From a virus (taxonomy: Duplodnaviria > Heunggongvirae > Uroviricota > Caudoviricetes): DNA of 8,977 nt. The notes under the pieces are model-generated. The model did not search any database, was not told where the DNA came from, and saw only the letters and a program-made list of their open reading frames with translations. The position numbers and the translations under genes are program-made. The stretch lies in the IMG/VR virus record IMGVR_UViG_2547132488_000020; one strand, 5' to 3'. How positions within the stretch are numbered: position 1 is the first letter of the stretch; the number at the start of each line of letters is the position of its first letter. Positions 1 through 8,977 of this stretch are shown here, piece after piece.

Positions 1-16
1 AAGATGTGTAAATATT

Positions 17-62
17 GATTACGCCGGATTATGCCGGGTTATTTGCAAGTATTCAGGGTTAT
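17..62 (+). promoter_or_regulatory. Phased 10-bp direct-repeat element, copy A, upstream of the structural operon
   Basis: Hexamers GATTAC (17-22), GATTAT (27-32), GGTTAT (37-42), weaker AAGTAT (47-52) and GGTTAT (57-62) recur at exactly 10-bp spacing. Positions 17-42 match 4897-4922 at 23 of 26 bases. Role as a protein-binding site is inferred. Confidence 0.4.
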
Positions 63-177
63 AAGTTACTGATTTTACATTAAAAAGCTCACATTGTGGC
101 TATTGTGTTCGGCCTGGTTACTGTATATCTTTAAGTCATTCCAGACGATTTATTGCACAACAACCGGAGCATTTTTA

Positions 178-1062
178 ATGAACGTTTTATCTCAACTTAT
201 CAACGACGCGTTGAACCACCAGGGCGGCCATGTTCGCACTGATGGCAACGGTGATATTACTCAATTTATCCCTATGGAACCGGCAGCAGTTCGCTACCTG
301 TCCATGAATGACGTGCTGACCCCGAAAGGCGGCAAGCAGACTACCTTCAACGCTGTTCTGGCTGAACGTTCGCTGGTGGCACAGGCAGGCGCTGAAATCA
401 TCCGCATTCCTGGCCCGATGACCACGCAACCGACCGGCCAGACTGGTGCAACGACTGGCCGCGAAGTGGCTGACCGCTTCGTTGTCATCCGCCCTGGTGC
501 GTTCGCCAAAGTGGCTGACGGCGAAGAAATCAGCATGAGCGGCAAGCCGTACATGGTTGCAGCATTCGACCACAACACCGCACCGGCTTACGGCGTTGGC
601 TACACCCTGACCCGCCAGCAACTGAAACACGAATTCGCTGACGATACAGTGCTGGAAGCGGTCAACACCGCCATTGAACGCGGCATTGCCGATCTGGCTG
701 ACTTCGTGCTGCTGAACCACCTGGAAACCGCAGCGGAAACGCTGGCCAGCCCGTCATTCACCGCAGTGGCGCAGAAGATTGCAGCCAAAAACCTGCGCTT
801 TGATGAAGTTAAAGCCATTGTTGGCGGTGATTGCACCGGCCTGGAACTGCAAGACGGCGTTCTGCGCGCCTACGGTGTACGCGCTGAAATCAGCGGCCAG
901 ACTTCCAGCACAATCATTGGCGCTTTCGGCAATGCAGCCGTTGCCCTGGATGATGAAATTCGCGTCACCGCCAGACGCGTGCTGAATGGTGCGGTTGAAG
1001 TGGTGGTTTGGGTGAACGCATCCGCACTGGTGCCTGACTCAACTATGTTCTGGAAGGCTTGA
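178..1062 (+). CDS. Putative virion structural protein, possibly HK97-fold major capsid-like (294 aa); function unverified
   Basis: Long ORF with ATG at 178 preceded by GGAG (166-169) at 8-nt spacing. The 94-177 extension in the ORF track starts at TTG and reads as hydrophobic noise. Gly/Ala/Thr/Val-rich, acidic composition with a C-terminal segment IIGAFGNAAVALDDEIRV that resembles the conserved C-terminal strand of HK97-family capsid proteins (recalled from memory, not searched). First gene of an operon ending in a tape-measure gene. Confidence 0.6.
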   Translation: MNVLSQLINDALNHQGGHVRTDGNGDITQFIPMEPAAVRYLSMNDVLTPKGGKQTTFNAVLAERSLVAQAGAEIIRIPGPMTTQPTGQTGATTGREVADRFVVIRPGAFAKVADGEEISMSGKPYMVAAFDHNTAPAYGVGYTLTRQQLKHEFADDTVLEAVNTAIERGIADLADFVLLNHLETAAETLASPSFTAVAQKIAAKNLRFDEVKAIVGGDCTGLELQDGVLRAYGVRAEISGQTSSTIIGAFGNAAVALDDEIRVTARRVLNGAVEVVVWVNASALVPDSTMFWKA

Positions 1063-1064
1063 TC

Positions 1065-1379
1065 ATGTGGTGGGGCAGCAAAAAAGCGGCAGCGGAGCGC
1101 GCTGCCCTGCCGGGTGAAATCCTGGCAGCTATCGAAGGTGTGGCCATGTATGTGCGCCACGGTGATGAAAACACACCGCGCATCGTAGTGCAGCCGGTTG
1201 GCTGGTCAGGATTCATCTACAGCGATGACGCTGCTGAAAAATGGATTCGCAAGGCTTACCCGGAGATTAAGCAGTACCAGATTGAACGCGCCGTGAATTA
1301 CCTCGCTTCCCTGGTGCGCAGTCACTACCGCGAGCAGCGCCCGAAACAGAAGCGCGAAAGCTGGATGAACAGGTACTAA
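1065..1379 (+). CDS. Hypothetical protein (104 aa)
   Basis: ATG at 1065 with GGAAGG (1053-1058) SD at 6-nt spacing, 2 nt after the upstream stop; stop TAA 1377-1379 lies 3 nt before the next start. No motif recognised. Confidence 0.55.
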   Translation: MWWGSKKAAAERAALPGEILAAIEGVAMYVRHGDENTPRIVVQPVGWSGFIYSDDAAEKWIRKAYPEIKQYQIERAVNYLASLVRSHYREQRPKQKRESWMNRY

Positions 1380-1382
1380 GCC

Positions 1383-1547
1383 ATGAAACGACAAGAAACA
1401 CGCCAGCACGTAACGGTACGCCTCGCCCCTGACCTGGTGCGCCAGGTCGAAAGAGAGCAAGCCAAACTGGAACGCAGAACAGGCATCCGCCCTTCACGCA
1501 GCCAGGTGATTGAAAAGTTTCTGAGTAGCGGGCTGAACGGCAAATAA
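1383..1547 (+). CDS. Ribbon-helix-helix (CopG/Arc/MetJ-like) DNA-binding protein (54 aa)
   Basis: Hand translation gives MKRQETRQHVTVRLAPDLVRQVEREQAKLERRTGIRPSRSQVIEKFLSSGLNGK. The pattern beta-strand VTVRL, helix PDLVRQVEREQAK, Gly turn, helix RSQVIEKFL is the classic RHH layout. AGGT SD 8 nt upstream. Below the ORF-track size cutoff. Confidence 0.6.
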   Translation: MKRQETRQHVTVRLAPDLVRQVEREQAKLERRTGIRPSRSQVIEKFLSSGLNGK

Positions 1548-1761
1548 TGGCCAAGAATACAGGTTTCACCGGTTCCCTGTGCCCAAAATAACCGGCCAAA
1601 TTTAACCTTCATCGTTCCTCAGACGATGGATGCTGGAACCAGGTTGGTGGTCATCCTGGACGGTCAAAACCACCACTAATTCCACACCGGTTGCGCCGCA
1701 CCGGTCACCTAAAAGCGCGCACTCACTTAATCATCAACAACTATTGTTAGCGGCCAATACT

Positions 1762-2079
1762 ATGAAAAACCATGACCTGTACGAATCAATGAAAGAAGAA
1801 GCGCGTTTGATCCTTAGCGAAACAAAGCGTTTCCAAACCATTTCAGAGAAAAACCCAATCAGCTACGAAGCAGCCGACCTGCTGGCCAGCCTTCGCAACC
1901 GTTTAAACGCATTCGAACACATGACCGATGAAGCCGGTCGCGCCATGCGCAACGAAGCGGAAAGCCACGCATCGACCCTGGAACGCAAGAAGTGGCAACC
2001 ATCCAGCCGCATCAGTTCCGGTGAACGGGCCAAGCGCCAGGCAGTGAAGCGCGGCGCTATCCTGGTGCGGAGCGCATAA
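1762..2079 (+). CDS. Hypothetical helical, charged protein (105 aa; alternative start 1630 gives 149 aa)
   Basis: ORF in frame with 1630..2079. The N-terminal extension from 1630 is low-complexity and overlaps the CACCGGT motifs, so 1762 is preferred, but neither start has a good SD. Stop TAA 2077-2079 is 2 nt before the next ATG. Confidence 0.5.
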   Translation: MKNHDLYESMKEEARLILSETKRFQTISEKNPISYEAADLLASLRNRLNAFEHMTDEAGRAMRNEAESHASTLERKKWQPSSRISSGERAKRQAVKRGAILVRSA

Positions 2080-2081
2080 GA

Positions 2082-2291
2082 ATGGCAACCAACAACAACA
2101 TTTATGAAGCCGTTCTGAACGTCATCGGCGTAGCCGACAAGATGACGAAGAACAACGCAAGCCAACTGACCGACGCACAAAAGTTGGCGATCAAGAACCT
2201 TAGCGGCGCGATGAAGTCCTGGAAAGGTATCACGTTTGGGATGCGCGACATCACCGCCAACGACAAACCAACAGAAAGCAAAACCGCATAA
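2082..2291 (+). CDS. Hypothetical small protein (69 aa)
   Basis: ATG 2082 tightly following the upstream stop, with GGAG 2066-2069 upstream. Position just before the tape-measure gene is where tail assembly chaperones usually sit, but no sequence evidence supports that role. Confidence 0.5.
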   Translation: MATNNNIYEAVLNVIGVADKMTKNNASQLTDAQKLAIKNLSGAMKSWKGITFGMRDITANDKPTESKTA

Positions 2292-2300
2292 GGGGGCACC

Positions 2301-2507
2301 ATGCTGGACCGTATTCACACAAAACCGGAAGGAACAAACCCCTGGCCTGAACTGGTGGATATGGTCCTGCCCAAAGTTATGGTTTGCGAAACAGCGGAGG
2401 GAATGCAGGCACAGCGTAAACATCGCACCGAATGCGCCCTGCAACTGGCTGCTGCCGCCCTGCGGGCTGCTGGTGAACACACCCTGGCAGAAAATCTACT
2501 TAATTAA
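2301..2507 (+). CDS. Hypothetical small protein (68 aa)
   Basis: ATG 2301 preceded by a strong AGGGGG SD (2291-2296). Same reading frame as 2082..2291, separated only by TAA plus 9 nt. Confidence 0.5.
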   Translation: MLDRIHTKPEGTNPWPELVDMVLPKVMVCETAEGMQAQRKHRTECALQLAAAALRAAGEHTLAENLLN

Positions 2508-2528
2508 TTCTTTCAGAGACAAATTATT

Positions 2529-4820
2529 ATGGCCAATAAGAAGTTGAACGCCACAATCACCATCGGGGGTGCCGTTTCCGGCAGCCTCCGCGGTGCTTTT
2601 GGTACGGTGGAGAAATCCACCATCAAGATTGGCGCAGCGATTAAGCACATGTCGCGCGAACAGCGCCAGCTTAACGACGCTATGAAGCGTTATGGGCAAA
2701 ACTCCACGATGGTTGACCGCCTGCGCGGTCGTTACGAAAACATCGTAGGCCAGGTGGAACGCCTGCGGGCTGCGCAAGAGCGTTTAAACAGAGTGCAACG
2801 CGCCAGCACGGAAAACCTGGCCAAGCAGGCACAGCTACGCGGGCAGATTATCGATACCGTTATGGCTGGTGCTGCCGTTGCCGCACCTATCAAGATTGCC
2901 GCAGATCGTGAACAGCACGCCATTGGCATTGCCAAACAACTGGACGGCGCACGCGATGCAGCGGGCAACCTGACGGCGAAGTTTTGGGAAATGCGCAAGG
3001 CCGTTGCTGACCTTGGGCACGAAATTCCACTGGCCACAAACGACCTGTTTGACATGGCCACAGCAGGGCTGCGCATGGGCGTAGCTGGCGACCAAATCCT
3101 GGGGTTCACCCGGAACGTGGCCAAACTGGCCAGCGCCTTGGAACTGAACCCGGAAGAAGTCGCAGACAATATGGGCAAAATCCAGAATGTTTATCGACTT
3201 ACTCAAGCTGAGCTTGTGCGCCTTGGTGATGCTATTAATTACCTGGACGACCAAAACACCGTTAAAGGCGGTGAGCTTATCGACTTCCTACAGCGTGTTG
3301 GTGGTTCCGCCTCCCTCGCCAAACTCACTGCCAACGATATGGCAGCAATCGGCACCACGCTGATTTCTATGGGTGAAAGCGCAGACACTGCCGCAACGTC
3401 AGTGAAGGCGCTTGTTTCCAAGATGACGCTGGGCAGCAAATCCACGAAATCTGCGCGCGAAGCGTTCAAGGAATTGGGTTATTCCGCGCAGGAAGTGGCG
3501 AAATCCATGCAACTGGATAGCGTCAAGACCATCGAAAACTTTATGAAGACGGTCAACAAGCTGCCAGATTACAAGAAATCCGGCATCCTGGTGTCCATCT
3601 TCGGGCAGGAACACGTTGGTTCTATCTCCAAACTGGCAGCCAACATGGACAAGTTTGGCGAGGCGTTGCACCAGGCTAATGGCGAAATGTCCAAAGGCAG
3701 TGTGCAGAAGGAATTCCAGAACACCGTCAACACCACCAACGCGCAGATGGTTATCCTGCGTAACCGCACCGCTGACGTGGCTGACAATATCGGCACCGTC
3801 CTGCTGCCGACCGTCAACGACGCAGCCAAAGGCATTGGCCGCATCACAACTGTTGTGGCGAACTTCGCGGCGGAACACCCCGGCCTGACCAAAGCCGTGG
3901 TGGGCACAGCGATGGCGCTCACGTCCCTGCGTGTGGCCACCCTGGCGGCGCAGTTCGGCTTCACGTTCCTGAAAGGTGGCGTGTTGCAGATGTCCAGCCT
4001 GTTTGCCCGCATGAACGCATCTGCCGTTCTGGCCAGCACCCGTGGCCTGCCTGCGGTGGCTACCGGCATTCGTGCCGTTGGTGCGGCGTTCATATCCACT
4101 GGCGTGGGTGCTGCCGTAGCTGGCCTGGCGCTGGCAGGTTATCAGATTTACCGCCATTGGGCCGGTGTGAAGGCTTTTTTTGGTGGCGTTGGTGAAGGCA
4201 TCAAATCCGGGTTGGAACCGCTTAGCGATGCCCTGCATCGCCTGTATGAGCGCATGGGGCCATTGAAGCCCGTCATTGATGGCGTGGGCGCTGCGGTTAA
4301 GACGGTTTTCAACTGGTTCACGTCACTGACCGAACCGGTCAAATACAGCGGCGAGGAACTGGATAAGGCCGGTAAAATGGGGATGACGTTCGGTAAGACC
4401 CTGGCGGCTGGCATCGAGCTTGTGACCGCACCGATCACGTTCCTGATTGATAAGATTCTGTGGGTGTCTGACAACATCGGCAACCTGACCAACAAGGCAC
4501 TGGAGTTTAAAAACGCCGTGTCTGATGTTGCTGGTGGTGCGTGGCAGAAAACCAAAGATTTCTTTAGCAATCCGTTCGGTGAAGACGAAAGCAGCCAGCC
4601 AGCAGCGACCGCCGCCCCTGGTGCGTCCTTGCCTTCACCGGCACTGGCTAACCGCACCGGCAACACAACGGTGAACACGAACGACCAGTACACCATCAAC
4701 GTGAAGGCCGAGCCTGGCATGAATGAAGATGCGCTGGCAAATAAGGTGGCGCAGAAGCTGAAACAGCAGCAAGGAATCCGAAATCGTAGCATGATGAATG
4801 ACGGATTAGCAGCACCGTAA
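2529..4820 (+). CDS. Phage tail tape-measure protein-like (763 aa)
   Basis: Uninterrupted 2292-nt ORF. N-terminal Arg/Gln/Glu/Ala-rich helical region; a core (approx. aa 150-330) reading ATNDLFDMATAGLRMGVAGDQILGFTRNVAKLASALELNPEEVADNMGKI ... IGTTLISMGESADTAATSVKALVSKMTLGS that matches my memory of the TP901-family tape-measure core; a long Gly/Ala-rich hydrophobic segment (approx. aa 450-560). Size and layout are typical of TMPs. Not verified by search. Confidence 0.75.
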   Translation: MANKKLNATITIGGAVSGSLRGAFGTVEKSTIKIGAAIKHMSREQRQLNDAMKRYGQNSTMVDRLRGRYENIVGQVERLRAAQERLNRVQRASTENLAKQAQLRGQIIDTVMAGAAVAAPIKIAADREQHAIGIAKQLDGARDAAGNLTAKFWEMRKAVADLGHEIPLATNDLFDMATAGLRMGVAGDQILGFTRNVAKLASALELNPEEVADNMGKIQNVYRLTQAELVRLGDAINYLDDQNTVKGGELIDFLQRVGGSASLAKLTANDMAAIGTTLISMGESADTAATSVKALVSKMTLGSKSTKSAREAFKELGYSAQEVAKSMQLDSVKTIENFMKTVNKLPDYKKSGILVSIFGQEHVGSISKLAANMDKFGEALHQANGEMSKGSVQKEFQNTVNTTNAQMVILRNRTADVADNIGTVLLPTVNDAAKGIGRITTVVANFAAEHPGLTKAVVGTAMALTSLRVATLAAQFGFTFLKGGVLQMSSLFARMNASAVLASTRGLPAVATGIRAVGAAFISTGVGAAVAGLALAGYQIYRHWAGVKAFFGGVGEGIKSGLEPLSDALHRLYERMGPLKPVIDGVGAAVKTVFNWFTSLTEPVKYSGEELDKAGKMGMTFGKTLAAGIELVTAPITFLIDKILWVSDNIGNLTNKALEFKNAVSDVAGGAWQKTKDFFSNPFGEDESSQPAATAAPGASLPSPALANRTGNTTVNTNDQYTINVKAEPGMNEDALANKVAQKLKQQQGIRNRSMMNDGLAAP

Positions 4821-4845
4821 TGAAATGAAATTGATGACTGCAACC

Positions 4846-4877
4846 AAAGCCTGGGTGAAAACTCTGGCTTTTTTTTA
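4846..4877 (+). terminator. Intrinsic terminator after the tape-measure gene
   Basis: Hairpin 4846-4856 pairing with 4861-4871 (about 11 bp, one mismatch, one GU) around a GAAA tetraloop, followed by T8 (4869-4876). Confidence 0.6.
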
Positions 4878-4896
4878 TGGTTAGCATTTATTAACC

Positions 4897-4922
4897 GATT
4901 ATGCCGGATTATGTGGGGTTAT
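4897..4922 (+). promoter_or_regulatory. Phased 10-bp direct-repeat element, copy B, upstream of the replication operon
   Basis: GATTATGCCGGATTATGTGGGGTTAT; 23 of 26 bases identical to 17-42, with GATTAT, GATTAT, GGTTAT at 10-bp phasing. Confidence 0.4.
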
Positions 4923-4992
4923 GAGTGACATTTACCTTTTTAAATGCCTGAAATTATTTATGAATTTTCGGCCTATATTTTGGCAAAATAGC

Positions 4993-5020
4993 TTGCAGAA
5001 ACCGGATTGCAGGGTATCAT
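4993..5020 (+). promoter_or_regulatory. Candidate sigma70-type promoter for the replication operon
   Basis: TTGCAG (4993-4998), 16-bp spacer, TATCAT (5015-5020); predicted start near 5027. Sequence match only. Confidence 0.35.
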
Positions 5021-5025
5021 TTGAA

Positions 5026-5050
5026 TTGTGGCGCTTGCACACCGCCACAA
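5026..5050. promoter_or_regulatory. Perfect inverted repeat TTGTGGCG-N9-CGCCACAA (operator-like or RNA hairpin)
   Basis: 8-bp perfect arms 5026-5033 and 5043-5050 with a 9-bp spacer, sitting at the predicted start site of the 4993-5020 promoter. Confidence 0.35.
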
Positions 5051-5051
5051 A

Positions 5052-5120
5052 AAGGAAAACCCCCGGACTGCGCGAACAATCCAGGGGGCTTAATGAAAGT
5101 CTAGGTTAGCGGCCTGACTA
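5052..5120 (-). ncRNA. Candidate small antisense RNA (about 65 nt) with its own promoter and intrinsic terminator
   Basis: On the minus strand: TTGCTA (plus 5150-5155), 17-bp spacer, TAGTAT (plus 5127-5132); no ATG in the transcribed stretch; GC-rich hairpin (plus 5060-5066 pairing with 5081-5088, one bulge) followed on the minus strand by UUUUCCUUUUU (plus 5049-5059). Ends are approximate. Confidence 0.3.
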
Positions 5121-5221
5121 GGAAAAATACTAGCAAAGACCTTTACCTTTAGCAAGTTAAACCCCCCTTCATTGAGCCACCGATTTTAGCGCAGCCTCAA
5201 CGAAATATTGAGGAATGCGAA

Positions 5222-5497
5222 ATGAAATTGCACGACCTGGCTGACGCCATCCTGAAAACCAGAACCGTTGAAACTCGCTGTGATGCTGCGTTCAAATTCG
5301 CTGACGCTATGCTGCGCAACGGTTCAAGCATCACCGACACAGCGGAAGCAACCTACCGCATTGTAATGCGCGGGAACAAAGCCTACCGCCTGAACAAAGA
5401 TGACGCCTGGCGCATCACTGCGCACGCCTACGCTGAACAACTGGCGGAACGCGAAGTGGCCACCGTCCTGGCGCAGATTGCCGGGGGTGCGAAATGA
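5222..5497 (+). CDS. Small hypothetical protein, first gene of the replication operon (91 aa)
   Basis: ATG 5222 with GAGGA SD (5210-5214) at 7-nt spacing; stop overlaps the next start as ATGA. Shares the motif [YF]x[LF]N[KR]xDAW and an AGGA[KA] C-terminus with the next ORF. Confidence 0.6.
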   Translation: MKLHDLADAILKTRTVETRCDAAFKFADAMLRNGSSITDTAEATYRIVMRGNKAYRLNKDDAWRITAHAYAEQLAEREVATVLAQIAGGAK

Positions 5498-5727
5498 GCA
5501 TCATCACCCTGCATCGCCTTATGCGCGAACCTGCTACCAGCCAGACGCACGCACAGTGCGTGGCCATCATGCAGGAACTGATTAAGCAGGCCATCCAGTC
5601 TGGCCGCCCGCTGCAATATTCCATCTACCTGGGGCACCTGGCAGAGCACACCCGCTTCCCGTTCAACCGCGTGGACGCCTGGCAAATGGCGCTGGATATG
5701 CAGCGCAAGGCAGGGGGTGCGGCATGA
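5494..5727 (+). CDS. Small hypothetical protein resembling the preceding ORF (77 aa)
   Basis: Start overlaps the upstream stop (ATGA at 5494-5497) and its stop overlaps the primase start (ATGA at 5724-5727). GGGGGTG SD-like sequence sits inside the upstream C-terminus. Confidence 0.6.
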   Translation: MSIITLHRLMREPATSQTHAQCVAIMQELIKQAIQSGRPLQYSIYLGHLAEHTRFPFNRVDAWQMALDMQRKAGGAA

Positions 5728-8012
5728 GTCTGGCACACGAAAAGTACGCCTGGACTGAACAGGACGCAGCCGAGGCGTTGACATTTATTGACCCTGATTG
5801 CGACCACGAAACCTGGACCCGCCTGGCGTTTGCGGTGAAGGCTGAATTTGGTGACGCTGGATTTGATGTCTGGAACGATTGGAGCAAACAGGGCCAGAAG
5901 TACGACAGCAAAGAAGCACGCCAGAAGTGGAAAAGCGCCAAGCGGCACGGCGGAGTAACCATCGGCACGCTGATTGACCTTTCCATGCAGAACGGCTGGA
6001 AGCCGGGCACCAGGAAAGAGCTTTCAATAGACGAGATTCAGGCTCGCGCCGCGAAGCGTGAGGCCGAAGCTAAAGCCGAGGCAGAGCGCAAGCGCCACGA
6101 CCAGGCAGCAGCGGCAGCCCGCGCCCTGGAAATATGGGAAGCATCGGAACCGCTGGAAGGTAACGAACACCCGTATTTGCAGCGCAAAGGTGTGCTGTCT
6201 TTCGGCCTGAACGTTGGCCGCTGGAAGGGATACGAAAATGCACTGCTGGTGCCAATCCGCAACGCTGATGGTTCCCTAACCAGCTTGCAGGCAATCTTCC
6301 CGAACACCAACACTGACCTGGGCCGTGACCGTGACTACCTGAAAGACGGCCAGAAGCACGGTTGTTTCCACCTGATTGGCGGTAAGCCTGTTGGCGAAAA
6401 GCCGGTGATTGTGGTTTGCGAGGGTTACGCCACTGGTGCCAGCATCCACCAGGCAACAGGCCATTACGTGGCCGTGGCTTTCGACAGGAGCAACCTTAAA
6501 GCTGTGGCGCAGGCCATGCGCAAGATGGTTGGCCGCGCCACAATAATTGTGGCCGCTGATAACGACCAGTGGGAGAAGGGCAACCCCGGAAAAACCGATG
6601 CAGGTAAGGCAGCGCAGGCGGTTGGCGGCCTGGTGGCTGTGCCTGAATTCGATGACCTGACCACGAAGCCGACCGACTTCAACGACCTGCATAAATTGCA
6701 GGGAATTGATGCCGTGCGCAGCCAGGTGCAGGCTGTTATTCCAGCACCGGAGGAAAAGCGGTTCCTGCCACTGGATTCTAATGTGGTGCCGTTTGACTTC
6801 CCCTACACGTCAGACAGGATGCAGCCGCTTAACAACTGGGAAAACCTTGATTGGCTGTTAAGTCAGTACGGCATTACCGCTCGTTACAACGAGATCAGCA
6901 AGGAAGTTGAAATCAACGTGCCTGGTAAAAGCTATGGCGGTGACGGTGATGACGATAGCGCGCTGATTGAAGTGACCAGCCTGTGCGCCCGTAACCGGAT
7001 GCCAAAAGCTGACGTGGCTGACTACATCAAACTGATTGGCAAAGAGAACCGTTACAACCCGGTCAAAGACTTCATTCTGTCCAGGCCGTGGGATGGTTGC
7101 AGCCGGTTTGCTGACCTGTTAGCCACCATTGAAACGCCAGCAGATTACAGCCGTGACCTGATGGCGCTACTGATGAAACGCTGGCTGGTGTCGGCAGTGG
7201 CGGCGACATTTGAGGAACGCGGGTTCTGGTCCAAAGGCATCCTGGTGTTCCAGGGGGAGCAATCCCTTGGGAAAACGTCATGGATTAAGGCGCTGCTGCC
7301 GGAGGAAGAACAGGAAAAGCTATTGCTGGTTGGTGCTGCGATGGACCCTAGCAACAAAGACAGCGTATCGCAGGCAATTGGCCGCTGGATTGTGGAGCTT
7401 GGCGAACTGGACACCACATTCCGCAAGTCTGACATATCGGACCTGAAAAACTTCATCAGCCGCCCACATGACGTGCTGCGCAAGCCGTATGATCGCCGTG
7501 AATCGAAGTATAAGCGCAGGACTGTGTTCTTCGCATCAGTGAACCCGAAACACTTCCTGCATGACGAAACCGGCAACGTGCGTTTCTGGACCATTCCGGT
7601 GACCGGGCTGAACTATAATCACGGCATCGACGTGCAGCAGTTATGGGCCGAAGTGCATCACTGGTACACGAAAGGCGAACGCTGGTGGCTGGAACGCGAG
7701 GAAGAACAGCGCCTGGAAGCGGTGAACGCTGACCACGCGCAGGTTGACCCGCTCGAGGAAATGATTTTAGCCCGCTTCCGCTGGGATGAAACCCGCATGG
7801 AGGTTTACACCGAAATGTCAGCCGCAGAAGTGCTGATAGCGATTGGCTACGACAAGCCAACCAAATCGCAGGCCACATCATGCGGCAACATCCTGCGCAA
7901 GCTGACTGGCAAGGAGCCGCGCAGAACAGCCAAAGGGCGGTTCTACCCGATACCGCCAAAAGAATTACCAAAGCCACAAAGCTATTACGACGAAACCCAA
8001 GGCCCATTTTGA
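5724..8012 (+). CDS. Replicative primase-helicase, P4 alpha-type (Toprim primase plus P-loop NTPase; 762 aa)
   Basis: Toprim motifs VVCEGYATG (Glu233, nt 6417-6425) and AADNDQW (Asp279/Asp281, nt 6558-6566); Walker A GEQSLGKTS (aa 511-519, nt 7254-7280); Walker B-like IVELGELD; Trp-rich N-terminal domain ending GVTIGTLIDL. Architecture matches the phage/plasmid primase P4 family from memory. Confidence 0.9.
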   Translation: MSLAHEKYAWTEQDAAEALTFIDPDCDHETWTRLAFAVKAEFGDAGFDVWNDWSKQGQKYDSKEARQKWKSAKRHGGVTIGTLIDLSMQNGWKPGTRKELSIDEIQARAAKREAEAKAEAERKRHDQAAAAARALEIWEASEPLEGNEHPYLQRKGVLSFGLNVGRWKGYENALLVPIRNADGSLTSLQAIFPNTNTDLGRDRDYLKDGQKHGCFHLIGGKPVGEKPVIVVCEGYATGASIHQATGHYVAVAFDRSNLKAVAQAMRKMVGRATIIVAADNDQWEKGNPGKTDAGKAAQAVGGLVAVPEFDDLTTKPTDFNDLHKLQGIDAVRSQVQAVIPAPEEKRFLPLDSNVVPFDFPYTSDRMQPLNNWENLDWLLSQYGITARYNEISKEVEINVPGKSYGGDGDDDSALIEVTSLCARNRMPKADVADYIKLIGKENRYNPVKDFILSRPWDGCSRFADLLATIETPADYSRDLMALLMKRWLVSAVAATFEERGFWSKGILVFQGEQSLGKTSWIKALLPEEEQEKLLLVGAAMDPSNKDSVSQAIGRWIVELGELDTTFRKSDISDLKNFISRPHDVLRKPYDRRESKYKRRTVFFASVNPKHFLHDETGNVRFWTIPVTGLNYNHGIDVQQLWAEVHHWYTKGERWWLEREEEQRLEAVNADHAQVDPLEEMILARFRWDETRMEVYTEMSAAEVLIAIGYDKPTKSQATSCGNILRKLTGKEPRRTAKGRFYPIPPKELPKPQSYYDETQGPF

Positions 8013-8022
8013 GGAATAAATC

Positions 8023-8250
8023 ATGAGTTATCGCGCGATCATCAGTACATTTGACCCTGAAAACGCATCAACTGTTAACACTGAATTATTCCAGACCTTC
8101 GCAACCGCACCAGAAGCGGAAGCACATGGACGGAAATCACTTGCAGAGATTCAGCAGGAATTCTTCCAGATGGGTTATGCGTTCATCGTCAGCTACTTCA
8201 TCGTTGAAGTACCAGCGGCGGAAATCATCCAGTTTATTGCCCGCACGTAA
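8023..8250 (+). CDS. Hypothetical small protein (75 aa) at the end of the replication operon
   Basis: ATG 8023 with GAGGA SD 7 nt upstream, 10 nt after the primase stop; followed by a terminator. No motif recognised. Confidence 0.55.
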   Translation: MSYRAIISTFDPENASTVNTELFQTFATAPEAEAHGRKSLAEIQQEFFQMGYAFIVSYFIVEVPAAEIIQFIART

Positions 8251-8273
8251 CATCACAACAATTGTTGTTCACC

Positions 8274-8300
8274 GCCCTGGCACCTGCCGGGGCTTTTTTA
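8274..8300 (+). terminator. Intrinsic terminator closing the replication operon
   Basis: Stem 8274-8281 pairing with 8286-8293 (8 bp including one GU), 4-nt loop, then T6 (8294-8299). Confidence 0.6.
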
Positions 8301-8311
8301 TTGTCTGGCTG

Positions 8312-8572
8312 TGACACCTAGGTGTCATCCTGTCTTAAGGTGTCACAGTCGTAAGTGTCTGTTTTTGCTTATTAATGACACCTATGACACCTATGACACC
8401 TATTTTGAAAGATTTATTAGACCGTAAAAAACCGCCGCGAAATAACGGTTACCCTTTTTTTGAAAACAGGTGTCAAGGTGTCACTACCAACCCATGCAAT
8501 CAGCATAAATCGCATATGAATCATGCACTTATGTGTGTGACACCTATGGTGACACCTCAACCCAAGGTGTCA
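8312..8572. repeat. Iteron array: 11 copies of heptamer TGACACC/GGTGTCA flanking an AT-rich stretch; putative replication origin
   Basis: Forward copies at 8312, 8376, 8385, 8394, 8538, 8550; reverse copies at 8321, 8339, 8469, 8477, 8566. Includes a perfect 16-bp palindrome (8312-8327) and three tandem TGACACCTA 9-mers (8376-8402). AT-rich segment 8401-8466 with A6 and T7 runs. Confidence 0.7.
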
Positions 8573-8977
8573 TTCTTTCAGGGCATAGCTGCGCACCGTT
8601 ATGGCGTTATGAATCCACTCATTTGTAACAACGCTTTTTCACATCTAACCAAAGCGGCAGCCGGAATAGGTACAACATACAGAAGTATGATGTAACTACA
8701 GGAAACGAGCCTTTCAGCCTTGTTTTGCGTTCAAACAGTAGCTGCTCAGTAAACAGCCAGAACGTTGCACATATCGCAACAATAAGCCTGTGTGAATACG
8801 GGCTGAAAGCGCGCGGAATATGTCAGATTATGCGCCGTTCGCCTGCCAGCACCTTCCTGGTGCTTCTTTCTGCCTGCAAACCCACCATATTTAACATAAT
8901 GGACCTTGCGCGCACCGACTGGACGCCTGCCTGCCTCAAAAATCGAAGGTACTTCCGAGGGGGCACAGCCTGCGGGG

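What the first reader, a model, noticed from the sequence alone, without database searches (positions are those of the whole stretch)
17..62. Helically phased hexamer repeats upstream of the structural operon
Five GRTTAY-like hexamers at exact 10-bp spacing place every repeat on one face of the DNA helix, as expected for cooperative binding of a regulator or recombination directionality factor. No P2/P4 late-promoter TGT-N12-ACA site is present, so any activator would differ from Ogr/Delta.
Basis: seen in the sequence. Interest (0 to 1): 0.5.

Follow-up and report, generated by a model that had tools for sequence, protein, structure and literature searches.

The report
Phased regulator-binding repeats in a phage satellite
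The repeats are real, conserved, and present in front of both operons of a small plasmid-like phage satellite; they most likely form a docking array for an excisionase-type DNA-binding protein, probably supplied by the helper phage, which would let the satellite sense infection.

Summary
GRTTAY hexamers start at 17, 27, 37 and 57. The one at 47 is AAGTAT, a variant kept in most relatives. No shuffle of the window (0 of 3000) gave even one run of three, yet the window has two runs.

The second run (4897-4922) lies upstream of the replication operon. Both runs follow a terminator-like hairpin and sit 18 nt before a TAAA -10-like element. Spacing is gapless over 112 nt in relatives whose capsid-like protein is only 58-75% identical.

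The window is a 9.1-kb circular plasmid-like satellite of Jilinvirus-type myophages. It mimics their cos site and carries its own capsid-like protein, tape measure protein and primase.

The helper's attP region has the same kind of array, between its tRNA-Arg gene and its integrase gene. Integrated sister satellites carry a 22-23/26 identical copy upstream of their alpA promoter.

Direct repeats one helical turn apart are typical of Xis/Cox/Apl-type directionality factors. P2 Cox acting on P4 PLL is the closest precedent.

The window encodes no such protein, so the binder is inferred to come from the helper. Binding and promoter activity remain untested. This is a new member of a known kind, in an apparently undescribed satellite family.

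The parts
17..62 (+). Array 1: five hexamers in 10-bp register (GATTAC, GATTAT, GGTTAT, AAGTAT, GGTTAT), all in one orientation, upstream of the capsid-like/tape-measure operon
   Evidence: Conserved without indels in relatives, with the T.A/TTA core invariant in hexamers 1, 2, 3 and 5.
69..86 (+). Promoter-like elements after array 1: CTGATT (69-74, TGA invariant), TTTACA (74-79), TAAAAA (81-86, exactly 18 nt after the last hexamer). Which of these is used is inferred, not shown.
   Evidence: Read from the sequence and alignment A5. The 18-nt spacing is the same in relatives and at array 2. No consensus sigma-70 promoter was scored here.
90..112 (+). Conserved 23-mer CACATTGTGGCTATTGTGTTCGG (contains ATTGTG-N3-ATTGTG). 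Function unknown; probably leader or a second operator.
   Evidence: Present in inverted orientation in L020/L021.
178..4820 (+). Structural operon: capsid-like protein (178-1062), five small ORFs, tape measure protein (2529-4820)
   Evidence: (homologues fused to the HK97 prohead protease domain)
4848..4877 (+). Hairpin followed by a run of eight T after the tape measure gene (terminator-like, read by eye)
   Evidence: not listed by the scan because of a stem mismatch
4897..4922 (+). Array 2: GATTAT gccg GATTAT gtgg GGTTAT, 23/26 identical to 17-42, upstream of the replication operon
   Evidence: Conserved in relatives.
4931..4960 (+). Putative replication-operon promoter: TTTACC (4931-4936), 18 nt, TATTTA (4955-4960). 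TAAATG at 4941-4946 lies 18 nt after the last hexamer.
   Evidence: Read. The homologous site in L001 scores as TTTACT-16-TATTAT.
5060..5087 (-). Minus-strand intrinsic terminator inside the replication-operon leader (probable antisense or small RNA)
   Evidence: same arrangement in L001
5222..8250 (+). Replication operon: 91-aa and 77-aa helical proteins, PriCT2-Toprim-VapE primase/helicase (5724-8012), 75-aa protein
8309..8573 (.). About twelve GGTGTCA/TGACACC iterons in both orientations (probable origin). Distinct from the hexamer arrays.
8816..8831 (+). Two-hexamer partial array GAATAT gtca GATTAT, left of the cos-like segment. Too short to judge.
8946..8977 (+). Left part of the cos-like segment shared with helper phages. 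The rest lies in about 160 bp missing between the window's end and its start.

Best explanation
The array is an operator made of phased direct repeats. It would be bound cooperatively by a small winged-helix protein of the excisionase / recombination-directionality-factor kind (Xis, Cox, Apl, Vis; PHROG 66).

One monomer would sit on each hexamer, on one face of the DNA. The resulting filament would bend the DNA and switch the promoter immediately downstream. In the window there are two such switches: one before the capsid-like/tape-measure operon (17-62) and one before the replication operon (4897-4922).

The window has no gene of this protein family. The binder is therefore most likely the helper phage's own excisionase/regulator, made early in infection. 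That would couple satellite replication and structural-gene expression to the arrival of the helper, as P2 Cox does at the P4 PLL promoter.

Shown here: the arrays, their conservation, their positions, the helper identity, and the related arrays in the helper attP region and in sister satellites. Inferred: protein binding, which protein binds, whether the effect is activation or repression, and the transcription start sites.
For: 1. Non-random. There are two runs of three or more GRTTAY in exact 10-bp register, against 0 of 3000 shuffles with even one run. Period 10 is the only period that gives any.

2. Same placement twice. Each array follows a terminator-like hairpin, precedes an operon, and lies 18 nt before a TAAA element. 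The two arrays are 23/26 identical, and their differences fall in a spacer and at the degenerate Y position.

3. Phylogenetic footprint. Ten class A relatives align over 112 nt with no indel, although their capsid-like proteins are 58-100% identical to the window's. The invariant columns are the T.A/TTA cores at 19-21, 29-32, 39/41 and 59/61/62.

4. The homologous slot in sister satellites is a promoter. It holds GACAAACCCCAAGAAGAA, which occurs five times, all on the + strand, in the late region of helper ep3. The slot is therefore a regulatory cassette.

5. The helper is identified. A 73-bp cos segment is 97% identical to the cos region of Jilinvirus phages and lies at the ends of the ECOO78 and Arya records. 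The tape measure protein is 42-44% identical and the primase 61% identical to helper proteins.

6. The helper carries the same kind of array. HeidiAbel has AATTATgtggCGTTATtcgcGGTTAA between its tRNA-Arg gene and its integrase gene, followed by ATACCCTAAACC twice. It is conserved in Alux-21 and MQ-4 and partly in Arya and PPpW-3. Shuffled helper genomes contain 0.007 such arrays on average, against 2 observed.

7. Integrated sister satellites carry a 22-23/26 identical copy upstream of a scored sigma-70 promoter for alpA, where shuffles reach at most 19-20.

8. Candidate binders exist. The helper protein Bas97_0036, the satellite HTH_17 protein (49% identical to it) and satellite AlpA all hit PHROG 66, 'excisionase and transcriptional regulator'.

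9. Literature. Directionality-factor sites are direct repeats one helix turn apart. At least three adjacent operators are needed, and the same kind of array is used at att sites and at distant promoters (PMC7498355). P2 Cox activates satellite P4 PLL through repeated cox-boxes (PMC3936717).
Against: No binding data exist.

The window encodes no AlpA, HTH_17 or Xis-like protein. Only a 3' remnant of the HTH_17 gene is left near 8650-8670. The binder therefore has to come from outside the element.

The window's own arrays match the helper attP 26-mer at only 16-17/26, which shuffles also reach. The direct sequence link therefore holds for the integrated relatives only. For the window it is a link of motif class and position.

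The attempted covariation with the Enterobacter phage Arya was concordant in location but not significant.

No consensus sigma-70 promoter is scored downstream of array 1, and no start site is known.

The fourth repeat (AAGTAT plus an invariant TTC) departs from the others and may serve another factor.

The helper array abuts the 5' end of a tRNA-Arg gene on the opposite strand, so part of its conservation could reflect tRNA promoter function. Calling that region attP is itself an inference from the tRNA-integrase layout.
Confidence: 0.5

Rival explanations
1. The arrays are operators for a regulator encoded by the satellite itself that is not of the excisionase type. An example would be the 91-aa or 77-aa product of the replication operon, acting as an autorepressor or copy-number and immunity protein that also silences the structural operon.
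For: Array 2 sits directly before the operon whose first genes encode small proteins of unknown function. The 91-aa protein is found only in elements whose array 2 reads GATTATgccgGATTATgtggGRTTAT. The 77-aa protein has a weak co-linear match to a Cro protein, E = 0.36.
Against: AlphaFold models of both proteins are confident (pLDDT 90.6 and 83.4). They are plain four-helix bundles with no significant PDB neighbour and no wing or beta element. No Pfam, PHROG or NCBIfam family matches them. Arrays persist in elements with quite different small-protein sets: AlpA plus a 93-aa protein in L001, and 84-aa plus 97-aa proteins in L003. No single satellite protein is common to all array-bearing elements.
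Confidence: 0.17
2. The arrays are bound by a host protein, for example an OmpR/PhoB-type response regulator that reads tandem sites. Alternatively they act without a specific protein, as intrinsically curved, UP-element-like DNA that boosts a weak promoter.
For: AT-rich hexamers alternate with GC-rich tetramers at 10-bp period, a pattern that favours anisotropic bending. The arrays lie at roughly -40 to -90 of the putative promoters. The window encodes no binder.
Against: Specific base positions are invariant, not just AT content. A near-identical 26-mer is present in the helper attP region and in sister satellites, which points to a phage-specific factor. The array is absent from the rest of the E. 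coli chromosome. No host factor consensus was tested; resemblance to OmpR, CpxR or ArcA half-sites is from memory only and does not fit well.
Confidence: 0.12
3. The array is a packaging signal: a cosB-like set of sites for the helper's Nu1-type small terminase, or for a redirected terminase, located to the right of the cos cleavage site.
For: Array 1 lies about 170-230 bp to the right of the cos-like segment. The helper small terminase has a Nu1-type winged-helix N-terminus. A two-hexamer partial array lies about 125 bp to the left of cos.
Against: The helper has no such array between its cos site and its terS gene. Array 2 is 4.9 kb from cos. Integrated relatives carry the array next to int/alpA, far from cos. 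Class B satellites with an ep3-like cos (L006) lack array 1.
Confidence: 0.06
4. The array is a neutral tandem duplication or a chance feature with no function.
For: The first 26 nt form a simple 10-bp tandem repeat of 2.6 copies.
Against: 0 of 3000 shuffles give one array, and the window has two. Register and core bases are conserved in relatives whose capsid-like protein is down to 58% identical, while spacers vary.
Confidence: 0.03

Closest known systems
P2 Cox acting on cox-boxes upstream of the satellite P4 PLL promoter (PMC3936717)
   Same: A helper-encoded small winged-helix excisionase/regulator binds several repeated boxes. It forms a filament, bends the DNA, and switches on the satellite operon that starts with an AlpA/Vis-type gene and ends with the primase. 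The same protein also acts at the helper's own att site.
   Different: The box sequence differs (TTAAAG/CNCA against RRTTAY). Cox-boxes vary in orientation, whereas here all hexamers point one way. The helper is a Jilinvirus-type myophage with an HTH_17-type protein, not a P2-like phage with a Cox-family protein. In the window a second array also precedes a structural operon. Binding is not shown here.
186 Apl operators at attP and pR-pL (PMC7498355)
   Same: Five to seven direct repeats at 10-11 bp spacing. Three adjacent operators are required. The same kind of array is used at the att site and at promoters far from it.
   Different: Apl represses its own phage's switch promoters. Here the arrays lie on a satellite that lacks the protein. 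The sequences are unrelated.
Lambda Xis X1-X1.5-X2 and mycobacteriophage L5/Pukovnik Xis tandem sites (from my own knowledge)
   Same: Head-to-tail binding of winged-helix monomers to direct repeats about one helical turn apart, lying between the core and the arm-type sites. The helper array lies between the tRNA gene and ATACCCTAAACC repeats in the same way.
   Different: Those sites serve recombination only. The window has no integrase and no att site, so a role in transcription is the only one available.
Helper late-promoter mimicry in sister satellites (GACAAACCCCAAGAAGAA)
   Same: It occupies the same slot upstream of the same capsid-like gene and is a helper-responsive regulatory cassette.
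   Different: It is a different motif and presumably a different helper protein (the late activator, PHROG 836). The motif is absent from the window.

Membership tests
Operator arrays of recombination directionality factors (Xis/Cox/Apl/Vis type) | Three or more direct repeats in one orientation, spaced one helical turn (10-11 bp) apart | tested here: met
   17-62 and 4897-4922; only period 10 gives runs; 0 of 3000 shuffles give one
Operator arrays of recombination directionality factors (Xis/Cox/Apl/Vis type) | Arrays of similar sequence and arrangement at the att site of the phage that encodes the factor and at promoters away from att | tested here: inconclusive
   Met for the helper attP region against the alpA-promoter arrays of integrated satellites (22-23/26, above all shuffles). 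The window's own arrays share only motif class and position (16-17/26, within the shuffle range).
Operator arrays of recombination directionality factors (Xis/Cox/Apl/Vis type) | A small winged-helix directionality-factor protein is present in the system | tested here: inconclusive
   Present in the helper (Bas97_0036/ep3_004), in relatives L003/L004 (HTH_17) and in integrated forms (AlpA), all PHROG 66. Absent from the window.
Operator arrays of recombination directionality factors (Xis/Cox/Apl/Vis type) | Cooperative binding and DNA bending by the protein | not testable with these tools
   Needs EMSA or footprinting
P2/P4 late promoters (Ogr/Delta dependent) | TGT-N12-ACA dyad near -55 | tested here: not met
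   The single match in the window is inside the tape measure gene at 4459-4476
Jilinvirus-type helper late promoters | GACAAACCCCAAGAAGAA motif upstream of the operon | tested here: not met
   0 matches with up to 3 mismatches in the window. Five in ep3. Present in class B sister satellites.
Replication iterons | The repeat family clustered at the origin next to the initiator gene | tested here: not met
   That role is filled by about twelve GGTGTCA/TGACACC repeats at 8309-8573. The hexamer arrays have a different sequence and lie elsewhere.
cosB / small-terminase binding sites | Sites next to the cos cleavage site and shared with the helper whose terminase is used | tested here: not met
   No array between cos and terS in ep3 or HeidiAbel. 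Array 2 is 4.9 kb from cos.
CRISPR repeat (Rfam CRISPR-DR11) | Score above the gathering threshold; repeat-spacer organisation | tested here: not met
   23.9 bits against a gathering score of 45, E = 0.58; no spacers
Tandem sites of OmpR/PhoB-type response regulators | Match to a known half-site consensus in 10-11 bp register | not tested
   Considered from memory only; no library of host binding sites was available

The most novel reading that the evidence does not exclude
The arrays are the helper-sensing switch of an undescribed family of phage satellites that parasitise Jilinvirus-type myophages. The family includes plasmid-borne members with no integrase. These plasmid forms would have lost their own excisionase-like gene and would use the helper's excisionase purely as a transcription signal. 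That signal would turn on both satellite replication and an operon encoding the satellite's own capsid protein and tape measure, so that both head and tail of the helper virion could be remodelled. Sister lineages have rewired the same operon to the helper's late activator instead.
Probability: 0.3. Interest if true: 0.7.

Novelty: new member of a known kind. Interest (0 to 1): 0.5.

Why it matters
If the model is right, 46 bp of DNA give a direct experimental handle on how a small, widespread enterobacterial plasmid/island family detects its helper phage. The family is present in 66 of 5426 complete E. coli genomes and also occurs in Salmonella, Enterobacter, Cronobacter and Proteus.

It would extend the P2 Cox / P4 PLL paradigm, in which a helper excisionase is read as an infection signal, to an unrelated phage group.

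It would also show that the same structural operon can be wired either to a helper early protein (the hexamer arrays) or to the helper late activator (the GACAAACCCCAAGAAGAA cassette). That is a natural experiment in satellite timing.

The arrays themselves are not a new mechanism.

Tried and rejected
- **RNA structure.** Both arrays, on both strands, fold no better than shuffles (z = +0.47, +0.57, +0.04, -1.28).
- **Rfam.** Only sub-threshold chance hits: CRISPR-DR11 at 13-49 and AgvB at 8246-8299.
- **tRNAs.** None found.
- **Consensus promoter scan.** Nothing downstream of either array in the window or in L004. Only the L001 alpA promoter scores.
- **Genome-contig scan with the capsid-protein alignment.** No loci found. 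Relatives came instead from the look-up of encoding contigs and from the viral and metagenome scans.
- **GRTTAY arrays at helper promoters or cos.** None, apart from the attP region and one array overlapping the start codon of the late-activator gene.
- **Conserved 23-mer in the helper.** Absent.
- **Candidate binders in the window.** No family hits for any small ORF. The 91-aa and 77-aa proteins are plain helical bundles without PDB neighbours.
- **tblastn of helper excisionase, HTH_17 and AlpA against the window.** Only noise. The best hit is E = 0.018, in an alternative frame inside the 91-aa gene, and I treat it as chance.
- **Covariation with phage Arya's attP array.** The best match falls on the Enterobacter satellites' array 1 but is not above shuffles.
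- **Presence/absence correlation of satellite genes with arrays.** No satellite protein is common to all array-bearing elements.
- **Similarity of the satellite capsid-like protein to the helper head protein.** None detectable by BLASTP.
- **Host transcription-factor consensus sequences.** Recalled from memory only; none fits convincingly.

Full report
**1. The observation**

Positions 17-62 read GATTAC gccg GATTAT gccg GGTTAT ttgc AAGTAT tcag GGTTAT.
- Four hexamers match GRTTAY exactly, at 17, 27, 37 and 57.
- The one at 47 is AAGTAT, with two mismatches.
- Tandem Repeats Finder sees a 10-bp period over 17-42.
- GRTTAY is over-represented in the window: 23 occurrences against 9.07 expected.

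A run of three or more GRTTAY in 10-bp register never arose in 3000 dinucleotide shuffles of the window, nor in 20000 shuffles of 1-177. No period other than 10 gives even a pair.

**2. A second array**

The same search found GATTAT gccg GATTAT gtgg GGTTAT at 4897-4922. It is 23/26 identical to 17-42 and lies in the only other long intergenic region.

Array 1 precedes the operon from the capsid-like gene (178-1062) to the tape measure gene (2529-4820). Array 2 precedes the operon of two small ORFs, a PriCT2-Toprim-VapE primase/helicase (5724-8012) and a 75-aa ORF.

The two arrays share their surroundings.
- Each follows a terminator-like hairpin. One is at 8274-8293, with the origin and cos regions in between. 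The other is a hairpin plus a run of eight T at 4848-4877.
- In each, the last hexamer is followed after exactly 18 nt by TAAA (81-84 and 4941-4944).
- TTCGGCCT follows about 50 nt downstream.

**3. What the element is**

The window is a circular permutation, about 160 bp short, of a 9.1-kb non-mobilizable plasmid (pSCU-121-2, 98.7% identical). A related plasmid is pM121-3.

The same structural module also occurs in islands integrated between yhdJ and fis. Those islands carry an integrase, AlpA and a VapE-domain replication protein.

The 294-aa protein has no family hit. Some of its homologues are fused to an HK97 prohead protease domain, and one source names one of them a major capsid protein.

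A 73-bp segment is 97% identical to Jilinvirus-type myophages (ep3, ECO1230-10, HeidiAbel; 92.5% over 80 bp in PT1). It lies at the physical ends of the ECOO78 and Arya records (a 50-bp match at 92%, and a 39-bp match at 92%), so it is their cos site. This segment spans the window's last 32 bases and the missing piece.

The tape measure protein is 42-44% identical to the tape measure proteins of these phages. The primase is 61% identical to the ep3 primase. The capsid-like protein is not detectably similar to the helper head protein.

The element has no terminase, portal or integrase. The best reading is a satellite of Jilinvirus-type phages. I found no paper that describes it.

**4. Conservation of array 1**

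Upstream regions were taken from 24 related loci. They fall into two classes that cut across capsid-protein similarity.

Class A carries the array. Ten distinct class A sequences align over 112 nt without a single indel, although their capsid-like proteins are 58-100% identical to the window's. The invariant columns are the TTA/T.A cores of hexamers 1, 2, 3 and 5. Spacers vary: gccg, gtca, gtcg, tcat.

The fourth repeat is AAGTAT in all but the Enterobacter-type elements. It is followed by an invariant TTC, so it may be a separate site.

The 61-nt array segment occurs in 21 of 5426 complete E. coli genomes, once each, with no feature annotated under the match. In the eleven of those records also listed, the coordinates place it just upstream of the capsid-like gene. 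That disposes of the 'common genomic motif' objection.

**5. The slot is a regulatory cassette**

Class B satellites have aTGACAAACCCCAAGAAGAAa at the same place. The 18-mer GACAAACCCCAAGAAGAA occurs five times in helper ep3, three of them exact. All are on the + strand in the late region:
- within the 3' end of the late-activator gene, upstream of the holin gene
- near the end of the large terminase gene, upstream of the head-tail joining gene
- inside the major head protein gene
- in the gap before the baseplate wedge gene
- upstream of the tail gene at 31494

This is very probably the helper's late-promoter motif. Sister satellites therefore drive the same operon from a helper late promoter. 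The window lacks that motif and also lacks the P2/P4 TGT-N12-ACA site. Class A must use another signal.

**6. The link to an excisionase-type protein**

HeidiAbel has intact int and cI genes. It carries AATTAT gtgg CGTTAT tcgc GGTTAA at 22900-22925. This lies between its tRNA-Arg gene and its integrase gene and is followed by two ATACCCTAAACC repeats. That is the layout expected for excisionase sites lying between the core and the arm-type sites of an attP.

The array is conserved in Alux-21 and Serratia phage MQ-4, and partly in Arya and PPpW-3. Shuffled helper genomes contain 0.007 such arrays on average, against 2 observed.

Integrated satellites carry, just after int and upstream of a scored TTTACT-16-TATTAT promoter for alpA, a four-hexamer array. 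Its best 26 nt are 22-23/26 identical to the helper attP array. This is also the best match to that 26-mer anywhere in those loci, and it exceeds every shuffle. This array is the positional homologue of the window's array 2.

Within L001, arrays 1 and 2 share GTTATttgcA.

Three proteins all hit PHROG 66, 'excisionase and transcriptional regulator':
- the helper protein Bas97_0036 (ep3_004)
- the 65-68-aa HTH_17 protein of plasmid relatives L003/L004, which is 49% identical to it
- the AlpA of the integrated forms

According to the literature, directionality-factor sites are direct repeats one helix turn apart. [quoted passage not shown] P2 Cox activates the satellite P4 PLL promoter through repeated cox-boxes (PMC3936717).

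**7. What is missing in the window**

The HTH_17 gene is truncated in the near-identical sibling L017 and reduced to a few codons in the window. No AlpA is present.

The two small proteins after array 2 give confident all-helical AlphaFold models (pLDDT 90.6 and 83.4). Neither has a significant PDB neighbour or a winged-helix feature.

No satellite protein is common to all array-bearing elements. The simplest reading is that the helper's excisionase/regulator acts in trans. This step is inferred.

The window's arrays resemble the helper's attP array only in motif class and spacing (16-17/26, which shuffles also reach).

**8. Promoter geometry (inferred)**

At array 2, TTTACC-18-TATTTA would place the hexamer centres near -47, -57 and -67. 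In L001 the four hexamers fall near -57 to -87, on the same helical face.

At array 1 no consensus promoter is scored. There are two possibilities:
- TAAAAA (81-86) is the -10 element and the fifth hexamer occupies the -35 position. This is the layout of an activator-dependent promoter.
- The invariant TGA at 70-72 marks a -35 element with a poor -10.

Whether binding activates or represses cannot be decided from sequence.

**9. Rivals**

- **A satellite-encoded regulator not of the excisionase type.** Possible, but unsupported by fold or distribution.
- **A host factor or intrinsic curvature.** This does not explain the invariant bases or the helper and sister-satellite copies.
- **A cosB-like packaging role.** Contradicted by the absence of arrays next to the helper cos site and by arrays far from cos.
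- **RNA structure and chance.** Both are excluded.

**10. Verdict**

The feature is real and conserved. It is almost certainly a protein-binding operator that controls both operons of the element. It is most likely read by an excisionase-type protein, probably the helper's.

The mechanism is a known kind (Cox/Apl/Xis arrays). What is new is the system it belongs to.

Noticed in passing
whole window; 8946-8977 and the roughly 160 bp missing between the window's end and start: The window is a 9.1-kb circular, non-mobilizable plasmid (98.7% identical to pSCU-121-2). It looks like an undescribed satellite of Jilinvirus-type myophages. It has a 73-bp cos mimic, its own capsid-like protein and tape measure protein, and a primase 61% identical to the helper's. 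It has no terminase, portal or integrase. Integrated versions sit between yhdJ and fis.
   Followed up: partly
window 8309-8573: About twelve GGTGTCA/TGACACC repeats in both orientations, including ATGACACCT three times (8375-8403) and AGGTGTCA twice (8468-8483). This is probably the replication origin. Helper ep3 has an analogous GGTCACC/AGTCACC cluster at 13180-13450, upstream of its late-activator gene.
   Followed up: partly
window 5060-5200 (- strand); L001 8851-9010: A minus-strand intrinsic terminator lies inside the leader of the replication operon. In L001 there is also a minus-strand promoter-like site upstream of it. Together they suggest a conserved antisense or small RNA, perhaps for copy-number or immunity control. 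There is no Rfam match.
   Followed up: partly
window 90-112; L020/L021 upstream of the capsid-like gene: The 23-mer CACATTGTGGCTATTGTGTTCGG is conserved in all class A elements. In L020/L021 a near-identical copy (1-2 mismatches) lies in inverted orientation directly before the class B motif. Its function is unknown and it is absent from helper ep3.
   Followed up: partly
L006, L010, L011, L013, L016, L020 upstream of the capsid-like gene; L009 (ep3) 13868, 18141, 20880, 25182, 31405: Sister satellites replace the hexamer cassette with GACAAACCCCAAGAAGAA. This is an 18-mer present five times, all on the + strand, in the helper's late region, and is probably the helper late-promoter motif. The same operon is thus wired to two different helper signals.
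   Followed up: partly
L009 (ep3) 13492-13517; L027 (HeidiAbel) 38817-38842: A three-hexamer array, AATTAT tggg GGTTAC atgg AATTAC, overlaps the ribosome-binding site and start codon of the helper's late-activator gene. It may be a site where the helper excisionase/regulator controls late gene expression, or it may be coincidence.
   Followed up: no
L001 7351-7386 (- strand), and the same place in L011, L015, L018, L020, L023, L025: Integrated satellites have a four-hexamer array in 10-bp register (AATTAT ctag AGTGAT aata AATTAC gtat AATGAC) between yhdJ and int, in the presumed attL arm. These may be excision sites of the same protein class.
   Followed up: no
window 5222-5727: The 91-aa and 77-aa proteins have the same four-helix layout and share a motif, N-(K/R)-x-D-A-W, at the start of the last helix. 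They may be paralogues. They occupy the places of AlpA and the 93-aa protein in integrated elements.
   Followed up: partly
L003 40-170 and L017 3340-3420: Plasmid relatives with a different primase type (PriCT2-DUF5906) have GTAACC/GGTTAC repeats in place of the GGTGTCA iterons. L003/L004 also have two TAACCACGC direct repeats before the HTH_17 gene.
   Followed up: no

What the first reader, a model, noticed from the sequence alone, without database searches (positions are those of the whole stretch)
178..8572. P4-type replication module joined to a minimal structural module: candidate undescribed satellite-like element
The window pairs a P4 alpha-type primase-helicase operon and iteron origin with a separate operon encoding a capsid-like protein, an RHH regulator and a tape-measure protein. 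Both operons are preceded by the same phased-repeat element. No Sid, Psu or Delta/Ogr-like zinc-finger protein, terminase, portal, tail tube or lysis gene is visible. Classical P4-like satellites carry no virion structural genes and capsid-forming islands are not known to carry a tape-measure gene, so this content matches no family I know.
Basis: partly seen in the sequence, partly recalled or inferred. Interest (0 to 1): 0.7.

Follow-up and report, generated by a model that had tools for sequence, protein, structure and literature searches.

The report
Plasmid-borne phage satellite with tape measure
The window is almost the whole of a 9.1-kb circular plasmid that looks like a parasite ("satellite") of a group of small contractile-tailed phages (Jilinvirus and relatives): it carries their DNA-packaging site, its own capsid protein and, unusually for a satellite, its own tail tape-measure protein.

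Summary
There are eleven same-strand genes in two operons. O1 is an HK97-fold capsid protein by structure prediction. There is a full-length tape measure protein (TMP), a primase-helicase followed by 11 GGTGTCA iterons, and the same phased GATTATGCCG repeat ahead of both operons.

The window is not a piece of a prophage. It is 8,977 of the about 9,140 bp of a circular plasmid found in E. coli, Salmonella, Proteus and Enterobacter. The same O1-to-TMP module also sits in 9.6-kb islands integrated at the 3' end of fis.

The "P4-type" label is wrong. The primase has the domain architecture of, and is 58-61% identical to, the primase of Jilinvirus/Iiscvirinae myophages. The TMP is 44-47% identical to theirs. 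About 73 nt of non-coding DNA is 94-97% identical to the site just upstream of their lambda-type terminase genes, where three phage records have their ends; this is a putative cos site.

Best reading: a cos-type satellite of Jilinvirus-like phages, an integrase-less relative of the catalogued "fis PICIs". The capsid gene is a family core. The TMP is an accessory confined to one subclade.

I found no description of TMP-bearing or plasmid forms, or of this helper link. It is a new variant of a known kind.

The parts
17..44 (+). Three phased (10-bp) GATTAYGCCG repeats. The third overlaps the -35 position of a putative promoter whose -10 is TATAAG at 60-65, ahead of the morphogenetic operon.
   Evidence: 5 matches against 0.01 expected. 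Conserved in Cronobacter and other family members. Promoter geometry was read from the sequence and is inferred.
178..1062 (+). O1, an HK97-fold major capsid protein of 294 aa with no protease or scaffold domain.
   Evidence: AF2 pLDDT 75. Foldseek against PDB and BFVD returns only HK97-fold MCPs and encapsulins. Relatives P0097 and P0099 are fused to Peptidase_S78. dN/dS 0.23-0.35.
1065..1379 (+). O2, a 104-aa family-core protein of unknown function.
   Evidence: Conserved in all family members, including Pseudomonas. dN/dS 0.19-0.27. AF2 pLDDT 69 with no fold match.
1383..1547 (+). O3, a 54-aa family-core protein that is RHH-like by sequence pattern. It is a candidate regulator acting at the phased repeats.
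   Evidence: Conserved. dN/dS 0.16-0.21. No HMM support. The RHH fold and the target site are inferred.
1765..2079 (+). O4, about 104 aa, helical with a conserved basic C-terminus (GERAKRQAVKRGAILVR). It is a family-core protein and a possible scaffold or size factor.
   Evidence: dN/dS 0.07-0.48. The function is inferred only.
2082..2291 (+). O5, a 69-aa variable, dispensable small protein.
   Evidence: Poorly conserved. Absent from variant L035.
2301..2507 (+). O6, a 68-aa conserved small protein upstream of the TMP.
   Evidence: Conserved also in the Klebsiella island that lacks a TMP. dN/dS 0.14-0.16. No match to the Phage_TAC_7 chaperone family.
2529..4820 (+). Full-length tail tape measure protein of 763 aa, of the Iiscvirinae/Jilinvirus type.
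   Evidence: PF10145, TIGR01760 and phrog_28. It is 44-47% identical over its full length to the TMPs of Bas97, ECOO78, ep3, Persinger and PPpW-3. dN/dS 0.22-0.27.
4897..4923 (+). Second copy of the phased repeat, ahead of the replication operon leader.
   Evidence: Conserved across the family.
5050..5154 (-). Candidate antisense RNA of about 68 nt within the conserved replication-operon leader. It has -35 TTGCTA at 5154-5149, -10 TAGTAT at 5131-5126, a terminator hairpin at 5087-5060 and a U-run.
   Evidence: Terminator. The invariant alignment columns coincide with the -10 and -35 elements. Some compensatory pairs. Fold z-score -2.3. No Rfam match. The RNA itself is inferred.
5222..5727 (+). 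O8 (91 aa) and O9 (77 aa), small proteins preceding the primase. Jilinvirus genomes have the same arrangement.
   Evidence: O9 is conserved in the family. No family hits.
5724..8012 (+). Primase-helicase of 762 aa: PriCT_2 + Toprim_3 + VapE.
   Evidence: It is 61% identical to Bas97 gp51 and 58% to the Persinger primase over its full length. The architecture is identical. Only the Toprim domain is shared with P4 alpha.
8023..8250 (+). O11, a 75-aa conserved small protein that ends the replication operon. A terminator follows at 8274-8299.
8312..8572 (.). Iteron array: 11 copies of GGTGTCA in both orientations. This is the putative origin of replication.
   Evidence: The array co-varies with the primase C-terminal type. 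It is present in L016 and in the integrated L002, and absent from helper phages and from members with other primases. The arrangement parallels P4 crr/ori repeats downstream of alpha.
8937..8977 (+). Left part of the putative cos site, cut off by the end of the window. The full site continues into the 161 bp of the circle that the window lacks.
   Evidence: L001 634-706 is 94.5% identical (97% over 65 nt) to Bas97 40927-40998, between the lysis genes and the Nu1-like terS. It hits only Jilinvirus records. The ECOO78, Arya and MQ-4 records end at this site. It is present in all family members.

Best explanation
The window is a nearly complete copy of a 9.14-kb circular, integrase-less phage satellite whose helper is a Jilinvirus-like (Iiscvirinae) myophage.

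**Shown**
- It replicates with its own primase-helicase gene, and a cognate GGTGTCA iteron array lies downstream of it.
- It carries a near-identical copy of the sequence that lies just upstream of the lambda-type (Nu1/gpA) terminase genes of Jilinviruses, at the point where three phage genome records end.
- It encodes an HK97-fold capsid protein and a full-length TMP of the helper's own type.
- It has none of the other virion, packaging or lysis genes.
- The same module exists in fis-integrated islands that have an integrase and AlpA.

**Inferred**
- Between infections it persists as a plasmid. A shared operator (the phased repeats, perhaps bound by the RHH-like O3) sits ahead of both operons, and a small antisense RNA in the replication leader may set copy number.
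- When a Jilinvirus infects, both operons are switched on and the helper terminase cuts and packages satellite DNA at cos.
- The satellite capsid protein, with helper portal and protease, builds heads small enough to exclude the 41-kb helper genome. By volume scaling, one 9.1-kb copy would fit a T=3 shell, or two copies a T=4 shell.
- The TMP enters helper-built tails. Its N-terminal 50 aa and residues 501-700 are the parts best conserved with phage TMPs, which fits continued compatibility with the helper chaperone and baseplate hub.
- Why a satellite needs its own TMP is open. Candidates are supplying a limiting component, diverting tails to satellite heads, or altering DNA ejection.
For: **Whole element and circularity**
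- 100% coverage at 98.7% identity to the 9,138-bp plasmid pSCU-121-2, which has 11 genes.
- Many 9.1-9.5-kb contigs have rotated break points and terminal k-mer overlaps.

**Integrated form**
- 65 E. coli chromosomes carry the module at fis, with a 17-bp att repeat and an island of 9,573 bp.

**Helper link**
- TMP 44-47% identical and primase 58-61% identical, both full length, to the same phage lineage.
- The 73-nt non-coding match hits only Jilinvirus records, always in the gap between the lysis genes and terS.
- ECOO78 carries GGGGCATTGGTCC at both record ends. The Arya and MQ-4 records start at the same site.
- Bas97 has Nu1 + gpA terminase and a lambda-family portal.
- The same cos architecture, with lineage-specific core sequences, lies upstream of O1 in every family member. 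The Serratia island's version matches Serratia phage MQ-4.
- A related island sits inside the capsid gene of a Jilinvirus-like Salmonella prophage. It encodes a helper-like protease fused to an O1-like capsid domain.

**Functional genes**
- O1 has the HK97 fold.
- All ORFs have dN/dS of 0.07-0.57.
- Iterons co-vary with primase type.
Against: - There is no experimental evidence of induction, packaging or transfer.
- The cos assignment rests on homology, position and record ends. The Arya genome announcement states that its DNA is circularly permuted (PMC5754474).
- No Jilinvirus-like prophage DNA was found in 5,426 complete E. coli genomes. The helper would therefore have to arrive by infection, and co-occurrence cannot be shown.
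- The phased repeat is not found in the phage genomes, so how the helper would switch the satellite on is unknown.
- O1 is only remotely related to the helper capsid protein (hhalign probability 7.5%), so co-assembly with the helper portal and protease is unproven.
- The TMP is absent from the Serratia and Klebsiella relatives, so it is not essential to the family's life cycle.
Confidence: 0.7

Rival explanations
1. It is an anti-phage plasmid rather than a transducing satellite. The capsid and TMP homologues would act as poison subunits or decoys that derail Jilinvirus head and tail assembly and protect the host population, and the element itself would not be packaged.
For: - TMP and capsid homologues could interfere with assembly.
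- Defences that target tail assembly, encoded on PICIs and prophages, are documented (papers listed: PMC11364771, PMC10884400).
- Relatives carry defence-like cargo: SocA_Panacea in L028 and AbiEi-like genes in L039 and H2.
- PICI capsid genes are reported as dispensable for transfer.
Against: - A conserved helper-type cos site in every family member, with lineage-matched variants, has no role in a pure defence element.
- None of the ten window proteins scanned matches PADLOC models.
- Satellites usually both interfere and transfer, so this reading overlaps with the main one rather than replacing it.
Confidence: 0.12
2. It is a decaying remnant or miniaturised defective derivative of a Jilinvirus-like phage that happens to survive as a plasmid, with no adapted satellite biology.
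For: The primase, TMP and cos site all derive from that phage lineage.
Against: - All ORFs are under purifying selection.
- Gene order is conserved from E. coli to Pseudomonas.
- O1 to O6 have no detectable counterparts in the phage genomes.
- The satellite TMPs form their own old lineage, as far from the phage TMPs as the enterobacterial and Pseudomonas phage TMPs are from each other.
- The module recombines with at least five different replication or integration modules.
Confidence: 0.05
3. It is a P4-like satellite of P2-type phages.
For: - The layout is analogous: a primase-helicase followed by short repeats, as in P4 alpha and crr.
- The Toprim domain is 32% identical to that of P4 alpha.
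- Some family members use DUF5906-type primases.
Against: - No Zn-ribbon, D5_N or Pox_D5 domains.
- No Sid, Psu, Delta or epsilon homologues.
- The cos site and the TMP match Jilinvirus, not P2.
Confidence: 0.03
4. It is a capsid-forming island that makes complete heads on its own and steals only tails, as cf-PICIs do.
For: It encodes its own HK97-fold capsid protein. The cf-PICI EcCI2 capsid protein is among the structural matches.
Against: - There is no portal, protease, head-tail connector or terminase subunit among the 11 genes of the complete circle.
- It carries a tail gene, the TMP, which cf-PICIs are not expected to need.
Confidence: 0.05

Closest known systems
Gram-negative PICIs integrated at fis ("fis PICIs", Mageeney et al. 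2023, PMC10111431)
   Same: - The integrated relatives share the O1-to-TMP module at about 96-97% DNA identity.
- They integrate at the 3' end of fis with the published att core (TACGGCATGAACTAA).
- They have the int, AlpA, primase and late-zone order.
- Late zones that carry a capsid gene are described for this group.
   Different: - The window's element has no integrase or AlpA and lives as a circular plasmid.
- It carries a TMP. The term "tape measure" does not occur in that paper.
- The helper and cos site inferred here are of Jilinvirus type. The published helpers of model Gram-negative PICIs are lambdoid; this is from my own knowledge and was not tested here.
Satellite phage P4
   Same: - It can be a plasmid or integrated.
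- It has cos-type packaging by the helper terminase.
- It has a multidomain primase-helicase with short-repeat ori/crr downstream.
- Its small genome is about a quarter of the helper's.
   Different: - A different primase-helicase family.
- No Sid, Psu, Delta or epsilon.
- P4 encodes no capsid-fold protein or TMP.
- The helper is not P2.
cos-type SaPIbov5 with Ccm
   Same: A cos satellite that encodes a homologue of the HK97-fold capsid protein used to redirect head size or shape. Ccm is among the structural matches (7rwz_C, TMq 0.47).
   Different: - The host is Gram-positive.
- Ccm is a close homologue of the helper capsid protein, whereas O1 is only remotely related to the Jilinvirus capsid protein.
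- It has no TMP.
Capsid-forming PICIs (cf-PICIs)
   Same: They are satellites that encode their own HK97-fold capsid protein.
   Different: cf-PICIs encode a complete head and packaging module. Here only the capsid protein is present, together with a tail gene.
EPIPs of Mycolicibacterium (bioRxiv 10.64898/2025.12.02.691453)
   Same: Small (11-kb) satellites that encode both a capsid protein and a TMP. That preprint notes that a TMP is otherwise unreported in satellites, apart from a TMP-like protein in PLE11.
   Different: - The host is an actinobacterium.
- They also encode terS, adaptors, a scaffold protein and a serine integrase.
- Sequence relatedness was not tested.

Membership tests
P4-like satellites | Alpha-type primase-helicase (Zn ribbon + Toprim + D5_N/DUF5906/Pox_D5) | tested here: not met
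   O10 is PriCT_2 + Toprim_3 + VapE. P4 alpha is Zn_Ribbon_Prim + Toprim_3 + D5_N + DUF5906 + Pox_D5. BLASTP aligns only the Toprim region: 32% over 209 aa.
P4-like satellites | Helper-manipulation genes sid, psu, delta and epsilon | tested here: not met
   No Pfam, PHROG or NCBIfam hit of that kind for any of the 11 ORFs.
P4-like satellites | P2-type cos and P2-like helper | tested here: not met
   The cos-like segment hits only Jilinvirus records. The closest TMPs and primases are from Jilinvirus and other Iiscvirinae.
Gram-negative PICI (fis PICI subfamily) | Integration zone: tyrosine integrase plus AlpA | tested here: not met
   Both are absent from the window and from the whole 9,138-bp circle. 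Both are present in integrated relatives that share the O1-to-TMP module.
Gram-negative PICI (fis PICI subfamily) | Integration at the fis 3' end with att core TACGGCATGAACTAA | tested here: inconclusive
   Met for the integrated relatives: a 17-bp repeat TTAGTTCATGCCGTATT, the reverse complement of the published core. It does not apply to the plasmid form in the window.
Gram-negative PICI (fis PICI subfamily) | Replication zone (primase with ori downstream) followed by a late zone with captured phage late genes | tested here: met
   Primase plus iterons. The late zone holds a capsid protein and a TMP. Zone order is as described in PMC10111431.
Gram-negative PICI (fis PICI subfamily) | Induction, packaging and transfer by a helper phage | not testable with these tools
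   This requires infection and transduction experiments.
cos-type phage satellite (generic) | Carries the helper's packaging site while lacking terminase, portal, tail and lysis genes | tested here: met
   for the site. for the gene content. That the site is a functional cos is inferred from position, the lambda-type terminase and the record ends.
cf-PICI | Complete head module (portal, protease, capsid, connectors) and terS | tested here: not met
   Only the capsid protein is present.
HK97-fold major capsid proteins (O1) | HK97 fold | tested here: met
   Foldseek probability 1.00 against many capsid structures. Sequence models PF05065 and PHROGs give no hit.
TP901-family tape measure proteins (O7) | PF10145/TIGR01760 core, length of hundreds of residues, position in a tail module | tested here: met
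   The genomic position is atypical: no sheath, tube or recognised chaperone lies beside it.
EPIP satellites | terS, head-tail adaptors and a serine integrase alongside the capsid protein and TMP | tested here: not met
   None of these is among the 11 ORFs. Sequence homology to EPIP proteins was not tested.

The most novel reading that the evidence does not exclude
This would be a plasmid-resident satellite that lies in wait for largely virulent Jilinvirus myophages and builds chimeric virions from three sources: helper terminase, portal, sheath, tube and baseplate; its own capsid protein; and its own tape measure protein. The satellite TMP would not be a passive copy. It would give satellite particles a distinct property, such as preferential joining of tails to satellite heads, or a different route or host factor for DNA ejection. 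That would make it the first case in Gram-negative bacteria of a satellite reprogramming the inside of its helper's tail.
Probability: 0.3. Interest if true: 0.8.

Novelty: new variant of a known kind. Interest (0 to 1): 0.66.

Why it matters
- **Tail genes in satellites.** Known satellites remodel heads or redirect packaging. Tail genes in satellites are almost unreported: one actinobacterial preprint and a TMP-like protein in a Vibrio PLE. A widespread enterobacterial satellite with a full-length, selectively maintained TMP would extend hijacking to the tail's core.
- **A testable helper pairing.** The work names a concrete pairing, with BASEL phage HeidiAbel/Bas97 and relatives as helpers. 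Their lifestyle is described as enigmatic (PMC11990801).
- **Plasmid and island forms.** PICI-type late modules move between integrase-bearing islands and integrase-less plasmids with interchangeable replicons.
- **Mislabelled plasmids.** A class of "cryptic, non-mobilizable" 9-kb plasmids in E. coli, Salmonella and Proteus may in fact be phage-mobilised.

Tried and rejected
- **Whole-window search.** Megablast of the whole window against phages gave no hit.
- **Small ORFs.** Pfam, PHROGs, NCBIfam and PADLOC on the small ORFs gave nothing usable. PDB sequence searches with O1, O2 and O3 gave only noise, including spurious ubiquitin hits for O3.
- **O2 structure.** The model is of low-to-moderate confidence and has no fold match.
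- **O5/O6 as tail assembly chaperones.** They do not resemble the Jilinvirus chaperone: no Phage_TAC_7 hit and no tblastn match. This idea is left open and not supported.
- **Operator in the helper.** I looked for the phased repeat in the helper genomes as a sign of control by the helper's late activator. It is not there.
- **Resident helper.** I looked for Jilinvirus-like prophages in complete E. coli genomes. There are none.
- **O1 as a recent copy of the helper capsid gene.** Rejected: hhalign probability is 7.5%.
- **Excised circle.** A 9,629-bp metagenome contig turned out to be the integrated island with short chromosomal flanks.
- **Natural dimer.** The 17.4-kb plasmid record is a head-to-tail dimer and may be an assembly artefact.
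- **Klebsiella cos variant.** It has no match among sequenced phages.
- **Rfam.** No known RNA family was found in the window.
- **Published cos ends.** I found no paper describing cohesive ends in Jilinviruses.


Full report
**What is in the window**

All eleven credible ORFs lie on the + strand in two blocks.
- Block 1 (178-4820) holds O1 (294 aa), O2, O3, O4, O5, O6 and a 763-aa protein.
- Block 2 (5222-8250) holds two small ORFs, a 762-aa protein and a 75-aa ORF.
- The 763-aa protein is a tape measure protein (TMP): PF10145 E 7.6e-38, TIGR01760 E 7e-67, phrog_28 E 1.8e-105.
- The 762-aa protein is a PriCT_2 + Toprim_3 + VapE primase-helicase.
- O1 matches no sequence model. An AlphaFold2 model built on 28 homologues (pLDDT 75, pTM 0.73) matches only HK97-fold capsid and encapsulin proteins: 243 PDB hits and 227 viral-model hits at E<=1e-3. 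Distant O1 homologues are fused to an HK97-type prohead protease.
- GGTGTCA occurs 11 times in 8312-8572, against 1.24 expected.
- A 26-nt element made of 10-bp-phased GATTAYGCCG units occurs upstream of each block, at 17-44 and 4897-4923.
Only the RHH call for O3 remains a pattern-based guess.

**The window is almost a whole replicon**

- It aligns over 100% of its length at 98.7% identity to the 9,138-bp circular E. coli plasmid pSCU-121-2. That plasmid has exactly these eleven genes. The window lacks only 161 bp of the circle.
- Similar plasmids of 8.9-9.3 kb occur in Salmonella, Proteus and E. coli.
- The exact O1 protein is recorded in 61 blocks of the assembly collection. In 43 of them the longest contig is 5-10 kb. 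The contigs examined have rotated break points and terminal k-mer overlaps, giving circular units of 9.13-9.53 kb.
No terminase, portal, sheath, tube, baseplate or lysis gene is attached.

**An integrated twin**

- The left half of the window (1-4732, O1 to TMP) occurs at 91-97% identity in 65 of 5,426 complete E. coli chromosomes.
- There it forms the right half of a 9,573-bp island bounded by a perfect 17-bp repeat, TTAGTTCATGCCGTATT, which is the 3' end of fis.
- The gene order is integrase, AlpA-like HTH, a small ORF, a 562-aa VapE helicase, a small ORF, cos, then O1 to TMP.
- These islands are the "fis PICIs" catalogued by Mageeney et al. 2023 (att core TACGGCATGAACTAA). That paper also notes that Gram-negative PICIs commonly carry a capsid gene in a "late zone" (PMC10111431).

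**Who the helper is**

Three independent features point to one phage lineage: the small myoviruses of subfamily Iiscvirinae (Jilinvirus ECOO78, ep3, ECO1230-10, HeidiAbel/Bas97, Salmonella PT1, Enterobacter Arya, Pseudomonas Persinger and PPpW-3).
1. The TMP aligns over its full length at 42-47% identity to their TMPs and has a similar length: 763 aa against 695-785 aa.
2. The primase-helicase is 58-61% identical over its full length to theirs and has the same domain order.
3. A 73-nt non-coding stretch is 94.5% identical (97% over 65 nt) to Bas97 40927-40998, the gap between the spanin gene and terS. This stretch is window 8937-8977 plus the missing 161 bp.

Further evidence on that 73-nt stretch:
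- Searched against 50,697 phage records, it hits only eleven records, all of this group and always in that gap.
- The linear ECOO78 record carries GGGGCATTGGTCC at both ends, and the Arya record starts 4 nt upstream of it.
- The Serratia satellite's version of the site matches the first 50 nt of the Serratia phage MQ-4 record.
- Bas97 has a lambda-type Nu1-like small terminase, a gpA large terminase and a lambda-family portal. In lambda, cos lies immediately upstream of Nu1; this is established knowledge.
- I therefore read the stretch as the cos site. This is an inference. The Arya genome announcement asserts circular permutation, and I found no paper that maps Jilinvirus ends.

**The family**

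O1 homologues define a family.
- O1, O2, O3 and O4, and usually O6, are the conserved core.
- Every member examined has the same cos architecture about 350 bp upstream of O1: GGTaCTTCC...CTGCG | 13 variable nt | CGC...TGTGCGTG. The core is lineage-specific.
- Persinger has the same architecture upstream of its terS.
- The TMP is present in the E. coli, Salmonella and Cronobacter plasmids and fis islands, and in a 9.9-kb circular Pseudomonas fluorescens contig with the same gene order.
- The TMP is absent from the fis islands of Serratia and Klebsiella.
- The TMP is therefore an accessory of one subclade, not a family hallmark. The satellite TMPs form an old lineage of their own: 66-70% identical among the enterobacterial members and 43-48% to the Pseudomonas member, against 35-50% to phage TMPs.
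- Their N-terminal 50 residues and residues 501-700 are the parts best conserved with phage TMPs.
- Replication modules are swapped freely: VapE, DUF5906 and PriCT_2 combinations, and AAA_25.
- The GGTGTCA iterons travel with the matching primase C-terminus and are absent from the helper genomes.
- All ORFs tested have dN/dS of 0.07-0.57, so this is not a decaying remnant.

**A telling relative**

- In Salmonella, a 9.1-kb island is inserted inside the protease-capsid fusion gene of a Jilinvirus-like prophage. That prophage's terL is 75% and its portal 66% identical to those of Bas97. The insertion has a 16-bp att duplication.
- The island encodes an integrase, an AAA_25 replicase, and a protein in which a helper-like S78 protease domain is fused directly to an O1-like capsid domain.
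- This is the "helper-embedded PICI" configuration of PMC10111431.
- It ties the O1 capsid family physically to Jilinvirus-type head assembly.

**Not P4**

- P4 alpha is Zn ribbon + Toprim + D5_N + DUF5906 + Pox_D5. Only the Toprim segment aligns: 32% over 209 aa.
- No Sid, Psu, Delta or epsilon homologue exists.
- The resemblance is one of layout. P4 also has short repeats (crr/ori) downstream of its primase gene, and it also alternates between plasmid and integrated states.

**Regulation (inferred)**

- In both promoters the third phased repeat overlaps the -35 position. A -10-like hexamer follows 17-18 nt downstream: TATAAG at 60-65 and TTAAAT at about 4942.
- The repeat is absent from the helper genomes, so it is a satellite operator. 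The RHH-like O3 is the obvious candidate binder.
- The 300-nt leader of the replication operon is conserved even in the Pseudomonas member.
- The invariant columns coincide with a minus-strand promoter (TTGCTA, 17 nt, TAGTAT at 5154-5126). A strong minus-strand terminator lies at 5087-5060.
- Together these predict an antisense RNA of about 68 nt, with some compensatory base pairs and no Rfam match. It would be a plausible copy-number or immunity control.

**Mechanism proposed**

- *Persistence.* The element persists as a plasmid, or at fis.
- *Helper arrival.* The helper arrives by infection: no Jilinvirus-like prophage DNA is found in complete E. coli genomes, and BASEL describes these phages as effectively virulent.
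- *Packaging.* The helper terminase recognises the shared cos site.
- *Heads.* O1, with helper portal and protease, builds small heads. Helical O4, with its basic C-terminus, is a candidate scaffold.
- *Head size.* By T^(3/2) volume scaling from a 41-kb T=7 head (my own estimate), one 9.1-kb copy would fill about 80% of a T=3 shell, or two copies a T=4 shell.
- *Tails.* The TMP enters helper tails.
- *Open points.* Whether the capsid gene is needed at all is uncertain, since it is reported dispensable in model Gram-negative PICIs. The selective value of the TMP is unknown.

**Novelty**

- The kind of element, a PICI-type or cos-type satellite with captured late genes, is known. The integrated relatives are catalogued.
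- I could not find described: a TMP in a Gram-negative satellite, the integrase-less plasmid form, or the Jilinvirus helper and cos link.
- A December 2025 preprint on actinobacterial EPIPs states that TMPs are otherwise absent from satellites, apart from a TMP-like protein in a PLE.
- I class this as a new variant of a known kind, of above-average interest and directly testable with available phages.

Noticed in passing
window 8969-8977 (right end) and position 1: The window ends at ...CAGCCTGCGGGG, 3 nt inside the 13-nt putative cohesive-end sequence GGGGCATTGGTCC. It resumes 161 bp further round the circle. A contig end this close to one particular site in 9.1 kb is unlikely by chance (about 0.08%). 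The source sample may therefore have contained linear, cos-cut satellite DNA.
   Followed up: partly
L018 4672-13853 (also L019, L020), Salmonella: A related 9.1-kb island is inserted in the protease-capsid fusion gene of a Jilinvirus-like prophage, with a 16-bp att duplication. It encodes an integrase, an AAA_25 replicase, an S78 protease fused to an O1-like capsid domain, and a 521-aa protein with a TMP-like N-terminus. This is a helper-embedded satellite that disrupts its helper's capsid gene and brings its own.
   Followed up: partly
window 5050-5154, minus strand: A candidate antisense RNA of about 68 nt lies in the conserved leader of the replication operon. Its -35 and -10 elements coincide with invariant alignment columns, it has a strong terminator, and it matches no Rfam family.
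   Followed up: partly
L028/L029 (Serratia) and L030/L031 (Klebsiella): fis-integrated relatives carry O1 to O4 and a cos site of the same architecture but no TMP. The Serratia cos matches the start of the Serratia phage MQ-4 record. The Klebsiella variant matches no sequenced phage.
   Followed up: yes
window 8375-8695 (+) and L002 14414-14743 (-): ORFs that overlap the iteron arrays (for example MTPMTPMTPIL...) are translation artefacts of the repeats. One is annotated as a hypothetical protein in RefSeq.
   Followed up: no
window 2082-2507: O5 and O6 are in the same reading frame, separated by a stop codon and 9 nt. O5 is poorly conserved and is deleted in variant L035 (8,929 bp). L026/L027 have only one gene between O4 and the TMP, and it matches O6.
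   Followed up: partly
L045 (CP077066.1, 17,382 bp): This plasmid record is a head-to-tail dimer of the element. It could be a real multimer or a long-read assembly artefact.
   Followed up: no
L039-L041 and NZ_CP100673.1: Some family members carry an extra AbiEi-like gene between O3 and O4. The Serratia island carries a SocA_Panacea gene. These are possible defence or toxin-antitoxin cargo in a variable slot.
   Followed up: no
L021 1382-2332 (-) and 9826-10776 (+): This metagenomic contig carries a distant O1-like gene in an int, AlpA, primase island. A 316-aa ORF of the same length lies on the opposite strand upstream. It may be a second, adjacent island.
   Followed up: no

What the first reader, a model, noticed from the sequence alone, without database searches (positions are those of the whole stretch)
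1065..1547. RHH DNA-binding protein inside a structural operon, tightly coupled to an upstream 104-aa gene
A 54-aa ribbon-helix-helix protein is unusual within a structural-type operon. With its 3-nt coupled upstream partner it could be a reverse-order toxin-antitoxin-like pair, an operon autoregulator or a packaging/DNA-binding accessory protein.
Basis: partly seen in the sequence, partly recalled or inferred. Interest (0 to 1): 0.45.

Follow-up and report, generated by a model that had tools for sequence, protein, structure and literature searches.

The report
RHH protein in phage-satellite capsid operon
The two flagged small genes are real and conserved: a 104-aa protein of unknown fold and a 54-aa ribbon-helix-helix DNA-binding protein sit directly after the capsid gene of a ~9-kb phage satellite that carries the cos packaging site of Jilinvirus-type phages, and they are not a toxin-antitoxin pair.

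Summary
ORFs 1065-1379 (104 aa) and 1383-1547 (54 aa) lie 3 nt apart and are under purifying selection (dN/dS 0.1-0.35). The same order, capsid protein, ~104-aa protein, ~54-aa protein, recurs in elements from E. coli, Salmonella, Serratia, Pseudomonas and metagenomes.

The window is a small satellite. Its last ~40 nt are half of a cos site that is 97% identical to the cos of Jilinvirus (Iiscvirinae) myophages. It encodes a capsid-protein homologue, a tape measure 44% identical to the helper's and a primase 61% identical, but no terminase, portal or integrase.

The toxin-antitoxin reading is not supported. The 104-aa protein matches no toxin family or fold and always follows the capsid gene. 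In a sister lineage it stays 86% identical while the RHH gene is replaced by a 40% allele fused to a satellite small-terminase gene.

The function remains inferred. The most likely role is a late-expressed DNA-binding regulator (~0.4). A cos/packaging accessory role is a close rival (~0.3).

The parts
8936..8977 (.). Left half of the cos site (…AAGGTACTTCCGAGGGGGCACAGCCTGCGGGG). The window ends inside the cohesive-end region. The right half and about 161 bp that follow it in all relatives are absent from the window.
   Evidence: The 73-bp non-coding match is 92-97% identical to Jilinvirus phages ep3, ECO1230-10, PT1 and HeidiAbel. It lies between the lysis genes and terS in ep3 and at the physical ends of the ECOO78 and Arya records. 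The 161-bp gap is shown.
13..42 (+). Three tandem 10-bp repeats (TATTGATTAC GCCGGATTAT GCCGGGTTAT) in the leader of the capsid operon. This is a candidate protein-binding site, not shown to be the RHH operator.
   Evidence: 0 matches expected by chance. Present in L001, L002 and L018-L021. Absent from L017, which has the same RHH type.
178..1062 (+). 294-aa satellite capsid-protein homologue, with no protease or scaffold domain.
   Evidence: one source names relative P0106 'phage major capsid protein', and P0128/P0130 are S78 protease fusions with 51-52% identity. No match in 50,697 phage records. dN/dS 0.06-0.27.
1065..1379 (+). 104-aa protein of unknown fold ('p104'), the constant partner of the capsid gene. 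It has a conserved N-terminal helix, a beta hairpin, two C-terminal helices and a basic tail ending in W-x-N-R-Y.
1383..1547 (+). 54-aa ribbon-helix-helix protein. Predicted strand at about residues 8-14 (RQHVTVRL), helix A at 16-33, a G34-x3-S38 turn and helix B at 39-51.
1608..1676 (+). Conserved core of the 214-nt spacer between the RHH gene and the next gene, with two short hairpins (CATCGT/ACGATG and CCAGG/CCTGG). In sister elements a small-terminase gene and a 73-aa gene are inserted between the RHH gene and this core.
   Evidence: The fold z-score of -1.27 is not significant.
1762..2507 (+). Three small genes (105, 69 and 68 aa) that precede the tape measure gene. Function unknown.
2529..4820 (+). 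763-aa tail tape measure protein, 44% identical over its full length to the tape measure of Jilinvirus HeidiAbel.
4894..4923 (+). Second set of three 10-bp repeats (ACCGATTATG CCGGATTATG TGGGGTTATG), downstream of the tape measure gene and about 300 bp upstream of the replication operon.
   Evidence: L020 has a diverged copy at the equivalent place.
5222..8250 (+). Replication module: 91-aa, 77-aa, 762-aa PriCT_2-Toprim-VapE primase (61% identical to the HeidiAbel primase) and 75-aa genes.
8306..8580 (.). Array of TGACACCT iterons in both orientations, probably the replication origin.
   Evidence: L001 has an equivalent array and L012 has a different iteron.

Best explanation
ORF 1383-1547 encodes a small dimeric RHH DNA-binding protein of the CopG/Arc type. 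It is a core, satellite-specific gene of a family of ~9-kb cos-type satellites of Iiscvirinae (Jilinvirus-like) myophages. It is the third gene of the conserved late module cos - capsid protein - p104 - RHH. It is co-transcribed, and probably translationally coupled, with the satellite's capsid gene.

Shown: the gene is real. The fold is RHH. The strand carries conserved polar and basic residues (Q8, T11, R13) that alternate with hydrophobic ones. The glycine/serine turn before helix B is conserved even in 37-45% relatives. No helper phage or any other sequenced phage has a homologue.

Inferred: the protein binds specific DNA as a dimer or a higher oligomer. It acts as a late-expressed transcriptional regulator that represses or tunes satellite operons and/or helper late (capsid) genes once the satellite's own capsid operon is on. 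This would resemble SvtR, Arc and CopG, or functionally P4 Delta and PLE CapR.

The 104-aa protein belongs functionally with the capsid protein, perhaps as a scaffold or size-determining assembly partner (a guess). It is not a toxin neutralised by the RHH.
For: RHH fold:
- The AF2 model has pLDDT 83, with an extended N-terminus and helices at 16-33 and 39-51.
- Sub-threshold sequence hits agree. RHH_1 scores E 0.008 for the Serratia orthologue and E 4.7e-4 (20.4 vs 20.5 bits) for remote relative P0144. RHH_3, NikA-like and CB_ParB_C match other relatives. phrog_4738 'transcriptional repressor' scores E 0.04.

DNA-binding signature: Q8, T11 and R13 are invariant. R13, E23, G34 and S38 are nearly invariant across relatives of only 37-45% identity.

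Real, selected gene.

Core satellite gene, always in the capsid module. It is absent from 50,697 phage records.

Satellite identity:
- The cos site is shared with Jilinvirus.
- The tape measure is 44% and the primase 61% identical to HeidiAbel.
- There is no terminase or portal.
- Integrated copies lie next to fis with integrase and AlpA.

Regulatory context:
- Sister elements carry, in the capsid-operon leader, the motif GACAAACCCCAAGAAGA. This motif occurs four times on the + strand of the HeidiAbel late-gene region: twice in intergenic spacers (one just after a terminator-like hairpin) and twice inside genes.
- The operon is therefore probably switched on with the helper's late genes, which would make the RHH a late product (inference).

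Prior (established knowledge): most stand-alone RHH proteins of about 50 aa are repressors. SvtR, a virus-encoded RHH, represses a structural gene.
Against: - No operator has been identified. The 10-bp tandem repeats upstream of both operons in the window are absent from L017, which has the same RHH type.
- The gene is third in its operon, not first as in typical autoregulators.
- In the sister lineage the RHH stop overlaps the start of a satellite small-terminase gene. Such tight coupling often goes with proteins that act together, which favours a packaging role.
- Sequence profiles do not reach any curated RHH threshold.
- The dimer and the DNA binding are inferred, not computed.
Confidence: 0.4

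Rival explanations
1. Packaging accessory. The RHH binds satellite DNA at or near cos and helps terminase (the helper's TerS/TerL, or the satellite's own TerS in the sister lineage) choose or cut satellite DNA. It would be a functional analogue of Rpp, of the TerS DNA-binding domain, of IHF at cosB, or of the RHH relaxosome accessory proteins TraY, TraM and NikA.
For: - The gene lies in the head/packaging module that starts at cos.
- It is probably a late product (inferred from the helper-like motif in sister-element leaders).
- In 17 E. coli genomes and in L012/L013 the RHH allele is immediately followed by a satellite TerS gene, with stop and start overlapping (phrog_57 E 4e-26, 42% identical to ep3 TerS). 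That lineage also has a different sequence directly to the right of cosN.
- In the Salmonella helper-embedded element, an RHH-like 82-aa gene ends directly at cos.
- There is a precedent: E. coli PICIs share cosN with the helper but carry their own cosB-binding factor (PMC6739421).
Against: - Elements of the window's type keep the helper-like ~35 bp to the right of cosN, so helper TerS may suffice, as for P4.
- The co-variation of the RHH allele with the cos flank can be explained by hitch-hiking with the adjacent TerS gene.
- No RHH is known in any terminase system (own knowledge).
- Rpp is a 139-aa winged-helix protein, not an RHH.
Confidence: 0.3
2. Protein-binding factor. The RHH dimer acts mainly through protein contacts, for example by inhibiting a helper protein or acting as an assembly cofactor with p104 and the capsid protein, rather than through DNA.
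For: - Tight coupling with p104 and the capsid gene in nearly all elements.
- It is satellite-specific with no phage homologue.
- Many satellite interference factors are small proteins that bind helper proteins (established knowledge: Ppi, PtiA, Sid).
Against: - The residues expected to contact DNA (strand Q8/T11/R13 and the G34/S38 turn) are the best conserved ones.
- The RHH allele can be exchanged without a matching change in p104 or the capsid protein.
Confidence: 0.12
3. Plasmid-maintenance regulator. The RHH would be a CopG-like copy-number repressor or a ParG/omega-like centromere binder for the episomal ~9-kb form.
For: - Most contigs that carry this exact capsid gene are 5-10 kb, and the ~9-kb ones fetched stand alone without an integrase. 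One relative is a closed 8,933-bp circular 'plasmid'.
- CopG, ParG and omega are RHH proteins.
- The Pseudomonas orthologue has a weak CB_ParB_C hit.
Against: - The gene is equally conserved in chromosomally integrated copies.
- It stays with the capsid module while replication modules and iterons are swapped.
- No partition ATPase is present.
Confidence: 0.05
4. Reverse-order type II toxin-antitoxin pair, with p104 as toxin and the RHH as antitoxin.
Against: - p104 is found only directly behind the satellite capsid gene, at the same 2-nt spacing.
- In L012 p104 is 86% identical but the RHH only 40%.
- In the Salmonella element a p104 homologue has no adjacent RHH.
- At 54 aa the RHH has no toxin-binding C-terminal extension.
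Confidence: 0.03

Closest known systems
CopG/Arc/Mnt-type stand-alone ribbon-helix-helix repressors (Pfam RHH_1, clan CL0057), including viral SvtR of SIRV1
   Different: No curated profile reaches threshold. Helix A is about 4-6 residues longer than in CopG. The family has only 18 close 90%-identity clusters, plus seven remote small relatives at E < 1e-3 among 1.8 billion representative proteins. The gene sits third in a capsid operon rather than first in its own operon. The target DNA is unknown.
Rpp (redirecting phage packaging) of E. coli cos PICIs (PMC6739421)
   Same: A small satellite-encoded DNA-binding protein in a cos satellite that shares cosN with its helper. This is a possible functional analogy.
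   Different: Rpp is a 139-aa winged-helix protein with a coiled-coil dimerisation domain that pairs with helper TerS. The protein here is a 54-aa RHH, so it is not a family member. No interaction with TerS has been shown.
P4 sid-delta-psu operon and PLE CapR
   Same: In both, a satellite operon or programme that remodels the capsid also encodes a small DNA-binding regulator acting on helper late or capsid genes and on satellite promoters. This is the regulatory analogy.
   Different: Delta is a zinc-finger activator and CapR is a Bro-N-related repressor, and neither is an RHH. P4 and PLE do not encode their own capsid protein.
SaPIbov5 Ccm and capsid-forming PICIs; fis-integrating Gram-negative PICIs and helper-embedded satellites (bioRxiv 10.1101/2022.07.18.500453)
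   Same: These are satellites that encode a capsid-protein homologue. They integrate next to fis using integrase plus AlpA, or inside the helper capsid gene (L004). They have a 'late zone' of captured helper late genes.
   Different: The paper sections read here (abstract, attachment sites, gene content) do not describe the RHH/p104 pair, the Jilinvirus cos site or the integrase-less ~9-kb form. cf-PICIs also carry terminase, portal and connector genes, which are absent here.
RHH relaxosome accessory proteins (TraM, TraY, NikA, PcfF)
   Different: They act at oriT with relaxases, not at cos with terminases. TraM has an additional tetramerisation domain. There is no sequence similarity.

Membership tests
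Ribbon-helix-helix superfamily | Strand-helix-helix topology in about 45 residues | tested here: met
Ribbon-helix-helix superfamily | N-terminal strand with alternating hydrophobic (core) and polar/basic (DNA-facing) residues | tested here: met
   R7-Q8-H9-V10-T11-V12-R13-L14. Q8, T11 and R13 are invariant in close homologues, and R13 is nearly invariant in remote ones.
Ribbon-helix-helix superfamily | Glycine-containing turn with Ser/Thr/Asn capping helix B | tested here: met
   G34 and S38 are nearly invariant across relatives of 37-45% identity. The turn (G-I-R-P-S) is longer than the classical G-x-S/T/N.
Ribbon-helix-helix superfamily | Score above the curated threshold of an RHH sequence family (Pfam RHH_1 and similar) | tested here: not met
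   The window protein has no Pfam hit at E <= 1. The Serratia orthologue scores 16.5 bits and P0144 20.4 bits against a cut-off of 20.5. hhalign to CopG and Arc gives the right register but only 1-4% probability.
Ribbon-helix-helix superfamily | Intertwined homodimer with a two-stranded antiparallel sheet that binds the DNA major groove | not testable with these tools
   Only monomer prediction is available.
Type II toxin-antitoxin pair | Partner protein belongs to, or folds like, a known toxin family | tested here: not met
Type II toxin-antitoxin pair | Cognate pair inherited and diverging together, and mobile between genomic contexts | tested here: not met
   In L012 p104 is 86% but the RHH 40% identical, with RHH dS saturated. 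A p104 homologue occurs without an adjacent RHH in L004. All family members follow the satellite capsid gene.
Type II toxin-antitoxin pair | Toxicity of one partner relieved by the other | not testable with these tools
   This needs expression experiments.
Rpp / small terminase (winged-helix cosB binders) | Nu1-like winged helix-turn-helix DNA-binding domain; phrog_57-type TerS homology | tested here: not met
   The RHH has a different fold. Rpp is described.
cos-type phage satellite (P4-like / PICI-like) | Carries the helper's cos site | tested here: met
   73 bp are 92-97% identical to the Jilinvirus cos region, located upstream of terS in ep3 and at the record ends of ECOO78 and Arya.
cos-type phage satellite (P4-like / PICI-like) | Lacks a full virion gene set (no large terminase, portal or tail structure) but has its own replication module | tested here: met
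   Only a capsid-protein homologue, a tape measure and a primase are recognisable.
cos-type phage satellite (P4-like / PICI-like) | Integrase plus AlpA with a defined att site | tested here: inconclusive
   Both are absent from the window and from the ~9-kb contigs fetched. They are present next to fis in L001, L017, L018 and L006 with the same late module.
cos-type phage satellite (P4-like / PICI-like) | Helper-dependent induction, packaging and transfer | not testable with these tools
   This needs infection experiments with a Jilinvirus such as HeidiAbel (Bas97).

The most novel reading that the evidence does not exclude
The RHH is a new kind of satellite piracy factor. One version is a cos-proximal DNA-binding adaptor that redirects a GpA-type terminase to satellite DNA; this would be the first RHH in a packaging-initiation complex, working alone with helper TerS in the window's lineage and with a satellite TerS in the sister lineage. 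The other version is a CapR-like repressor that silences the helper's protease-capsid fusion gene so that small capsids are built from the satellite's own capsid protein with p104 as its scaffold.
Probability: 0.25. Interest if true: 0.7.

Novelty: new member of a known kind. Interest (0 to 1): 0.45.

Why it matters
The pair alone is a modest finding: a new, narrow RHH family plus an orphan 104-aa protein. Its value comes from the context uncovered here.

The two genes, together with a capsid-protein homologue, form the conserved and satellite-specific core of a compact satellite family of about 9 kb. This family carries the cos site of Iiscvirinae/Jilinvirus myophages. It also carries its own tape measure and primase, related to those of the helper. 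It exists both integrated next to fis and as an integrase-less episome.

The core genes have no counterpart in any sequenced phage. They are therefore the most likely place to find the mechanism by which this satellite builds or fills its own particles. A cultivable candidate helper exists (HeidiAbel, Bas97, in the BASEL collection), so the question can be tested directly.

Tried and rejected
- Toxin-antitoxin pair: rejected (see rivals).
- p104 as a miniature small terminase or Nu1/Rpp-like winged helix. A by-eye motif resemblance (…FIYSDDAAEKWI… versus …EWEYDTAQVAAWL…) was not supported by hhalign against ep3 TerS, L012 TerS or lambda Nu1.
- p104 as a homologue of the helper genes that flank the helper capsid gene (ep3 gp29, gp32): no similarity.
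- The 10-bp tandem repeats (13-42, 4894-4923) as the RHH operator. Co-variation looked promising in L012 (different RHH, no repeats). It failed in L017 (same RHH type, no repeats).
- The 1548-1761 spacer as a structured RNA: no Rfam family, fold z-score -1.27, and only two short conserved hairpins.
- Scans of GTDB genome contigs with the RHH and capsid alignments found nothing useful.
- Literature searches for this satellite, for RHH in satellites, or for the RefSeq protein accessions found no description of the pair.
- The weak CRISPR-DR11 (13-49) and AgvB (8246-8299) Rfam hits are far below gathering scores and were taken as chance.

Full report
**1. The observation**

The window carries a tightly packed run of genes on the + strand:
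- 178-1062 (294 aa);
- 1065-1379 (104 aa, here called p104);
- 1383-1547 (54 aa);
- after a 214-nt spacer, 1762-2079, 2082-2291 and 2301-2507;
- 2529-4820 (763 aa).

p104 starts 2 nt after the stop of the 294-aa gene, behind a GGAAGG Shine-Dalgarno sequence. The 54-aa ORF starts 3 nt after the p104 stop. The coordinates and the '3-nt coupling' in the finding are therefore correct.

Chance ORFs of this size are common, with 68 ORFs of 40 aa or more in the window. The reality of the genes rests on comparative evidence:
- Pairwise dN/dS over six elements is 0.10-0.31 for p104 and 0.16-0.35 for the 54-aa gene, with synonymous sites saturated in the distant pairs.
- The same three genes in the same order recur in many independent elements, described below.

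**2. The fold of the 54-aa protein**

Curated profiles give nothing above threshold:
- no Pfam hit at E <= 1;
- phrog_4738 'transcriptional repressor' at E 0.04;
- NCBIfam YlcI_YnfO_N at E 0.025.

The family is narrow. A search of 5.8 billion proteins found 18 clusters, all at least 67% identical. An exhaustive HMM search of 1.84 billion representatives added only seven small remote relatives of 52-85 aa.

An AlphaFold2 model built on the alignment is confident (pLDDT 83). It shows an extended N-terminal segment followed by helices at 16-33 and 39-51.

The sequence pattern fits the fold:
- The strand R7-Q8-H9-V10-T11-V12-R13-L14 alternates polar or basic residues with hydrophobic ones. Q8, T11 and R13 are invariant.
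- G34 and S38, in the turn that caps helix B, are nearly invariant even in relatives of 37-45% identity.

Sub-threshold hits of relatives point the same way: RHH_1 at E 0.008 (Serratia orthologue) and E 4.7e-4 (P0144), plus RHH_3, NikA-like and CB_ParB_C.

Dimerisation and DNA binding remain inferences.

**3. The 104-aa protein**

**4. What the window is**

The 763-aa protein is a tape measure protein (PF10145 7.6e-38; phrog_28 1.8e-105). The 762-aa protein at 5724-8012 is a PriCT_2-Toprim-VapE primase.

The 294-aa protein has no family hit, but its relatives identify it. One source names relative P0106 'phage major capsid protein', and P0128 and P0130 are fusions of an HK97-type S78 prohead protease to this domain.

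Relatives of the whole element:
- The window is 96.5% identical, over the 69% of its length that aligns, to an 8,933-bp closed circular E. coli 'plasmid', pM121-3.
- Its left half is 91-97% identical to chromosomal islands in 65 E. coli genomes. In the copies examined these lie between yhdJ and fis and add an integrase, an AlpA-type regulator and a VapE primase.
- Most contigs that carry the exact capsid gene are 5-10 kb. Those fetched are ~9.3-9.6 kb, lack an integrase and combine the late module with different replication modules.

The helper:
- A GC-rich non-coding element upstream of the capsid gene is conserved in elements from E. coli, Serratia, Salmonella and Pseudomonas.
- Seventy-three bp of it are 92-97% identical to a non-coding stretch of Jilinvirus (Iiscvirinae) myophages: ep3, ECO1230-10, PT1, HeidiAbel and ECOO78. 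A shorter stretch also matches Enterobacter phage Arya.
- In ep3 this stretch lies between the lysis genes and terS. In the ECOO78 and Arya records it forms the physical genome ends. It is therefore the cos site.
- The window's last ~40 nt are the left half of this site. All relatives have 161 bp between the window's end and its start that the window lacks.
- The satellite tape measure is 44% and its primase 61% identical, over full length, to those of Jilinvirus HeidiAbel.
- The capsid-like protein, p104 and the RHH have no counterpart in any of 50,697 phage records.
- No ep3-like terminase region was found at megablast sensitivity in 5,426 complete E. coli genomes. Only the 73-bp cos region matched, in 48 genomes; the listed hits lie in genomes that carry the satellite, at the satellite locus.

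The window is therefore a cos-type satellite of Jilinvirus-like phages. It is related to the 'fis PICIs' and helper-embedded satellites catalogued by Tommasini et al.. The sections of that paper read here do not describe the gene pair, the cos relationship or the episomal form.

**5. Comparative anatomy of the pair**

The order capsid protein - p104 - RHH, with spacers of 2-3 nt or short overlaps, is found in:
- Serratia islands next to fis that lack a tape measure (L006/L007);
- a 10-kb Pseudomonas contig (L003; capsid protein 40%, p104 31%, RHH 33% identical);
- metagenome contigs in which the RHH is only 43-45% identical (L010, L011, L014, L015);
- an E. coli-related contig (L016).

Two variants are informative.

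(a) L012 type, present in 17 E. coli genomes. The capsid protein is 89% and p104 86% identical to the window, but the RHH is only 40% identical, with saturated dS. Its stop codon overlaps the start of a 159-aa gene that is a small terminase (phrog_57 4e-26, 42% identical to ep3 TerS). A 73-aa gene follows. The same lineage has a different sequence immediately to the right of cosN.

(b) A Salmonella satellite inserted in the capsid gene of a Jilinvirus-like prophage (L004). It has a protease-capsid fusion and a 155-aa p104 homologue directly downstream. An RHH-like 82-aa gene (RHH_1 E 0.026; hhalign 35%) lies upstream and ends exactly at cos.

p104 therefore travels with the capsid gene, whereas the RHH can be exchanged or moved independently. 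That is the opposite of what a cognate toxin-antitoxin pair would show.

**6. Possible DNA targets**

The window has three tandem 10-bp repeats (GCCGGATTAT-like) at 13-42, about 135 bp upstream of the capsid gene. A second triplet lies at 4894-4923, upstream of the replication operon. None is expected by chance. The first set is conserved in all elements with this leader.

However, L017 encodes the same RHH type (89-91% identical, identical strand core QHVTVR) and has a leader without these repeats. The repeats therefore cannot be an obligatory operator.

The L017, L012 and Serratia leaders instead carry GACAAACCCCAAGAAGA. This motif occurs four times on the + strand of the HeidiAbel late-gene region: twice in intergenic spacers, one just after a terminator-like hairpin, and twice inside genes. 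This suggests that the satellite capsid operon is wired into the helper's late transcription programme. If so, the RHH is a late protein; this step is inferred.

The spacer after the RHH gene contains a core of about 70 nt that is conserved across all three E. coli lineages, with two short hairpins. It has no significant folding energy and no Rfam match.

**7. Interpretation**

Shown:
- The gene is real and the fold is RHH.
- It is a core, satellite-specific member of the capsid/packaging module.
- It is not a partner of a toxin.

Inferred:
- It binds DNA as a dimer.

Two mechanisms remain.

The first, and my best estimate (about 0.4), is a transcriptional regulator. This rests on the strong prior that stand-alone ~50-aa RHH proteins are repressors. 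It also rests on analogy with SvtR and, functionally, with P4 Delta and PLE CapR. In this reading the protein is made with the satellite capsid protein and tunes satellite operons and/or helper late genes.

The second (about 0.3) is a cos or packaging accessory factor. It is favoured by four things:
- the gene's place in the head/packaging module;
- its probable late expression;
- its stop/start overlap with a satellite TerS gene in the sister lineage;
- the Salmonella RHH-like gene that abuts cos.

It is weakened because the window's lineage keeps the helper-like right flank of cosN, and because the allele/cos-flank co-variation can be explained by hitch-hiking.

Lesser rivals are a protein-binding role (0.12), plasmid maintenance (0.05) and a toxin-antitoxin pair (0.03).

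p104 is probably an assembly partner of the satellite capsid protein. That protein, at 294 aa, lacks the protease and scaffold part present in the helper's 682-aa fusion. This assignment is a guess.

**8. Comparison and novelty**

The protein works like, and folds like, a CopG/Arc-type RHH. It fails the sequence thresholds of the curated families and forms its own narrow family, so it is a new member of a known kind.

It is not an Rpp or TerS family member, because the fold is different. The satellite context is a new variant among capsid-encoding, fis-integrating satellites. That context is what makes the pair worth experimental follow-up, especially as a cultivable Jilinvirus is available in the BASEL collection.

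Noticed in passing
window 8936-8977 (and L001 11799-11871): The window ends inside a cos site that is 92-97% identical to that of Jilinvirus phages. All relatives have 161 bp between the window's last and first bases that the window lacks, so the window is either cut or ends at a repeat or cos breakpoint.
   Followed up: yes
window 2529-4820 and 5724-8012: The satellite carries its own tape measure protein (44% identical to HeidiAbel's) and a primase 61% identical to the helper's. Serratia relatives (L006) have the capsid/p104/RHH core but no tape measure. I know of no other satellite that encodes a tape measure, and why this one does is unexplained.
   Followed up: partly
L012 3399-3878, L013 440-775, 17 E. 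coli genomes: A sister lineage encodes its own small terminase (phrog_57) directly after a divergent RHH allele. It has a different sequence to the right of cosN, which suggests a switch in packaging specificity.
   Followed up: partly
L017 6261, L012 1952, L006 9848 and 9929; HeidiAbel L022 2426, 5165, 9467, 13923: The 17-nt motif GACAAACCCCAAGAAGA lies in the capsid-operon leaders of several satellites. It also occurs four times on the + strand of the helper's late-gene region, twice in intergenic spacers and twice inside genes. It is probably a late-promoter or activator site that the satellites copy. The window's own leader lacks it.
   Followed up: partly
window 8306-8580: A dense array of TGACACCT iterons in both orientations, plus an inverted-repeat scaffold, lies downstream of the primase operon and is probably the replication origin. 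L012 and L004 have different iterons (CGCCACCACT, AAGTGCGGCA).
   Followed up: no
L004/L005 3280-14542: A Salmonella relative is integrated inside the protease-capsid fusion gene of a Jilinvirus-like prophage (a helper-embedded satellite). It encodes its own protease-capsid fusion, a 155-aa p104 homologue and a 521-aa tape-measure-like protein.
   Followed up: partly
window 13-42 and 4894-4923: Two sets of three tandem 10-bp repeats (CCGGATTATG-like) lie upstream of the late and the replication operons. The protein that binds them is unknown, and they are not obligatorily linked to the RHH type.
   Followed up: partly
window 1608-1676: A core of about 70 nt in the spacer after the RHH gene is conserved in all three E. 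coli lineages and forms two short hairpins. The spacer is also the site where the TerS and 73-aa genes are inserted in the sister lineage.
   Followed up: partly
P0136 (89 aa): In one database entry the first 33 residues of the RHH are fused to the C-terminal end of the tape measure protein. This indicates a ~3-kb deletion derivative of the late module.
   Followed up: no
L009 9119-9640 (phage ep3): The annotated ep3 small terminase (105 aa) appears to be truncated at the N-terminus. The reading frame upstream encodes a Nu1-like helix-turn-helix, and the L012 and HeidiAbel TerS proteins (159-174 aa) align to it.
   Followed up: partly
window 5060-5087 (- strand) and 4921-5109: A strong terminator-like hairpin lies on the minus strand, in the 400-nt gene-free region between the tape measure gene and the replication operon. 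It could mark a small antisense or regulatory RNA.
   Followed up: no
E. coli genome collection: About 65 of 5,426 complete E. coli genomes carry the satellite. None carries an ep3-like terminase region at megablast sensitivity, so the satellites mostly reside without a resident helper.
   Followed up: partly

What the first reader, a model, noticed from the sequence alone, without database searches (positions are those of the whole stretch)
2529..4820. Orphan tape-measure gene at the 3' end of its operon
In tailed phages the tape-measure gene is followed in the same operon by distal tail and baseplate genes. Here it is the last gene, followed by a terminator and then the replication module. 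A satellite-encoded TMP could redirect helper tail assembly, tail length or DNA ejection, or the domain may be repurposed.
Basis: partly seen in the sequence, partly recalled or inferred. Interest (0 to 1): 0.65.

Follow-up and report, generated by a model that had tools for sequence, protein, structure and literature searches.

The report
Satellite plasmid carrying its own tape-measure gene
A 9-kb E. coli plasmid-like phage satellite, probably a parasite of Jilinvirus myophages, carries a full-length tail tape-measure gene but no other tail gene; a lone satellite tape measure has so far been shown to function only in Vibrio PLEs.

Summary
ORF 2529-4820 (+) encodes a 763-aa TP901-type tape-measure protein (TMP): PF10145 7.6e-38, TIGR01760 7.3e-67, phrog_28 1.8e-105. 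It is the last gene of its operon. A hairpin with a U8 run follows, then a primase-helicase module.

The window is 99% identical to the circular 9,138-bp E. coli plasmid pSCU-121-2. None of that plasmid's 11 genes is another tail gene. The first gene of the operon encodes an HK97-fold capsid protein.

The element shares three things with Jilinvirus myophages (ep3, ECOO78, HeidiAbel):
- their cos region (65-73 nt, 92-97% identical);
- a primase (61% aa identity);
- the TMP (44% aa identity, full length, collinear).

Sister satellites carry TMP segments 96-98% nt identical to the HeidiAbel gene. Satellite TMPs are under purifying selection (dN/dS 0.2-0.4).

Best reading: a P4-style satellite whose TMP replaces the helper's in otherwise helper-built tails, as shown by experiment for Vibrio PLEs in 2026. 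It would not change tail length. The TMP is dispensable, because two related lineages lack it. No chaperone or baseplate hub gene was found.

This is a new variant of a recently described kind. The function is inferred, not shown.

The parts
8935..8977 (+). Left part of a cos-type packaging site shared with Jilinvirus phages. It is cut off by the window end. The rest lies in the 161 nt missing from the window relative to pSCU-121-2.
   Evidence: The 65-73-nt motif hits only Jilinvirus phages among 50,697 phage records (92-96% identity, E down to 5e-24), in the non-coding stretch just upstream of terS. The two termini of the ECOO78 record overlap by 13 nt (GGGGCATTGGTCC) inside the motif, and the Arya record starts there.
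17..42 (+). 26-nt GATTAYGCCGG-type repeat upstream of the structural operon. A second copy lies at 4897-4922. Candidate shared operator or promoter element.
   Evidence: It is absent from the HeidiAbel genome. Function not tested.
178..1062 (+). HK97-fold major-capsid-like protein (294 aa), first gene of the operon.
1065..1379 (+). Conserved 104-aa protein of unknown function.
   Evidence: Present in all relatives examined, including the Pseudomonas one. No family or PDB match.
1383..1547 (+). Conserved 54-aa protein. It looks ribbon-helix-helix-like by eye only.
   Evidence: Conserved in enterobacterial relatives. No family hit.
1765..2079 (+). Conserved helical 104-aa protein with a basic C-terminus, function unknown. 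The longer 149-aa reading from 1630 is not conserved in L005.
   Evidence: No significant family or PDB match.
2082..2291 (+). Accessory 69-aa protein, absent from sister satellite L004.
   Evidence: No significant similarity to the phage gpE-type chaperone (hhalign probability 0.6%).
2301..2507 (+). Conserved 68-aa three-helix protein immediately upstream of the TMP gene. Found only in these satellites.
   Evidence: 20 homologues, all in satellite-type contexts. AF2 mean pLDDT 78 with three helices. No fold match in BFVD. Not similar to the phage chaperone. Also present in the TMP-less relative L022.
2529..4820 (+). Tail tape-measure protein, 763 aa: the finding.
   Evidence: PF10145, TIGR01760 and phrog_28. 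Full-length homologues in Jilinvirus and related myophages. Hydrophobic segments at aa 107-125, 456-474 and 516-538. dN/dS 0.20-0.38 against other satellites. Mosaic exchange with phage TMPs.
4846..4876 (+). Intrinsic-terminator-like hairpin plus U8 ending the structural operon.
   Evidence: Fold. L004 and L005 have different GC-rich hairpins plus T-runs at the same position.
4897..4922 (+). Second copy of the 26-nt repeat, upstream of the replication operon.
5050..5175 (-). Candidate small structured RNA ending in a strong minus-strand terminator (5087-5060).
   Evidence: 12-pair terminator. The region is conserved in three lineages, and 6 of 40 predicted pairs keep pairing through changes on both sides. 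No Rfam match.
5222..5727 (+). Two small ORFs (91 and 77 aa) leading the replication operon.
   Evidence: No family hits.
5724..8012 (+). Primase-helicase (PriCT_2 + Toprim + VapE/D5-like), 762 aa.
   Evidence: Pfam and PHROG hits. 60.7% identical over its full length to the HeidiAbel phage primase.
8320..8575 (.). GGTGTCAC iteron cluster, the probable replication origin.
   Evidence: Inverted and direct repeats. Similar iterons sit at the satellite end of contig L008. Function inferred.

Best explanation
The window is a roughly 9.1-kb P4-style phage satellite that lives as a small plasmid; relatives are integrated next to fis. It most likely parasitises Jilinvirus-type myophages: 41-44 kb genomes, P2-like contractile tails, mostly virulent.

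Proposed steps:
1. On helper infection it replicates with its own primase-helicase.
2. It is packaged through a cos site copied from the helper.
3. It uses its own HK97-fold capsid protein, either to build small heads or to re-size the helper's.
4. It supplies its own full-length TMP.
5. That TMP takes the place of the helper's TMP as the ruler and core of tails otherwise built from helper parts (sheath, tube, gpE-type chaperone, gpU/X/D hub). The result is chimeric tails of essentially normal length.

Shown here:
- gene identity and completeness of the element;
- cos, primase and TMP shared with Jilinviruses;
- recombination between satellite and phage TMP genes;
- purifying selection on the satellite TMP.

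Inferred:
- that the TMP is incorporated into particles;
- why that pays. The leading idea is that it makes satellite transfer independent of, or selective against, the helper's own TMP, as in PLE11. Altered DNA entry is an alternative.
For: Identity and intactness:
- TMP profiles match.
- Length, the N-terminal 30 aa, the hydrophobic segments and the C-terminal RSMMxDG motif are kept relative to phage TMPs.
- dN/dS is 0.20-0.38.

Satellite nature:
- The complete relatives are 8.9-9.4 kb circles or int-AlpA-primase islands with no portal, terminase or other tail gene.
- 66 of 5,426 complete E. coli genomes carry the structural module.

Helper link:
- The cos motif is shared only with Jilinviruses, at 92-97% identity, and contains their genome termini.
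- The window primase is 61% identical to the HeidiAbel primase.
- All TMP homologues at 53% identity or less on long contigs sit in sheath-tube-TAC-TMP-gpU-gpX-gpD clusters of about 42-kb genomes.
- Sister satellite L004 carries a roughly 500-nt TMP segment 96-98% identical to the HeidiAbel gene.
- Two metagenome contigs join satellite DNA to HeidiAbel-like phage DNA inside the TMP gene.
- A relative of the satellite is inserted into the capsid gene of a Jilinvirus-like prophage.

Age of the pairing: the capsid-gene-plus-TMP arrangement extends to a Pseudomonas element.

Precedent: PLEs encode a TMP that replaces ICP1's in virions, shown by western blot, mass spectrometry and transduction assays (PMC12987554).
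Against: - There is no experimental evidence of any kind for this element: no induction, particles or transduction.
- No chaperone or hub gene was found, unlike in PLEs. The TMP would have to work with helper partners.
- Two related lineages lack the TMP altogether (L020 Serratia, L022 Klebsiella/Raoultella). It is therefore not essential to the lifestyle.
- It occupies the terminal slot of the operon, a place where satellites often carry accessory or defence cargo.
- The window's own TMP is only 44% identical to known E. coli Jilinvirus TMPs. Its true helper is not in the phage collection.
- No Jilinvirus-like prophage occurs in complete E. coli genomes, so co-occurrence could not be tested.
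- Contigs L008 and L009 may be assembly chimeras rather than real recombinants.
Confidence: 0.6

Rival explanations
1. Interference or decoy. The satellite TMP mainly poisons helper tail assembly, for example by forming mixed oligomers with the helper TMP or by titrating its chaperone. It would act as a population-level defence rather than as a part of satellite particles.
For: - The TMP sits in the terminal, variable slot of the operon and is absent from two related lineages, as expected of accessory cargo.
- Segments near-identical to the helper TMP would favour co-assembly.
- A 21-aa gap relative to the phage proteins lies in the hydrophobic region.
- Tail-assembly interference by satellites is documented: Rta (PMC12987554) and Tai (PMC11364771, title and abstract only).
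Against: - The full length and both terminal motifs are conserved under purifying selection, from E. coli to Pseudomonas. A decoy would not need this.
- A satellite that spreads in helper-type tails would also harm itself.
- No PADLOC hit.
Confidence: 0.13
2. Entry specialisation. The TMP is built into the tails, but its benefit lies at the next infection. A satellite-specific TMP would change how DNA crosses the envelope, for example by escaping superinfection exclusion or host-factor requirements that act on the helper's TMP, or by suiting ejection from a small head.
For: - Hydrophobic, membrane-type segments are present.
- Two segments are conserved within satellites but differ from phages: aa 31-60 and aa 721-750. 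Within-group identity is 0.70-0.79 against 0.27-0.32 between groups.
- That TMPs are ejected and are targets of exclusion systems rests on general knowledge, not on a test here.
Against: - The signature ends can be explained without any function. Gene conversion with the phage must start and stop inside the gene, because the flanking genes are not homologous (inference).
- No data on entry exist.
Confidence: 0.15
3. Passenger or relic. The TMP gene is a leftover of recombination with a phage and has no current function. Alternatively, the element is an ordinary small plasmid rather than a satellite.
For: - Mosaic recombination with phage genes is evident.
- The plasmids are typed as non-mobilizable.
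- TMP-less relatives exist.
Against: - The 2.3-kb ORF, a quarter of the element, is intact across hundreds of cluster members and many genera, with dN/dS 0.2-0.4.
- The helper cos site and an HK97 capsid gene are hard to explain in a plain plasmid.
Confidence: 0.05

Closest known systems
Vibrio cholerae PLEs (PLE11, PLE1, PLE4) and their satellite-encoded TMP (Nature 2026, PMC12987554)
   Same: A satellite of a mostly virulent myophage carries its own TMP gene without sheath, tube or fibre genes. In PLEs the satellite TMP replaces the helper's in chimeric tails and improves transduction.
   Different: - PLEs also encode a tail assembly chaperone and often a baseplate hub. PLE11 adds the 80-aa inhibitor Rta. 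None of these was detected here.
- The PLE TMP is about 20% identical to ICP1's and 95 aa different in length, giving tails about 10 nm shorter. Here the TMP is 44% identical (locally up to 98% in relatives) and of the same length.
- PLEs are integrated and use the helper's capsid protein. This element is a plasmid with its own HK97-fold capsid protein.
Satellite P4 with helper P2
   Same: - Small replicon (P4 is 11.6 kb) that can be a plasmid or integrated.
- Primase-helicase of the Toprim + D5/VapE type.
- cos site copied from a helper with a P2-type contractile tail.
- No portal, terminase or tail genes.
   Different: - P4 has no capsid protein and no TMP. It re-sizes P2 capsids with Sid and Psu.
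- No Sid, Psu, Delta or Epsilon homologue was found here.
- The helper group is Jilinvirus, not P2.
Capsid-forming PICIs (cf-PICIs; some are reported to carry putative tmp genes, PMC12987554 Extended Data Fig. 10)
   Same: - Chromosomal relatives have the int-alpA-primase layout.
- Some cf-PICIs have predicted TMPs.
   Different: - cf-PICIs are about 12-15 kb (from memory) and also encode portal, protease, head-tail connectors and a small terminase. None of these is present here.
- Whether the published tmp-bearing cf-PICIs include this family could not be checked, because the figure is not held.
EPIPs of Mycolicibacterium (bioRxiv 2025, PMC12822802)
   Same: Satellites with capsid-related genes and a TMP but no other tail genes.
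   Different: - Actinobacterial, with a serine integrase, small terminase, head-tail adaptors and a scaffold.
- Their tails are much longer and more variable than the helper's. Here the tail length is predicted to be unchanged.

Membership tests
Phage tail tape-measure protein, TP901 type (PF10145 / TIGR01760) | Significant match to the family profiles above the curated cut-offs | tested here: met
   PF10145 scores 130.8 bits against a cut-off of 33.2. TIGR01760 scores 225.8 bits against 28.8. phrog_28 E=1.8e-105.
Phage tail tape-measure protein, TP901 type (PF10145 / TIGR01760) | Full-length collinearity with TMPs of real phages, including hydrophobic segments and conserved termini | tested here: met
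   100% coverage against TMPs of ep3, HeidiAbel, Persinger and others. Alignment. Hydrophobic segments.
Phage tail tape-measure protein, TP901 type (PF10145 / TIGR01760) | Genomic position between the chaperone genes and the distal tail or baseplate genes | tested here: not met
   Upstream lie two small proteins of unknown function and downstream a terminator. This holds across the complete 9,138-bp element. This is the anomaly that defines the finding.
Phage tail tape-measure protein, TP901 type (PF10145 / TIGR01760) | Sets tail length and sits in the tail lumen | not testable with these tools
   Needs particles, mass spectrometry and electron microscopy.
Phage satellite (P4-like lifestyle) | Lacks the genes for an autonomous virion (portal, terminase, tail) | tested here: met
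   Only a capsid-like protein and the TMP are recognisable among the 11 genes.
Phage satellite (P4-like lifestyle) | Carries the helper's packaging site | tested here: met
   A 65-73-nt cos region is 92-97% identical to Jilinvirus phages and contains their record termini. Cleavage itself was not tested.
Phage satellite (P4-like lifestyle) | Own replicon, with plasmid and/or integrated states | tested here: met
   Primase-helicase plus iterons. Five plasmid records. 65 chromosomal copies next to fis with an integrase.
Phage satellite (P4-like lifestyle) | Helper-dependent induction, packaging and transfer | not testable with these tools
The indirect evidence is recombination and co-assembly with Jilinvirus DNA.
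P4 family proper | Sid, Psu, Delta, Epsilon and alpha gene set | tested here: not met
   Only an alpha-like primase is present. No PHROG or Pfam hits for the other genes.
PLE-type chimeric-tail module | Satellite-encoded TMP | tested here: met
PLE-type chimeric-tail module | Satellite-encoded tail assembly chaperone and baseplate hub | tested here: not met
   No Pfam, PHROG or NCBIfam hit. hhalign of the 68-aa and 69-aa proteins against the phage gpE-type chaperone gives probabilities of 0.04% and 0.6%. No fold match for the 68-aa protein. A novel chaperone cannot be excluded.
PLE-type chimeric-tail module | Satellite TMP incorporated into virions in place of the helper's | not testable with these tools
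   Needs virion proteomics.
Capsid-forming PICI | Own major capsid protein | tested here: met
   [not shown]
Capsid-forming PICI | Own portal, protease, head-tail connectors and small terminase/HNH | tested here: not met
   None detected in the window or in pSCU-121-2. Only some distant homologues have a protease fused to the capsid protein.

The most novel reading that the evidence does not exclude
This would be an undescribed family of minimal satellites (about 9 kb: cos + primase + capsid protein + TMP) of the poorly studied Jilinvirus/Iiscvirinae myophages. The TMP would be a swappable compatibility cassette. Its core is repeatedly exchanged with the current helper by gene conversion. Satellite-specific N-proximal (aa 31-60) and C-proximal (aa 721-750) segments would give the satellite TMP a selective advantage over the helper's during tail assembly. 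They might act together with the satellite-only 68- and 69-aa proteins encoded just upstream, as a novel chaperone or an Rta-like inhibitor. That would make tail hijacking through the TMP a general, convergent satellite strategy, not a PLE peculiarity.
Probability: 0.2. Interest if true: 0.8.

Novelty: new variant of a known kind. Interest (0 to 1): 0.62.

Why it matters
Satellites were long thought to manipulate only capsids and packaging. Tail manipulation through a satellite-encoded TMP was shown by experiment only in 2026, for Vibrio PLEs.

This element suggests the same strategy exists in E. coli, Salmonella, Klebsiella and Pseudomonas, in a much smaller element. Here the TMP is the only tail gene, so its role can be isolated cleanly.

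The system should be easy to work with:
- the plasmid exists in sequenced E. coli isolates;
- a candidate helper genus is in the public BASEL collection (HeidiAbel, Bas97);
- natural TMP-less relatives provide controls.

It also offers a case of ongoing gene conversion between a parasite and its helper. And it gives Jilinviruses, whose lifestyle the BASEL authors call enigmatic (PMC11990801), a first candidate satellite.

Tried and rejected
- **Chaperone search.** The two small ORFs upstream of the TMP gene (69 and 68 aa) are in the same frame, separated by a stop codon. No plausible frameshift extension exists; the +1 ORF 2236-2547 looks non-coding. hhalign against the phage gpE-type chaperone found nothing. 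The AF2 model of the 68-aa protein is a three-helix bundle with no BFVD match.
- **Other small proteins.** Pfam at E up to 10, PADLOC, and PDB profile searches with alignments of the two ~104-aa proteins (ORFs 1065-1379 and 1765-2079) gave only chance-level hits.
- **RNA families.** The Rfam scan found nothing significant.
- **Helper prophage co-occurrence.** No Jilinvirus-like sheath, tube or TMP DNA occurs in 5,426 complete E. coli genomes, so this test was impossible.
- **Shared operator.** The 26-nt repeat is not a helper late-activator site shared with HeidiAbel; it has 0 matches there.
- **Capsid gene origin.** The satellite capsid protein has no detectable similarity to the HeidiAbel major head protein or to any phage record. 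The idea that it was copied from the helper was rejected.
- **Tail-length redirection.** Rejected on length conservation.
- **Encapsulin-like mini-virus contigs.** The 8.9-kb human-gut contigs of bioRxiv 10.1101/2025.06.18.659913 were considered. Their described gene content differs (sigma factors, RepA, integrase, no tail genes), so they were not equated with this family.
- **Literature.** Searches for a Jilinvirus or Iiscvirinae satellite, or for this family, found nothing in the held library.
Full report
**1. The observation**

ORF 2529-4820 (+) runs from ATG to TAA and encodes 763 aa.
- PF10145, E=7.6e-38, full-length model, aa 156-359;
- TIGR01760, E=7.3e-67, aa 111-467;
- PHROG phrog_28 'tail length tape measure protein', E=1.8e-105, aa 22-754.

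It has three hydrophobic segments (aa 107-125, 456-474, 516-538) and an Ala/Gly/Leu-rich composition, as is usual for TMPs.

It closes a + strand gene string: a 294-aa ORF, then ORFs of about 104, 54, 104, 69 and 68 aa, then the TMP. After the stop codon comes a hairpin with a U8 run at 4846-4876. That hairpin is weak on its own (z = -1.65). However, two diverged relatives have quite different GC-rich hairpins followed by T-runs at exactly this position, so a terminator here is a conserved feature.

The next coding genes are two small ORFs and a 762-aa PriCT_2-Toprim-VapE primase-helicase at 5222-8012.

**2. The complete element**

The window is 99% identical to the circular 9,138-bp E. coli plasmid pSCU-121-2 (CP054330.1). 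It is that circle minus 161 nt. It is also collinear with plasmid pM121-3, 8,933 bp.

pSCU-121-2 has 11 annotated genes, and the TMP is the only one recognisable as a tail gene.

The left half of the window (1-4732) also occurs at 91-97% identity in 65 E. coli chromosomes, out of 66 of 5,426 complete genomes with any match. There it forms a roughly 9.4-kb island between yhdJ and fis, with an integrase, an AlpA-type HTH protein and a different VapE primase. The TMP is again the last gene, next to fis.

Protein searches show many independent contigs of 8.9-9.6 kb from E. coli, Salmonella, Enterobacter, Cronobacter and others. Gene order is conserved in those examined.

**3. The first gene encodes a capsid protein**

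It has no detectable homologue in 50,697 phage records. Some distant homologues are fused to an HK97 prohead protease.

**4. Which phage it belongs to**

Three independent links point to the genus Jilinvirus (subfamily Iiscvirinae). These are 41-44 kb enterobacterial myophages with P2-type tails that behave as mostly virulent phages (PMC11990801).

*(a) The cos region.* The window's last 43 nt, continued in the plasmids, form a 65-73-nt motif. In the whole phage collection it matches only ep3, ECO1230-10, HeidiAbel, PT1, Alux-21, ECOO78 and Arya, at 92-96% identity with E down to 5e-24. Six of the seven phages have no annotated feature under the match. In HeidiAbel and ECOO78, the two inspected, it lies just upstream of terS.

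The two ends of the linear ECOO78 record overlap by 13 nt (GGGGCATTGGTCC) inside the motif. The Arya record begins at the same place. This is what cohesive ends look like in a genome record. The integrated E. coli copies carry the motif too, upstream of the capsid gene.

*(b) The primase.* The window's primase is 60.7% identical over its full length to the HeidiAbel primase. Sister satellites carry unrelated replication modules, so the family is modular.

*(c) The TMP.* The best phage matches are full-length TMPs of Jilinviruses and their Pseudomonas relatives, at 42-47% identity. Among the 120 best database homologues there is a clean split:
- proteins at 54% identity or more lie on contigs of about 9-10 kb or on chromosomes;
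- proteins at 53% or less lie largely on 40-46 kb contigs.

One such contig shows the phage context: sheath, tube, Phage_TAC_7 chaperone, TMP, gpU, gpX, gpD. HeidiAbel has the same order.

**5. The TMP is exchanged with the phages**

Codon-aligned sliding windows show the following.
- Sister satellite L004 (8,960 bp) shares 96% nt identity with the window across the capsid module (1-2080). Its TMP core is only 40-55% identical to the window's.
- That L004 TMP contains a roughly 500-nt segment 96-98% identical to the HeidiAbel TMP.
- Its last roughly 300 nt are 95-99% identical to the window's TMP and unlike the phage's.
- The window's own core resembles another phage type (L007, 72-80% nt).

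Between the window and L004, dS is 1.05 for the TMP but 0.15 for the capsid gene.

Two metagenome contigs from different samples (46 kb and 42 kb) are satellite DNA up to the shared TMP segment: iterons, cos and the capsid module at 99% identity to L004. Beyond it they are HeidiAbel-like phage DNA: the TMP 3' end, gpU, gpX, gpD and onward at 92-96%. They may be true recombinants or assembly chimeras. In either case the satellite and the phage were together in those samples.

Across 23 satellite and 44 phage TMPs, aa 1-30 are shared (between-group identity 0.80). By contrast, aa 31-60 and aa 721-750 are conserved within each group (0.70-0.79) but differ between groups (0.27-0.32).

The simplest explanation is mechanical. 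The flanking genes are not homologous, so conversion tracts must begin and end inside the gene. A functional meaning of these signature ends is possible but not shown.

**6. Is the gene functional?**

dN/dS against other satellites is 0.20-0.38. Satellite TMPs are 756-795 aa long, against about 741-838 aa in the phages. The window's protein differs from E. coli Jilinvirus TMPs mainly by a 21-aa gap, roughly 3 nm by the usual 0.15 nm per residue. A change of tail length is therefore not the point.

A circular 10-kb Pseudomonas fluorescens element has the same layout of primase, capsid gene and TMP. Its capsid protein is 40% and its TMP 41% identical to the window's. The pairing is therefore old.

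The TMP is nevertheless dispensable. A widespread Serratia island and a Klebsiella/Raoultella island of the same family, at the same fis site, lack it. The Klebsiella/Raoultella island still keeps homologues of the 69-aa and 68-aa proteins.

**7. What is missing**

No tail assembly chaperone or baseplate hub was found. The 68-aa protein just upstream of the TMP gene occurs only in these satellites. It is predicted to be a three-helix protein with no fold match. Neither it nor the accessory 69-aa protein resembles the phage gpE-type chaperone. There is no frameshift signal.

**8. The most likely mechanism**

The anatomy is that of a P4-style satellite: its own replicon, the helper's cos, plasmid or integrated states, and no portal, terminase or tail. 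To this it adds its own capsid protein and its own TMP.

The only satellite TMP studied by experiment is that of the Vibrio PLEs. There the satellite TMP is incorporated into virions instead of ICP1's, the helper TMP is excluded, and deleting the satellite TMP lowers transduction. In PLE11 an 80-aa protein, Rta, blocks the helper's TMP (PMC12987554). That paper also notes predicted tmp genes in some cf-PICIs. A preprint reports TMPs in Mycolicibacterium EPIPs (PMC12822802).

By analogy, the conserved termini, the conserved length and the repeated matching to helper sequences suggest the same role here. The TMP most likely serves as the ruler and core of chimeric tails otherwise built from Jilinvirus parts. 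I put this at about 0.6. Rivals:
- mainly interference or decoy, 0.13;
- a benefit at DNA entry rather than assembly, 0.15;
- a relic, 0.05.

Every step beyond gene identity, shared sequences, recombination and selection is inference.

**9. Comparison with known systems and novelty**

It works like a PLE in carrying a satellite TMP, like P4 in lifestyle and cos piracy, and like a cf-PICI in having its own capsid protein. It fails defining features of each family:
- no chaperone or hub, unlike PLEs;
- no Sid, Psu or Delta, unlike P4;
- no portal, connectors or small terminase, unlike cf-PICIs.

I found no description of this family, or of any Jilinvirus satellite, in the held literature. I cannot exclude that the tmp-bearing 'cf-PICIs' in the PLE paper's extended figure include the chromosomal form. 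I rate it a new variant of a known kind, with interest 0.62. The idea of a satellite TMP is no longer new. The attractions are the minimal gene set, the clear helper assignment, the visible TMP exchange and the ready experimental route.

Noticed in passing
L019 3346-14536 (Salmonella sample ERR11194586, 33-kb contig): The major head gene of a Jilinvirus-like prophage is split. HeidiAbel head protein aa 9-453 and aa 446-681 lie 9.1 kb apart. The insertion between them carries an integrase, an AAA_25 helicase and a protease-capsid fusion whose capsid part is 52% identical to the window's capsid protein. A 16-bp direct repeat (ATCCCCAAACAAACAG) lies at both junctions. A relative of this satellite appears to integrate into the capsid gene of its helper type.
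   Followed up: partly
window 5050-5175, minus strand: A strong minus-strand terminator (5087-5060, 12 pairs followed by a T-run) closes a conserved stretch of about 120 nt between the TMP gene and the replication operon. The stretch folds into three hairpins, with some compensatory changes across three lineages. It is a candidate regulatory or copy-control RNA. No Rfam match.
   Followed up: partly
window 17-42 and 4897-4922 (weaker copy 8816-8833): A 26-nt repeat made of GATTAYGCCGG-like units lies upstream of both operons. It is absent from the HeidiAbel genome. Probably the satellite's own operator or promoter element.
   Followed up: partly
window 8320-8575: A cluster of GGTGTCAC iterons in direct and inverted orientation lies downstream of the primase operon and is probably the replication origin. 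ORF 8375-8695 in this region is probably spurious.
   Followed up: no
window 8935-8977 and the window boundaries: The window ends 4 nt into the 13-nt sequence at which the termini of the ECOO78 record overlap. It also lacks the following 161 nt of the 9,138-bp plasmid. The break may reflect a cos end in the source data, or it may be chance.
   Followed up: partly
window 5724-8012 compared with L001, L004, L005 and L002: Replication modules are swapped within the family. The window has a Jilinvirus-type primase (61% aa identity to HeidiAbel's). L004 and L005 have a PriCT_2 + DUF5906 type; pM121-3 (L001) has yet another VapE-type primase, under 85% nt identical to the window's. The chromosomal forms have a 562-aa VapE protein plus an integrase.
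   Followed up: partly
L008 and L009 (metagenome contigs of 46 kb and 42 kb): These contigs join satellite DNA to HeidiAbel-like phage DNA inside the TMP gene, at the roughly 500-nt segment the two share. Assembly chimera or genuine recombinant is undecided.
   Followed up: partly
L020 7838-8386; plasmid NZ_CP100673.1 (H66); plasmid CP077066.1 (H63): Relatives carry cargo: a SocA_Panacea-domain protein in the Serratia island and an AbiEi-family antitoxin annotation on a 9.3-kb Salmonella plasmid. One E. coli plasmid record of 17,382 bp holds two copies of the module and may be a dimer.
   Followed up: no
L020 (Serratia) and L022 (Klebsiella/Raoultella): TMP-less members of the same family sit at the same fis-adjacent site. 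L022 keeps homologues of the 69-aa and 68-aa proteins but has two minus-strand ORFs where the TMP gene would be. These are natural controls for TMP function.
   Followed up: partly

What the first reader, a model, noticed from the sequence alone, without database searches (positions are those of the whole stretch)
4897..4922. Second copy of the phased-repeat element upstream of the replication operon
A 26-bp element 23/26 identical to 17-42 lies ~4.9 kb downstream, again upstream of a + strand operon and ~75 bp before a candidate promoter. Either both operons share one regulator, or the two copies are the duplicated borders of an inserted structural cassette (178-4820).
Basis: seen in the sequence. 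Interest (0 to 1): 0.55.

Follow-up and report, generated by a model that had tools for sequence, protein, structure and literature searches.

The report
Shared excisionase-type operator array, two operons
The 26-bp repeat is real: it is a row of 6-bp boxes spaced one DNA turn apart, placed before both operons of a small phage-satellite plasmid, and it matches arrays in the likely helper phages, so it probably lets one small phage-type regulator switch both operons.

Summary
Observation confirmed: 17-42 and 4897-4922 are 23/26 identical, and no shuffle of 200 gives such a pair. Each copy is three 10-bp units: a 6-bp box, consensus RRT(T/G)A(T/A/C), plus a 4-bp spacer. The left copy continues in phase to position 62, giving five units.

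The window is a nearly complete ~9.1-kb circular satellite-like plasmid. It carries a capsid-to-tape-measure operon and a primase operon. It has no integrase and no AlpA/HTH_17 gene.

Relatives down to 40% capsid identity, including a Pseudomonas element, keep phased arrays before both operons. Boxes diverge half as fast as spacers. Integrated relatives (fis-site PICIs) also carry a six-box array 12 bp from the attL core.

Jilinvirus phages, whose primase, tape measure and TerS are the closest phage homologues, carry 6-8 such arrays in attP, early-switch or other intergenic regions. Lambda, P2 and 65 kb of chromosome have none. These phages encode an HTH_17 "excisionase and transcriptional regulator", which some satellites also carry.

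Best reading: an Apl/Cox/Vis-type operator array co-regulating both operons, probably read by a helper-supplied protein. The cassette-border idea is not supported. Binding, the sign of regulation and transcription starts are untested.

The parts
17..62 (+). Left (structural-operon) array. Five 10-bp units with boxes GATTAC(17), GATTAT(27), GGTTAT(37), the degenerate AAGTAT(47) and GGTTAT(57).
   Evidence: Orthologous five-unit arrays in L022 and L025, L150 and a three-box array in L027.
4897..4932 (+). Right (replication-operon) array. Boxes GATTAT(4897), GATTAT(4907), GGTTAT(4917) and a degenerate fourth, GACATT(4927).
   Evidence: Orthologous arrays in L001, L003-5, L019, L022, L025 and L027, and four-box arrays in islands L002, L017, L018, L020, L023 and L149.
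4930..4945 (.). Degenerate palindrome ATTTACCTTTTTAAAT directly after the right array. Relatives and Jilinvirus-type phages have a clean TTTAC-N4-GTAAA. It is probably a second operator for a different, dimeric factor.
   Evidence: Alignment A2. Palindrome hits in L027 (both operons), L148, L151, HeidiAbel, ep3 and PPpW-3. The function is inferred.
4993..5020 (+). Candidate replication-operon promoter TTGCAG-16-TATCAT, 8/12 to the sigma-70 consensus.
   Evidence: Read. The -35 hexamer is conserved in L022 and L025 and shifted in L027. It was not called by the scan. No transcript start data.
89..120 (+). Conserved block TCACATTGTGGCTATTGTGTTCGGCCTGGTTA between the left array and the capsid gene. 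It probably holds the structural-operon promoter or a late-activator site.
   Evidence: Conserved in L022, L025 and L150. Present inverted (29/32) in relatives that lack the left array. The function is inferred.
178..4820 (+). Structural operon: 294-aa capsid-family protein, five small ORFs and a 763-aa tail tape measure protein.
   Evidence: homologues named major capsid protein, some fused to an HK97-type prohead protease. (tape measure 42-47% identical to Jilinvirus/Hiroshimavirus).
5222..8250 (+). Replication operon: 91-aa and 77-aa ORFs, a 762-aa PriCT_2/Toprim/VapE primase-helicase and a 75-aa ORF.
   Evidence: primase 61% identical to the HeidiAbel and ep3 primases.
8305..8575 (.). Origin-type iterons (GGTGTCA units in both orientations). 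They are distinct from the phased arrays.
   Evidence: (I1, I5, I8). Similar GGTGAC/GGTCACC iterons in HeidiAbel at 38440-38790.

Best explanation
The 26-bp element is the core of an operator array. It consists of 6-bp boxes, consensus RRT(T/G)A(T/A/C), repeated head-to-tail every 10 bp so that all boxes lie on one face of the helix. This is the site architecture of recombination-directionality-factor regulators (lambda Xis, 186 Apl, P2 Cox, P4 Vis, AlpA). These small winged-helix proteins bind cooperatively head-to-tail, one protomer per turn, and bend the DNA.

One array sits upstream of each of the element's two operons, so one protein can control replication and structural genes together.

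The window is a plasmid-form satellite that encodes no such protein. The binder is therefore most likely supplied in trans. The best candidate is the HTH_17 'excisionase and transcriptional regulator' of a Jilinvirus-like helper phage, whose own genome carries the same arrays. An AlpA/HTH_17 protein from a resident related island is the alternative. This would couple both operons to helper infection, as P2 Cox does for the P4 PLL promoter.

Shown: the array architecture, its conservation, its places in relatives and in candidate helpers, and the absence of a cognate gene in the window.
Inferred: the identity of the binder, whether it activates or represses, and the promoter positions.
For: 1. 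Architecture. Both copies are three 10-bp units. Across 22 family loci, arrays of at least 3 boxes number 42 at period 10, against 2, 0, 6, 1, 2, 0, 0 at periods 7, 8, 9, 11, 12, 13, 14.

2. Conservation. Arrays precede both operons in Cronobacter L022 (capsid 75% identical), L025 (69%) and Pseudomonas L027 (40%). Between orthologous arrays, box positions differ at 17% and spacers at 37%.

3. Att-site occurrence. In integrated relatives, a six-box array lies 12 bp from the 17-bp attL core, between the core and int (L002 4351-4406, core 4322-4338). This is the classic place for RDF sites. A four-box array lies just upstream of a TTTAAA-16-TACAAT promoter for alpA.

4. Candidate helpers. The box pattern was defined on satellites only and then applied to phages. 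HeidiAbel has 8 period-10 arrays (one is really ori iterons) and ep3 has 6. All eight HeidiAbel arrays and at least five of the six ep3 arrays lie in intergenic regions; the sixth lies in an unannotated gap (attP region, cI/helicase switch, upstream of the late activator). Lambda has 0, P2 has 0, and 65.5 kb of flanking chromosome has 0. Local-shuffle means are 0.01-0.08.

5. These phages are the closest phage relatives of the element's primase (61%), tape measure (42-47%) and the relatives' TerS (42-53%).

6. HeidiAbel gp36, annotated 'excisionase and transcriptional regulator', is homologous to the HTH_17 proteins of satellites L022, L025 and L027 (49-62%). Phage ep3 lacks an integrase but keeps this gene and the arrays.

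7. Published rule. RDF sites are direct repeats one helix turn apart. 186 Apl has 6-bp operators, 7 at pR-pL and 5 at attP, with cooperative binding and bending (PMC7498355; annotated in the 186 record).

8. Precedent. P4 has three tandem 10-bp TTAAAG-N-CA units at 9176-9205, upstream of its vis/PLL side. The P2 record says Cox activates the P4 promoter.

9. AlpA of Gram-negative PICIs activates its own promoter, and its induction depends on an unidentified helper factor (PMC6092414).
Against: - No binding, footprint, reporter or transcript data exist. The binder is inferred from architecture and co-occurrence only.
- The window encodes no AlpA/HTH_17 protein, so in this particular element the arrays could be relics of an ancestor that had one. 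Window-type plasmids are too similar to each other to show purifying selection on their own.
- Islands carry AlpA while other satellites and the phages carry HTH_17. These are different families, so one shared box type for both is not guaranteed.
- The box pattern is loose (about 0.9% of positions). Box-versus-spacer conservation is partly circular, because arrays were found with that pattern.
- In the window the arrays lie about 70 bp (right) and about 40 bp (left) upstream of the candidate -35 elements. That is further than a simple class I/II activator site.
- No helper-satellite relationship with Jilinvirus has been demonstrated, and the capsid protein has no detectable phage homologue in the phage collection.
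- PPpW-3, the Pseudomonas relative, shows only one array.
Confidence: 0.6

Rival explanations
1. The array is read by a protein encoded by the element itself. One candidate is the universal 54-aa protein of the structural operon (1383-1547), which could be a ribbon-helix-helix protein binding tandem sites. Another is the 91-aa first product of the replication operon (5222-5497). Either would give autoregulation and cross-talk between the two operons without any helper input.
For: - A p54 homologue is found in most relatives that carry arrays, though tblastn misses it in the array-bearing L027.
- Its AF2 model (pLDDT 80) is an extended N-terminus followed by two helices, a topology compatible with an RHH monomer.
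- The 91-aa protein occurs only in the plasmids that lack AlpA/HTH_17, and it occupies AlpA's position as first gene after the promoter.
Against: - There is no Pfam, PHROG or PDB support for DNA binding by either protein.
- Fold searches are non-significant for both.
- The 91-aa protein is a four-helix bundle-like model with no wing or HTH match.
- Neither protein exists in the Jilinvirus phages that carry the same arrays.
- RHH dimers prefer symmetric sub-sites, whereas these boxes are asymmetric direct repeats.
Confidence: 0.15
2. No dedicated regulator is involved. The phased TTAT/TGAT steps make an intrinsically bent or anisotropically flexible upstream element, or a site for a general host architectural protein. 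This would stimulate promoters and help att-site folding.
For: - Exact 10-bp phasing on one helical face.
- Location upstream of promoters and in an att arm, where bending matters.
- The same box type is used by elements with different small HTH proteins.
Against: - Positions 3 (T) and 5 (A) are nearly invariant and G/A is preferred at 1-2, which looks like base-specific recognition.
- No array occurs in 65.5 kb of host chromosome, lambda or P2, so it is not a general host motif in that sample.
- The spacers are GC-rich in the window, which is not typical of curved A-tract DNA.
Confidence: 0.1
3. The two copies are the duplicated borders (insertion scars or recombination sites) of a structural cassette, 178-4820, that was inserted into a replicon.
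For: The copies are direct repeats that bracket the capsid-to-tape-measure block.
Against: - Relatives have the cassette without the left copy (L004, L017, L018, L023, L148).
- Homology break-points are at 177/178 and 4732, not at the repeats.
- Arrays of the same kind occur at attL, in leaders and in phages.
- Every relative of the island replication module found in E. coli carries the structural module, so there is no empty site.
Confidence: 0.03
4. The arrays are packaging-recognition (pac/cosB-like) sites bound by a small terminase subunit.
For: - TerS sites in several phages are phased direct repeats (own knowledge).
- Some relatives carry a TerS gene related to the Jilinvirus TerS.
Against: - There are two or more arrays per element, always at promoter or att positions.
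- Arrays are present in elements without TerS.
- In HeidiAbel none lies next to terS.
Confidence: 0.04

Closest known systems
Apl operators of coliphage 186 (dual excisionase and lysis-lysogeny regulator)
   Same: 6-bp operators occur as direct repeats 10-11 bp apart. Arrays of 5 (attP) and 7 (pR-pL) are used both at the att arm and at promoters, with cooperative head-to-tail binding and DNA bending (PMC7498355; 186 record). Here there are arrays of 3-6 boxes at period 10, at attL of integrated relatives, at phage attP and switch regions, and at both operons of the window.
   Different: The box sequence differs: 186 uses TTGGCA/TTGCCA-type boxes, and the 186 region has 0 arrays under the present pattern. 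Apl is a Cox-like protein, whereas the candidate here is HTH_17/AlpA. In the window the arrays lie upstream of the promoters rather than between convergent promoters, and no cognate gene is on the element.
P2 Cox boxes upstream of the PLL promoter of satellite P4
   Same: A satellite carries a short tandem array of helper-RDF boxes next to the promoter of its replication-side operon. P4 9176-9205 is three tandem 10-bp units, each containing TTAAAG-N-CA. The P2 record states that Cox activates the P4 promoter. This is the same logic as proposed here: helper RDF as inducer, three boxes, 10-bp phase.
   Different: The box sequence and helper lineage differ (Peduoviridae versus Jilinvirus-like). 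Here the array is present before two operons, including the structural one. The element is plasmid-like without an integrase. Equating the P4 units with Cox boxes rests on my recollection of the published consensus TTAAAGNCA; the P4 record labels them 'ori type 2 repeat'.
P4 Vis and AlpA of Gram-negative PICIs
   Same: These are small AlpA-family proteins encoded as the first gene of the replication-side operon. They act as excision factor and/or activator of their own promoter. Helper-dependent induction occurs by an unidentified phage factor (PMC6092414; PMC10111431). The integrated relatives of the window are fis-site PICIs with exactly this layout and with arrays upstream of alpA.
   Different: The window has neither int nor alpA. 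No AlpA binding site has been defined in the papers I could read, so equivalence of the arrays with AlpA sites is untested.
PLE / ICP1 PexA (helper-encoded RDF hijacked by a satellite)
   Same: The satellite depends on a helper-encoded recombination directionality factor as its trigger (PMC6002521, title and abstract seen).
   Different: PLE uses a serine recombinase and protein-protein recognition. No phased operator arrays at promoters are described there.

Membership tests
RDF-type (Xis/Apl/Cox/Vis) operator array | Three or more short (6-9 bp) boxes in direct, head-to-tail orientation | tested here: met
   There are 3 boxes at 4897-4922 (plus a degenerate fourth) and 5 units at 17-62. Relatives have 3-6.
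RDF-type (Xis/Apl/Cox/Vis) operator array | Spacing of one helical turn (10-11 bp) between boxes | tested here: met
   Spacing is exactly 10 bp. There are 42 arrays at period 10 against 0-6 at periods 7-9 and 11-14 in 22 family loci. The window gives 2 at period 10 and 0 at all other periods.
RDF-type (Xis/Apl/Cox/Vis) operator array | Same boxes present in an att arm next to the recombination core | tested here: met
   This cannot be tested in the window, which has no att site. It is met in integrated relatives: a six-box array lies 12 bp from the attL core in L002, and likewise in L017, L018, L020 and L023. It is also met in the HeidiAbel attP region next to tRNA-Arg/int.
RDF-type (Xis/Apl/Cox/Vis) operator array | Second set of sites at promoters (dual recombination and transcription role) | tested here: met
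   Arrays lie upstream of both operons in the window and relatives, at the cI/helicase switch of HeidiAbel and ep3, and before the late-activator gene. The promoters themselves are only predicted.
RDF-type (Xis/Apl/Cox/Vis) operator array | Cognate small winged-helix/HTH RDF gene encoded by the same element | tested here: not met
   The window has no AlpA, HTH_17 or Xis-like ORF (Pfam; tblastn). Such genes are present in relatives (AlpA in islands; HTH_17 in L022, L025, L027) and in Jilinvirus phages.
RDF-type (Xis/Apl/Cox/Vis) operator array | Demonstrated cooperative binding and bending by the protein | not testable with these tools
   This needs EMSA, footprinting or bending assays.
P2 Cox box / 186 Apl box (specific sequence families) | Box sequence TTAAAGNCA (P2 Cox) or TTGGCA-type (186 Apl) | tested here: not met
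   The window boxes are GRTTAY. P2 and the 186 switch/att region give 0 arrays with the present pattern.
Replication-origin iterons | Repeats clustered in the origin next to the initiator gene and matching the initiator's iterons | tested here: not met
   A separate iteron cluster (GGTGTCA units) lies at 8305-8575 after the primase operon. The arrays lie elsewhere, and also in att arms and phage switch regions.
Cassette borders / target-site duplication | Repeats coincide with the homology break-points, and an empty site has a single copy | tested here: not met
   The break-points are at 177/178 and 4732. The cassette is present without the left copy in five relatives. No empty site was found.
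Gram-negative PICI, fis-site subfamily (for the element as a whole) | int, alpA and pri in one direction, integrated at the 3' end of fis | tested here: not met
   The window has pri only and is plasmid-like (closest records are 8.9-9.3-kb circular plasmids). Relatives L002, L017, L018, L148 and L150 meet all features, and their att block equals the published fis block.
CRISPR repeat (Rfam CRISPR-DR11) | Score above the Rfam gathering threshold and a repeat-spacer array | tested here: not met
   The match at 13-49 scores 23.9 bits against a gathering score of 45, with E = 0.58. The units are 10 bp with no spacers.

The most novel reading that the evidence does not exclude
A widespread and, as far as I could find, undescribed branch of capsid-plus-tape-measure satellites exists in two forms: integrated fis-site PICIs and integrase-less ~9-kb plasmids. 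These have wired both their replication and structural promoters, and in the integrated forms also their attL, to the operator code of the Jilinvirus-type excisionase/regulator. On this reading the helper's own RDF is the long-sought phage-encoded inducer that switches on excision, alpA/replication and structural genes at once. The plasmid forms have gone furthest: they have discarded their own RDF and depend entirely on the helper's.
Probability: 0.3. Interest if true: 0.7.

Novelty: new member of a known kind. Interest (0 to 1): 0.5.

Why it matters
[quoted passage not shown] In the papers I could read that factor was still unidentified (PMC6092414).

Here the cis-element upstream of the replication/alpA promoter, of the structural operon and of attL has the same box type and phase as arrays in the att and switch regions of the most closely related phages. 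This names a concrete candidate, the phage HTH_17 excisionase/regulator. It also gives short, mutable target sites for a direct test.

The work also places an uncharacterised group of ~9-kb "non-mobilizable cryptic plasmids" of E. coli, Salmonella, Proteus and Cronobacter among phage satellites. If binding is not confirmed, the result remains an ordinary shared operator.

Tried and rejected
- Exact-pattern scan of IMG/VR for GATTAYGCCGGATTATG: only two family members were found. The other eight hits are coding-sequence coincidences.
- Scan of IMG/VR for GRTTAT-N4-GRTTAT-N4-GRTTAT: swamped by unrelated tandem repeats, mostly in giant-virus contigs. Uninformative.
- blastn of the right regulatory region against phages: only chance 24-nt matches.
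- The search for related loci with the capsid protein in genome contigs: nothing. In viral contigs: three close relatives only.
- Rfam: nothing above threshold.
- Pfam, PHROGs and PDB sequence searches of all small ORFs: no DNA-binding family. The ubiquitin hits for p54 are spurious.
- AF2 plus Foldseek for the 91-aa and 54-aa proteins: confident helical models but no significant fold match, so neither could be promoted to binder.
- A sigma-70 promoter scan called no promoter on the + strand. The promoter positions given here are by eye and by conservation.
- Host response-regulator sites (OmpR, CpxR, ArcA, PhoB-type direct repeats) and low-affinity DnaA arrays were considered from memory. They were set aside because their periods (mostly 11 bp) or cores do not match, and because no arrays occur in the flanking chromosome. 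This was not formally tested.
- Literature searches for a described satellite of Jilinvirus, or a tape-measure-carrying satellite of this kind, found none.

Full report
**1. The observation**

Positions 17-42 (GATTACGCCGGATTATGCCGGGTTAT) and 4897-4922 (GATTATGCCGGATTATGTGGGGTTAT) are 23/26 identical, direct and 4880 bp apart. A degenerate consensus with up to 3 mismatches finds only these two places. None of 200 dinucleotide-preserving shuffles gave a hit.

Each copy is three 10-bp units, a 6-bp box plus a 4-bp spacer. The left array continues in phase to position 62 (boxes at 17, 27, 37 and 57, with a degenerate AAGTAT at 47). The right array has a degenerate fourth box at 4927.

Both arrays precede + strand operons. 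The 178-4820 operon runs from a 294-aa protein, through five small ORFs, to a PF10145 tape measure protein. The 5222-8250 operon holds 91-aa and 77-aa ORFs, a PriCT_2/Toprim/VapE primase-helicase and a 75-aa ORF.

**2. What the window is**

The closest records are 8.9-9.3-kb circular, "non-mobilizable" plasmids of E. coli, Salmonella and Proteus. pSCU-121-2 (9,138 bp) covers 100% of the window at 98.7% identity. Relative to that plasmid the window lacks about 161 bp between its end and its start. It is therefore an almost complete circle in which the two arrays head the two transcription units.

The 294-aa protein belongs to a capsid family. One homologue is named "Phage major capsid protein" by UniRef. 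Two are fused to an HK97-type prohead protease domain.

In 65 E. coli chromosomes the same structural module (window 1-4732 or 177-4732) sits in a ~9.5-kb island between yhdJ and fis. The island order is int, AlpA, a 93-aa ORF, a VapE primase, an iteron origin and then the capsid-to-tape-measure operon. Its 17-bp att core TTAGTTCATGCCGTATT is the reverse complement of the published att block of "fis PICIs" (PMC10111431).

The window is thus an integrase-less, AlpA-less plasmid form of a PICI-like satellite family. Its primase is of a different type from the island primase.

**3. Comparative test of the repeat**

- Window-type plasmids keep both copies.
- Cronobacter L022 (capsid 75% identical) and L025 (69%) have a five-unit array before the capsid gene and a three-unit array before the replication operon.
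- The Pseudomonas element L027 (40%) has three-box arrays at both places, built mainly of GATGAA-type boxes. Box type therefore co-varies between the two sites of one element.
- The islands have a four-box array (for example L002 5750-5785, GATTATatagAGTTATgtagCGTTATttgcAGTTAA). It lies immediately upstream of a TTTAAA-16-TACAAT promoter for alpA.

I derived a loose box pattern, [ACG][AG]T[TG]A[TAC], from the satellites. With it, arrays of at least 3 boxes in 22 family loci number 42 at period 10. They number 2, 0, 6, 1, 2, 0, 0 at periods 7, 8, 9, 11, 12, 13, 14. There are none in 65.5 kb of chromosomal flanks.

Between orthologous arrays, box positions differ at 17% and spacers at 37%. This holds in all five array classes. 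The comparison is partly circular, because arrays were located with the pattern. However, the non-matching AAGTAT unit is also conserved.

**4. Two unexpected places**

The scan also found minus-strand arrays in the islands. A six-box array lies 12 bp from the attL core, between the core and int (L002 4351-4406; also L017, L018, L020, L023). A three-box array lies just upstream of the alpA start codon.

Short direct repeats one helical turn apart, present both in an att arm and at promoters, are the signature of recombination directionality factors that double as regulators. The review of this in the 186 Apl paper is explicit: 6-bp operators, 10-11 bp spacing, 5 at attP and 7 at pR-pL, cooperative head-to-tail binding and bending (PMC7498355). 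The 186 and P2 records annotate those sites.

**5. Link to candidate helper phages**

The tape measure is 42-47% identical over its full length to those of small myoviruses of the Jilinvirus/Hiroshimavirus group. The primase is 61% identical to the Jilinvirus primase. The TerS carried by some relatives is 42-53% identical to the Jilinvirus TerS.

I then applied the satellite-derived pattern to these genomes, unchanged.

| Genome | Arrays at period 10 | Arrays at other periods |
|---|---|---|
| HeidiAbel | 8 | 0-1 |
| ep3 | 6 | 0-1 |
| PPpW-3 | 1 | 0 |
| lambda | 0 | 0-1 |
| P2 | 0 | 0-1 |

Local-composition shuffles give means of 0.01-0.08.

One HeidiAbel hit is really origin iterons. The other seven lie in intergenic regions:
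- two next to tRNA-Arg/int (attP), beside separate ACCCTAAAC repeats that look like Int arm sites;
- one four-box array in the cI/helicase divergent region, ending on the helicase ATG;
- one at the 3' end of cI;
- one before the late-activator gene;
- two others.

HeidiAbel gp36 is annotated "excisionase and transcriptional regulator". It is homologous (49-62%) to the HTH_17 proteins encoded by satellites L022, L025 and L027. Phage ep3 has no integrase but keeps both this gene and the arrays. That argues for this protein rather than Int as the binder, and for a regulatory role beyond excision.

**6. Who binds in the window**

The window has no AlpA, HTH_17 or other recognisable DNA-binding ORF.

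The 91-aa first product of the replication operon is restricted to exactly the plasmids that lack AlpA/HTH_17. Its confident AF2 model is a four-helix protein with no significant fold match.

The near-universal 54-aa protein has an RHH-compatible topology, but without significant support.

The most economical reading is therefore that the protein comes in trans, from a Jilinvirus-like helper or from a resident island. This would make both operons helper-responsive. It is inference.

The best precedent is P4. At 9176-9205 it has three tandem 10-bp units, each containing TTAAAG-N-CA, on the upstream side of the vis/PLL operon. The P2 record states that Cox activates the P4 promoter. That these units are the Cox boxes rests on my memory of the published consensus.

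**7. What is not known**

Transcription starts are unknown. A conserved TTGCAG-16-TATCAT at 4993-5020 and a conserved block at 89-120 are the best promoter candidates. The scan tool called neither. With them, the arrays would lie well upstream of the -35 elements, about 70 bp and about 40 bp. The sign of regulation cannot be deduced. No binding has been shown for any protein.

**8. The cassette-border idea**

Five relatives carry the structural cassette with a different upstream region and no left array (L004, L017, L018, L023, L148). Homology break-points are at 177/178 and 4732, not at the repeats. No relative without the structural module was found. The idea is rejected.

**9. Verdict**

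The repeat is a real, conserved, phased operator array of the excisionase/RDF type, shared by both operons. It is a new member of a known kind. Its added interest is that the element lacks the cognate protein while its probable helper phages carry both the protein and the same arrays.

Noticed in passing
window 5060-5087 (minus strand); leader 5027-5221; L002 about 5849-5870: A strong intrinsic terminator on the minus strand (12-bp stem plus a T-run) lies inside the ~190-nt leader of the replication operon. An equivalent minus-strand hairpin plus T-run is seen by eye in the island leader. The leader also holds a block, ATACTAGCAAAG (about 5127-5138), that is invariant from E. coli to Pseudomonas. 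This suggests an antisense or countertranscript RNA, or an RNA switch, controlling the primase operon.
   Followed up: partly
window 89-120; L017 5891-5922: A 32-bp block, TCACATTGTGGCTATTGTGTTCGG..TTA, lies between the left array and the capsid gene. In relatives that lack the left array it is present in the opposite orientation (29/32 identical). It could be an invertible or rearranged promoter segment.
   Followed up: partly
window 4930-4945; L027 259 and 5041; L148 9857; L151 6181; HeidiAbel 31304 and 36745; ep3 10502; PPpW-3 36488: A second shared cis-element is the palindrome TTTAC-N4-GTAAA. It occurs before both operons of the Pseudomonas element, in island replication-upstream regions, and in the phages, in three of the four phage cases just after the primase gene. 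The window has only a degenerate copy.
   Followed up: partly
L152 (Salmonella contig) 3280-14542: A relative with a different replication module is inserted inside a prophage's protease/capsid gene, and its own capsid gene is fused to a Peptidase_S78 domain. This is the 'helper-embedded PICI' configuration described in PMC10111431.
   Followed up: no
window 8305-8575: The iteron origin is made of GGTGTCA units in both orientations. HeidiAbel has similar GGTGAC/GGTCACC iterons at 38440-38790. Together with the 61%-identical primase, this suggests the satellite origin could be fired by, or compete with, the helper initiator.
   Followed up: no
L149, L151, L148, L004: The structural module is variable. 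Serratia and Klebsiella islands lack the tape measure gene. L148 and the Salmonella plasmid L004 carry an extra TerS-like gene, annotated AbiEi in one record.
   Followed up: no
CP077066.1 (L006), 17,382 bp: One E. coli plasmid record looks like a head-to-tail dimer of the ~8.7-kb element, with every gene annotated twice in the same order. This is either a real multimer or an assembly artefact.
   Followed up: no
window 13-49: There is a sub-threshold Rfam match of the left array to CRISPR-DR11 (23.9 bits against a gathering score of 45; E = 0.58). It is a chance resemblance of a repetitive sequence.
   Followed up: yes

What the first reader, a model, noticed from the sequence alone, without database searches (positions are those of the whole stretch)
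4993..5050. Operator-like perfect palindrome at the predicted start site of the replication-operon promoter
TTGTGGCG-N9-CGCCACAA (8-bp perfect arms) sits exactly where the TTGCAG-16-TATCAT promoter would initiate, the classic position of a repressor operator, and may be the switch for the replication module. Alternatively it forms a stable 5' hairpin in the leader RNA.
Basis: seen in the sequence. Interest (0 to 1): 0.4.

Follow-up and report, generated by a model that had tools for sequence, protein, structure and literature searches.

The report
Leader hairpin beside an antisense RNA

Summary
The palindrome TTGTGGCG-N9-CGCCACAA is at 5026-5050, starting 6 nt after the TTGCAG-16-TATCAT promoter-like site. 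Alone it is no more than chance: 2 such repeats in the window against 1.9 expected. Its position is what matters. The window is a ~9 kb circular plasmid-like element with a Jilinvirus-type primase and tape measure gene. A hairpin occupies the same spot in all four plasmid-type lineages, with one G·U change (L010) or a different sequence (L008). It is weak or absent in integrative cousins. I found no support for an operator: no recognisable DNA-binding gene in the window, no enriched half-site, no second copy, none in phage ep3. Directly next to it lies a strong minus-strand intrinsic terminator (5087-5060 plus U-tract). It is 4-12 kcal/mol more stable as minus-strand RNA in six lineages and lies downstream of a conserved minus-strand promoter-like site. 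Together these predict a ~70-nt countertranscript against the operon leader. Best reading (confidence 0.4): the palindrome is the 5'-terminal stem-loop of the leader RNA, bordering the antisense target. Operator, neutral sequence and a minus-strand role remain possible. It is an ordinary feature, and the antisense RNA is the more useful result.

The parts
4993..4998 (+). -35-like box TTGCAG of the leader promoter
   Evidence: The TTGCA core keeps its position in all 7 lineages (TTGCAG, TTGCGT, TTGCAT, TTTACA) in alignments A1 and A3. It matches only 3 of 6 consensus positions.
5015..5020 (+). -10-like box TATCAT (16-nt spacer); predicted start about 5026-5028
   Evidence: Identical in window, L009, L010 and all near-identical plasmids. 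L008 has TAATCT. The start site is inferred, not mapped.
5026..5050 (+). The palindrome (HP1): arms 5026-5033 and 5043-5050, loop 5034-5042. Predicted 5'-terminal stem-loop of the leader RNA.
   Evidence: RNA fold -11.0 kcal/mol, 0.2% of shuffles as stable. Forms as an independent hairpin in full-leader MFE models of all four plasmid-type lineages, with or without the antisense target masked. Invariant in 7 window-type isolates.
5049..5059 (-). U-tract (TTTTCCTTTTT) of the antisense RNA terminator; on the plus strand, an A-rich linker after HP1
   Evidence: It overlaps the last 2 nt of the palindrome.
5060..5087 (-). Intrinsic terminator hairpin of the predicted antisense RNA (12 pairs, 7 G-C)
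   Evidence: -22.6 kcal/mol as minus-strand RNA against -14.5 as plus-strand. The same bias holds in 6 of 6 lineages, because the G·U pairs fall on the minus strand. Also detected in L008, L147 and L149.
5098..5119 (-). 5' stem-loop of the predicted antisense RNA, with 7-nt loop CCGCUAA (5112-5106); its complement is the target stem-loop in the leader
   Evidence: The loop is kept in L008 as CCGCUUA on a stem of different sequence; one search counts one stem pair with both sides changed (A-U to G-C).
5127..5155 (-). Antisense promoter-like site TTGCTA(5155-5150)-17-TAGTAT(5132-5127)
   Evidence: Identical in L009 and L010. L008 has TTGCGG-17-TAATAT at the aligned place. It is 8 of 12, below the tool's threshold.
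5050..5120 (-). Predicted ~70-nt countertranscript (antisense RNA) as a whole
   Evidence: Inference from the promoter, 5' stem-loop and terminator above. There is no minus-strand gene upstream that the terminator could serve. No Rfam family matches.
5087..5178 (+). Long-range leader helix, 5087-5097 pairing with 5168-5178. Its 5' strand lies inside the antisense target.
   Evidence: Two pairs show changes on both sides that keep pairing among window, L009 and L010.
5196..5213 (+). Hairpin CCUCAA...UUGAGG holding the Shine-Dalgarno GAGG (5210-5213) of the first ORF (ATG 5222)
   Evidence: L008 has a different hairpin (UUACC...GGUAA) over its own GAGG. Predicted RBS accessibility falls when the antisense target is masked in 4 of 4 lineages.
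5222..8012 (+). Regulated operon: 91-aa ORF, 77-aa ORF, and primase-helicase (PriCT_2, Toprim, VapE-like)

Best explanation
The palindrome is the DNA image of a stem-loop at the very 5' end of the replication-operon leader RNA. Transcription from the weak but conserved TTGCAG-16-TATCAT promoter should begin on the first bases of the 5' arm. The RNA would then start with a 6-8 bp hairpin and almost no unpaired 5' nucleotides. Such 5'-terminal base pairing is known to slow 5'-end-dependent decay by RppH and RNase E in E. coli. The hairpin folds on its own. It ends exactly where the target of a cis-encoded ~70-nt antisense RNA begins. That antisense RNA would run from a promoter at 5155-5127 through a 5' stem-loop to a terminator at 5087-5049, on the minus strand. 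The antisense RNA, not the palindrome, is the likely copy-number switch: pairing with the leader would open a conserved long-range helix and reduce access to the ribosome-binding site of the first ORF, and/or trigger cleavage. Shown here: the palindrome, its position, the conservation of a hairpin at this spot in plasmid-type relatives, and the strand bias and conservation of the adjacent terminator. Inferred: both start sites, that either RNA exists, the stabilising role, and how the antisense RNA acts.
For: Position: the hairpin begins 6 nt after the -10 box in window, L009, L010 and L008, and 6-7 nt after it in L147 and L148. Structure kept while sequence changes: L010 carries C-to-T in the 3' arm, giving G·U in plus-strand RNA (-8.3 kcal/mol) but A·C on the minus strand (-6.8). 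L008 has a different imperfect inverted repeat (GCGTGGCCGG...CCGACCGC, -9.9 kcal/mol, 3% of shuffles as stable). In full-leader folds the hairpin is an autonomous 5' element in 4 of 4 lineages. Neighbouring antisense unit: the minus-strand terminator is found in window, L008, L147 and L149. It is 3.9-11.7 kcal/mol more stable on the minus strand in 6 of 6 lineages. The minus promoter-like site is conserved. The 7-nt loop is kept on a stem of different sequence in L008. The plus-strand leader is itself under structural selection: its z-score is -3.95 and compensatory changes occur in the long-range helix. Against a protein operator. Established knowledge: 5'-terminal stem-loops stabilise E. coli mRNAs (Emory et al. 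1992, Bouvet and Belasco 1992, Arnold et al. 1998, as listed in PMC3997798).
Against: No start site is mapped, and the promoter is only 8 of 12 (6 of 12 in L008). If transcription starts upstream, or reads through from the tape measure operon, the hairpin is internal rather than terminal. The hairpin is not universal: it is weak in L147 (-4.8) and L148 (-6.1) and absent in L149. The strand bias of the hairpin itself is inconsistent: plus is favoured in L010 and L147, minus in window, L008 and L148. The effective sample is about 4-5 independent lineages with a single informative substitution. A 9-nt loop is larger than a pure stability element needs. Window, L009 and L010 share the sequence by descent, inside a stretch that is constrained anyway by the overlapping antisense gene.
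Confidence: 0.4

Rival explanations
1. Operator: a dimeric repressor binds the dyad over +1 to +25 and blocks initiation or promoter escape. This would give dual control (repressor plus antisense RNA), as in R1 (CopB and CopA) or pMV158 (CopG and RNAII). The binder could be the first-ORF product (91 aa), another small element protein, or a host or helper-phage factor.
For: Perfect 8-bp dyad over the predicted start. The loop as well as the arms is unchanged in window, L009 and L010. The first ORF is the most diverged protein between window and L008 (a weak match over 25 aa only), and the hairpin sequence also differs there, as a co-evolving pair would. Precedent: the rep-operon repressor is cotranscribed with rep in R1 and pMV158 (PMC5717011).
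Confidence: 0.17
2. No specific function: a lineage-specific palindrome in a short variable spacer between the promoter and the antisense terminator, preserved in close relatives by shared descent and by hitch-hiking with neighbouring constrained sequence.
For: The whole-window count equals the chance expectation, and 8% of intergenic shuffles contain such a repeat. The spacer between the -10 box and the A-run varies from 17 to 36 nt, with no hairpin in L149 and marginal ones in L147 and L148. Fifteen unrelated viral contigs carry the same arms by chance.
Against: Local folding is unusual for its composition in both the window type (0.2% of shuffles) and L008 (3%), at the same position, with largely different sequence. 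Combining my plus-strand shuffle fractions over the five lineage groups by Fisher's method gives about p=0.002 (my own arithmetic, and the lineages are not fully independent). The single substitution seen (L010) keeps pairing in plus-strand RNA.
Confidence: 0.22
3. Minus-strand role: the hairpin forms in antisense transcripts that read through the U-tract. It would act as a 3' protective structure or a pause that keeps antisense polymerases from running into the leader promoter.
For: It lies immediately after the antisense U-tract. As minus-strand RNA it is more stable in window (-13.9 against -11.0), L008 (-11.0 against -9.9) and L148 (-7.5 against -6.1).
Against: No U-run follows it on the minus strand, so it is not a terminator. 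L010 and L147 weaken it specifically on the minus strand. The upstream terminator already looks strong (12 pairs plus U-tract).
Confidence: 0.08

Closest known systems
5'-terminal stabilising stem-loops of E. coli mRNAs (ompA 5' UTR hp1, papA)
   Same: A stable hairpin predicted to start within 0-2 nt of the transcript's 5' end, with structure rather than sequence kept across lineages, in an enterobacterial host.
   Different: The 5' end is unmapped. No half-life data exist. The hairpin is absent or weak in integrative cousins. The 9-nt loop is larger than needed.
Countertranscript control of plasmid replication genes (R1 CopA/CopT, IncB/IncI-alpha RNAI, pMV158 RNAII, pT181 RNAI)
   Same: A short antisense gene inside the leader of the replication operon. 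A 5' stem-loop with a 7-nt loop containing a YUNR-like CUAA. A Rho-independent terminator ending close to the mRNA start. A structured leader whose RBS hairpin could respond to pairing.
   Different: The regulated gene is a phage-type primase-helicase (PriCT_2, Toprim, VapE-like), not a classical Rep. There is no sequence or Rfam relation to any known antisense RNA. A related terminator hairpin also occurs in integrative cousins. The mechanism (translation block, decay or attenuation) is unresolved.
Operators overlapping +1 (lacO1) and rep-operon autorepressors (CopG of pMV158, CopB of R1)
   Same: Dyad symmetry placed over the start site of an operon encoding replication functions, with an antisense RNA acting on the same transcript.
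   Different: No identifiable repressor. The half-site is neither repeated nor conserved. The 91-aa first-ORF product is all-helical with no N-terminal strand and no HTH match, unlike the ribbon-helix-helix protein CopG.
Satellite phage P4 immunity and replication control (CI RNA processed from the P_LE leader; alpha primase-helicase operon)
   Same: A small element with a primase-helicase operon preceded by a long structured leader that carries an RNA regulator. Relatives of the element have the int, alpA, primase layout typical of P4-like satellites.
   Different: P4's CI RNA is cut from the same strand and acts in trans to cause premature termination. Here the regulator is a countertranscript with its own promoter and terminator. 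There is no C4/CI family hit in Rfam.

Membership tests
5'-terminal stabilising stem-loop (ompA type) | Hairpin begins within a few nucleotides of the mapped 5' end of the mRNA | tested here: inconclusive
   Only a predicted start exists. The -10 box ends 5 nt before the stem in four plasmid-type lineages. No transcript data are available.
5'-terminal stabilising stem-loop (ompA type) | Stable stem kept by structure, not sequence, in relatives | tested here: met
   -11.0 (window, L009), -8.3 (L010, G·U) and -9.9 kcal/mol (L008, a different sequence). It is weak or absent in the integrative cousins L147, L148 and L149.
5'-terminal stabilising stem-loop (ompA type) | Removing the stem shortens mRNA half-life in an RppH- or RNase E-dependent way | not testable with these tools
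   Needs rifampicin chase or reporter experiments.
Repressor operator at the transcription start | Dyad symmetry overlapping the promoter or +1 | tested here: met
   8-bp perfect arms at predicted +1 to +25.
Repressor operator at the transcription start | A cognate sequence-specific DNA-binding protein, encoded in cis or otherwise identifiable | tested here: not met
   [not shown]
Repressor operator at the transcription start | Half-site sequence conserved in relatives and/or repeated at co-regulated promoters | tested here: not met
   Arms differ in L008. The half-site is not enriched. There is no co-varying copy upstream of the other operon and none in phage ep3.
Cis-encoded countertranscript regulating a replication operon | Intrinsic terminator on the strand opposite the rep leader, with no upstream gene to serve | tested here: met
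   12-pair stem plus TTTTCCTTTTT. Minus-strand bias in 6 of 6 lineages. All genes are on the plus strand.
Cis-encoded countertranscript regulating a replication operon | Antisense promoter inside the leader | tested here: inconclusive
   TTGCTA-17-TAGTAT is 8 of 12 and conserved in 3 lineages. L008 has TTGCGG-17-TAATAT at the aligned place. It is below the scan threshold and no transcript data exist.
Cis-encoded countertranscript regulating a replication operon | Stem-loop with a 5-8 nt recognition loop kept across relatives | tested here: met
   The loop CCGCUAA becomes CCGCUUA in L008 on a stem of different sequence; one search counts one stem pair with both sides changed and several broken in the MAFFT alignment.
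Cis-encoded countertranscript regulating a replication operon | Pairing lowers expression of the replication gene | tested here: inconclusive
   Masking the target lowers the modelled probability that the RBS is unpaired in 4 of 4 lineages, but only from 0.37-0.54 to 0.28-0.42. This is a model only.
Known Rfam RNA families (including C4/P4 CI antisense RNA and plasmid RNAI, CopA, ctRNA families) | Covariance-model match | tested here: not met
   No hit in the region at E<=1 in the window or in L008, L010, L147, L148 and L149.
Intrinsic terminator (for the palindrome itself) | G+C-rich hairpin followed by a U-run | tested here: not met
   It is followed by AAAAAGG on the plus strand and AUUCAAAUG on the minus strand. 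The scan does not list it.

The most novel reading that the evidence does not exclude
The palindrome is a true operator for a new, all-helical small autorepressor (the 91-aa first-ORF product, which diverges together with the hairpin sequence in L008). That would give a dual repressor plus countertranscript copy-control circuit in a previously undescribed family of plasmid-form phage satellites built from Jilinvirus primase and tape measure genes.
Probability: 0.1. Interest if true: 0.5.

Novelty: new member of a known kind. Interest (0 to 1): 0.3.

Why it matters
On its own the palindrome is a routine leader feature. Its value is as a landmark. It fixes the likely start of the replication-operon transcript and the end of an unannotated antisense RNA. 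Together they form a compact, testable copy-number control module in a ~9 kb element found as a plasmid in E. coli, Salmonella and Proteus. That element appears to be the plasmid form of a phage-satellite-like family carrying a Jilinvirus-type primase and tape measure gene. Knowing the control module would allow copy-number and incompatibility experiments on these unstudied elements. The antisense RNA would also be a new RNA family for annotation.

Tried and rejected
- **Intrinsic terminator for the palindrome:** rejected, because no U-run follows it on either strand.
- **Known RNA family:** nothing in Rfam for the window or five relatives.
- **CRP-like or LacI-like site (my own reading of the sequence):** the arm AATTGTGGCG resembles the lac half-site AATTGTGAGC, and TGTG...CACA resembles a CRP site. 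The spacings are wrong for both (TGTG-N7-CACA internally, and the arms 9 bp apart), and the motif is not kept in L008.
- **Sigma-54 promoter (TGGCAA-N6-TTGCA at 4982-4997):** the spacing is one base too long and the GG is lost in L008. This is also my own reading.
- **Iteron-type autoregulation:** the arms do not resemble the GGTGTCA iterons at 8300-8580.
- **Shared operator with the other operon:** the near-copy at 94-101 does not co-vary in L008.
- **Helper-phage operator:** none in the ep3 genome. The 15 viral-contig matches are unrelated.
- **Coding explanation:** ORF 4921-5109 (62 aa), called in Logan contigs, shows no codon-position bias and is broken in L008.
- **Widening the sample:** primase searches of viral and genome contigs found only distant phages. 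Three DNA-pattern probes, scanned in viral contigs and two of them also in metagenome contigs, found only L017 plus chance matches. Most primase homologs lie in ~42 kb phages that have no such leader.
- **Alternative upstream promoter in the conserved 4927-4959 block:** its -10 candidates are not conserved.

Full report
**1. The observation**

The sequence at 4993-5050 is as described.
- TTGCAG lies at 4993-4998 and TATCAT at 5015-5020, separated by a 16-nt spacer.
- The perfect inverted repeat TTGTGGCG (5026-5033) and CGCCACAA (5043-5050) has a 9-nt spacer (I7).
- The stem begins 6 nt after the -10 box, so a normal start point falls on its first bases.

As a bare statistic the palindrome is unremarkable.
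- The window has 2 perfect 8-bp inverted repeats with 3-12 nt spacers, against 1.94 in dinucleotide shuffles.
- Within the 401-bp intergenic region, 8% of shuffles contain one.

The promoter is also a weak match, 8 of 12, and the scanning tool does not report it. Everything therefore depends on context and comparison.

**2. What the window is**

The window is essentially a complete ~9 kb circular element.
- Near-identical (about 99%) copies of the intergenic region occur on circular plasmids of 8.9-9.3 kb in E. coli, Salmonella enterica and Proteus mirabilis; the primase is 99.9% identical in two of them.
- All genes are on the plus strand. A first operon ends with a tape measure protein (2529-4820).
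- After a 401-bp gap, a second operon encodes 91-aa and 77-aa proteins and a PriCT_2, Toprim, VapE-like primase-helicase (5724-8012).
- Only the primase (60% identity) and the tape measure protein (43%) have homologs in the lytic myophage ep3, genus Jilinvirus.
- In those phages the primase sits inside a long early operon with no dedicated leader.

Diverged members of the plasmid-type family are L008, L009 and L010.
- L008: primase 83% identical.
- L009: 91-aa ORF 75% identical.
- L010: 91-aa ORF 70% identical.

More distant cousins (L147, L148, L149, L013) are integrative, with int and alpA ahead of the same small ORF and primase. This is a P4-like satellite layout.

**3.

Immediately 3' of the palindrome, the minus strand carries a strong intrinsic terminator: a 12-pair stem at 5087-5060 followed by TTTTCCTTTTT at 5059-5049.
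- The same hairpin with a U-tract is detected in L008, L147 and L149.
- In six lineages it is 3.9-11.7 kcal/mol more stable as minus-strand RNA than as plus-strand RNA, because its wobble pairs are G·U on the minus strand. This is the signature of an RNA transcribed from the minus strand.
- No minus-strand gene lies upstream of it.
- About 40 nt upstream of it on that strand is TTGCTA-17-TAGTAT (5155-5127). It is identical in L009 and L010, and reads TTGCGG-17-TAATAT in L008.
- Between them is a stem-loop whose 7-nt loop CCGCUAA is kept in L008 (as CCGCUUA) on a stem of different sequence. On the MAFFT alignment, one search counts one stem pair with both sides changed (A-U to G-C), one wobble change, and three pairs broken or gapped.

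Together these predict a ~70-nt countertranscript (about 5120 to 5050) complementary to the operon leader. It matches no Rfam family.

The plus-strand leader is itself structured.
- Its folding z-score is -3.95.
- A long-range helix (5087-5097 with 5168-5178) shows two compensatory double changes among close relatives.
- The Shine-Dalgarno sequence of the first ORF sits in a hairpin that is replaced by a different hairpin in L008.
- Masking the antisense target lowers modelled RBS accessibility in all four lineages, though modestly.

**4. The palindrome in this frame**

It occupies predicted positions +1 to +25 of the leader and ends where the antisense U-tract ends, so it lies outside the antisense RNA.

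| Lineage | Hairpin at this position | Plus-strand RNA (kcal/mol) | Minus-strand RNA (kcal/mol) |
|---|---|---|---|
| Window, L009 and five other near-identical isolates | Invariant perfect palindrome | -11.0 (0.2% of shuffles as stable) | -13.9 |
| L010 | One C-to-T change in the 3' arm; breaks DNA symmetry, keeps G·U on plus | -8.3 | -6.8 |
| L008 | Different imperfect inverted repeat | -9.9 | -11.0 |
| L147 | Short, weak hairpin | -4.8 | -1.4 |
| L148 | Short, weak hairpin | -6.1 | -7.5 |
| L149 | None | 0 | 0 |

These values come, and the invariance. In full-leader folds the hairpin forms on its own in all four plasmid-type lineages, whether or not the antisense target is masked. So a hairpin at the transcript start is a recurrent but not universal feature. 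Its sequence is free to change.

**5. Tests of the operator reading**

- No window ORF has a DNA-binding domain.
- The one helix-turn-helix gene of the family (HTH_17, in L008 and L010) is missing from the window. It is 88% identical between two elements whose hairpins differ.
- The half-site is not enriched (17 against 13.9 expected).
- The near-copy at 94-101, upstream of the other operon, does not co-vary in L008.
- Phage ep3 has no similar dyad, and the 15 viral contigs with the same arms are unrelated.
- The arms do not resemble the GGTGTCA iterons of the probable origin.

The only point in favour is that the first ORF and the hairpin sequence both diverge strongly between window and L008. 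A host factor cannot be excluded.

**6. Verdict**

- Best explanation (0.4): a 5'-terminal stem-loop of the leader RNA. By analogy with ompA-type elements (references listed in PMC3997798) it would protect the 5' end. It also marks the edge of the antisense target.
- Rivals: a functionless lineage-specific palindrome (0.22), an operator giving R1- or pMV158-like dual control (0.17; PMC5717011), and a role in read-through antisense transcripts (0.08).

The likelier switch of the replication module is the predicted antisense RNA. The feature is an ordinary member of known kinds. The unannotated antisense RNA and the nature of the element are the more interesting by-products.

**7. Limits**

- No transcript data are available.
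- Both promoters are sub-threshold consensus matches.
- There are only four or five effectively independent lineages and a single informative substitution in the stem.

Noticed in passing
window 8300-8580: A dense field of GGTGTCA / TGACACC(T) repeats in both orientations, just after the primase and 75-aa genes. It is probably the iteron-type origin. ORF 8375-8695 (MTPMTPMTP...) is an artefact of these repeats.
   Followed up: partly
window 17-46 (and 57-63) and 4899-4925; L008 about 4976-5030: GGRTTAT(G) repeats at 11-bp spacing lie upstream of both operons and are conserved in L008. The sub-threshold Rfam 'CRISPR-DR11' hit at 13-49 is this repeat. They are a better candidate than the palindrome for a protein-binding switch shared by the two operons.
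   Followed up: partly
window 4927-4959: GACATTTACCTTTTTAAATGCCTGAAATTATTT is the most conserved non-coding block between the window and L008, about 35-70 nt upstream of the -35 box. Its function is unknown (UP element, IHF-type site or activator site are possibilities).
   Followed up: partly
whole window; L147, L148, L149, L013: The element is a ~9 kb plasmid whose only phage-like genes are a Jilinvirus-type primase and tape measure protein. Integrative cousins carry int and alpA instead of the plasmid leader. It looks like an undescribed satellite-like family with plasmid and integrated forms. Three literature searches found no description.
   Followed up: partly
window 4921-5109: A 62-aa ORF called by gene finders in L009 and L010 spans the promoter, the palindrome and the terminator. 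Its substitutions are 9/9/9 by codon position (L010), with 15 nonsynonymous against 3 synonymous, and the frame is broken in L008. It is not a gene.
   Followed up: yes
[not shown]
   Followed up: partly
L147 about 1690-1730, L148 about 1700-1740, L149 6841-6865: The integrative cousins have their own palindrome, TGCGTT-N7-9-AACGCA, with conserved arms and a variable spacer. It overlaps the alpA-proximal promoter-like site (TTCATA-16-TATCAT in L147).
   Followed up: no
window 8246-8299: The sub-threshold Rfam 'AgvB' hit is simply a terminator-like hairpin plus T-run after the 75-aa gene.
   Followed up: no
window versus L008 4296-4493 and L010 3004-3201: L008 and L010 carry a 65-aa HTH_17 (AlpA or excisionase-like) gene in the region between the primase module and the first operon. 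The window has no homolog there.
   Followed up: partly
plasmid CP077066.1 (17,382 bp): This record holds two copies of the intergenic region, so it looks like a dimer or tandem form of the ~9 kb element.
   Followed up: no

What the first reader, a model, noticed from the sequence alone, without database searches (positions are those of the whole stretch)
5049..5155. Candidate ~65-nt antisense RNA against the replication-operon leader
A minus-strand promoter-like sequence (TTGCTA-17-TAGTAT) is followed ~65 nt later by a GC hairpin and U-tract, with no ORF between them. The transcript would be fully complementary to the leader of a rightward transcript from the 4993-5020 promoter. Antisense control of replication genes is established in plasmids, and P4 immunity uses a ~69-nt CI RNA, though that one is sense-oriented, so this would be a distinct arrangement.
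Basis: partly seen in the sequence, partly recalled or inferred. Interest (0 to 1): 0.6.

Follow-up and report, generated by a model that had tools for sequence, protein, structure and literature searches.

The report
Antisense RNA controlling a mini-replicon's replication genes
A roughly 70-base RNA is very probably made from the opposite strand of the leader of a small plasmid's replication genes and most likely throttles their translation, which is a new example of a textbook way of controlling plasmid copy number.

Summary
On the minus strand, TTGCTA (5155-5150), a 17-nt spacer and TAGTAT (5132-5127, preceded by TGn) lie upstream of a 12-15 bp GC hairpin (5087-5060) and a U-tract (5059-5049). 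No plausible ORF lies between them.

The hairpin is far beyond chance: about 0.01 are expected per shuffled window. The promoter alone is not.

The window is almost a whole ~9 kb circular plasmid-like element of Enterobacterales. Its tape-measure and primase genes resemble those of Jilinvirus-type phages. I found eight diverged lineages of its control region. All keep:
- two face-to-face promoters;
- a 72-78 nt two-hairpin minus-strand RNA;
- a terminator helix with six compensatory pairs, whose G·U pairs exist only on the minus strand.

The plus-strand leader is also structured and shows covariation. It hides the ribosome site and start codon of the first replication-operon gene. In folding calculations, blocking the antisense target makes that site harder to open in every lineage, but only weakly in this window.

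The best reading is a countertranscript that represses translation of the orf91-orf77-primase operon. It matches no Rfam family and I found no published description. It is a new member of a known kind. No transcript data exist.

The parts
4993..5020 (+). P_right, the promoter of the replication operon: -35 TTGCAG (4993-4998), 16-nt spacer, -10 TATCAT (5015-5020). The predicted start is near 5027.
   Evidence: Sequence. TTGnnn, 16-17 nt and TAnnnT sit at the same position in 9 sequences of 8 lineages, 6-7 nt upstream of the conserved GTGGC.
5027..5221 (+). A ~195-nt structured 5' leader of the orf91-orf77-primase mRNA.
   Evidence: Fold z = -3.95. RNAalifold on three lineage-A sequences gives 3 compensatory pairs. 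Positions 5010-5161 differ at only 4 and 11 of 152 sites in relatives whose orf91 has pS 0.36-0.49.
5028..5049 (+). SL-A, a hairpin at the 5' end of the leader.
   Evidence: The helix is kept through changes on both sides in lineages B-G (cols 8/19 and 10/17).
5049..5120 (-). The predicted antisense RNA (about 68-72 nt). It starts at about 5120/5119 and ends in the U-tract.
   Evidence: Two-hairpin fold at -28.1 kcal/mol. Conservation begins at the predicted +1 ((A/G)GUCAGG), while the 6-7 nt after the -10 vary. No Rfam family matches.
5098..5119 (-). The 5' hairpin of the antisense RNA: 7 bp with the 7-nt loop CCGCUAA (5112-5106).
   Evidence: An equivalent hairpin forms in all lineages, and B-G carry an insertion that lengthens it. 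The loop begins with CCGC in lineages A-D, G and H, but not in E/F.
5060..5087 (-). The terminator hairpin of the antisense RNA.
   Evidence: It is -22.2 kcal/mol on the minus strand and -14.5 on the plus strand. Of 14 pairs, 99.2% of cells are paired and 6 pairs show compensatory change. The covariation score is 0.524 against 0.254 in shuffles, 0 of 500 as high. The plus-strand version loses pairs to C·A.
5049..5059 (-). The U-tract UUUUCCUUUUU after the terminator stem.
   Evidence: A U-rich tail is present in all lineages, but in B-D, G and H it is interrupted (UUUCGCGUUUCU and similar).
5127..5155 (-). P_left, the promoter of the antisense RNA: -35 TTGCTA (5155-5150), 17-nt spacer ending TGC (extended -10), -10 TAGTAT (5132-5127).
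   Evidence: Other lineages have TTGC(T/G)(A/C), 17 nt (18 in E) and TA(G/T/A)T(A/C)T. The TTG and TA..T positions never vary while the spacer sequence does.
5087..5097 (+). The 5' strand of a long-range leader helix. It lies inside the antisense target.
   Evidence: It pairs with 5168-5178. Compensatory changes are 5092 A>G with 5173 U>C (L007, L008) and 5096 A>G with 5169 U>C (L008). U5091·G5174 is a pair only on the plus strand.
5168..5178 (+). The 3' strand of the long-range helix. It would be released when the antisense RNA binds.
5181..5230 (+). The hairpin that encloses the ribosome site of orf91: SD GAGG at 5210-5213 and AUG at 5222-5224.
   Evidence: with a compensatory pair 5183/5228 in L007. 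An equivalent SD- and start-sequestering hairpin is the RNAalifold consensus in lineages B-G.
5222..5497 (+). orf91, the first gene of the replication operon. Its function is unknown.
   Evidence: dN/dS 0.28-0.52. Distant homologues (28-33% identity, motif YRLxKDDAW) occupy the same position in sister elements.
5494..5727 (+). orf77. It overlaps orf91 by 4 nt (ATGA), so translational coupling is likely.
   Evidence: ORF coordinates.
5724..8012 (+). The primase-helicase (PriCT_2, Toprim, VapE-like). It overlaps orf77 by 4 nt.
   Evidence: Pfam, PHROGs, and 57-62% identity to primases of Jilinvirus-type phages.

Best explanation
The interval encodes a cis-antisense countertranscript of about 70 nt. 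It is transcribed leftward from its own sigma-70 promoter (5155-5127) and ends at an intrinsic terminator (5087-5049). It is fully complementary to nucleotides ~+25 to ~+95 of the ~195-nt leader of the orf91-orf77-primase operon, which is transcribed rightward from the facing promoter at 4993-5020.

The leader folds so that part of the antisense target pairs with a downstream segment (5087-5097 with 5168-5178 here; a longer helix in sister lineages). That downstream segment would otherwise help close a hairpin over the Shine-Dalgarno sequence and start codon of orf91. When the antisense RNA binds, it removes this partner. The ribosome site then becomes harder to open, and orf91 translation falls. 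Translation of orf77 and the primase-helicase would fall with it, through the two 4-nt ATGA overlaps.

Because antisense RNA dosage rises with the number of element copies, this would act as a negative feedback on replication, that is, copy-number control.

Shown here:
- the sequence features;
- their conservation and covariation;
- the strand specificity of the terminator hairpin;
- the thermodynamic direction of the switch.

Inferred:
- that the RNA is transcribed;
- that it represses;
- that translation is coupled;
- that the outcome is copy-number control.
For: (1) The terminator hairpin is unique in the window, with 0.01 expected per shuffle.

(2) Eight lineages of the control region were recovered through distant orf91 homologues. 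All fold into a 5' hairpin plus a terminator hairpin on the minus strand. The minus strand is 6-16 kcal/mol more stable than its plus-strand complement.

(3) The terminator helix has 14 pairs, 99.2% of cells paired and 6 compensatory pairs. The covariation score is 0.524 against 0.254 in shuffles (0 of 500), and slid controls collapse. On the plus strand several of these pairs become C·A. Energies are -22.2 (minus) against -14.5 (plus).

(4) The P_left hexamers keep TTG and TA..T with 17-nt spacing, while the spacer and discriminator vary. The conserved RNA body starts at the predicted +1.

(5) All genes of the element are on the plus strand. A minus-strand terminator therefore has nothing else to terminate.

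(6) Leader structure is supported by 3 compensatory pairs in lineage A and by a consensus SD/start hairpin in B-G.

(7) Blocking the target raises the cost of opening the ribosome site in all 9 sequences tested: 9.0 to 10.2, 6.8 to 13.6, 3.6 to 8.8, 6.3 to 15.5, 6.6 to 14.7, 4.6 to 14.6, 7.1 to 15.5, 9.9 to 22.4 and 8.0 to 12.8 kcal/mol. When the target is dinucleotide-shuffled, the ribosome site is as easy to open as with the real target in only 0-2 of 60 shuffles, in 7 of the 8 sequences tested; the window is the exception.

(8) The iteron-type origin lies elsewhere, at 8300-8580.

(9) The related phages, which are not maintained as plasmids, lack this intergenic module upstream of their primase.
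Against: - There is no transcript evidence of any kind.
- P_left is weak by consensus: 8 of 12 here and 7 of 12 in most sister lineages. Sites of this quality are common by chance.
- Its conserved bases also lie in a plus-strand leader hairpin (5129-5157), which could explain part of their conservation.
- In lineages B-D, G and H the U-tract is interrupted after three U, so termination could be inefficient.
- In this window the predicted switch is small: +1.2 kcal/mol, with 8 of 60 shuffles as low. Here the ribosome-site hairpin forms with or without the antisense RNA.
- The lineages are related, so the covariation counts are not independent events.
- Equilibrium folding ignores co-transcriptional kinetics, RNases and Hfq.
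Confidence: 0.6

Rival explanations
1. The antisense RNA exists, but it acts mainly by another route than the translational switch. One option is RNase III cleavage of the long duplex followed by mRNA decay. The other is transcriptional interference between the two face-to-face promoters, whose start sites are about 93 bp apart.
For: The duplex would be about 70 bp of perfect pairing. The promoters face each other at close range. In this window the predicted structural effect on the ribosome site is small.
Against: In seven of the eight lineages the target region is specifically complementary to the segment that closes the ribosome site, well beyond shuffled controls. That is hard to explain if structure plays no part. 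The terminator stops the antisense RNA before it reaches P_right, which limits collision-type interference.
Confidence: 0.17
2. No antisense RNA is made. The interval is purely a structured plus-strand leader (a cis-regulatory 5' UTR) and the minus-strand signals are by-products of its hairpins.
For: Plus-strand covariation is real. The P_left hexamers overlap a plus-strand hairpin. The promoter match is modest.
Against: The 5060-5087 helix keeps 3-4 G·U pairs per lineage on the minus strand, and these are C·A mismatches on the plus strand. It is 99% paired on the minus strand but broken on the plus strand. A U-rich tail follows it on the minus strand in every lineage. The invariant -10 and -35 positions (T1, A2, T6; TT of TTG) are mostly unpaired in the plus-strand consensus, yet they never vary.
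Confidence: 0.13
3. The conserved block is a DNA-level element: an origin, a partition site or an operator array bound by element or helper proteins.
For: The block is very highly conserved. A repeated motif, GATTATGCCGGATTATG, lies just upstream at 4897-4922 and recurs at 17-44 and 8816-8833.
Against: The substitutions are compensatory within helices, which indicates selection on RNA. The iteron cluster typical of an origin is at 8300-8580. The repeated motif lies outside the antisense interval.
Confidence: 0.06
4. The plus-strand ORF 4921-5109 (62 codons) is a real gene and explains the conservation.
For: The ORF stays open in L007 and L008, and a gene caller annotated it there.
Against: dN/dS is 1.2-1.3 with pS of only 0.11, against dN/dS 0.28-0.52 and pS 0.36-0.49 for orf91. 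It starts upstream of P_right, its GGGG is only 2 nt from the AUG, and no gene is called there in lineages B-D.
Confidence: 0.02

Closest known systems
IncFII (R1) CopA/CopT countertranscript control of repA (from established knowledge of the family)
   Same: A small untranslated RNA with two stem-loops and its own promoter, transcribed against the leader well upstream of the replication gene. It acts through translation of an upstream reading frame to which the replication gene is coupled. Its dosage is proportional to copy number.
   Different: There is no sequence or Rfam relationship. Here the initiator is a phage-type primase-helicase reached through two coupled small ORFs. The proposed action is release of a segment that closes the ribosome site, not direct occlusion of a leader-peptide site.
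ColE2/ColE3 RNA I and IncB/IncI-alpha RNAI (Inc RNA), antisense RNAs that act at a distance on leader structure (from established knowledge)
   Same: The antisense RNA binds the 5' untranslated leader upstream of the ribosome site. It changes which long-range leader interaction forms, and so blocks initiator translation.
   Different: In IncB/IncI-alpha the antisense RNA blocks an activating pseudoknot. Here it is predicted to remove an anti-sequestering helix. The replicon type is unrelated and there is no homology.
pSYSA asRNA1 / ssr7036 / CyRepA1 of Synechocystis (PMC9978351)
   Same: An abundant cis-antisense RNA overlaps the transcript of a small ORF placed just upstream of an essential primase-helicase replication protein.
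   Different: In pSYSA the sense RNA is proposed to prime replication in a ColE1-like way, with RNase E processing. Here an iteron origin lies elsewhere and the predicted effect is on translation. The two are not homologous.
Satellite phage P4 CI RNA immunity (from established knowledge)
   Same: A small RNA of about 70 nt controls the operon that carries a primase-helicase in a satellite that can live as a plasmid.
   Different: CI is sense-oriented. It is processed out of the leader transcript and causes premature termination by pairing with seqA and seqC. Here the RNA has its own promoter on the opposite strand. The control region has no sequence similarity to any phage record.
pT181 / pIP501 countertranscripts (transcription attenuation; from established knowledge)
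   Same: The logic has three parts: antisense binding removes a pre-emptor so that an inhibitory hairpin forms.
   Different: In those plasmids the inhibitory hairpin is an intrinsic terminator. Here no plus-strand terminator follows the target, and the hairpin covers the SD and start codon instead.

Membership tests
Plasmid countertranscript (ctRNA) replication-control RNAs, as a functional class | A small non-coding RNA with its own promoter and terminator, on the strand opposite the leader of the replication gene. | tested here: met
   The promoter and terminator are present and conserved in 8 lineages, and there is no ORF. This was tested in silico only.
Plasmid countertranscript (ctRNA) replication-control RNAs, as a functional class | One or more stem-loops that present a recognition loop complementary to a target stem-loop. 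| tested here: met
   The 5' hairpin has a 5-7 nt loop in all lineages. The complementary plus-strand hairpin is also predicted.
Plasmid countertranscript (ctRNA) replication-control RNAs, as a functional class | The RNA is actually transcribed, is unstable and is present in excess. | not testable with these tools
   No expression data are available.
Plasmid countertranscript (ctRNA) replication-control RNAs, as a functional class | It negatively regulates initiator synthesis and sets copy number and incompatibility. | tested here: inconclusive
   Folding calculations give the expected direction in all 9 sequences, but the effect is weak in this window. There is no genetic test.
Curated Rfam antisense families (CopA, RNAI, ctRNA_pND324, ctRNA_pT181, ctRNA_pGA1, C4, and others) | A match to the family covariance model at or near its gathering score. 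| tested here: not met
   Nothing scored at E<=1 in the interval in the window or in six sister loci. The only hit is NsiR1 at E=3.3, 19.7 bits against 39, which matches the terminator only.
P4-type CI RNA immunity | The RNA is sense-oriented and processed from the leader transcript, with no promoter of its own. | tested here: not met
   The candidate is on the opposite strand and has its own conserved promoter.
P4-type CI RNA immunity | Sequence relationship to the immunity region of P4 and related satellites. | tested here: not met
   The 401-nt intergenic region has no blastn match in 50,697 phage records at word size 11.
Intrinsic (Rho-independent) terminator | A GC-rich stem followed at once by a U-tract on the transcribed strand. 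| tested here: met
   The stem has 12 pairs (7 G-C) and is followed by UUUUCCUUUU. The U-tract is weaker in lineages B-D, G and H.

The most novel reading that the evidence does not exclude
The RNA is a dual-purpose regulator of a plasmid-form phage satellite. In cis it sets the level of replication. In addition, its invariant hairpin loop (CCGCUAA) pairs in trans with the ribosome site of orf105 (GUUAGCGGCC, 1746-1755), the first gene of the cluster that ends in the tape-measure gene. This would tie satellite copy number to expression of its tail-related genes. Activation of P_right by a helper phage, through the shared upstream GATTATGCCGG repeats, would override it. The complementarity is 10 nt and lies at -16 to -7 of the start codon. 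It scores z = -2.9 here and -2.6 in L008, but it is not significant in lineages B-D and H.
Probability: 0.1. Interest if true: 0.7.

Novelty: new member of a known kind. Interest (0 to 1): 0.45.

Why it matters
Antisense control of replication is textbook. This would be an uncatalogued RNA family that sits in front of a phage-type primase-helicase, in a ~9 kb element that carries a tape-measure gene and has not been described. The element is widespread in E. coli, Salmonella and Proteus assemblies, and orf91 is indexed in 365 blocks of the assembly collection.

The RNA gives a concrete handle on how such satellite-like mini-replicons keep a stable plasmid state. The eight naturally diverged sense/antisense/leader sets also offer a ready test bed for how a target, a sequestering segment and a ribosome site co-evolve. 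The control cassette and the primase are exchanged as modules between otherwise similar elements, which bears on incompatibility and plasmid typing.

Tried and rejected
- **Rfam.** Permissive scans of the window and of six sister loci found no family.
- **Similar DNA.** A blastn search with the 401-nt intergenic region found only the five near-identical plasmids. It found nothing in phages or on E. coli chromosomes.
- **orf91 homologues.** tblastn of orf91 against plasmids and phages gave nothing new.
- **Wider collections.** The orf91 pattern scan of species-representative genomes found nothing. The same scan of the metagenome collection returned only one 100%-identical copy (L020). A gapped DNA pattern for the RNA gave 14 hits in unrelated phyla, about the chance expectation, and these were discarded. 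Viral contigs gave only one 9.45 kb copy and no relatives of the distant homologues.
- **ORF 4921-5109 as a gene.** Rejected on dN/dS.
- **The interval as the origin.** Rejected, because the iterons are at 8300-8580.
- **Direct pairing of the RNA with the orf91 ribosome site.** Significant only in lineage H, so it is not general.
- **A conserved YUNR loop motif.** It fits lineages A, B and D but not E/F or G (reading the loop sequences), so I make no claim.
- **A repeated UUAGCG hexamer at 5186.** It is expected by chance.
- **A column-wise covariation test of the long-range 'open' helix in B-G.** Lineage-specific indels shift the register and defeated the test. I relied on per-lineage folding and shuffles instead.
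- **Related phages.** In ep3 and Bas97 the primase sits in a packed operon without this module.
- **Literature.** Searches found no description of the plasmid family or the RNA. The hits on 'pECQ4552' concern an unrelated lambda-derived contig, IHU08.

Full report
**1. The observation**

The minus strand reads TTGCTA (5155-5150), a 17-nt spacer ending in TGC, then TAGTAT (5132-5127). Downstream, the terminator scan finds a minus-strand stem at 5087..5060 with 12 pairs (7 G-C) and a 4-nt loop, followed by TTTTCCTTTT.

The promoter matches 8 of 12 consensus positions, so the promoter scan did not report it. In my own scan about 21 sites of that quality are expected per shuffled window, so the promoter alone is not evidence. 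The hairpin plus T-tract is the only such site on either strand, against 0.01 expected per shuffle.

The 72-nt RNA (5120 to 5049) folds into a 5' hairpin and a terminator hairpin at -28.1 kcal/mol, z = -3.84. It has no AUG, and no minus-strand ORF of 40 aa or more overlaps it.

**2. What the window is**

The window is nearly a complete ~9 kb circular 'non-mobilizable' plasmid. Close relatives are:
- pSCU-121-2 (98.7% identity over 100% of the window);
- pM121-3;
- Salmonella pR17.0904_9.3k;
- Proteus pW47-1;
- a 17.4 kb dimer.

All genes are on the plus strand. A cluster ending in a 763-aa tape-measure-like protein (2529-4820) is followed by a 401-nt intergenic region. Then come orf91 (5222-5497), orf77 (5494-5727), a PriCT_2/Toprim/VapE primase-helicase (5724-8012) and orf75. 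The three replication-side ORFs overlap by 4 nt each.

About a dozen GGTGTCAC/TGACACCT iterons at 8300-8580 look like the origin. The finding therefore lies in a control region, not in the origin.

The tape-measure protein (43-47% identity) and the primase (57-62%) both have their best phage matches in the same ~41-42 kb myophages: vB_EcoM-ep3 (Jilinvirus), ECOO78, HeidiAbel_Bas97 and Salmonella PT1. In those phages the primase sits in a packed operon without a comparable upstream region.

One 58-kb metagenomic contig joins the same structural module to an integrase-AlpA-primase module. The element therefore looks like a plasmid-form phage satellite. That is an inference.

**3. Finding diverged relatives**

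The intergenic region is 99% identical in the five plasmids, so they cannot show covariation.
- orf91 has two closer homologues, at 75% and 70% identity (loci L007 and L008).
- A profile search found distant homologues at 28-33% identity with the motif YRLxKDDAW.
- These sit in exactly the same position (tape measure, ~355-nt intergenic region, orfX, orf101/106, primase) in sister ~9 kb elements.

Together they give eight lineages (A-H) of a homologous but diverged control region.

**4. Evidence for a minus-strand RNA**

(a) In lineage A, positions 5010-5161 differ at only 4 (L007) and 11 (L008) of 152 sites. The flanks vary more, and orf91 has pS of 0.36-0.49. All changes inside the predicted RNA fall in its loop, bulge or linker.

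(b) Every lineage folds into the same two-hairpin RNA of 72-78 nt on the minus strand. It is 6-16 kcal/mol more stable than its plus-strand complement.

(c) The terminator helix has 14 pairs, 99.2% of cells paired and 6 pairs with changes on both sides.
- The covariation score is 0.524 against 0.254 in shuffles (0 of 500), and it collapses when partners are slid.
- Each lineage keeps several G·U pairs on the minus strand. These become C·A on the plus strand, where the helix loses pairs and the whole-alignment consensus fold is -13.2 against -25.1 kcal/mol.
- For the hairpin alone the energies are -22.2 (minus) against -14.5 (plus).

(d) P_left is TTGC(T/G)(A/C), 17 nt (18 in one lineage), then TA(G/T/A)T(A/C)T in all lineages. 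TTG and T1/A2/T6 never vary, while the spacer sequence and the 6-7 nt after the -10 do. The conserved RNA body, (A/G)GUCAGG, begins at the predicted +1.

(e) P_right shows the same pattern at a fixed position.

(f) With no minus-strand genes in the element, the terminator has no other transcript to end.

**5. The overlapping ORF**

ORF 4921-5109 stays open in L007 and L008. However, its dN/dS is 1.2-1.3 and its pS is 0.11. It starts upstream of P_right and is not called in other lineages. I reject it as a gene.

**6. The leader and a mechanism**

The plus-strand leader is itself structured (z = -3.95). In lineage A three pairs show compensatory change:
- 5092/5173 and 5096/5169, in a long-range helix 5087-5097 with 5168-5178;
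- 5183/5228, in a hairpin (5181-5230) that encloses the SD (5210-5213) and the AUG.

In lineages B-G the RNAalifold consensus again pairs UCACGG with the CCGUGA of the GUG start, and pairs the SD with an upstream arm. In the single-sequence minimum-energy folds of B, C, D and F, the antisense target instead pairs with that upstream arm over about 20 bp. This leaves the ribosome site open.

I computed the ensemble cost of opening the ribosome site (14 nt upstream of the start codon through its sixth nucleotide, 20 nt in all), first with the leader free and then with the antisense target held unpaired:

| Sequence | Free (kcal/mol) | Target blocked (kcal/mol) |
|---|---|---|
| A, window | 9.0 | 10.2 |
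| A, L007 | 6.8 | 13.6 |
| A, L008 | 3.6 | 8.8 |
| B | 6.3 | 15.5 |
| C | 6.6 | 14.7 |
| D | 4.6 | 14.6 |
| F | 7.1 | 15.5 |
| G | 9.9 | 22.4 |
| H | 8.0 | 12.8 |

I then replaced the target with dinucleotide shuffles. The site was as open as with the real target in 0-2 of 60 shuffles in seven of the eight sequences tested, but in 8 of 60 for the window.

The target therefore behaves as an anti-sequestering element. Antisense binding is predicted to close the ribosome site. The direction is consistent across lineages, but the size of the effect in this window is small.

Coupling through the two ATGA overlaps would pass the effect on to the primase-helicase. That step is an inference.

**7. Alternatives**

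- Duplex cleavage or promoter interference could add to, or replace, the structural switch.
- A leader-only reading does not explain the strand-specific helix, the U-rich tail, or the invariant but unpaired promoter positions.
- A DNA-level role is at odds with compensatory substitutions.
- Direct pairing of the RNA with the orf91 ribosome site is significant only in lineage H.

**8. Comparison with known systems**

No Rfam family matches. No phage sequence resembles the region, which rules out a relationship to P4 CI. The orientation and the RNA's own promoter also differ from CI.

In function it most resembles the countertranscripts of IncFII, ColE2 and IncB/I-alpha plasmids. In gene arrangement it resembles pSYSA asRNA1, which lies upstream of a primase-helicase replication protein (PMC9978351). 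I found no paper describing this plasmid family or the RNA.

**9. Verdict**

The finding is real as a sequence feature. It is well supported by comparative evidence as a cis-antisense RNA gene, and it most plausibly acts as a negative regulator of replication-operon translation. It is a new member of a known kind. Its interest is moderate. The host element is arguably the more unusual object. Transcription and function remain untested.

Noticed in passing
window 1-8977 (tape measure 2529-4820; primase 5724-8012); loci L051-L053: The whole ~9 kb plasmid carries a tape-measure-like gene and a primase-helicase. Both have their closest phage homologues in the same Jilinvirus-type myophages (43-47% and 57-62% identity). 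A 58-kb metagenomic contig links the same structural module to an integrase-AlpA-primase module. The element looks like an undescribed plasmid-form phage satellite.
   Followed up: partly
window 8300-8580: About a dozen copies of GGTGTCAC/TGACACCT lie in both orientations just downstream of the primase and orf75. This looks like an iteron-type origin.
   Followed up: no
window 17-44, 4897-4922, 8816-8833: The motif GATTA(C/T)GCCGGATTATG recurs upstream of both operons (families D2 and D18). Sister lineages carry a different repeat (ATTATCTGTGATTATCTG) at the same place. It may be an operator or activator site. The weak CRISPR-DR11 hit at 13-49 (E=0.58) is this motif, not a CRISPR repeat.
   Followed up: no
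window 1746-1755 (+): GUUAGCGGCC lies at -16 to -7 of the annotated orf105 start (1762). It is perfectly complementary to the loop and flanks of the antisense RNA's 5' hairpin. The match scores z = -2.9 here and -2.6 in L008, but it is not significant in lineages B-D and H. It may be a second, trans target, or it may be chance.
   Followed up: partly
window 8246-8299 (+): Directly after the orf75 stop codon there is a CACAACA-containing stretch and then a strong terminator. It gives a weak match to the anti-GcvB sRNA AgvB (23.5 bits against a gathering score of 56, E=0.59). It could be a 3'-UTR-derived RNA or simply the operon terminator.
   Followed up: no
loci L009-L018, L021-L031, L055: Modules are exchanged between otherwise near-identical elements. 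At least four primase-helicase types occur (762 aa VapE; 771 and 730 aa DUF5906; 739 aa VapE), together with eight types of control region plus first ORF. One 12-kb contig carries two different control modules.
   Followed up: partly
L005 (CP077066.1), positions equivalent to window 5060 and 5084: The 17.4 kb record is a head-to-tail dimer. Its two copies differ by single-base deletions in the C-run and G-run of the terminator stem. These are probably homopolymer sequencing errors, not biology.
   Followed up: no
window 4849-4878 (+): A hairpin followed by T8 after the tape-measure gene is the likely terminator of the upstream operon. Its stem differs in L007 and L008, and I judged by eye that pairing is kept; I did not fold or count it. 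It fell below the criteria of both terminator scans because the stem is imperfect.
   Followed up: no

What the first reader, a model, noticed from the sequence alone, without database searches (positions are those of the whole stretch)
5222..5727. Tandem pair of mutually similar small proteins translationally coupled to the primase
The 91-aa and 77-aa proteins share a single Cys in a similar N-terminal context, the motif [YF]x[LF]N[KR]xDAW and an AGGA[KA] C-terminus, and both junctions read GGGGGTGCGnnATGA. This indicates a tandem duplication and fixed stoichiometry with the primase. In P4 the equivalent position holds epsilon, which derepresses the helper prophage, so these may be regulators, helper-manipulation factors or primase accessory proteins.
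Basis: partly seen in the sequence, partly recalled or inferred. Interest (0 to 1): 0.5.

Follow-up and report, generated by a model that had tools for sequence, protein, structure and literature searches.

The report
Paired small proteins upstream of satellite primase
Two small helical proteins of unknown function, probably ancient duplicates of each other, are encoded just ahead of the primase of a ~9 kb enterobacterial plasmid related to phage satellites; they travel with the operon's control region, not with the primase, so they are unlikely to be dedicated primase subunits.

Summary
ORF A (5222-5497, 91 aa) and ORF B (5494-5727, 77 aa) are real genes under purifying selection. Each overlaps the next gene by ATGA, and GGGGGTGCGnnATGA occurs exactly twice (0.01 expected). 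Both carry [YF]x[LF]N[KR]xDAW at residues 55-63.

Duplication is plausible but not proven. BLASTP finds nothing. Profile-profile alignment spans 65 columns in one register (P=4e-4, 0 of 700 shuffles, 14 real-protein controls far lower). Both AF2 models are four-helix proteins with matching helix boundaries.

- The shared Cys is not conserved (Arg in relatives).
- The AGGA tail is a by-product of a Shine-Dalgarno block inside the upstream ORF.
- The P4 analogy is off: cnr abuts alpha, epsilon lies two genes upstream, and neither resembles A or B.

The window is a whole plasmid whose integrated relatives read int-alpA-B-primase next to fis, as in PICMI satellites (alpA-up1-prim). A sits in the alpA slot of integrase-less forms. 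A and B at 99-100% identity accompany three different primase/iteron systems, so they belong to the leader/control module. Function is unknown. My best guess is early-operon regulators or adaptors. The family is an orphan: no Pfam, PHROG, NCBIfam, PADLOC, PDB or BFVD relative.

The parts
4846..4876 (+). Terminator-like hairpin plus T-run after the tape-measure gene. It marks the A-B-primase genes as a separate transcription unit.
   Evidence: Read from the sequence. Cronobacter relatives have a hairpin plus T-run of different sequence at the same place. Read by eye, not scored by the scanner.
4897..4926 (+). Three tandem 10-bp repeats (GATTATGCCG GATTATGTGG GGTTATGAGT), an operator-like element. 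A second copy lies at 17-46, upstream of the other operon.
   Evidence: Conserved upstream of both operons in L001, L003, L004, L016; in L006 at both sites but only partly at the first; in L002 upstream of the A-B-primase operon only. A variant is present in Cronobacter.
4993..5020 (+). Promoter-like TTGCAG-N16-TATCAT for the A-B-primase operon.
   Evidence: Read from the sequence. The same TTGCAG-N16-TAATCT is found in Cronobacter, and a TTGCA block is conserved in the leader of integrated forms. It falls below the scanner's threshold.
5028..5048 (+). Leader hairpin 1.
   Evidence: Pairing is kept with different sequences in L013 and L014.
5060..5088 (.). Leader hairpin 2. On the minus strand it is a 12-16 bp stem followed by a T-rich tract, a candidate terminator of an antisense RNA.
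   Evidence: Terminator scan on the minus strand, 5087..5060. Pairing is kept with different sequence in Cronobacter, and a matching block is present in the integrated forms.
5210..5214 (+). Shine-Dalgarno GAGGA for ORF A, in the context TTGAGGAATGCGAAATG.
   Evidence: The same TTGAGG-N6-7-ATG context precedes alpA in integrated relatives.
5222..5497 (+). ORF A, 91 aa. A four-helix orphan protein that occupies the alpA slot in the integrase-less plasmid forms.
5384..5410 (+). Motif YRLNKDDAW (A residues 55-63): the loop plus the N-cap of helix 4.
5483..5497 (+). A/B junction GGGGGTGCGAAATGA. The SD for B lies inside the last codons of A (Gly-Gly-Ala), and the stop and start codons overlap.
5494..5727 (+). 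ORF B, 77 aa. A four-helix orphan protein that lies immediately upstream of the primase in every element of the family examined, plasmid or integrated.
5656..5682 (+). Motif FPFNRVDAW (B residues 55-63): the loop plus the N-cap of helix 4.
5713..5727 (+). B/primase junction GGGGGTGCGGCATGA. The SD for the primase lies inside the last codons of B, and the stop and start codons overlap. It is also the recombination boundary where primase modules are exchanged.
5724..8012 (+). Primase-helicase (PriCT_2 + Toprim + VapE-like). An exchangeable module.
8312..8572 (.). Iteron field: 11 perfect TGACACCT octamers in both orientations, the probable origin. It is exchanged together with the primase.

Best explanation
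A and B are diverged tandem paralogues of an orphan family of small four-helix proteins. They are the first two genes of the early/replication operon of a ~9 kb element: leader, A, B, primase, a 75-aa ORF, then the iteron origin. The element is a plasmid derivative of PICMI/PICI-like satellites.

Shown:
- Each gene carries the Shine-Dalgarno block of the next gene in its last codons and overlaps it by ATGA. The three proteins are therefore set up for coupled translation. This also explains the AGGA tails and the repeated junction.
- B sits immediately upstream of the primase in every form examined.
- A sits exactly where the integrated satellites have the regulator AlpA.
- A and B are inherited with the conserved leader. 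They are not inherited with the primase and its iterons, which are swapped as a unit at the B/primase junction.

Inferred:
- The shared motif is mainly structural. It reads as a helix N-capping box (N/T/S at 58, D/E at 61) with a hydrophobic staple (57, 62) and a core Trp at the start of helix 4. It therefore marks a common fold rather than a catalytic site.
- The proteins act as small non-enzymatic regulators or adaptors of the control module. They would set the expression or activity level of the early operon, and hence copy number, through a partner that is the same whichever primase is present: the leader DNA/RNA, or a host or helper-phage factor. A would be the plasmid-state substitute for AlpA.

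The function itself is not shown.
For: Paralogy:
- hhalign score is 24.2-24.7 over 64-65 columns (P 4-5e-4). 0 of 700 shuffles reach it.
- The motif-free N-terminal halves align in the same register (2 of 300 shuffles).
- Real-protein controls score 8.2-15.4.
- AF2 helices lie at 3-11/16-32/37-48/59-89 in A and 3-10/16-36/39-51/59-72 in B.

Coupling: a G-rich SD-like block lies 5-7 nt before ATGA at every A/B and B/primase junction in four lineages, and also at AlpA/B.

Module membership:
- A and B are 99-100% identical in L003-L006, whose primases are 30-42% identical.
- Iterons are TGACACCT, GGTTACAA or GGGGAACA according to primase type, not according to A/B.

AlpA slot:
- Integrated relatives read int-alpA-B-primase.
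- Their leaders are homologous to the leader upstream of A.
- The window has no AlpA/HTH_17 gene.

Analogy: alpA-up1-prim is the early regulon of PICMI (PMC10803314). P4 cnr abuts alpha and controls plasmid copy number (PMC8628076).

Charge: both proteins are mildly to strongly basic, pI 8.9-11.2, except the Raoultella B at 6.9.
Against: - hhalign probability is only 17-36%, and BLASTP sees nothing. Independent origin with a convergent capping-box motif is therefore not excluded.
- In PICMI115 the positional analogue up1 is dispensable for induction and transfer. The slot holds nine unrelated families or nothing. This fits an accessory effector at least as well as a regulator.
Confidence: 0.45

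Rival explanations
1. A and/or B are primase-helicase accessory or copy-number subunits that bind the initiator directly, as P4 Cnr binds alpha. Translational coupling would deliver them in step with the primase.
For: - B always sits immediately upstream of the primase with an ATGA overlap.
- P4 has cnr in the same position.
- The elements live as plasmids and need copy control.
Against: - A and B at 99-100% identity serve primases of 30-42% identity in all three domains, with three different iteron sets.
- L011's primase lacks PriCT_2 and Toprim altogether, yet it keeps B.
- There is no profile similarity to the PriCT-2 domain (P 0.12-0.21) or to Cnr.
Confidence: 0.2
2. A and B are early accessory effectors aimed at a host or helper-phage protein: helper derepression or takeover, or anti-defence. 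This is the role epsilon plays in P4, but without homology to it. The pair would be duplicates diversifying under an arms race.
For: - The alpA-prim slot in PICMI is filled by nine unrelated small families or left empty, and up1 is dispensable for transfer.
- A and B are independent of the replication module.
- A evolves faster than B: 70% against 99% in L016, and 24-29% against 42-45% between E. coli and Cronobacter (local-alignment identities).
- The family is orphan and lineage-restricted.
Against: - There is no hit to the epsilon/Ash Pfam family or to any PADLOC or PHROG family.
- B is retained in every element examined, which is more than expected of a dispensable cargo gene.
- The helper phage is unknown.
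Confidence: 0.25
3. The two proteins are not paralogues. Two unrelated small helical proteins share a common helix-capping motif and an SD-imposed C-terminus by convergence.
For: - BLASTP finds no alignment, and pairwise shuffle tests give p=0.09 and 0.31.
- hhalign probability is only 8-36%.
- The AGGA tails are explained by the SD.
- Capping boxes are common in helical proteins (own knowledge).
Against: - The motif is at identical residue numbers.
- Motif-free N-terminal halves align in the same register.
- 0 of 700 shuffles and 0 of 14 real-protein controls reach the observed score.
- The predicted helix boundaries match.
- The two genes are adjacent.
Confidence: 0.3
4. The ORFs matter mainly as translated leaders. 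Like tap/repY-type leader peptides of IncFII and IncI plasmids, their translation opens the mRNA for primase initiation, and the protein products are incidental.
For: - The overlapping stop and start codons and the internal SD blocks are conserved.
- The leader contains conserved hairpins and a possible antisense RNA.
Against: - Both products are conserved at the amino-acid level, with third-position-biased substitutions.
- They have a conserved motif.
- They fold confidently in AF2, with pLDDT 90.6 and 83.4.
- At 77-101 aa they are far longer than classical leader peptides.
Confidence: 0.05

Closest known systems
PICMI satellites of Vibrionaceae: the small gene between alpA and prim (up1 and eight other families), PMC10803314
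   Same: Integrated relatives of this element read int-alpA-B-primase and lie next to fis. This is the PICMI layout and neighbourhood. In PICMI, alpA-up1-prim is the early regulon, and the slot holds a single small protein of unknown function.
   Different: - The exhaustive profile search listed only two proteins outside the query family above E=1e-3, both read as spurious; their organisms were not looked up.
- These elements are enterobacterial and larger. They also carry a 294-aa protein operon and a tape-measure gene.
- They exist as integrase-less plasmids in which a second, paralogous gene (A) replaces alpA.
Bacteriophage P4 cnr (ORF106), copy-number regulator encoded immediately upstream of the alpha primase
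   Same: A small protein encoded directly upstream of the primase-helicase in the same operon of a satellite that can live as a plasmid (PMC8628076).
   Different: - There is no sequence similarity (best BLASTP E=15).
- cnr does not overlap alpha; there is a 14-nt gap.
- A and B do not co-vary with the primase, whereas Cnr is reported to act through alpha (own knowledge).
Bacteriophage P4 epsilon (Ash), derepressor of the helper prophage
   Same: A small protein (95 aa) in the same leftward early operon as the primase.
   Different: - It is not in the equivalent position: ORF151 and cnr lie between it and alpha.
- There is no similarity, and no hit to its Pfam family PF10554.
AlpA (PF05930) regulators of PICI, PICMI and P4-like satellites
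   Same: A occupies the same slot, behind a homologous leader and the same SD context.
   Different: A has no AlpA/HTH_17 signature. It is predicted to be all-helical, with four helices and no wing.
Plasmid Cop proteins co-transcribed with rep (pMV158 CopG, R1 CopB), often together with a countertranscript RNA
   Same: Small proteins encoded upstream of the initiator in one operon, behind a leader with conserved hairpins and a candidate antisense terminator. The comparison itself is from my own knowledge.
   Different: No ribbon-helix-helix or other DNA-binding fold was detected in A or B. Repressor activity is untested.

Membership tests
P4 epsilon / Ash (PF10554) | Sequence match to the family profile | tested here: not met
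   No Pfam hit at E<=0.1 for A or B. BLASTP against P4 epsilon gives E=36 for B and nothing for A.
P4 epsilon / Ash (PF10554) | Position in the operon equivalent to that of A/B (adjacent to the primase) | tested here: not met
   The P4 order is ORF88-cI-epsilon-ORF151-ORF106(cnr)-alpha.
P4 epsilon / Ash (PF10554) | Derepresses the helper prophage | not testable with these tools
   Needs expression in a helper lysogen. The helper is unknown.
P4 Cnr (ORF106) | Sequence similarity to Cnr | tested here: not met
   Best BLASTP E=15 over 37 residues for A, and none for B.
P4 Cnr (ORF106) | Encoded immediately upstream of the primase-helicase in the same operon | tested here: met
   B abuts the primase in every element of the family examined. 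cnr abuts alpha.
P4 Cnr (ORF106) | Negative control of plasmid copy number through the initiator | not testable with these tools
   Indirect evidence argues against initiator-specific action: the same A/B accompany three initiator/iteron types.
PICMI alpA-prim slot genes (up1 class) | A single small gene between alpA and prim in an int-alpA-X-prim element integrated by fis | tested here: met
   L007-L009 and L011 have int-alpA-B-primase. L007 is followed by fis-dusB-prmA. L019 has two small genes (48 aa plus an 83-aa B-like protein) in the slot.
PICMI alpA-prim slot genes (up1 class) | Homology to Up1 of PICMI115 | tested here: inconclusive
An exhaustive hmmsearch of the B profile over 1.84e9 proteins found only 4 hits: one family member, one Cronobacter relative and two read as spurious.
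AlpA (PF05930 / HTH_17) | Winged-helix MerR-like HTH profile match | tested here: not met
   No Pfam hit for A or B. AlpA of relatives is recognised by the same library. tblastn with AlpA/HTH_17 queries finds nothing in the window.
Primase helix-bundle domains (PriCT-2, PriX, RepB' HBD) | Profile or fold similarity above background | tested here: not met
Tandem paralogues (common origin of A and B) | Statistically supported sequence or profile similarity over the domain | tested here: met
   hhalign score 24.7 over 65 columns, P=3.8e-4. 0 of 700 shuffles reach the score. The motif-free halves align in the same register (2 of 300 shuffles). Controls score 8.2-15.4. HH probability is only 36%, so the support is moderate.
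Tandem paralogues (common origin of A and B) | Same fold by direct structural superposition | not testable with these tools
Known anti-phage defence proteins (PADLOC) | Profile match | tested here: not met
   No hit at E<=1 for A, B or their relatives.

The most novel reading that the evidence does not exclude
A and B define a new family of satellite/plasmid early proteins that forms a portable control cassette together with a structured leader and a possible antisense RNA. The cassette would drive any of several unrelated primase-origin modules. The duplicated member A would have taken over the role of AlpA when a PICMI-like satellite lost its integrase and became an autonomous ~9 kb plasmid. 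If so, these proteins would be the switch between the integrated satellite lifestyle and the plasmid lifestyle in a so far undescribed enterobacterial branch of PICMI-like elements that also carries a tape-measure gene.
Probability: 0.25. Interest if true: 0.6.

Novelty: new variant of a known kind. Interest (0 to 1): 0.4.

Why it matters
Small genes of unknown function next to satellite primases are widespread: up1 and eight other families in PICMI, and cnr plus a 75-aa family in P4-like elements. Almost none of them is understood.

This case offers natural experiments. The same two proteins are combined with three different primase/iteron systems. One of them replaces AlpA exactly when the integrase is lost. 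This separates 'control module' from 'initiator module' without any wet work, and it gives clear, cheap tests: copy number, operon expression and partner pull-down on a 9 kb plasmid that is common in E. coli.

It also warns against two tempting inferences. A shared C-terminal peptide can simply be a Shine-Dalgarno sequence read as protein. A shared 'motif' can be a helix cap.

Tried and rejected
1. Direct pairwise homology: BLASTP gave no alignment, and Smith-Waterman and global alignment shuffles were not significant.
2. Known families: Pfam, PHROGs, NCBIfam and PADLOC gave nothing for A, B or their relatives. Profile searches of PDB sequences gave only E>=0.24 noise.
5. Homology to P4 Cnr, epsilon or ORF151: none.
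6. A DNA-level repeat as the cause of the protein motif: the shared 10-mer GACGCCTGGC is just the codons of D-A-W and is not enriched elsewhere. TGACGCCT at 5401 is a one-mismatch chance match to the iteron.
7. Widening the family:
   - Two scans of GTDB genome representatives found no relative.
   - IMG/VR holds one 9.45 kb contig.
   - The exhaustive profile search found one distant branch in Cronobacter.
   - More divergent members came only from neighbouring units on metagenome contigs.
8. Co-variation of motif position 58 between A and B: N/N in the E. coli type and T/T in Cronobacter, but T/S in L021. This is too weak to use.
9. The 12-nt exact repeat GAAATGAAATTG at 4822 and 5219 is absent in Cronobacter and remains unexplained. 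It is probably chance.
10. Literature: no paper in the library mentions these proteins or plasmids, and none describes a tape-measure-carrying satellite of this layout.

Full report
**1. What is in the sequence**

The window has all its long ORFs on the + strand. The region of the finding reads as follows.
- The tape-measure gene lies at 2529-4820 (PF10145).
- A 401-nt non-coding leader follows (4821-5221).
- ORF A lies at 5222-5497 (91 aa) and ORF B at 5494-5727 (77 aa).
- The primase-helicase lies at 5724-8012 (PriCT_2 + Toprim + VapE-like).
- A 75-aa ORF follows (8023-8250).

A/B and B/primase overlap by ATGA. The string GGGGGTGCGnnATGA occurs exactly twice in the window, at the two junctions, against 0.01 expected.

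Both proteins carry the claimed motif, and at the same residue numbers, 55-63: YRLNKDDAW and FPFNRVDAW. The ORFs are real genes. In comparisons with diverged relatives, substitutions pile up at third codon positions and many are synonymous.

**2. Where the window comes from**

The 8977 nt correspond to a complete circular ~9 kb 'plasmid' known from several enterobacteria.
- E. coli pSCU-121-2: 98.7% identity over the full length.
- Salmonella pR17.0904_9.3k.
- E. coli pM121-3.
- Proteus pW47-1.

One IMG/VR viral contig of 9.45 kb also matches. Protein A's 90% cluster is indexed in 365 blocks of the collection, mostly on 5-10 kb contigs. In every record A and B are annotated as hypothetical proteins. 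No paper in the library mentions them.

**3. Are A and B duplicates?**

Pairwise tests say no.
- BLASTP finds nothing at E<=100.
- The best local alignment is just the motif (shuffle p=0.09).
- The global alignment is unremarkable (p=0.31).

The families are tiny: 3 and 5 clusters among 5.8e9 proteins. Only one further branch turned up among 1.84e9 representatives. More divergent members came from Cronobacter 9.4 kb elements and from neighbouring units on metagenome contigs.

With these, profile-profile comparison gives a consistent alignment of A 2-69 with B 5-69.
- The score is 24.2-24.7, P=4-5e-4, HH probability 31-36%. The tool's own run gave 17%.
- None of 700 column-shuffled profiles reaches the score: mean 9-10, SD about 2, maximum 19.2.
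- When the motif and everything after it are cut off, residues 1-53 still align in the same register (score 14.4, reached by 2 of 300 shuffles).
- Fourteen comparisons of A or B with other real small-protein families of the same elements, and with the primases' PriCT-2 domain, score 8.2-15.4; the 12 other-protein alignments span 1-19 columns.

I conclude that an old tandem duplication is the more likely reading, about 0.7, but it is not proven.

**4. Which shared features are informative**

- **The 'single Cys'.** It is not conserved. It is Arg in most relatives of both families.
- **The AGGA[KA] tail.**
  - It is the protein reading of a Shine-Dalgarno block. All A/B and B/primase junctions in four lineages have GGGGGTG, GAGGTGG, GGGGTGG, GGCGGTG or GGGAGG 5-7 nt before ATGA.
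  - The same block precedes B where the upstream gene is the unrelated alpA.
  - In Cronobacter A the tail is EVVQ or GVAK, still encoding the SD.
  - The tail and the junction repeat are therefore evidence for coupled translation, not for duplication.
- **The motif.**
  - It generalises to [FL]-x-[FLM]-[NTS]-x-x-D-A-W in B and to R-L-[NT]-K-D-[DE]-[AV]-W in A.
  - AF2 places the start of helix 4 at residue 59 in both models.
  - From general knowledge of helix capping, N/T/S at 58 with D/E at 61 is a capping box. The hydrophobic residues at 57 and 62 form a hydrophobic staple.
  - I therefore read the motif as mainly structural (inference). This also explains the N/T/S and D/E exchanges.

**5. 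Context: what kind of element, and which slot**

Relatives of B occur in integrated elements with the order integrase - AlpA - B - primase - ... (Raoultella L007, and metagenome contigs L008, L009, L011, L019).
- L007 lies next to fis-dusB-prmA.
- This is the architecture and neighbourhood of the Vibrio PICMI satellites, in which alpA-up1-prim is the early regulon.
- up1 is a small protein of unknown function and is dispensable for induction and transfer.
- The alpA-prim slot holds Up1, one of eight other unrelated small families, or nothing (PMC10803314).

The leader upstream of A in the plasmids is homologous to the leader upstream of alpA in the integrated forms, down to the TTGAGG-N6-7-ATG start context. 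A therefore sits exactly in the alpA slot of forms that lack both integrase and alpA. The window has no AlpA/HTH_17 gene at all. On L019 an integrated unit with alpA is followed by a plasmid-type unit with A.

**6. A and B do not belong to the primase-origin module**

Across elements with A and B 99-100% identical to the window, the primase is only 30-42% identical in its PriCT-2, Toprim and helicase parts (L003-L006). DNA similarity to pM121-3 stops at the primase start codon.

Downstream of the primase lies an iteron field whose sequence changes with the primase type.
- TGACACCT, 8-11 copies: window, L014, L011, L016.
- GGTTACAA, 10 copies: L004, L013.
- GGGGAACA, 11 copies: L003, L022.
- A CACAGGGAC type: L007.

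Conversely, the near-identical Cronobacter A/B pairs of L013 and L014 accompany two different primase/iteron types. L011's primase even lacks PriCT_2 and Toprim but keeps B. L016 has A at 70% identity and B at 99%.

Primase plus origin is therefore one exchangeable module. Leader-A-B stays together in most elements but is itself mosaic, as L016 shows. A tight, co-evolving A/B-primase complex is unlikely, although binding to a conserved helicase core is not excluded.

**7. Comparison with P4**

In P4 the order is ORF88(AlpA-like)-cI-epsilon-ORF151-ORF106(cnr)-alpha. The survey of P4-like elements places cnr (90% of elements) and a 75-aa unknown family (61%) between epsilon and alpha (PMC8628076). 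The positional analogue of B is thus cnr, not epsilon. Neither Cnr, epsilon nor ORF151 resembles A or B. The primase shares only its Toprim region with alpha (32% over 209 aa).

**8. Fold and family searches**

- Nothing was found in Pfam, PHROGs, NCBIfam or PADLOC.
- PDB sequence profiles gave nothing.
- BFVD gives nothing below E about 1.

**9. How it most likely works**

Shown:
- The operon structure.
- The SD-in-ORF plus ATGA arrangement.
- Conservation of B next to the primase.
- Replacement of alpA by A.
- Co-inheritance with the leader rather than with the initiator and origin.

Inferred:
- A and B are small, mostly basic, non-enzymatic helical proteins of the control module.
- They act on something that is the same whichever primase is present: the leader DNA/RNA, or a host or helper factor.
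- In this way they set early-operon output or copy number.
- A serves the plasmid state, where AlpA is absent.

I give this 0.45. The rivals are:
- A generic primase/helicase accessory of the Cnr kind (0.2).
- A host- or helper-directed accessory effector (0.25).
- Mere translated leaders (0.05).

Independently, non-paralogy retains about 0.3.

**10. Verdict**

The duplication idea survives stringent controls at moderate confidence. Two of the four 'shared features' (the Cys and the AGGA tail) are not evidence for it. The P4-epsilon analogy is wrong in position and in sequence. The proteins are a new orphan family in a known kind of slot. The interesting part is the natural modular shuffling around them and the alpA-to-A replacement. 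Interest is 0.4.

Noticed in passing
window 1-8977 (whole): The window is an entire ~9 kb circular element found as a 'non-mobilizable plasmid' in E. coli, Salmonella and Proteus, and as an IMG/VR viral contig. It carries a 763-aa tape-measure protein gene (2529-4820) and a primase but no recognisable capsid, portal or terminase gene and no integrase. Integrated relatives have int-alpA and lie next to fis, as PICMI satellites do. I found no description of such a tape-measure-carrying satellite/plasmid family in the library.
   Followed up: partly
window 8312-8572: Iteron field: 11 perfect TGACACCT octamers in both orientations, downstream of the primase and the 75-aa ORF and of a terminator-like hairpin (~8270-8300). 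Relatives with other primase types have GGTTACAA, GGGGAACA or CACAGGGAC repeats instead, so initiator and origin are exchanged as one module.
   Followed up: yes
window 17-46 and 4897-4926: The same triple 10-bp direct repeat (GATTAYGCCG GATTATGYSG GGTTAT) precedes both operons. It is conserved in the E. coli-type plasmids and present as a variant in Cronobacter. It is probably an operator for an unidentified regulator. Candidates are the RHH-like 54-aa ORF at 1383-1547 and a helper-phage factor.
   Followed up: partly
window 4993-5150: The leader of the A-B-primase operon has a conserved promoter-like TTGCAG-N16-TATCAT and two hairpins (5028-5048, 5060-5088) that keep pairing with different sequences in Cronobacter. 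On the minus strand, hairpin 2 plus a T-rich tract looks like a terminator, with a possible TTGCTA-N17-TAGTAT promoter ~60 nt upstream. This is a candidate antisense (countertranscript) RNA. There is no Rfam match.
   Followed up: partly
window 178-1059: A 294-aa protein, the first gene of the other operon, is conserved at 56-99% in every element of the family examined, plasmid or integrated. It has no hit in Pfam, PHROGs, NCBIfam or PADLOC. It could be a structural or morphogenesis protein.
   Followed up: no
window 1383-1547: A 54-aa ORF (MKRQETRQHVTVRLAPDLVRQVEREQAK...) looks like a ribbon-helix-helix regulator. It has only a weak hit to phrog_4738, a transcriptional repressor family (E=0.04).
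   Followed up: no
L019 1-16989 and L021 1-11606: Metagenome contigs carry two different units of the family in tandem: an integrated int-alpA unit followed by a plasmid-type unit in L019, and a window-type unit followed by a unit with an 84-aa + 101-aa A/B pair in L021. These are either cointegrates or heteromultimers, or assembly chimeras. CP077066.1 is a head-to-tail dimer (17,382 bp) in which B is extended to 91 aa by a frameshift-like change.
   Followed up: partly
window 4822-4833 and 5219-5230: An exact 12-nt repeat, GAAATGAAATTG, lies just after the tape-measure stop codon and again at the start of ORF A. It is absent from Cronobacter relatives. It is unexplained and possibly chance.
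   Followed up: partly
window 5494-5501 and 5724-5731; L007 3633, L013 6697: B in the window and the Raoultella type, and most of the primases, begin ATGAG(T/C) (Met-Ser). Several of them, including the window primase, begin ATGAGTCT (Met-Ser-Leu), directly after the SD block. This short shared junction may be the crossover point for module exchange.
   Followed up: no
L002 2319-2798; L023-L025: Some family members carry an extra 159-aa AbiEi-antitoxin-like gene in the small-gene cluster. This is a possible defence or addiction cargo that the window lacks.
   Followed up: no

What the first reader, a model, noticed from the sequence alone, without database searches (positions are those of the whole stretch)
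8312..8572. Dense heptamer iteron array with palindromic and tandem arrangements: putative origin
Eleven copies of TGACACC/GGTGTCA occur in 261 bp, where about 0.03 would be expected by chance for one 7-mer on both strands. The mixed direct, inverted and tandem arrangement around an AT-rich stretch is the hallmark of an iteron-controlled origin. The heptamer differs from the P4 type I iteron TGTTCACC as I recall it, implying distinct origin specificity.
Basis: partly seen in the sequence, partly recalled or inferred. Interest (0 to 1): 0.6.

Follow-up and report, generated by a model that had tools for sequence, protein, structure and literature searches.

The report
Replication origin of a phage-satellite plasmid
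The cluster of eleven short repeats is real and is most likely the replication origin of a ~9 kb plasmid, where the plasmid's own primase-helicase binds and opens the DNA; this kind of origin is already known, but here it is unusually well supported by natural "swap" variants.

Summary
Eleven exact copies of TGACACC/GGTGTCA lie in 8312-8572 and nowhere else in the window. The true unit is the octamer TGACACCT.

The window is almost a whole ~9.1 kb circular plasmid of E. coli, Salmonella and Proteus. The array follows the primase-helicase gene (5724-8012), a 75-aa ORF and a terminator.

Sibling plasmids are 97-99% identical in backbone. They differ in exactly two separate patches: the primase-helicase body and a 312-bp patch that hugs the array.

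Each helicase allele comes with its own word:
- TGACACCT x11
- TGTTCCCC x11, in the same orientation pattern
- TTGTAACC x10
- TCTGCACT x11
- TGGTAGT x10
- TGTCACC x9

Within one type, the spacers mutate and the iterons do not. The helicase is homologous to the SaPI Rep self-loading helicase, and its C-terminus models as a winged helix. Three direct and two inverted iterons face each other across a 66-bp AT-rich spacer. There are no DnaA boxes.

This is a SaPI/PICI- and P4-like helicase-initiator origin, not a classical iteron-plasmid origin: a new member of a known kind. No experiment supports it yet.

In passing: the element carries a Jilinvirus-type cos site and a tape-measure gene, so it is probably an undescribed phage satellite.

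The parts
5724..8012 (+). Primase-helicase initiator gene (762 aa: PriCT_2, Toprim, VapE-like helicase, C-terminal DNA-binding domain)
   Evidence: Pfam hits are VapE-like_dom 1.6e-50, PriCT_2 2.6e-20 and Toprim_3 6.3e-12. PDB 7pds_A (SaPI PriRep1) matches at E=7.6e-21 over aa 435-650. Jilinvirus phage primases are 57-62% identical. The body of the gene (about 5732-8003) is one of the two patches replaced in sibling plasmids.
7749..7952 (+). Predicted winged-helix domain of the initiator (aa 676-743). The putative recognition helix is aa 714-728, KSQATSCGNILRKLT (nt 7863-7907), and the wing is aa 733-743.
8023..8250 (+). 75-aa ORF of unknown function between the initiator gene and the origin. 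It is not the specificity determinant.
   Evidence: It is annotated in all sibling plasmids. It lies in a 298-bp block (8004-8301) that is 99.3% identical between the TGACACCT and TGTTCCCC plasmids, although their iterons differ. It has no Pfam or PHROG hit.
8274..8299 (+). Intrinsic terminator ending the replication operon, 13 bp before the first iteron
   Evidence: It has an 8-pair stem (7 G-C), a 4-nt loop and a T-run. It is conserved at the same place in all sibling plasmids.
8302..8613 (.). Origin cassette: the 312-bp patch that is replaced as a unit in sibling plasmids carrying another initiator allele
   Evidence: Between window and L001, L004 or L005, blastn finds no similarity here while the flanks are 96-99% identical. 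The patch extends 10 bp to the left and 41 bp to the right of the iteron array.
8312..8345 (.). Left auxiliary iteron group: palindrome TGACACCT|AGGTGTCA (8312-8327) plus AGGTGTCA (8338-8345)
   Evidence: The same > < < group is present in the TGTTCCCC plasmid.
8376..8401 (+). Core, left arm: three tandem direct iterons TGACACCT with a 9-bp period
   Evidence: period 9, 3.2 copies, 100% matches. It is identical in L002, L003 and L013 while nearby spacers differ.
8402..8467 (.). AT-rich central spacer (33% G+C), the proposed melting and helicase-loading site, framed by the dyad TTTTGAAA / TTTGAAAA
   Evidence: G+C is 0.33 against 0.54 for the window. The dyad has arms at 8394-8410 and 8459-8475. 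No DnaA box occurs in the window.
8468..8483 (-). Core, right arm: two abutting iterons in the opposite orientation, facing the tandem triple
8538..8572 (.). Right auxiliary iteron group (> > <, starts 8538, 8550, 8565)
   Evidence: The same group and orientation occur in the TGTTCCCC plasmid.

Best explanation
The array is the vegetative replication origin of a ~9 kb plasmid-form phage satellite. It is recognised by the element's own primase-helicase.

Proposed mechanism, with shown and inferred steps marked:

(1) The 762-aa protein is made from the operon that ends at the terminator at 8274-8299. The gene order and terminator are shown.

(2) Its C-terminal winged-helix domain binds the 8-bp iterons TGACACCT. 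This is inferred from covariation and a structural model.

(3) Protomers bound to the three direct iterons (8376-8401) and the two oppositely oriented iterons (8468-8483) assemble two helicase rings head-to-head across the 66-bp AT-rich spacer. They melt it without DnaA and load themselves. This is inferred by homology with SaPI Rep self-loading helicases.

(4) The Toprim primase domain of the same polypeptide primes synthesis, and host polymerase takes over. This is inferred.

(5) The outer groups (8312-8345 and 8538-8572) add cooperative binding or act in copy-number or incompatibility control, as P4 crr does. This is speculative.

Specificity is set by the matched pair of initiator allele and iteron word.
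For: (a) Replicon context. The window is 98.7% identical to the circular plasmid pSCU-121-2, and four other circular plasmid records share its backbone. The only replication protein found is the primase-helicase. No known plasmid replication RNA and no DnaA box was found.

(b) Natural swap experiment. Window and pM121-3 are 97-99% identical except for two separate patches: the primase-helicase body and the 312-bp array patch. The 298 bp between them are 99.3% identical.

(c) Covariation. Each initiator allele comes with its own word, 9-11 copies, in the same place:
- TGACACCT x11
- TGTTCCCC x11
- TTGTAACC x10
- TCTGCACT x11
- TGGTAGT x10
- TGTCACC x9
The TGACACCT and TGTTCCCC arrays share the orientation string ><<>>><<>< although they have no sequence similarity.

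(d) What does not covary. The small upstream ORFs and the 75-aa ORF are conserved across types, so they cannot set specificity.

(e) Mapping of specificity. L011 lacks the PriCT_2/Toprim part but keeps a similar VapE domain and C-terminal domain, and it keeps TGACACC. L012 shares the VapE core but differs in the C-terminal helix and wing, and it has TCTGCACT.

(f) Purifying selection. Differences in iteron columns versus spacer columns are 0/88 versus 24/237 for the Salmonella plasmid (Fisher p=5e-4). They are 2/88 versus 90/237 for the plasmid whose primase is 83% identical (p=1e-12).

(g) Homology. The helicase matches SaPI PriRep1 (7pds_A, E=7.6e-21). SaPI Reps bind 6-12 short iterons just downstream of rep through a C-terminal winged helix. 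Those iterons flank an AT-rich centre and point in opposite directions (PMC9371898). Gram-negative PICIs have the same layout, and a cloned pri-rep-ori segment was tested for plasmid maintenance there (PMC6092414).

(h) The C-terminal domain models as a winged helix.

(i) Distant relatives (26-43% identity) in IMG/VR carry TGACACC arrays that start at or overlap the stop codon of the helicase gene, with the same '>>> AT-rich <<<' design.

(j) Jilinvirus phages, whose primases are 55-62% identical, carry analogous arrays of their own words in an AT-rich non-coding gap.
Against: There is no experimental evidence for binding, melting or initiation. Everything rests on comparison.

A simple recognition-helix code is not established. 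The TGACACC word is also used by a protein only 26% identical with a quite different C-terminus (L034).

In Jilinvirus phages the comparable array lies 1.7-2.7 kb from the primase gene, so adjacency is not universal.

GC skew across the window is dominated by one-directional coding and does not mark an origin.

The role of the outer iteron groups is unknown, as is any need for helper-phage or host factors.
Confidence: 0.85

Rival explanations
1. The array is bound by the primase-helicase, but it is only a cis-acting enhancer or a copy-number/incompatibility (handcuffing) element like P4 crr. Strand opening and initiation occur somewhere else on the plasmid.
For: In P4, the array just after the alpha terminator is crr, not ori1. 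It has 10 octamers in mixed orientation. The position of the array here, right after the terminator of the primase operon, matches crr. The outer iteron groups have no obvious role in melting.
Against: No second cluster exists. There are no exact copies of the octamer and only 4 scattered one-mismatch copies elsewhere in the window. The same holds for each sibling's own word. The array contains its own AT-rich centre flanked by facing iterons, which is the SaPI/PICI ori design. Only this patch co-varies with the initiator.
Confidence: 0.1
2. The repeats are operators or a partition centromere bound by another protein. The candidates are the small ORFs at 5222-5727 or 8023-8250, or a host or helper factor. 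On this view the repeats control transcription of the downstream operon or plasmid segregation.
For: Arrays of short repeats in both orientations occur at parS/parC centromeres and complex operators. The array lies upstream of the next operon (178-...).
Against: The small ORFs are conserved (98.8-99.3% at the DNA level) between plasmids whose arrays use unrelated words, so they cannot read them. No ParA/ParB/ParR-like or repressor family was detected in any ORF. The only promoter-like match in 8000-8977 is one weak hit on the minus strand, fewer than in shuffles. Distant relatives place the same array against the helicase stop codon.
Confidence: 0.03
3. The array is a packaging signal (pac/cos or terminase-binding repeats) used when a helper phage mobilises the element.
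For: The element appears to be a phage satellite, and terminase small subunits often bind repeated sites.
Against: A separate sequence 92-96% identical to the Jilinvirus cos region lies about 370 bp downstream. It is conserved in all sibling types. The array varies with the initiator rather than with any packaging gene.
Confidence: 0.01
4. The repeats are part of a protein-coding gene, the mechanical ORF 8375-8695 (106 aa).
For: An ATG-initiated ORF of 106 aa spans most of the array.
Against: It is not annotated in any of the five plasmid records. It has no Pfam hit. The region is replaced by unrelated sequence in siblings. Repeats occur on both strands, and substitutions spare the repeats rather than codon positions.
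Confidence: 0.01

Closest known systems
SaPI / PICI replication module (Pri, Rep self-loading helicase, ori), e.g. SaPI1 Rep1, SaPI5 PriRep5, EcCICFT073 pri-rep-ori
   Same: The helicase is homologous (7pds_A, E=7.6e-21). Primase and helicase are fused, as in SaPI5. A C-terminal winged-helix-like domain is present. The origin lies downstream of the initiator gene. It has 6-12 short iterons in two sets facing each other across an AT-rich centre. There are no DnaA boxes. Initiator and iterons co-vary between elements.
   Different: The iterons are 8 nt rather than 5-6 nt. There are additional outer iteron groups. A 75-aa ORF and a terminator lie between the gene and the origin. The primase is Toprim plus PriCT_2. 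The element exists as a free plasmid as well as in integrative form. It carries a cos site and a tape-measure gene rather than PICI capsid-size or terS genes.
Satellite phage P4: alpha protein with ori1 and crr (type 1 repeat TGTTCACC)
   Same: One polypeptide combines primase, helicase and origin binding. The iterons are octamers in mixed orientation. An array lies directly after the rho-independent terminator of the primase gene (crr, NC_001609 4291-4590). The Toprim domain is 32% identical.
   Different: The helicase and origin-binding parts show no sequence similarity to alpha. The window protein is VapE-type, while P4 alpha is reported to be a superfamily 3, D5-like helicase (from my own knowledge; its Pfam domains were not scanned here). 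The word is different (TGACACCT). There is one array rather than two cis elements 4.5 kb apart. No other P4 genes are present.
Classical iteron plasmids (pSC101, F, R6K, RK2, P1)
   Same: Repeated initiator-binding sites lie next to an AT-rich region. The repeats probably also determine incompatibility.
   Different: Those origins have 17-22-bp direct repeats, a RepA/pi/TrfA initiator with no helicase or primase activity, DnaA boxes, and DnaB loading by DnaA and DnaC (established knowledge). None of these features was found here.
Jilinvirus myophages (ep3, ECOO78, ECO1230-10, Arya)
   Same: Their primase-helicases are 57-62% identical. The gene order upstream (small ORFs, then primase) is the same. 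They have comparable arrays of 7-13 short repeats in an AT-rich non-coding gap that follows a terminator.
   Different: Their words are GTCACC or TAGTCCC. Their array lies 1.7-2.7 kb downstream of the primase gene. I found no published origin description for these phages.

Membership tests
SaPI/PICI-type helicase-initiator origin | The initiator is a Rep helicase of the VapE/SaPI-Rep family. | tested here: met
   PF05272 matches at 1.6e-50. PDB 7pds_A (PriRep1 with dsDNA) matches at E=7.6e-21 over aa 435-650.
SaPI/PICI-type helicase-initiator origin | A C-terminal winged-helix domain reads the iterons. | tested here: inconclusive
SaPI/PICI-type helicase-initiator origin | The origin lies immediately 3' of the rep gene. 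| tested here: met
   The first iteron is 300 bp after the stop codon, separated by a 75-aa ORF and a terminator. In relatives with 26-43% identity the array starts at or overlaps the stop codon.
SaPI/PICI-type helicase-initiator origin | Six to twelve short iterons lie in two sets flanking an AT-rich region, with at least two on each side pointing in opposite directions. | tested here: met
   There are 11 iterons. Three direct copies (8376-8401) and two inverted copies (8468-8483) flank a spacer of 33% G+C. The iteron length of 8 nt differs from the 5-6 nt of SaPIs.
SaPI/PICI-type helicase-initiator origin | Rep and ori have matched specificity. | tested here: met
   Six words are paired with six initiator alleles on related satellite backbones. 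The two swapped patches are physically separate. This evidence is comparative only.
SaPI/PICI-type helicase-initiator origin | The rep-ori segment drives autonomous replication, and Rep binds and melts the origin without ATP. | not testable with these tools
   There is only indirect support: five complete circular plasmid records have no other replicon.
PICI (as an element family) | Integrase, alpA-type regulator, specific att site, helper-dependent induction and packaging. | tested here: not met
   The window has no integrase. Integrative relatives L011, L012 and L024 do have one. No alpA-like family was detected. Induction and packaging were not testable.
P4 alpha / ori-crr system | An alpha-type protein (Toprim primase, superfamily 3 D5-type helicase, C-terminal origin-binding domain). 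| tested here: not met
   Only the Toprim part aligns (32% identity, E=1e-14). The helicase and C-terminus show no similarity, and the helicase here is VapE-type.
P4 alpha / ori-crr system | The type 1 repeat is TGTTCACC. | tested here: not met
   P4 has 11 exact copies at crr and ori. The array here has none. A single copy at 8266-8273, read, is within chance expectation.
P4 alpha / ori-crr system | Two cis elements (ori1 and crr) lie about 4.5 kb apart. | tested here: not met
   All copies lie in one 261-bp cluster.
Classical iteron plasmid origin | A RepA/Rep_3-type initiator, 17-22-bp direct repeats and DnaA boxes. | tested here: not met
   No such Pfam family was found in any ORF. The repeats are 8 bp and lie on both strands. 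There is no DnaA box with up to 1 mismatch.

The most novel reading that the evidence does not exclude
The window is nearly the whole genome of an undescribed family of ~9 kb satellites of Jilinvirus myophages. The family exists both as free plasmids and as integrase-carrying islands. Its members carry the helper's cos site and their own tape-measure protein. They diversify replication specificity by exchanging the helicase-initiator and its iteron array as matched but physically separate patches. This may serve to escape incompatibility with co-resident satellites, or cross-talk with the helper's own primase and origin.
Probability: 0.5. Interest if true: 0.7.

Novelty: new member of a known kind. 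Interest (0 to 1): 0.45.

Why it matters
For the plasmid itself, this identifies the origin, the initiator and the likely incompatibility determinant of a small replicon. PLSDB lists no replicon type for it, and it circulates in E. coli, Salmonella and Proteus from humans, food and livestock.

More generally, the sibling plasmids form a natural set of initiator/iteron pairs on a nearly constant backbone. At least six words are paired with six alleles. This is ready-made material for working out how the winged-helix domains of VapE/SaPI-Rep-type self-loading helicases read DNA, and for building orthogonal mini-replicons.

The same analysis also gives candidate origins for Jilinvirus phages.

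The kind of origin is already known, so the finding is solid but not surprising.

Tried and rejected
- blastn of 8200-8700 against phages found nothing. The array itself is not shared with sequenced phages.
- GC skew was tried as an origin marker. The profile follows the one-directional coding and is not informative.
- A DnaA-box search found none.
- Rfam at E<=1 gave only two sub-threshold chance hits, with no plasmid replication RNA.
- The promoter scan showed nothing above shuffles.
- The ORF 8375-8695 was rejected as a gene.
- The 75-aa ORF and the small upstream ORFs were considered as the iteron readers. They were rejected because they are conserved across array types.
- I first took the shared C-terminal 'PF' of the three primase types for a recombination junction only. 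It is also conserved in phage homologues, so it is more likely a functional tail.
- The search for related loci with the 294-aa protein found nothing in genome contigs.
- A literature search for TGTTCACC returned only primer noise. The P4 record was used instead.
- Searches for a published description of this plasmid or satellite family found nothing. That does not prove none exists.
- The Foldseek PDB search gave no significant hit.
- Two IMG/VR contigs with 8 copies of the word (L029, L031) could not be assessed, because the held DNA ends beside the array.

Full report
OBSERVATION

An exact search finds 11 copies of TGACACC/GGTGTCA. All lie between 8312 and 8572, and there are none elsewhere in the 8977-bp window. 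Dinucleotide-preserving shuffles of the window give a mean of 1.27 copies, and none of 200 reaches 11. That is about 0.04 expected in 261 bp.

All 11 copies share an eighth base, so the unit is TGACACCT/AGGTGTCA. Allowing one mismatch adds only four scattered sites.

The layout is as follows:
- a perfect 16-bp palindrome at 8312-8327, plus a third copy at 8338-8345
- three tandem direct copies with a 9-bp period at 8376-8401
- a 66-bp spacer of 33% G+C (window mean 54%), framed by the dyad TTTTGAAA/TTTGAAAA
- two abutting inverted copies at 8468-8483
- a > > < group at 8538-8572

WHAT THE WINDOW IS

The window is 98.7% identical over its full length to the circular 9138-bp E. coli plasmid pSCU-121-2. 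It shares a backbone with circular plasmids from Salmonella Mbandaka, E. coli and Proteus mirabilis; one of these records is a head-to-tail dimer.

All genes are on the + strand. They are a 294-aa ORF, several small ORFs, a tail tape-measure protein (2529-4820, PF10145), two small ORFs, a 762-aa primase-helicase (5724-8012; PriCT_2, Toprim, VapE-like) and a 75-aa ORF (8023-8250). An intrinsic terminator (8274-8293 plus T-run) ends this operon 13 bp before the first iteron.

No other replication protein was found, nor any known plasmid replication RNA or DnaA box.

THE NATURAL SWAP EXPERIMENT

I rotated all plasmids to a common start and compared them by blastn. Window and pM121-3 (L001) are 97-99% identical except for two separate patches with no detectable similarity:
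- the body of the primase-helicase gene (window about 5732-8003)
- a 312-bp patch (8302-8613) that encloses the iteron array with 10 and 41 bp to spare

The 298 bp between the patches are 99.3% identical. This block holds the last codons of the primase gene, the 75-aa ORF and the terminator.

In pM121-3 the patch contains 11 copies of an unrelated octamer, TGTTCCCC. Their orientation string, ><<>>><<><, is the same as in the window. The Proteus plasmid, the E. coli dimer and the IMG/VR contig L010 carry a third initiator (DUF5906 helicase) and 10 copies of TTGTAACC. The three initiators are only about 20-25% identical to one another.

The small ORFs upstream of the primase gene and the 75-aa ORF downstream are conserved between the TGACACCT and TGTTCCCC plasmids. 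They therefore cannot determine which word is used. The primase-helicase is the only gene that co-varies with the array.

MORE PAIRS, AND MAPPING THE DETERMINANT

Relatives were found through the 294-aa protein in IMG/VR and through primase homologues in Logan and ENA assemblies. They extend the series:
- A plasmid with an 83%-identical primase (L013) keeps TGACACC.
- An integrase-carrying relative (L011) has an initiator that lacks the PriCT_2/Toprim part but has a similar VapE domain and C-terminus. It also keeps TGACACC (11 copies).
- L012 shares the N-terminal region and the VapE core with L011 but differs in the C-terminal ~50 residues. It has 11 copies of TCTGCACT.
- L024 has 10 copies of TGGTAGT.
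- L025 has 9 copies of TGTCACC.

This places the determinant in the C-terminal part of the protein and excludes the primase half. The segment that differs between types is PTKSQATSCGNILRKLTG...RRTAKGRFY in the window.

In an AlphaFold2 model of aa 622-762, this segment forms the third helix and the beta-hairpin wing of a winged-helix fold. The model has mean pLDDT 78.5, with 81-94 in the core, and topology H-S-H-H-S-S.

SELECTION ON THE REPEATS

I aligned the array of the window with those of other TGACACC plasmids. Against the Salmonella plasmid, iteron columns differ at 0 of 88 positions and spacer columns at 24 of 237 (Fisher p=5e-4). Against L013 the figures are 2 of 88 and 90 of 237 (p=1e-12). 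The words are kept while the DNA between them drifts.

IS THE WORD A WIDESPREAD REPEAT UNRELATED TO REPLICATION?

An exact scan for the tandem TGACACCTATGACACCTATGACA found two low-copy hits in 185,579 reference genomes and 10 IMG/VR contigs.

Six of the ten contigs carry a homologue of the primase-helicase at 26-62% identity. In five of these the stop codon abuts or overlaps a 5-10-copy array, with the same design of direct copies, an AT-rich centre and inverted copies. The sixth is the contig of L011, where the array starts 304 bp after the stop.

Two more contigs have 8 copies at the edge of the DNA held, and two have few copies. The word is therefore reused, but together with this family of initiators.

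HOMOLOGY AND KNOWN MECHANISM

The helicase domain matches PDB 7pds_A at E=7.6e-21. That entry is the SaPI1 Rep, deposited as PriRep1, bound to DNA.

According to PMC9371898, SaPI Reps are self-loading helicases. A C-terminal winged helix recognises 5-6-nt iterons. Six to twelve iterons lie immediately downstream of rep, around an AT-rich centre, with at least two on each side pointing in opposite directions. Binding and melting need no ATP and no loader.

[quoted passage not shown] The array here fits that description, except that the iterons are octamers and two extra outer groups are present.

P4 is the other close analogue. The crr element lies directly after the terminator of the alpha gene and has ten octamers in mixed orientation.

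Only the Toprim domain of the protein here resembles alpha (32% identity, E=1e-14). The rest does not. P4 has two cis elements, whereas this plasmid has one array. Classical iteron plasmids are a poor match, as set out in the membership table.

MECHANISM PROPOSED

The primase-helicase binds the octamers through its C-terminal domain. Protomers on the three direct and two inverted core iterons build two rings that face each other across the AT-rich spacer. They melt it and load themselves, the Toprim domain primes, and the host polymerase extends. The outer groups probably add cooperativity or act in copy-number and incompatibility control.

What is shown is the anatomy, the homology, the covariation and the selection. 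What is inferred is binding, melting, the start site and the role of the outer groups. I put 0.85 on the array being the cognate origin of this initiator.

RIVALS

- A crr-like accessory element with initiation elsewhere (0.10). There is no second cluster anywhere, and the array has its own AT-rich core.
- An operator or centromere read by another protein (0.03). The candidate small proteins do not co-vary, and no Par or repressor families were found.
- A packaging site (0.01). A distinct, conserved cos-like sequence lies downstream.
- A coding ORF (0.01).

PHAGE RELATIVES

The primase is 57-62% identical to those of Jilinvirus myophages (Arya, ep3, ECOO78, ECO1230-10), and the gene order upstream is the same. 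These phages have comparable arrays in an AT-rich non-coding gap. The gap follows a terminator and precedes the late activator gene, 1.7-2.7 kb from the primase gene.

The arrays consist of 7-13 copies of GTCACC, or 7 of TAGTCCC. Phages that share a word share the wing motif: RKTKNGRFF goes with GTCACC, and ARKSGS.RLF goes with TAGTCCC. These arrays are candidate phage origins.

VERDICT

It is a new member of a known kind of origin. It is supported by an unusually clean set of natural initiator/iteron swaps, but it is not yet tested experimentally.

Noticed in passing
window 8937-8977 (continues in L002:634-706): A ~73-bp non-coding segment is 92-96% identical to Jilinvirus phages. In the phages it lies between the spanin and terminase small-subunit genes, and at the physical ends of the linear ECOO78 and Arya records. 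ECOO78 repeats GGGGCATTGGTCC at both ends. The plasmid therefore carries a helper-type cos site about 370 bp downstream of the origin. The window ends 3 nt into that 13-nt sequence.
   Followed up: partly
window 2529-4820: A small plasmid encodes a full-length tail tape-measure protein (763 aa) that is 42-47% identical to those of the same Jilinvirus/Hiroshimavirus phages. With the cos site and the phage-type primase, this suggests a phage satellite that supplies its own tape measure. I found no published description.
   Followed up: partly
L011:329-1564, L012:293-1522, L024:188-1420: Relatives with the same downstream genes (the 294-aa ORF and others) carry a tyrosine integrase with an arm-type DNA-binding domain instead of being free plasmids. 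The family therefore exists in both integrative and plasmid forms.
   Followed up: partly
between window 8977 and window 1 (L002:675-835): Most sibling plasmids compared (L001, L002, L004, L005, L010) have about 161-174 bp between the window's last and first bases that the window lacks. The window is therefore not the complete circle, and the missing piece starts inside the cos-like sequence.
   Followed up: partly
window 7989-8009 (protein C-terminus ...YYDETQGPF): The primase-helicase and its plasmid and phage homologues end in an acidic stretch followed by PF (for example DDDDRPF, PDDDKPF). This resembles the C-terminal tip of bacterial SSB (DDDIPF, from my own knowledge) and may be a docking tail for host replisome proteins.
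   Followed up: no
window 8266-8299 versus L017 (P4) 4604-4640: A single copy of the P4 type 1 repeat TGTTCACC sits at 8266-8273, just before the terminator. By eye, the terminator (GGCACCTGCCGG...TTTTTTAT) resembles the P4 alpha terminator (GGCATCTGCCGG...TTTTTTTAT). This could be chance or a trace of shared ancestry.
   Followed up: no
window 2081-2285 (ORF 2082-2291, 69 aa); L003:2114-2959: This is the accessory-gene slot upstream of the tape-measure gene. The 69-aa ORF is absent from several siblings. The Salmonella plasmid carries an AbiEi-antitoxin-domain gene and other small ORFs there.
   Followed up: no
L005 (CP077066.1, 17382 bp): This record is a head-to-tail dimer of an ~8.9-kb unit, with each gene and each iteron array present twice. 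It is either a real multimer or an assembly artefact.
   Followed up: no
L006:7370-7666, L007:8058-8300, L008:7353-7620, L015:6931-7253, L026:6499-6711: These are candidate replication origins of Jilinvirus-type phages: clusters of GTCACC or TAGTCCC repeats in an AT-rich gap after a terminator and before the late activator gene.
   Followed up: partly
window 17-42: A short tandem repeat, GATTATGCCG x2.6, lies in the conserved non-coding region between the cos-like sequence and the 294-aa ORF. An Rfam sub-threshold hit to a CRISPR repeat model there is probably chance.
   Followed up: no
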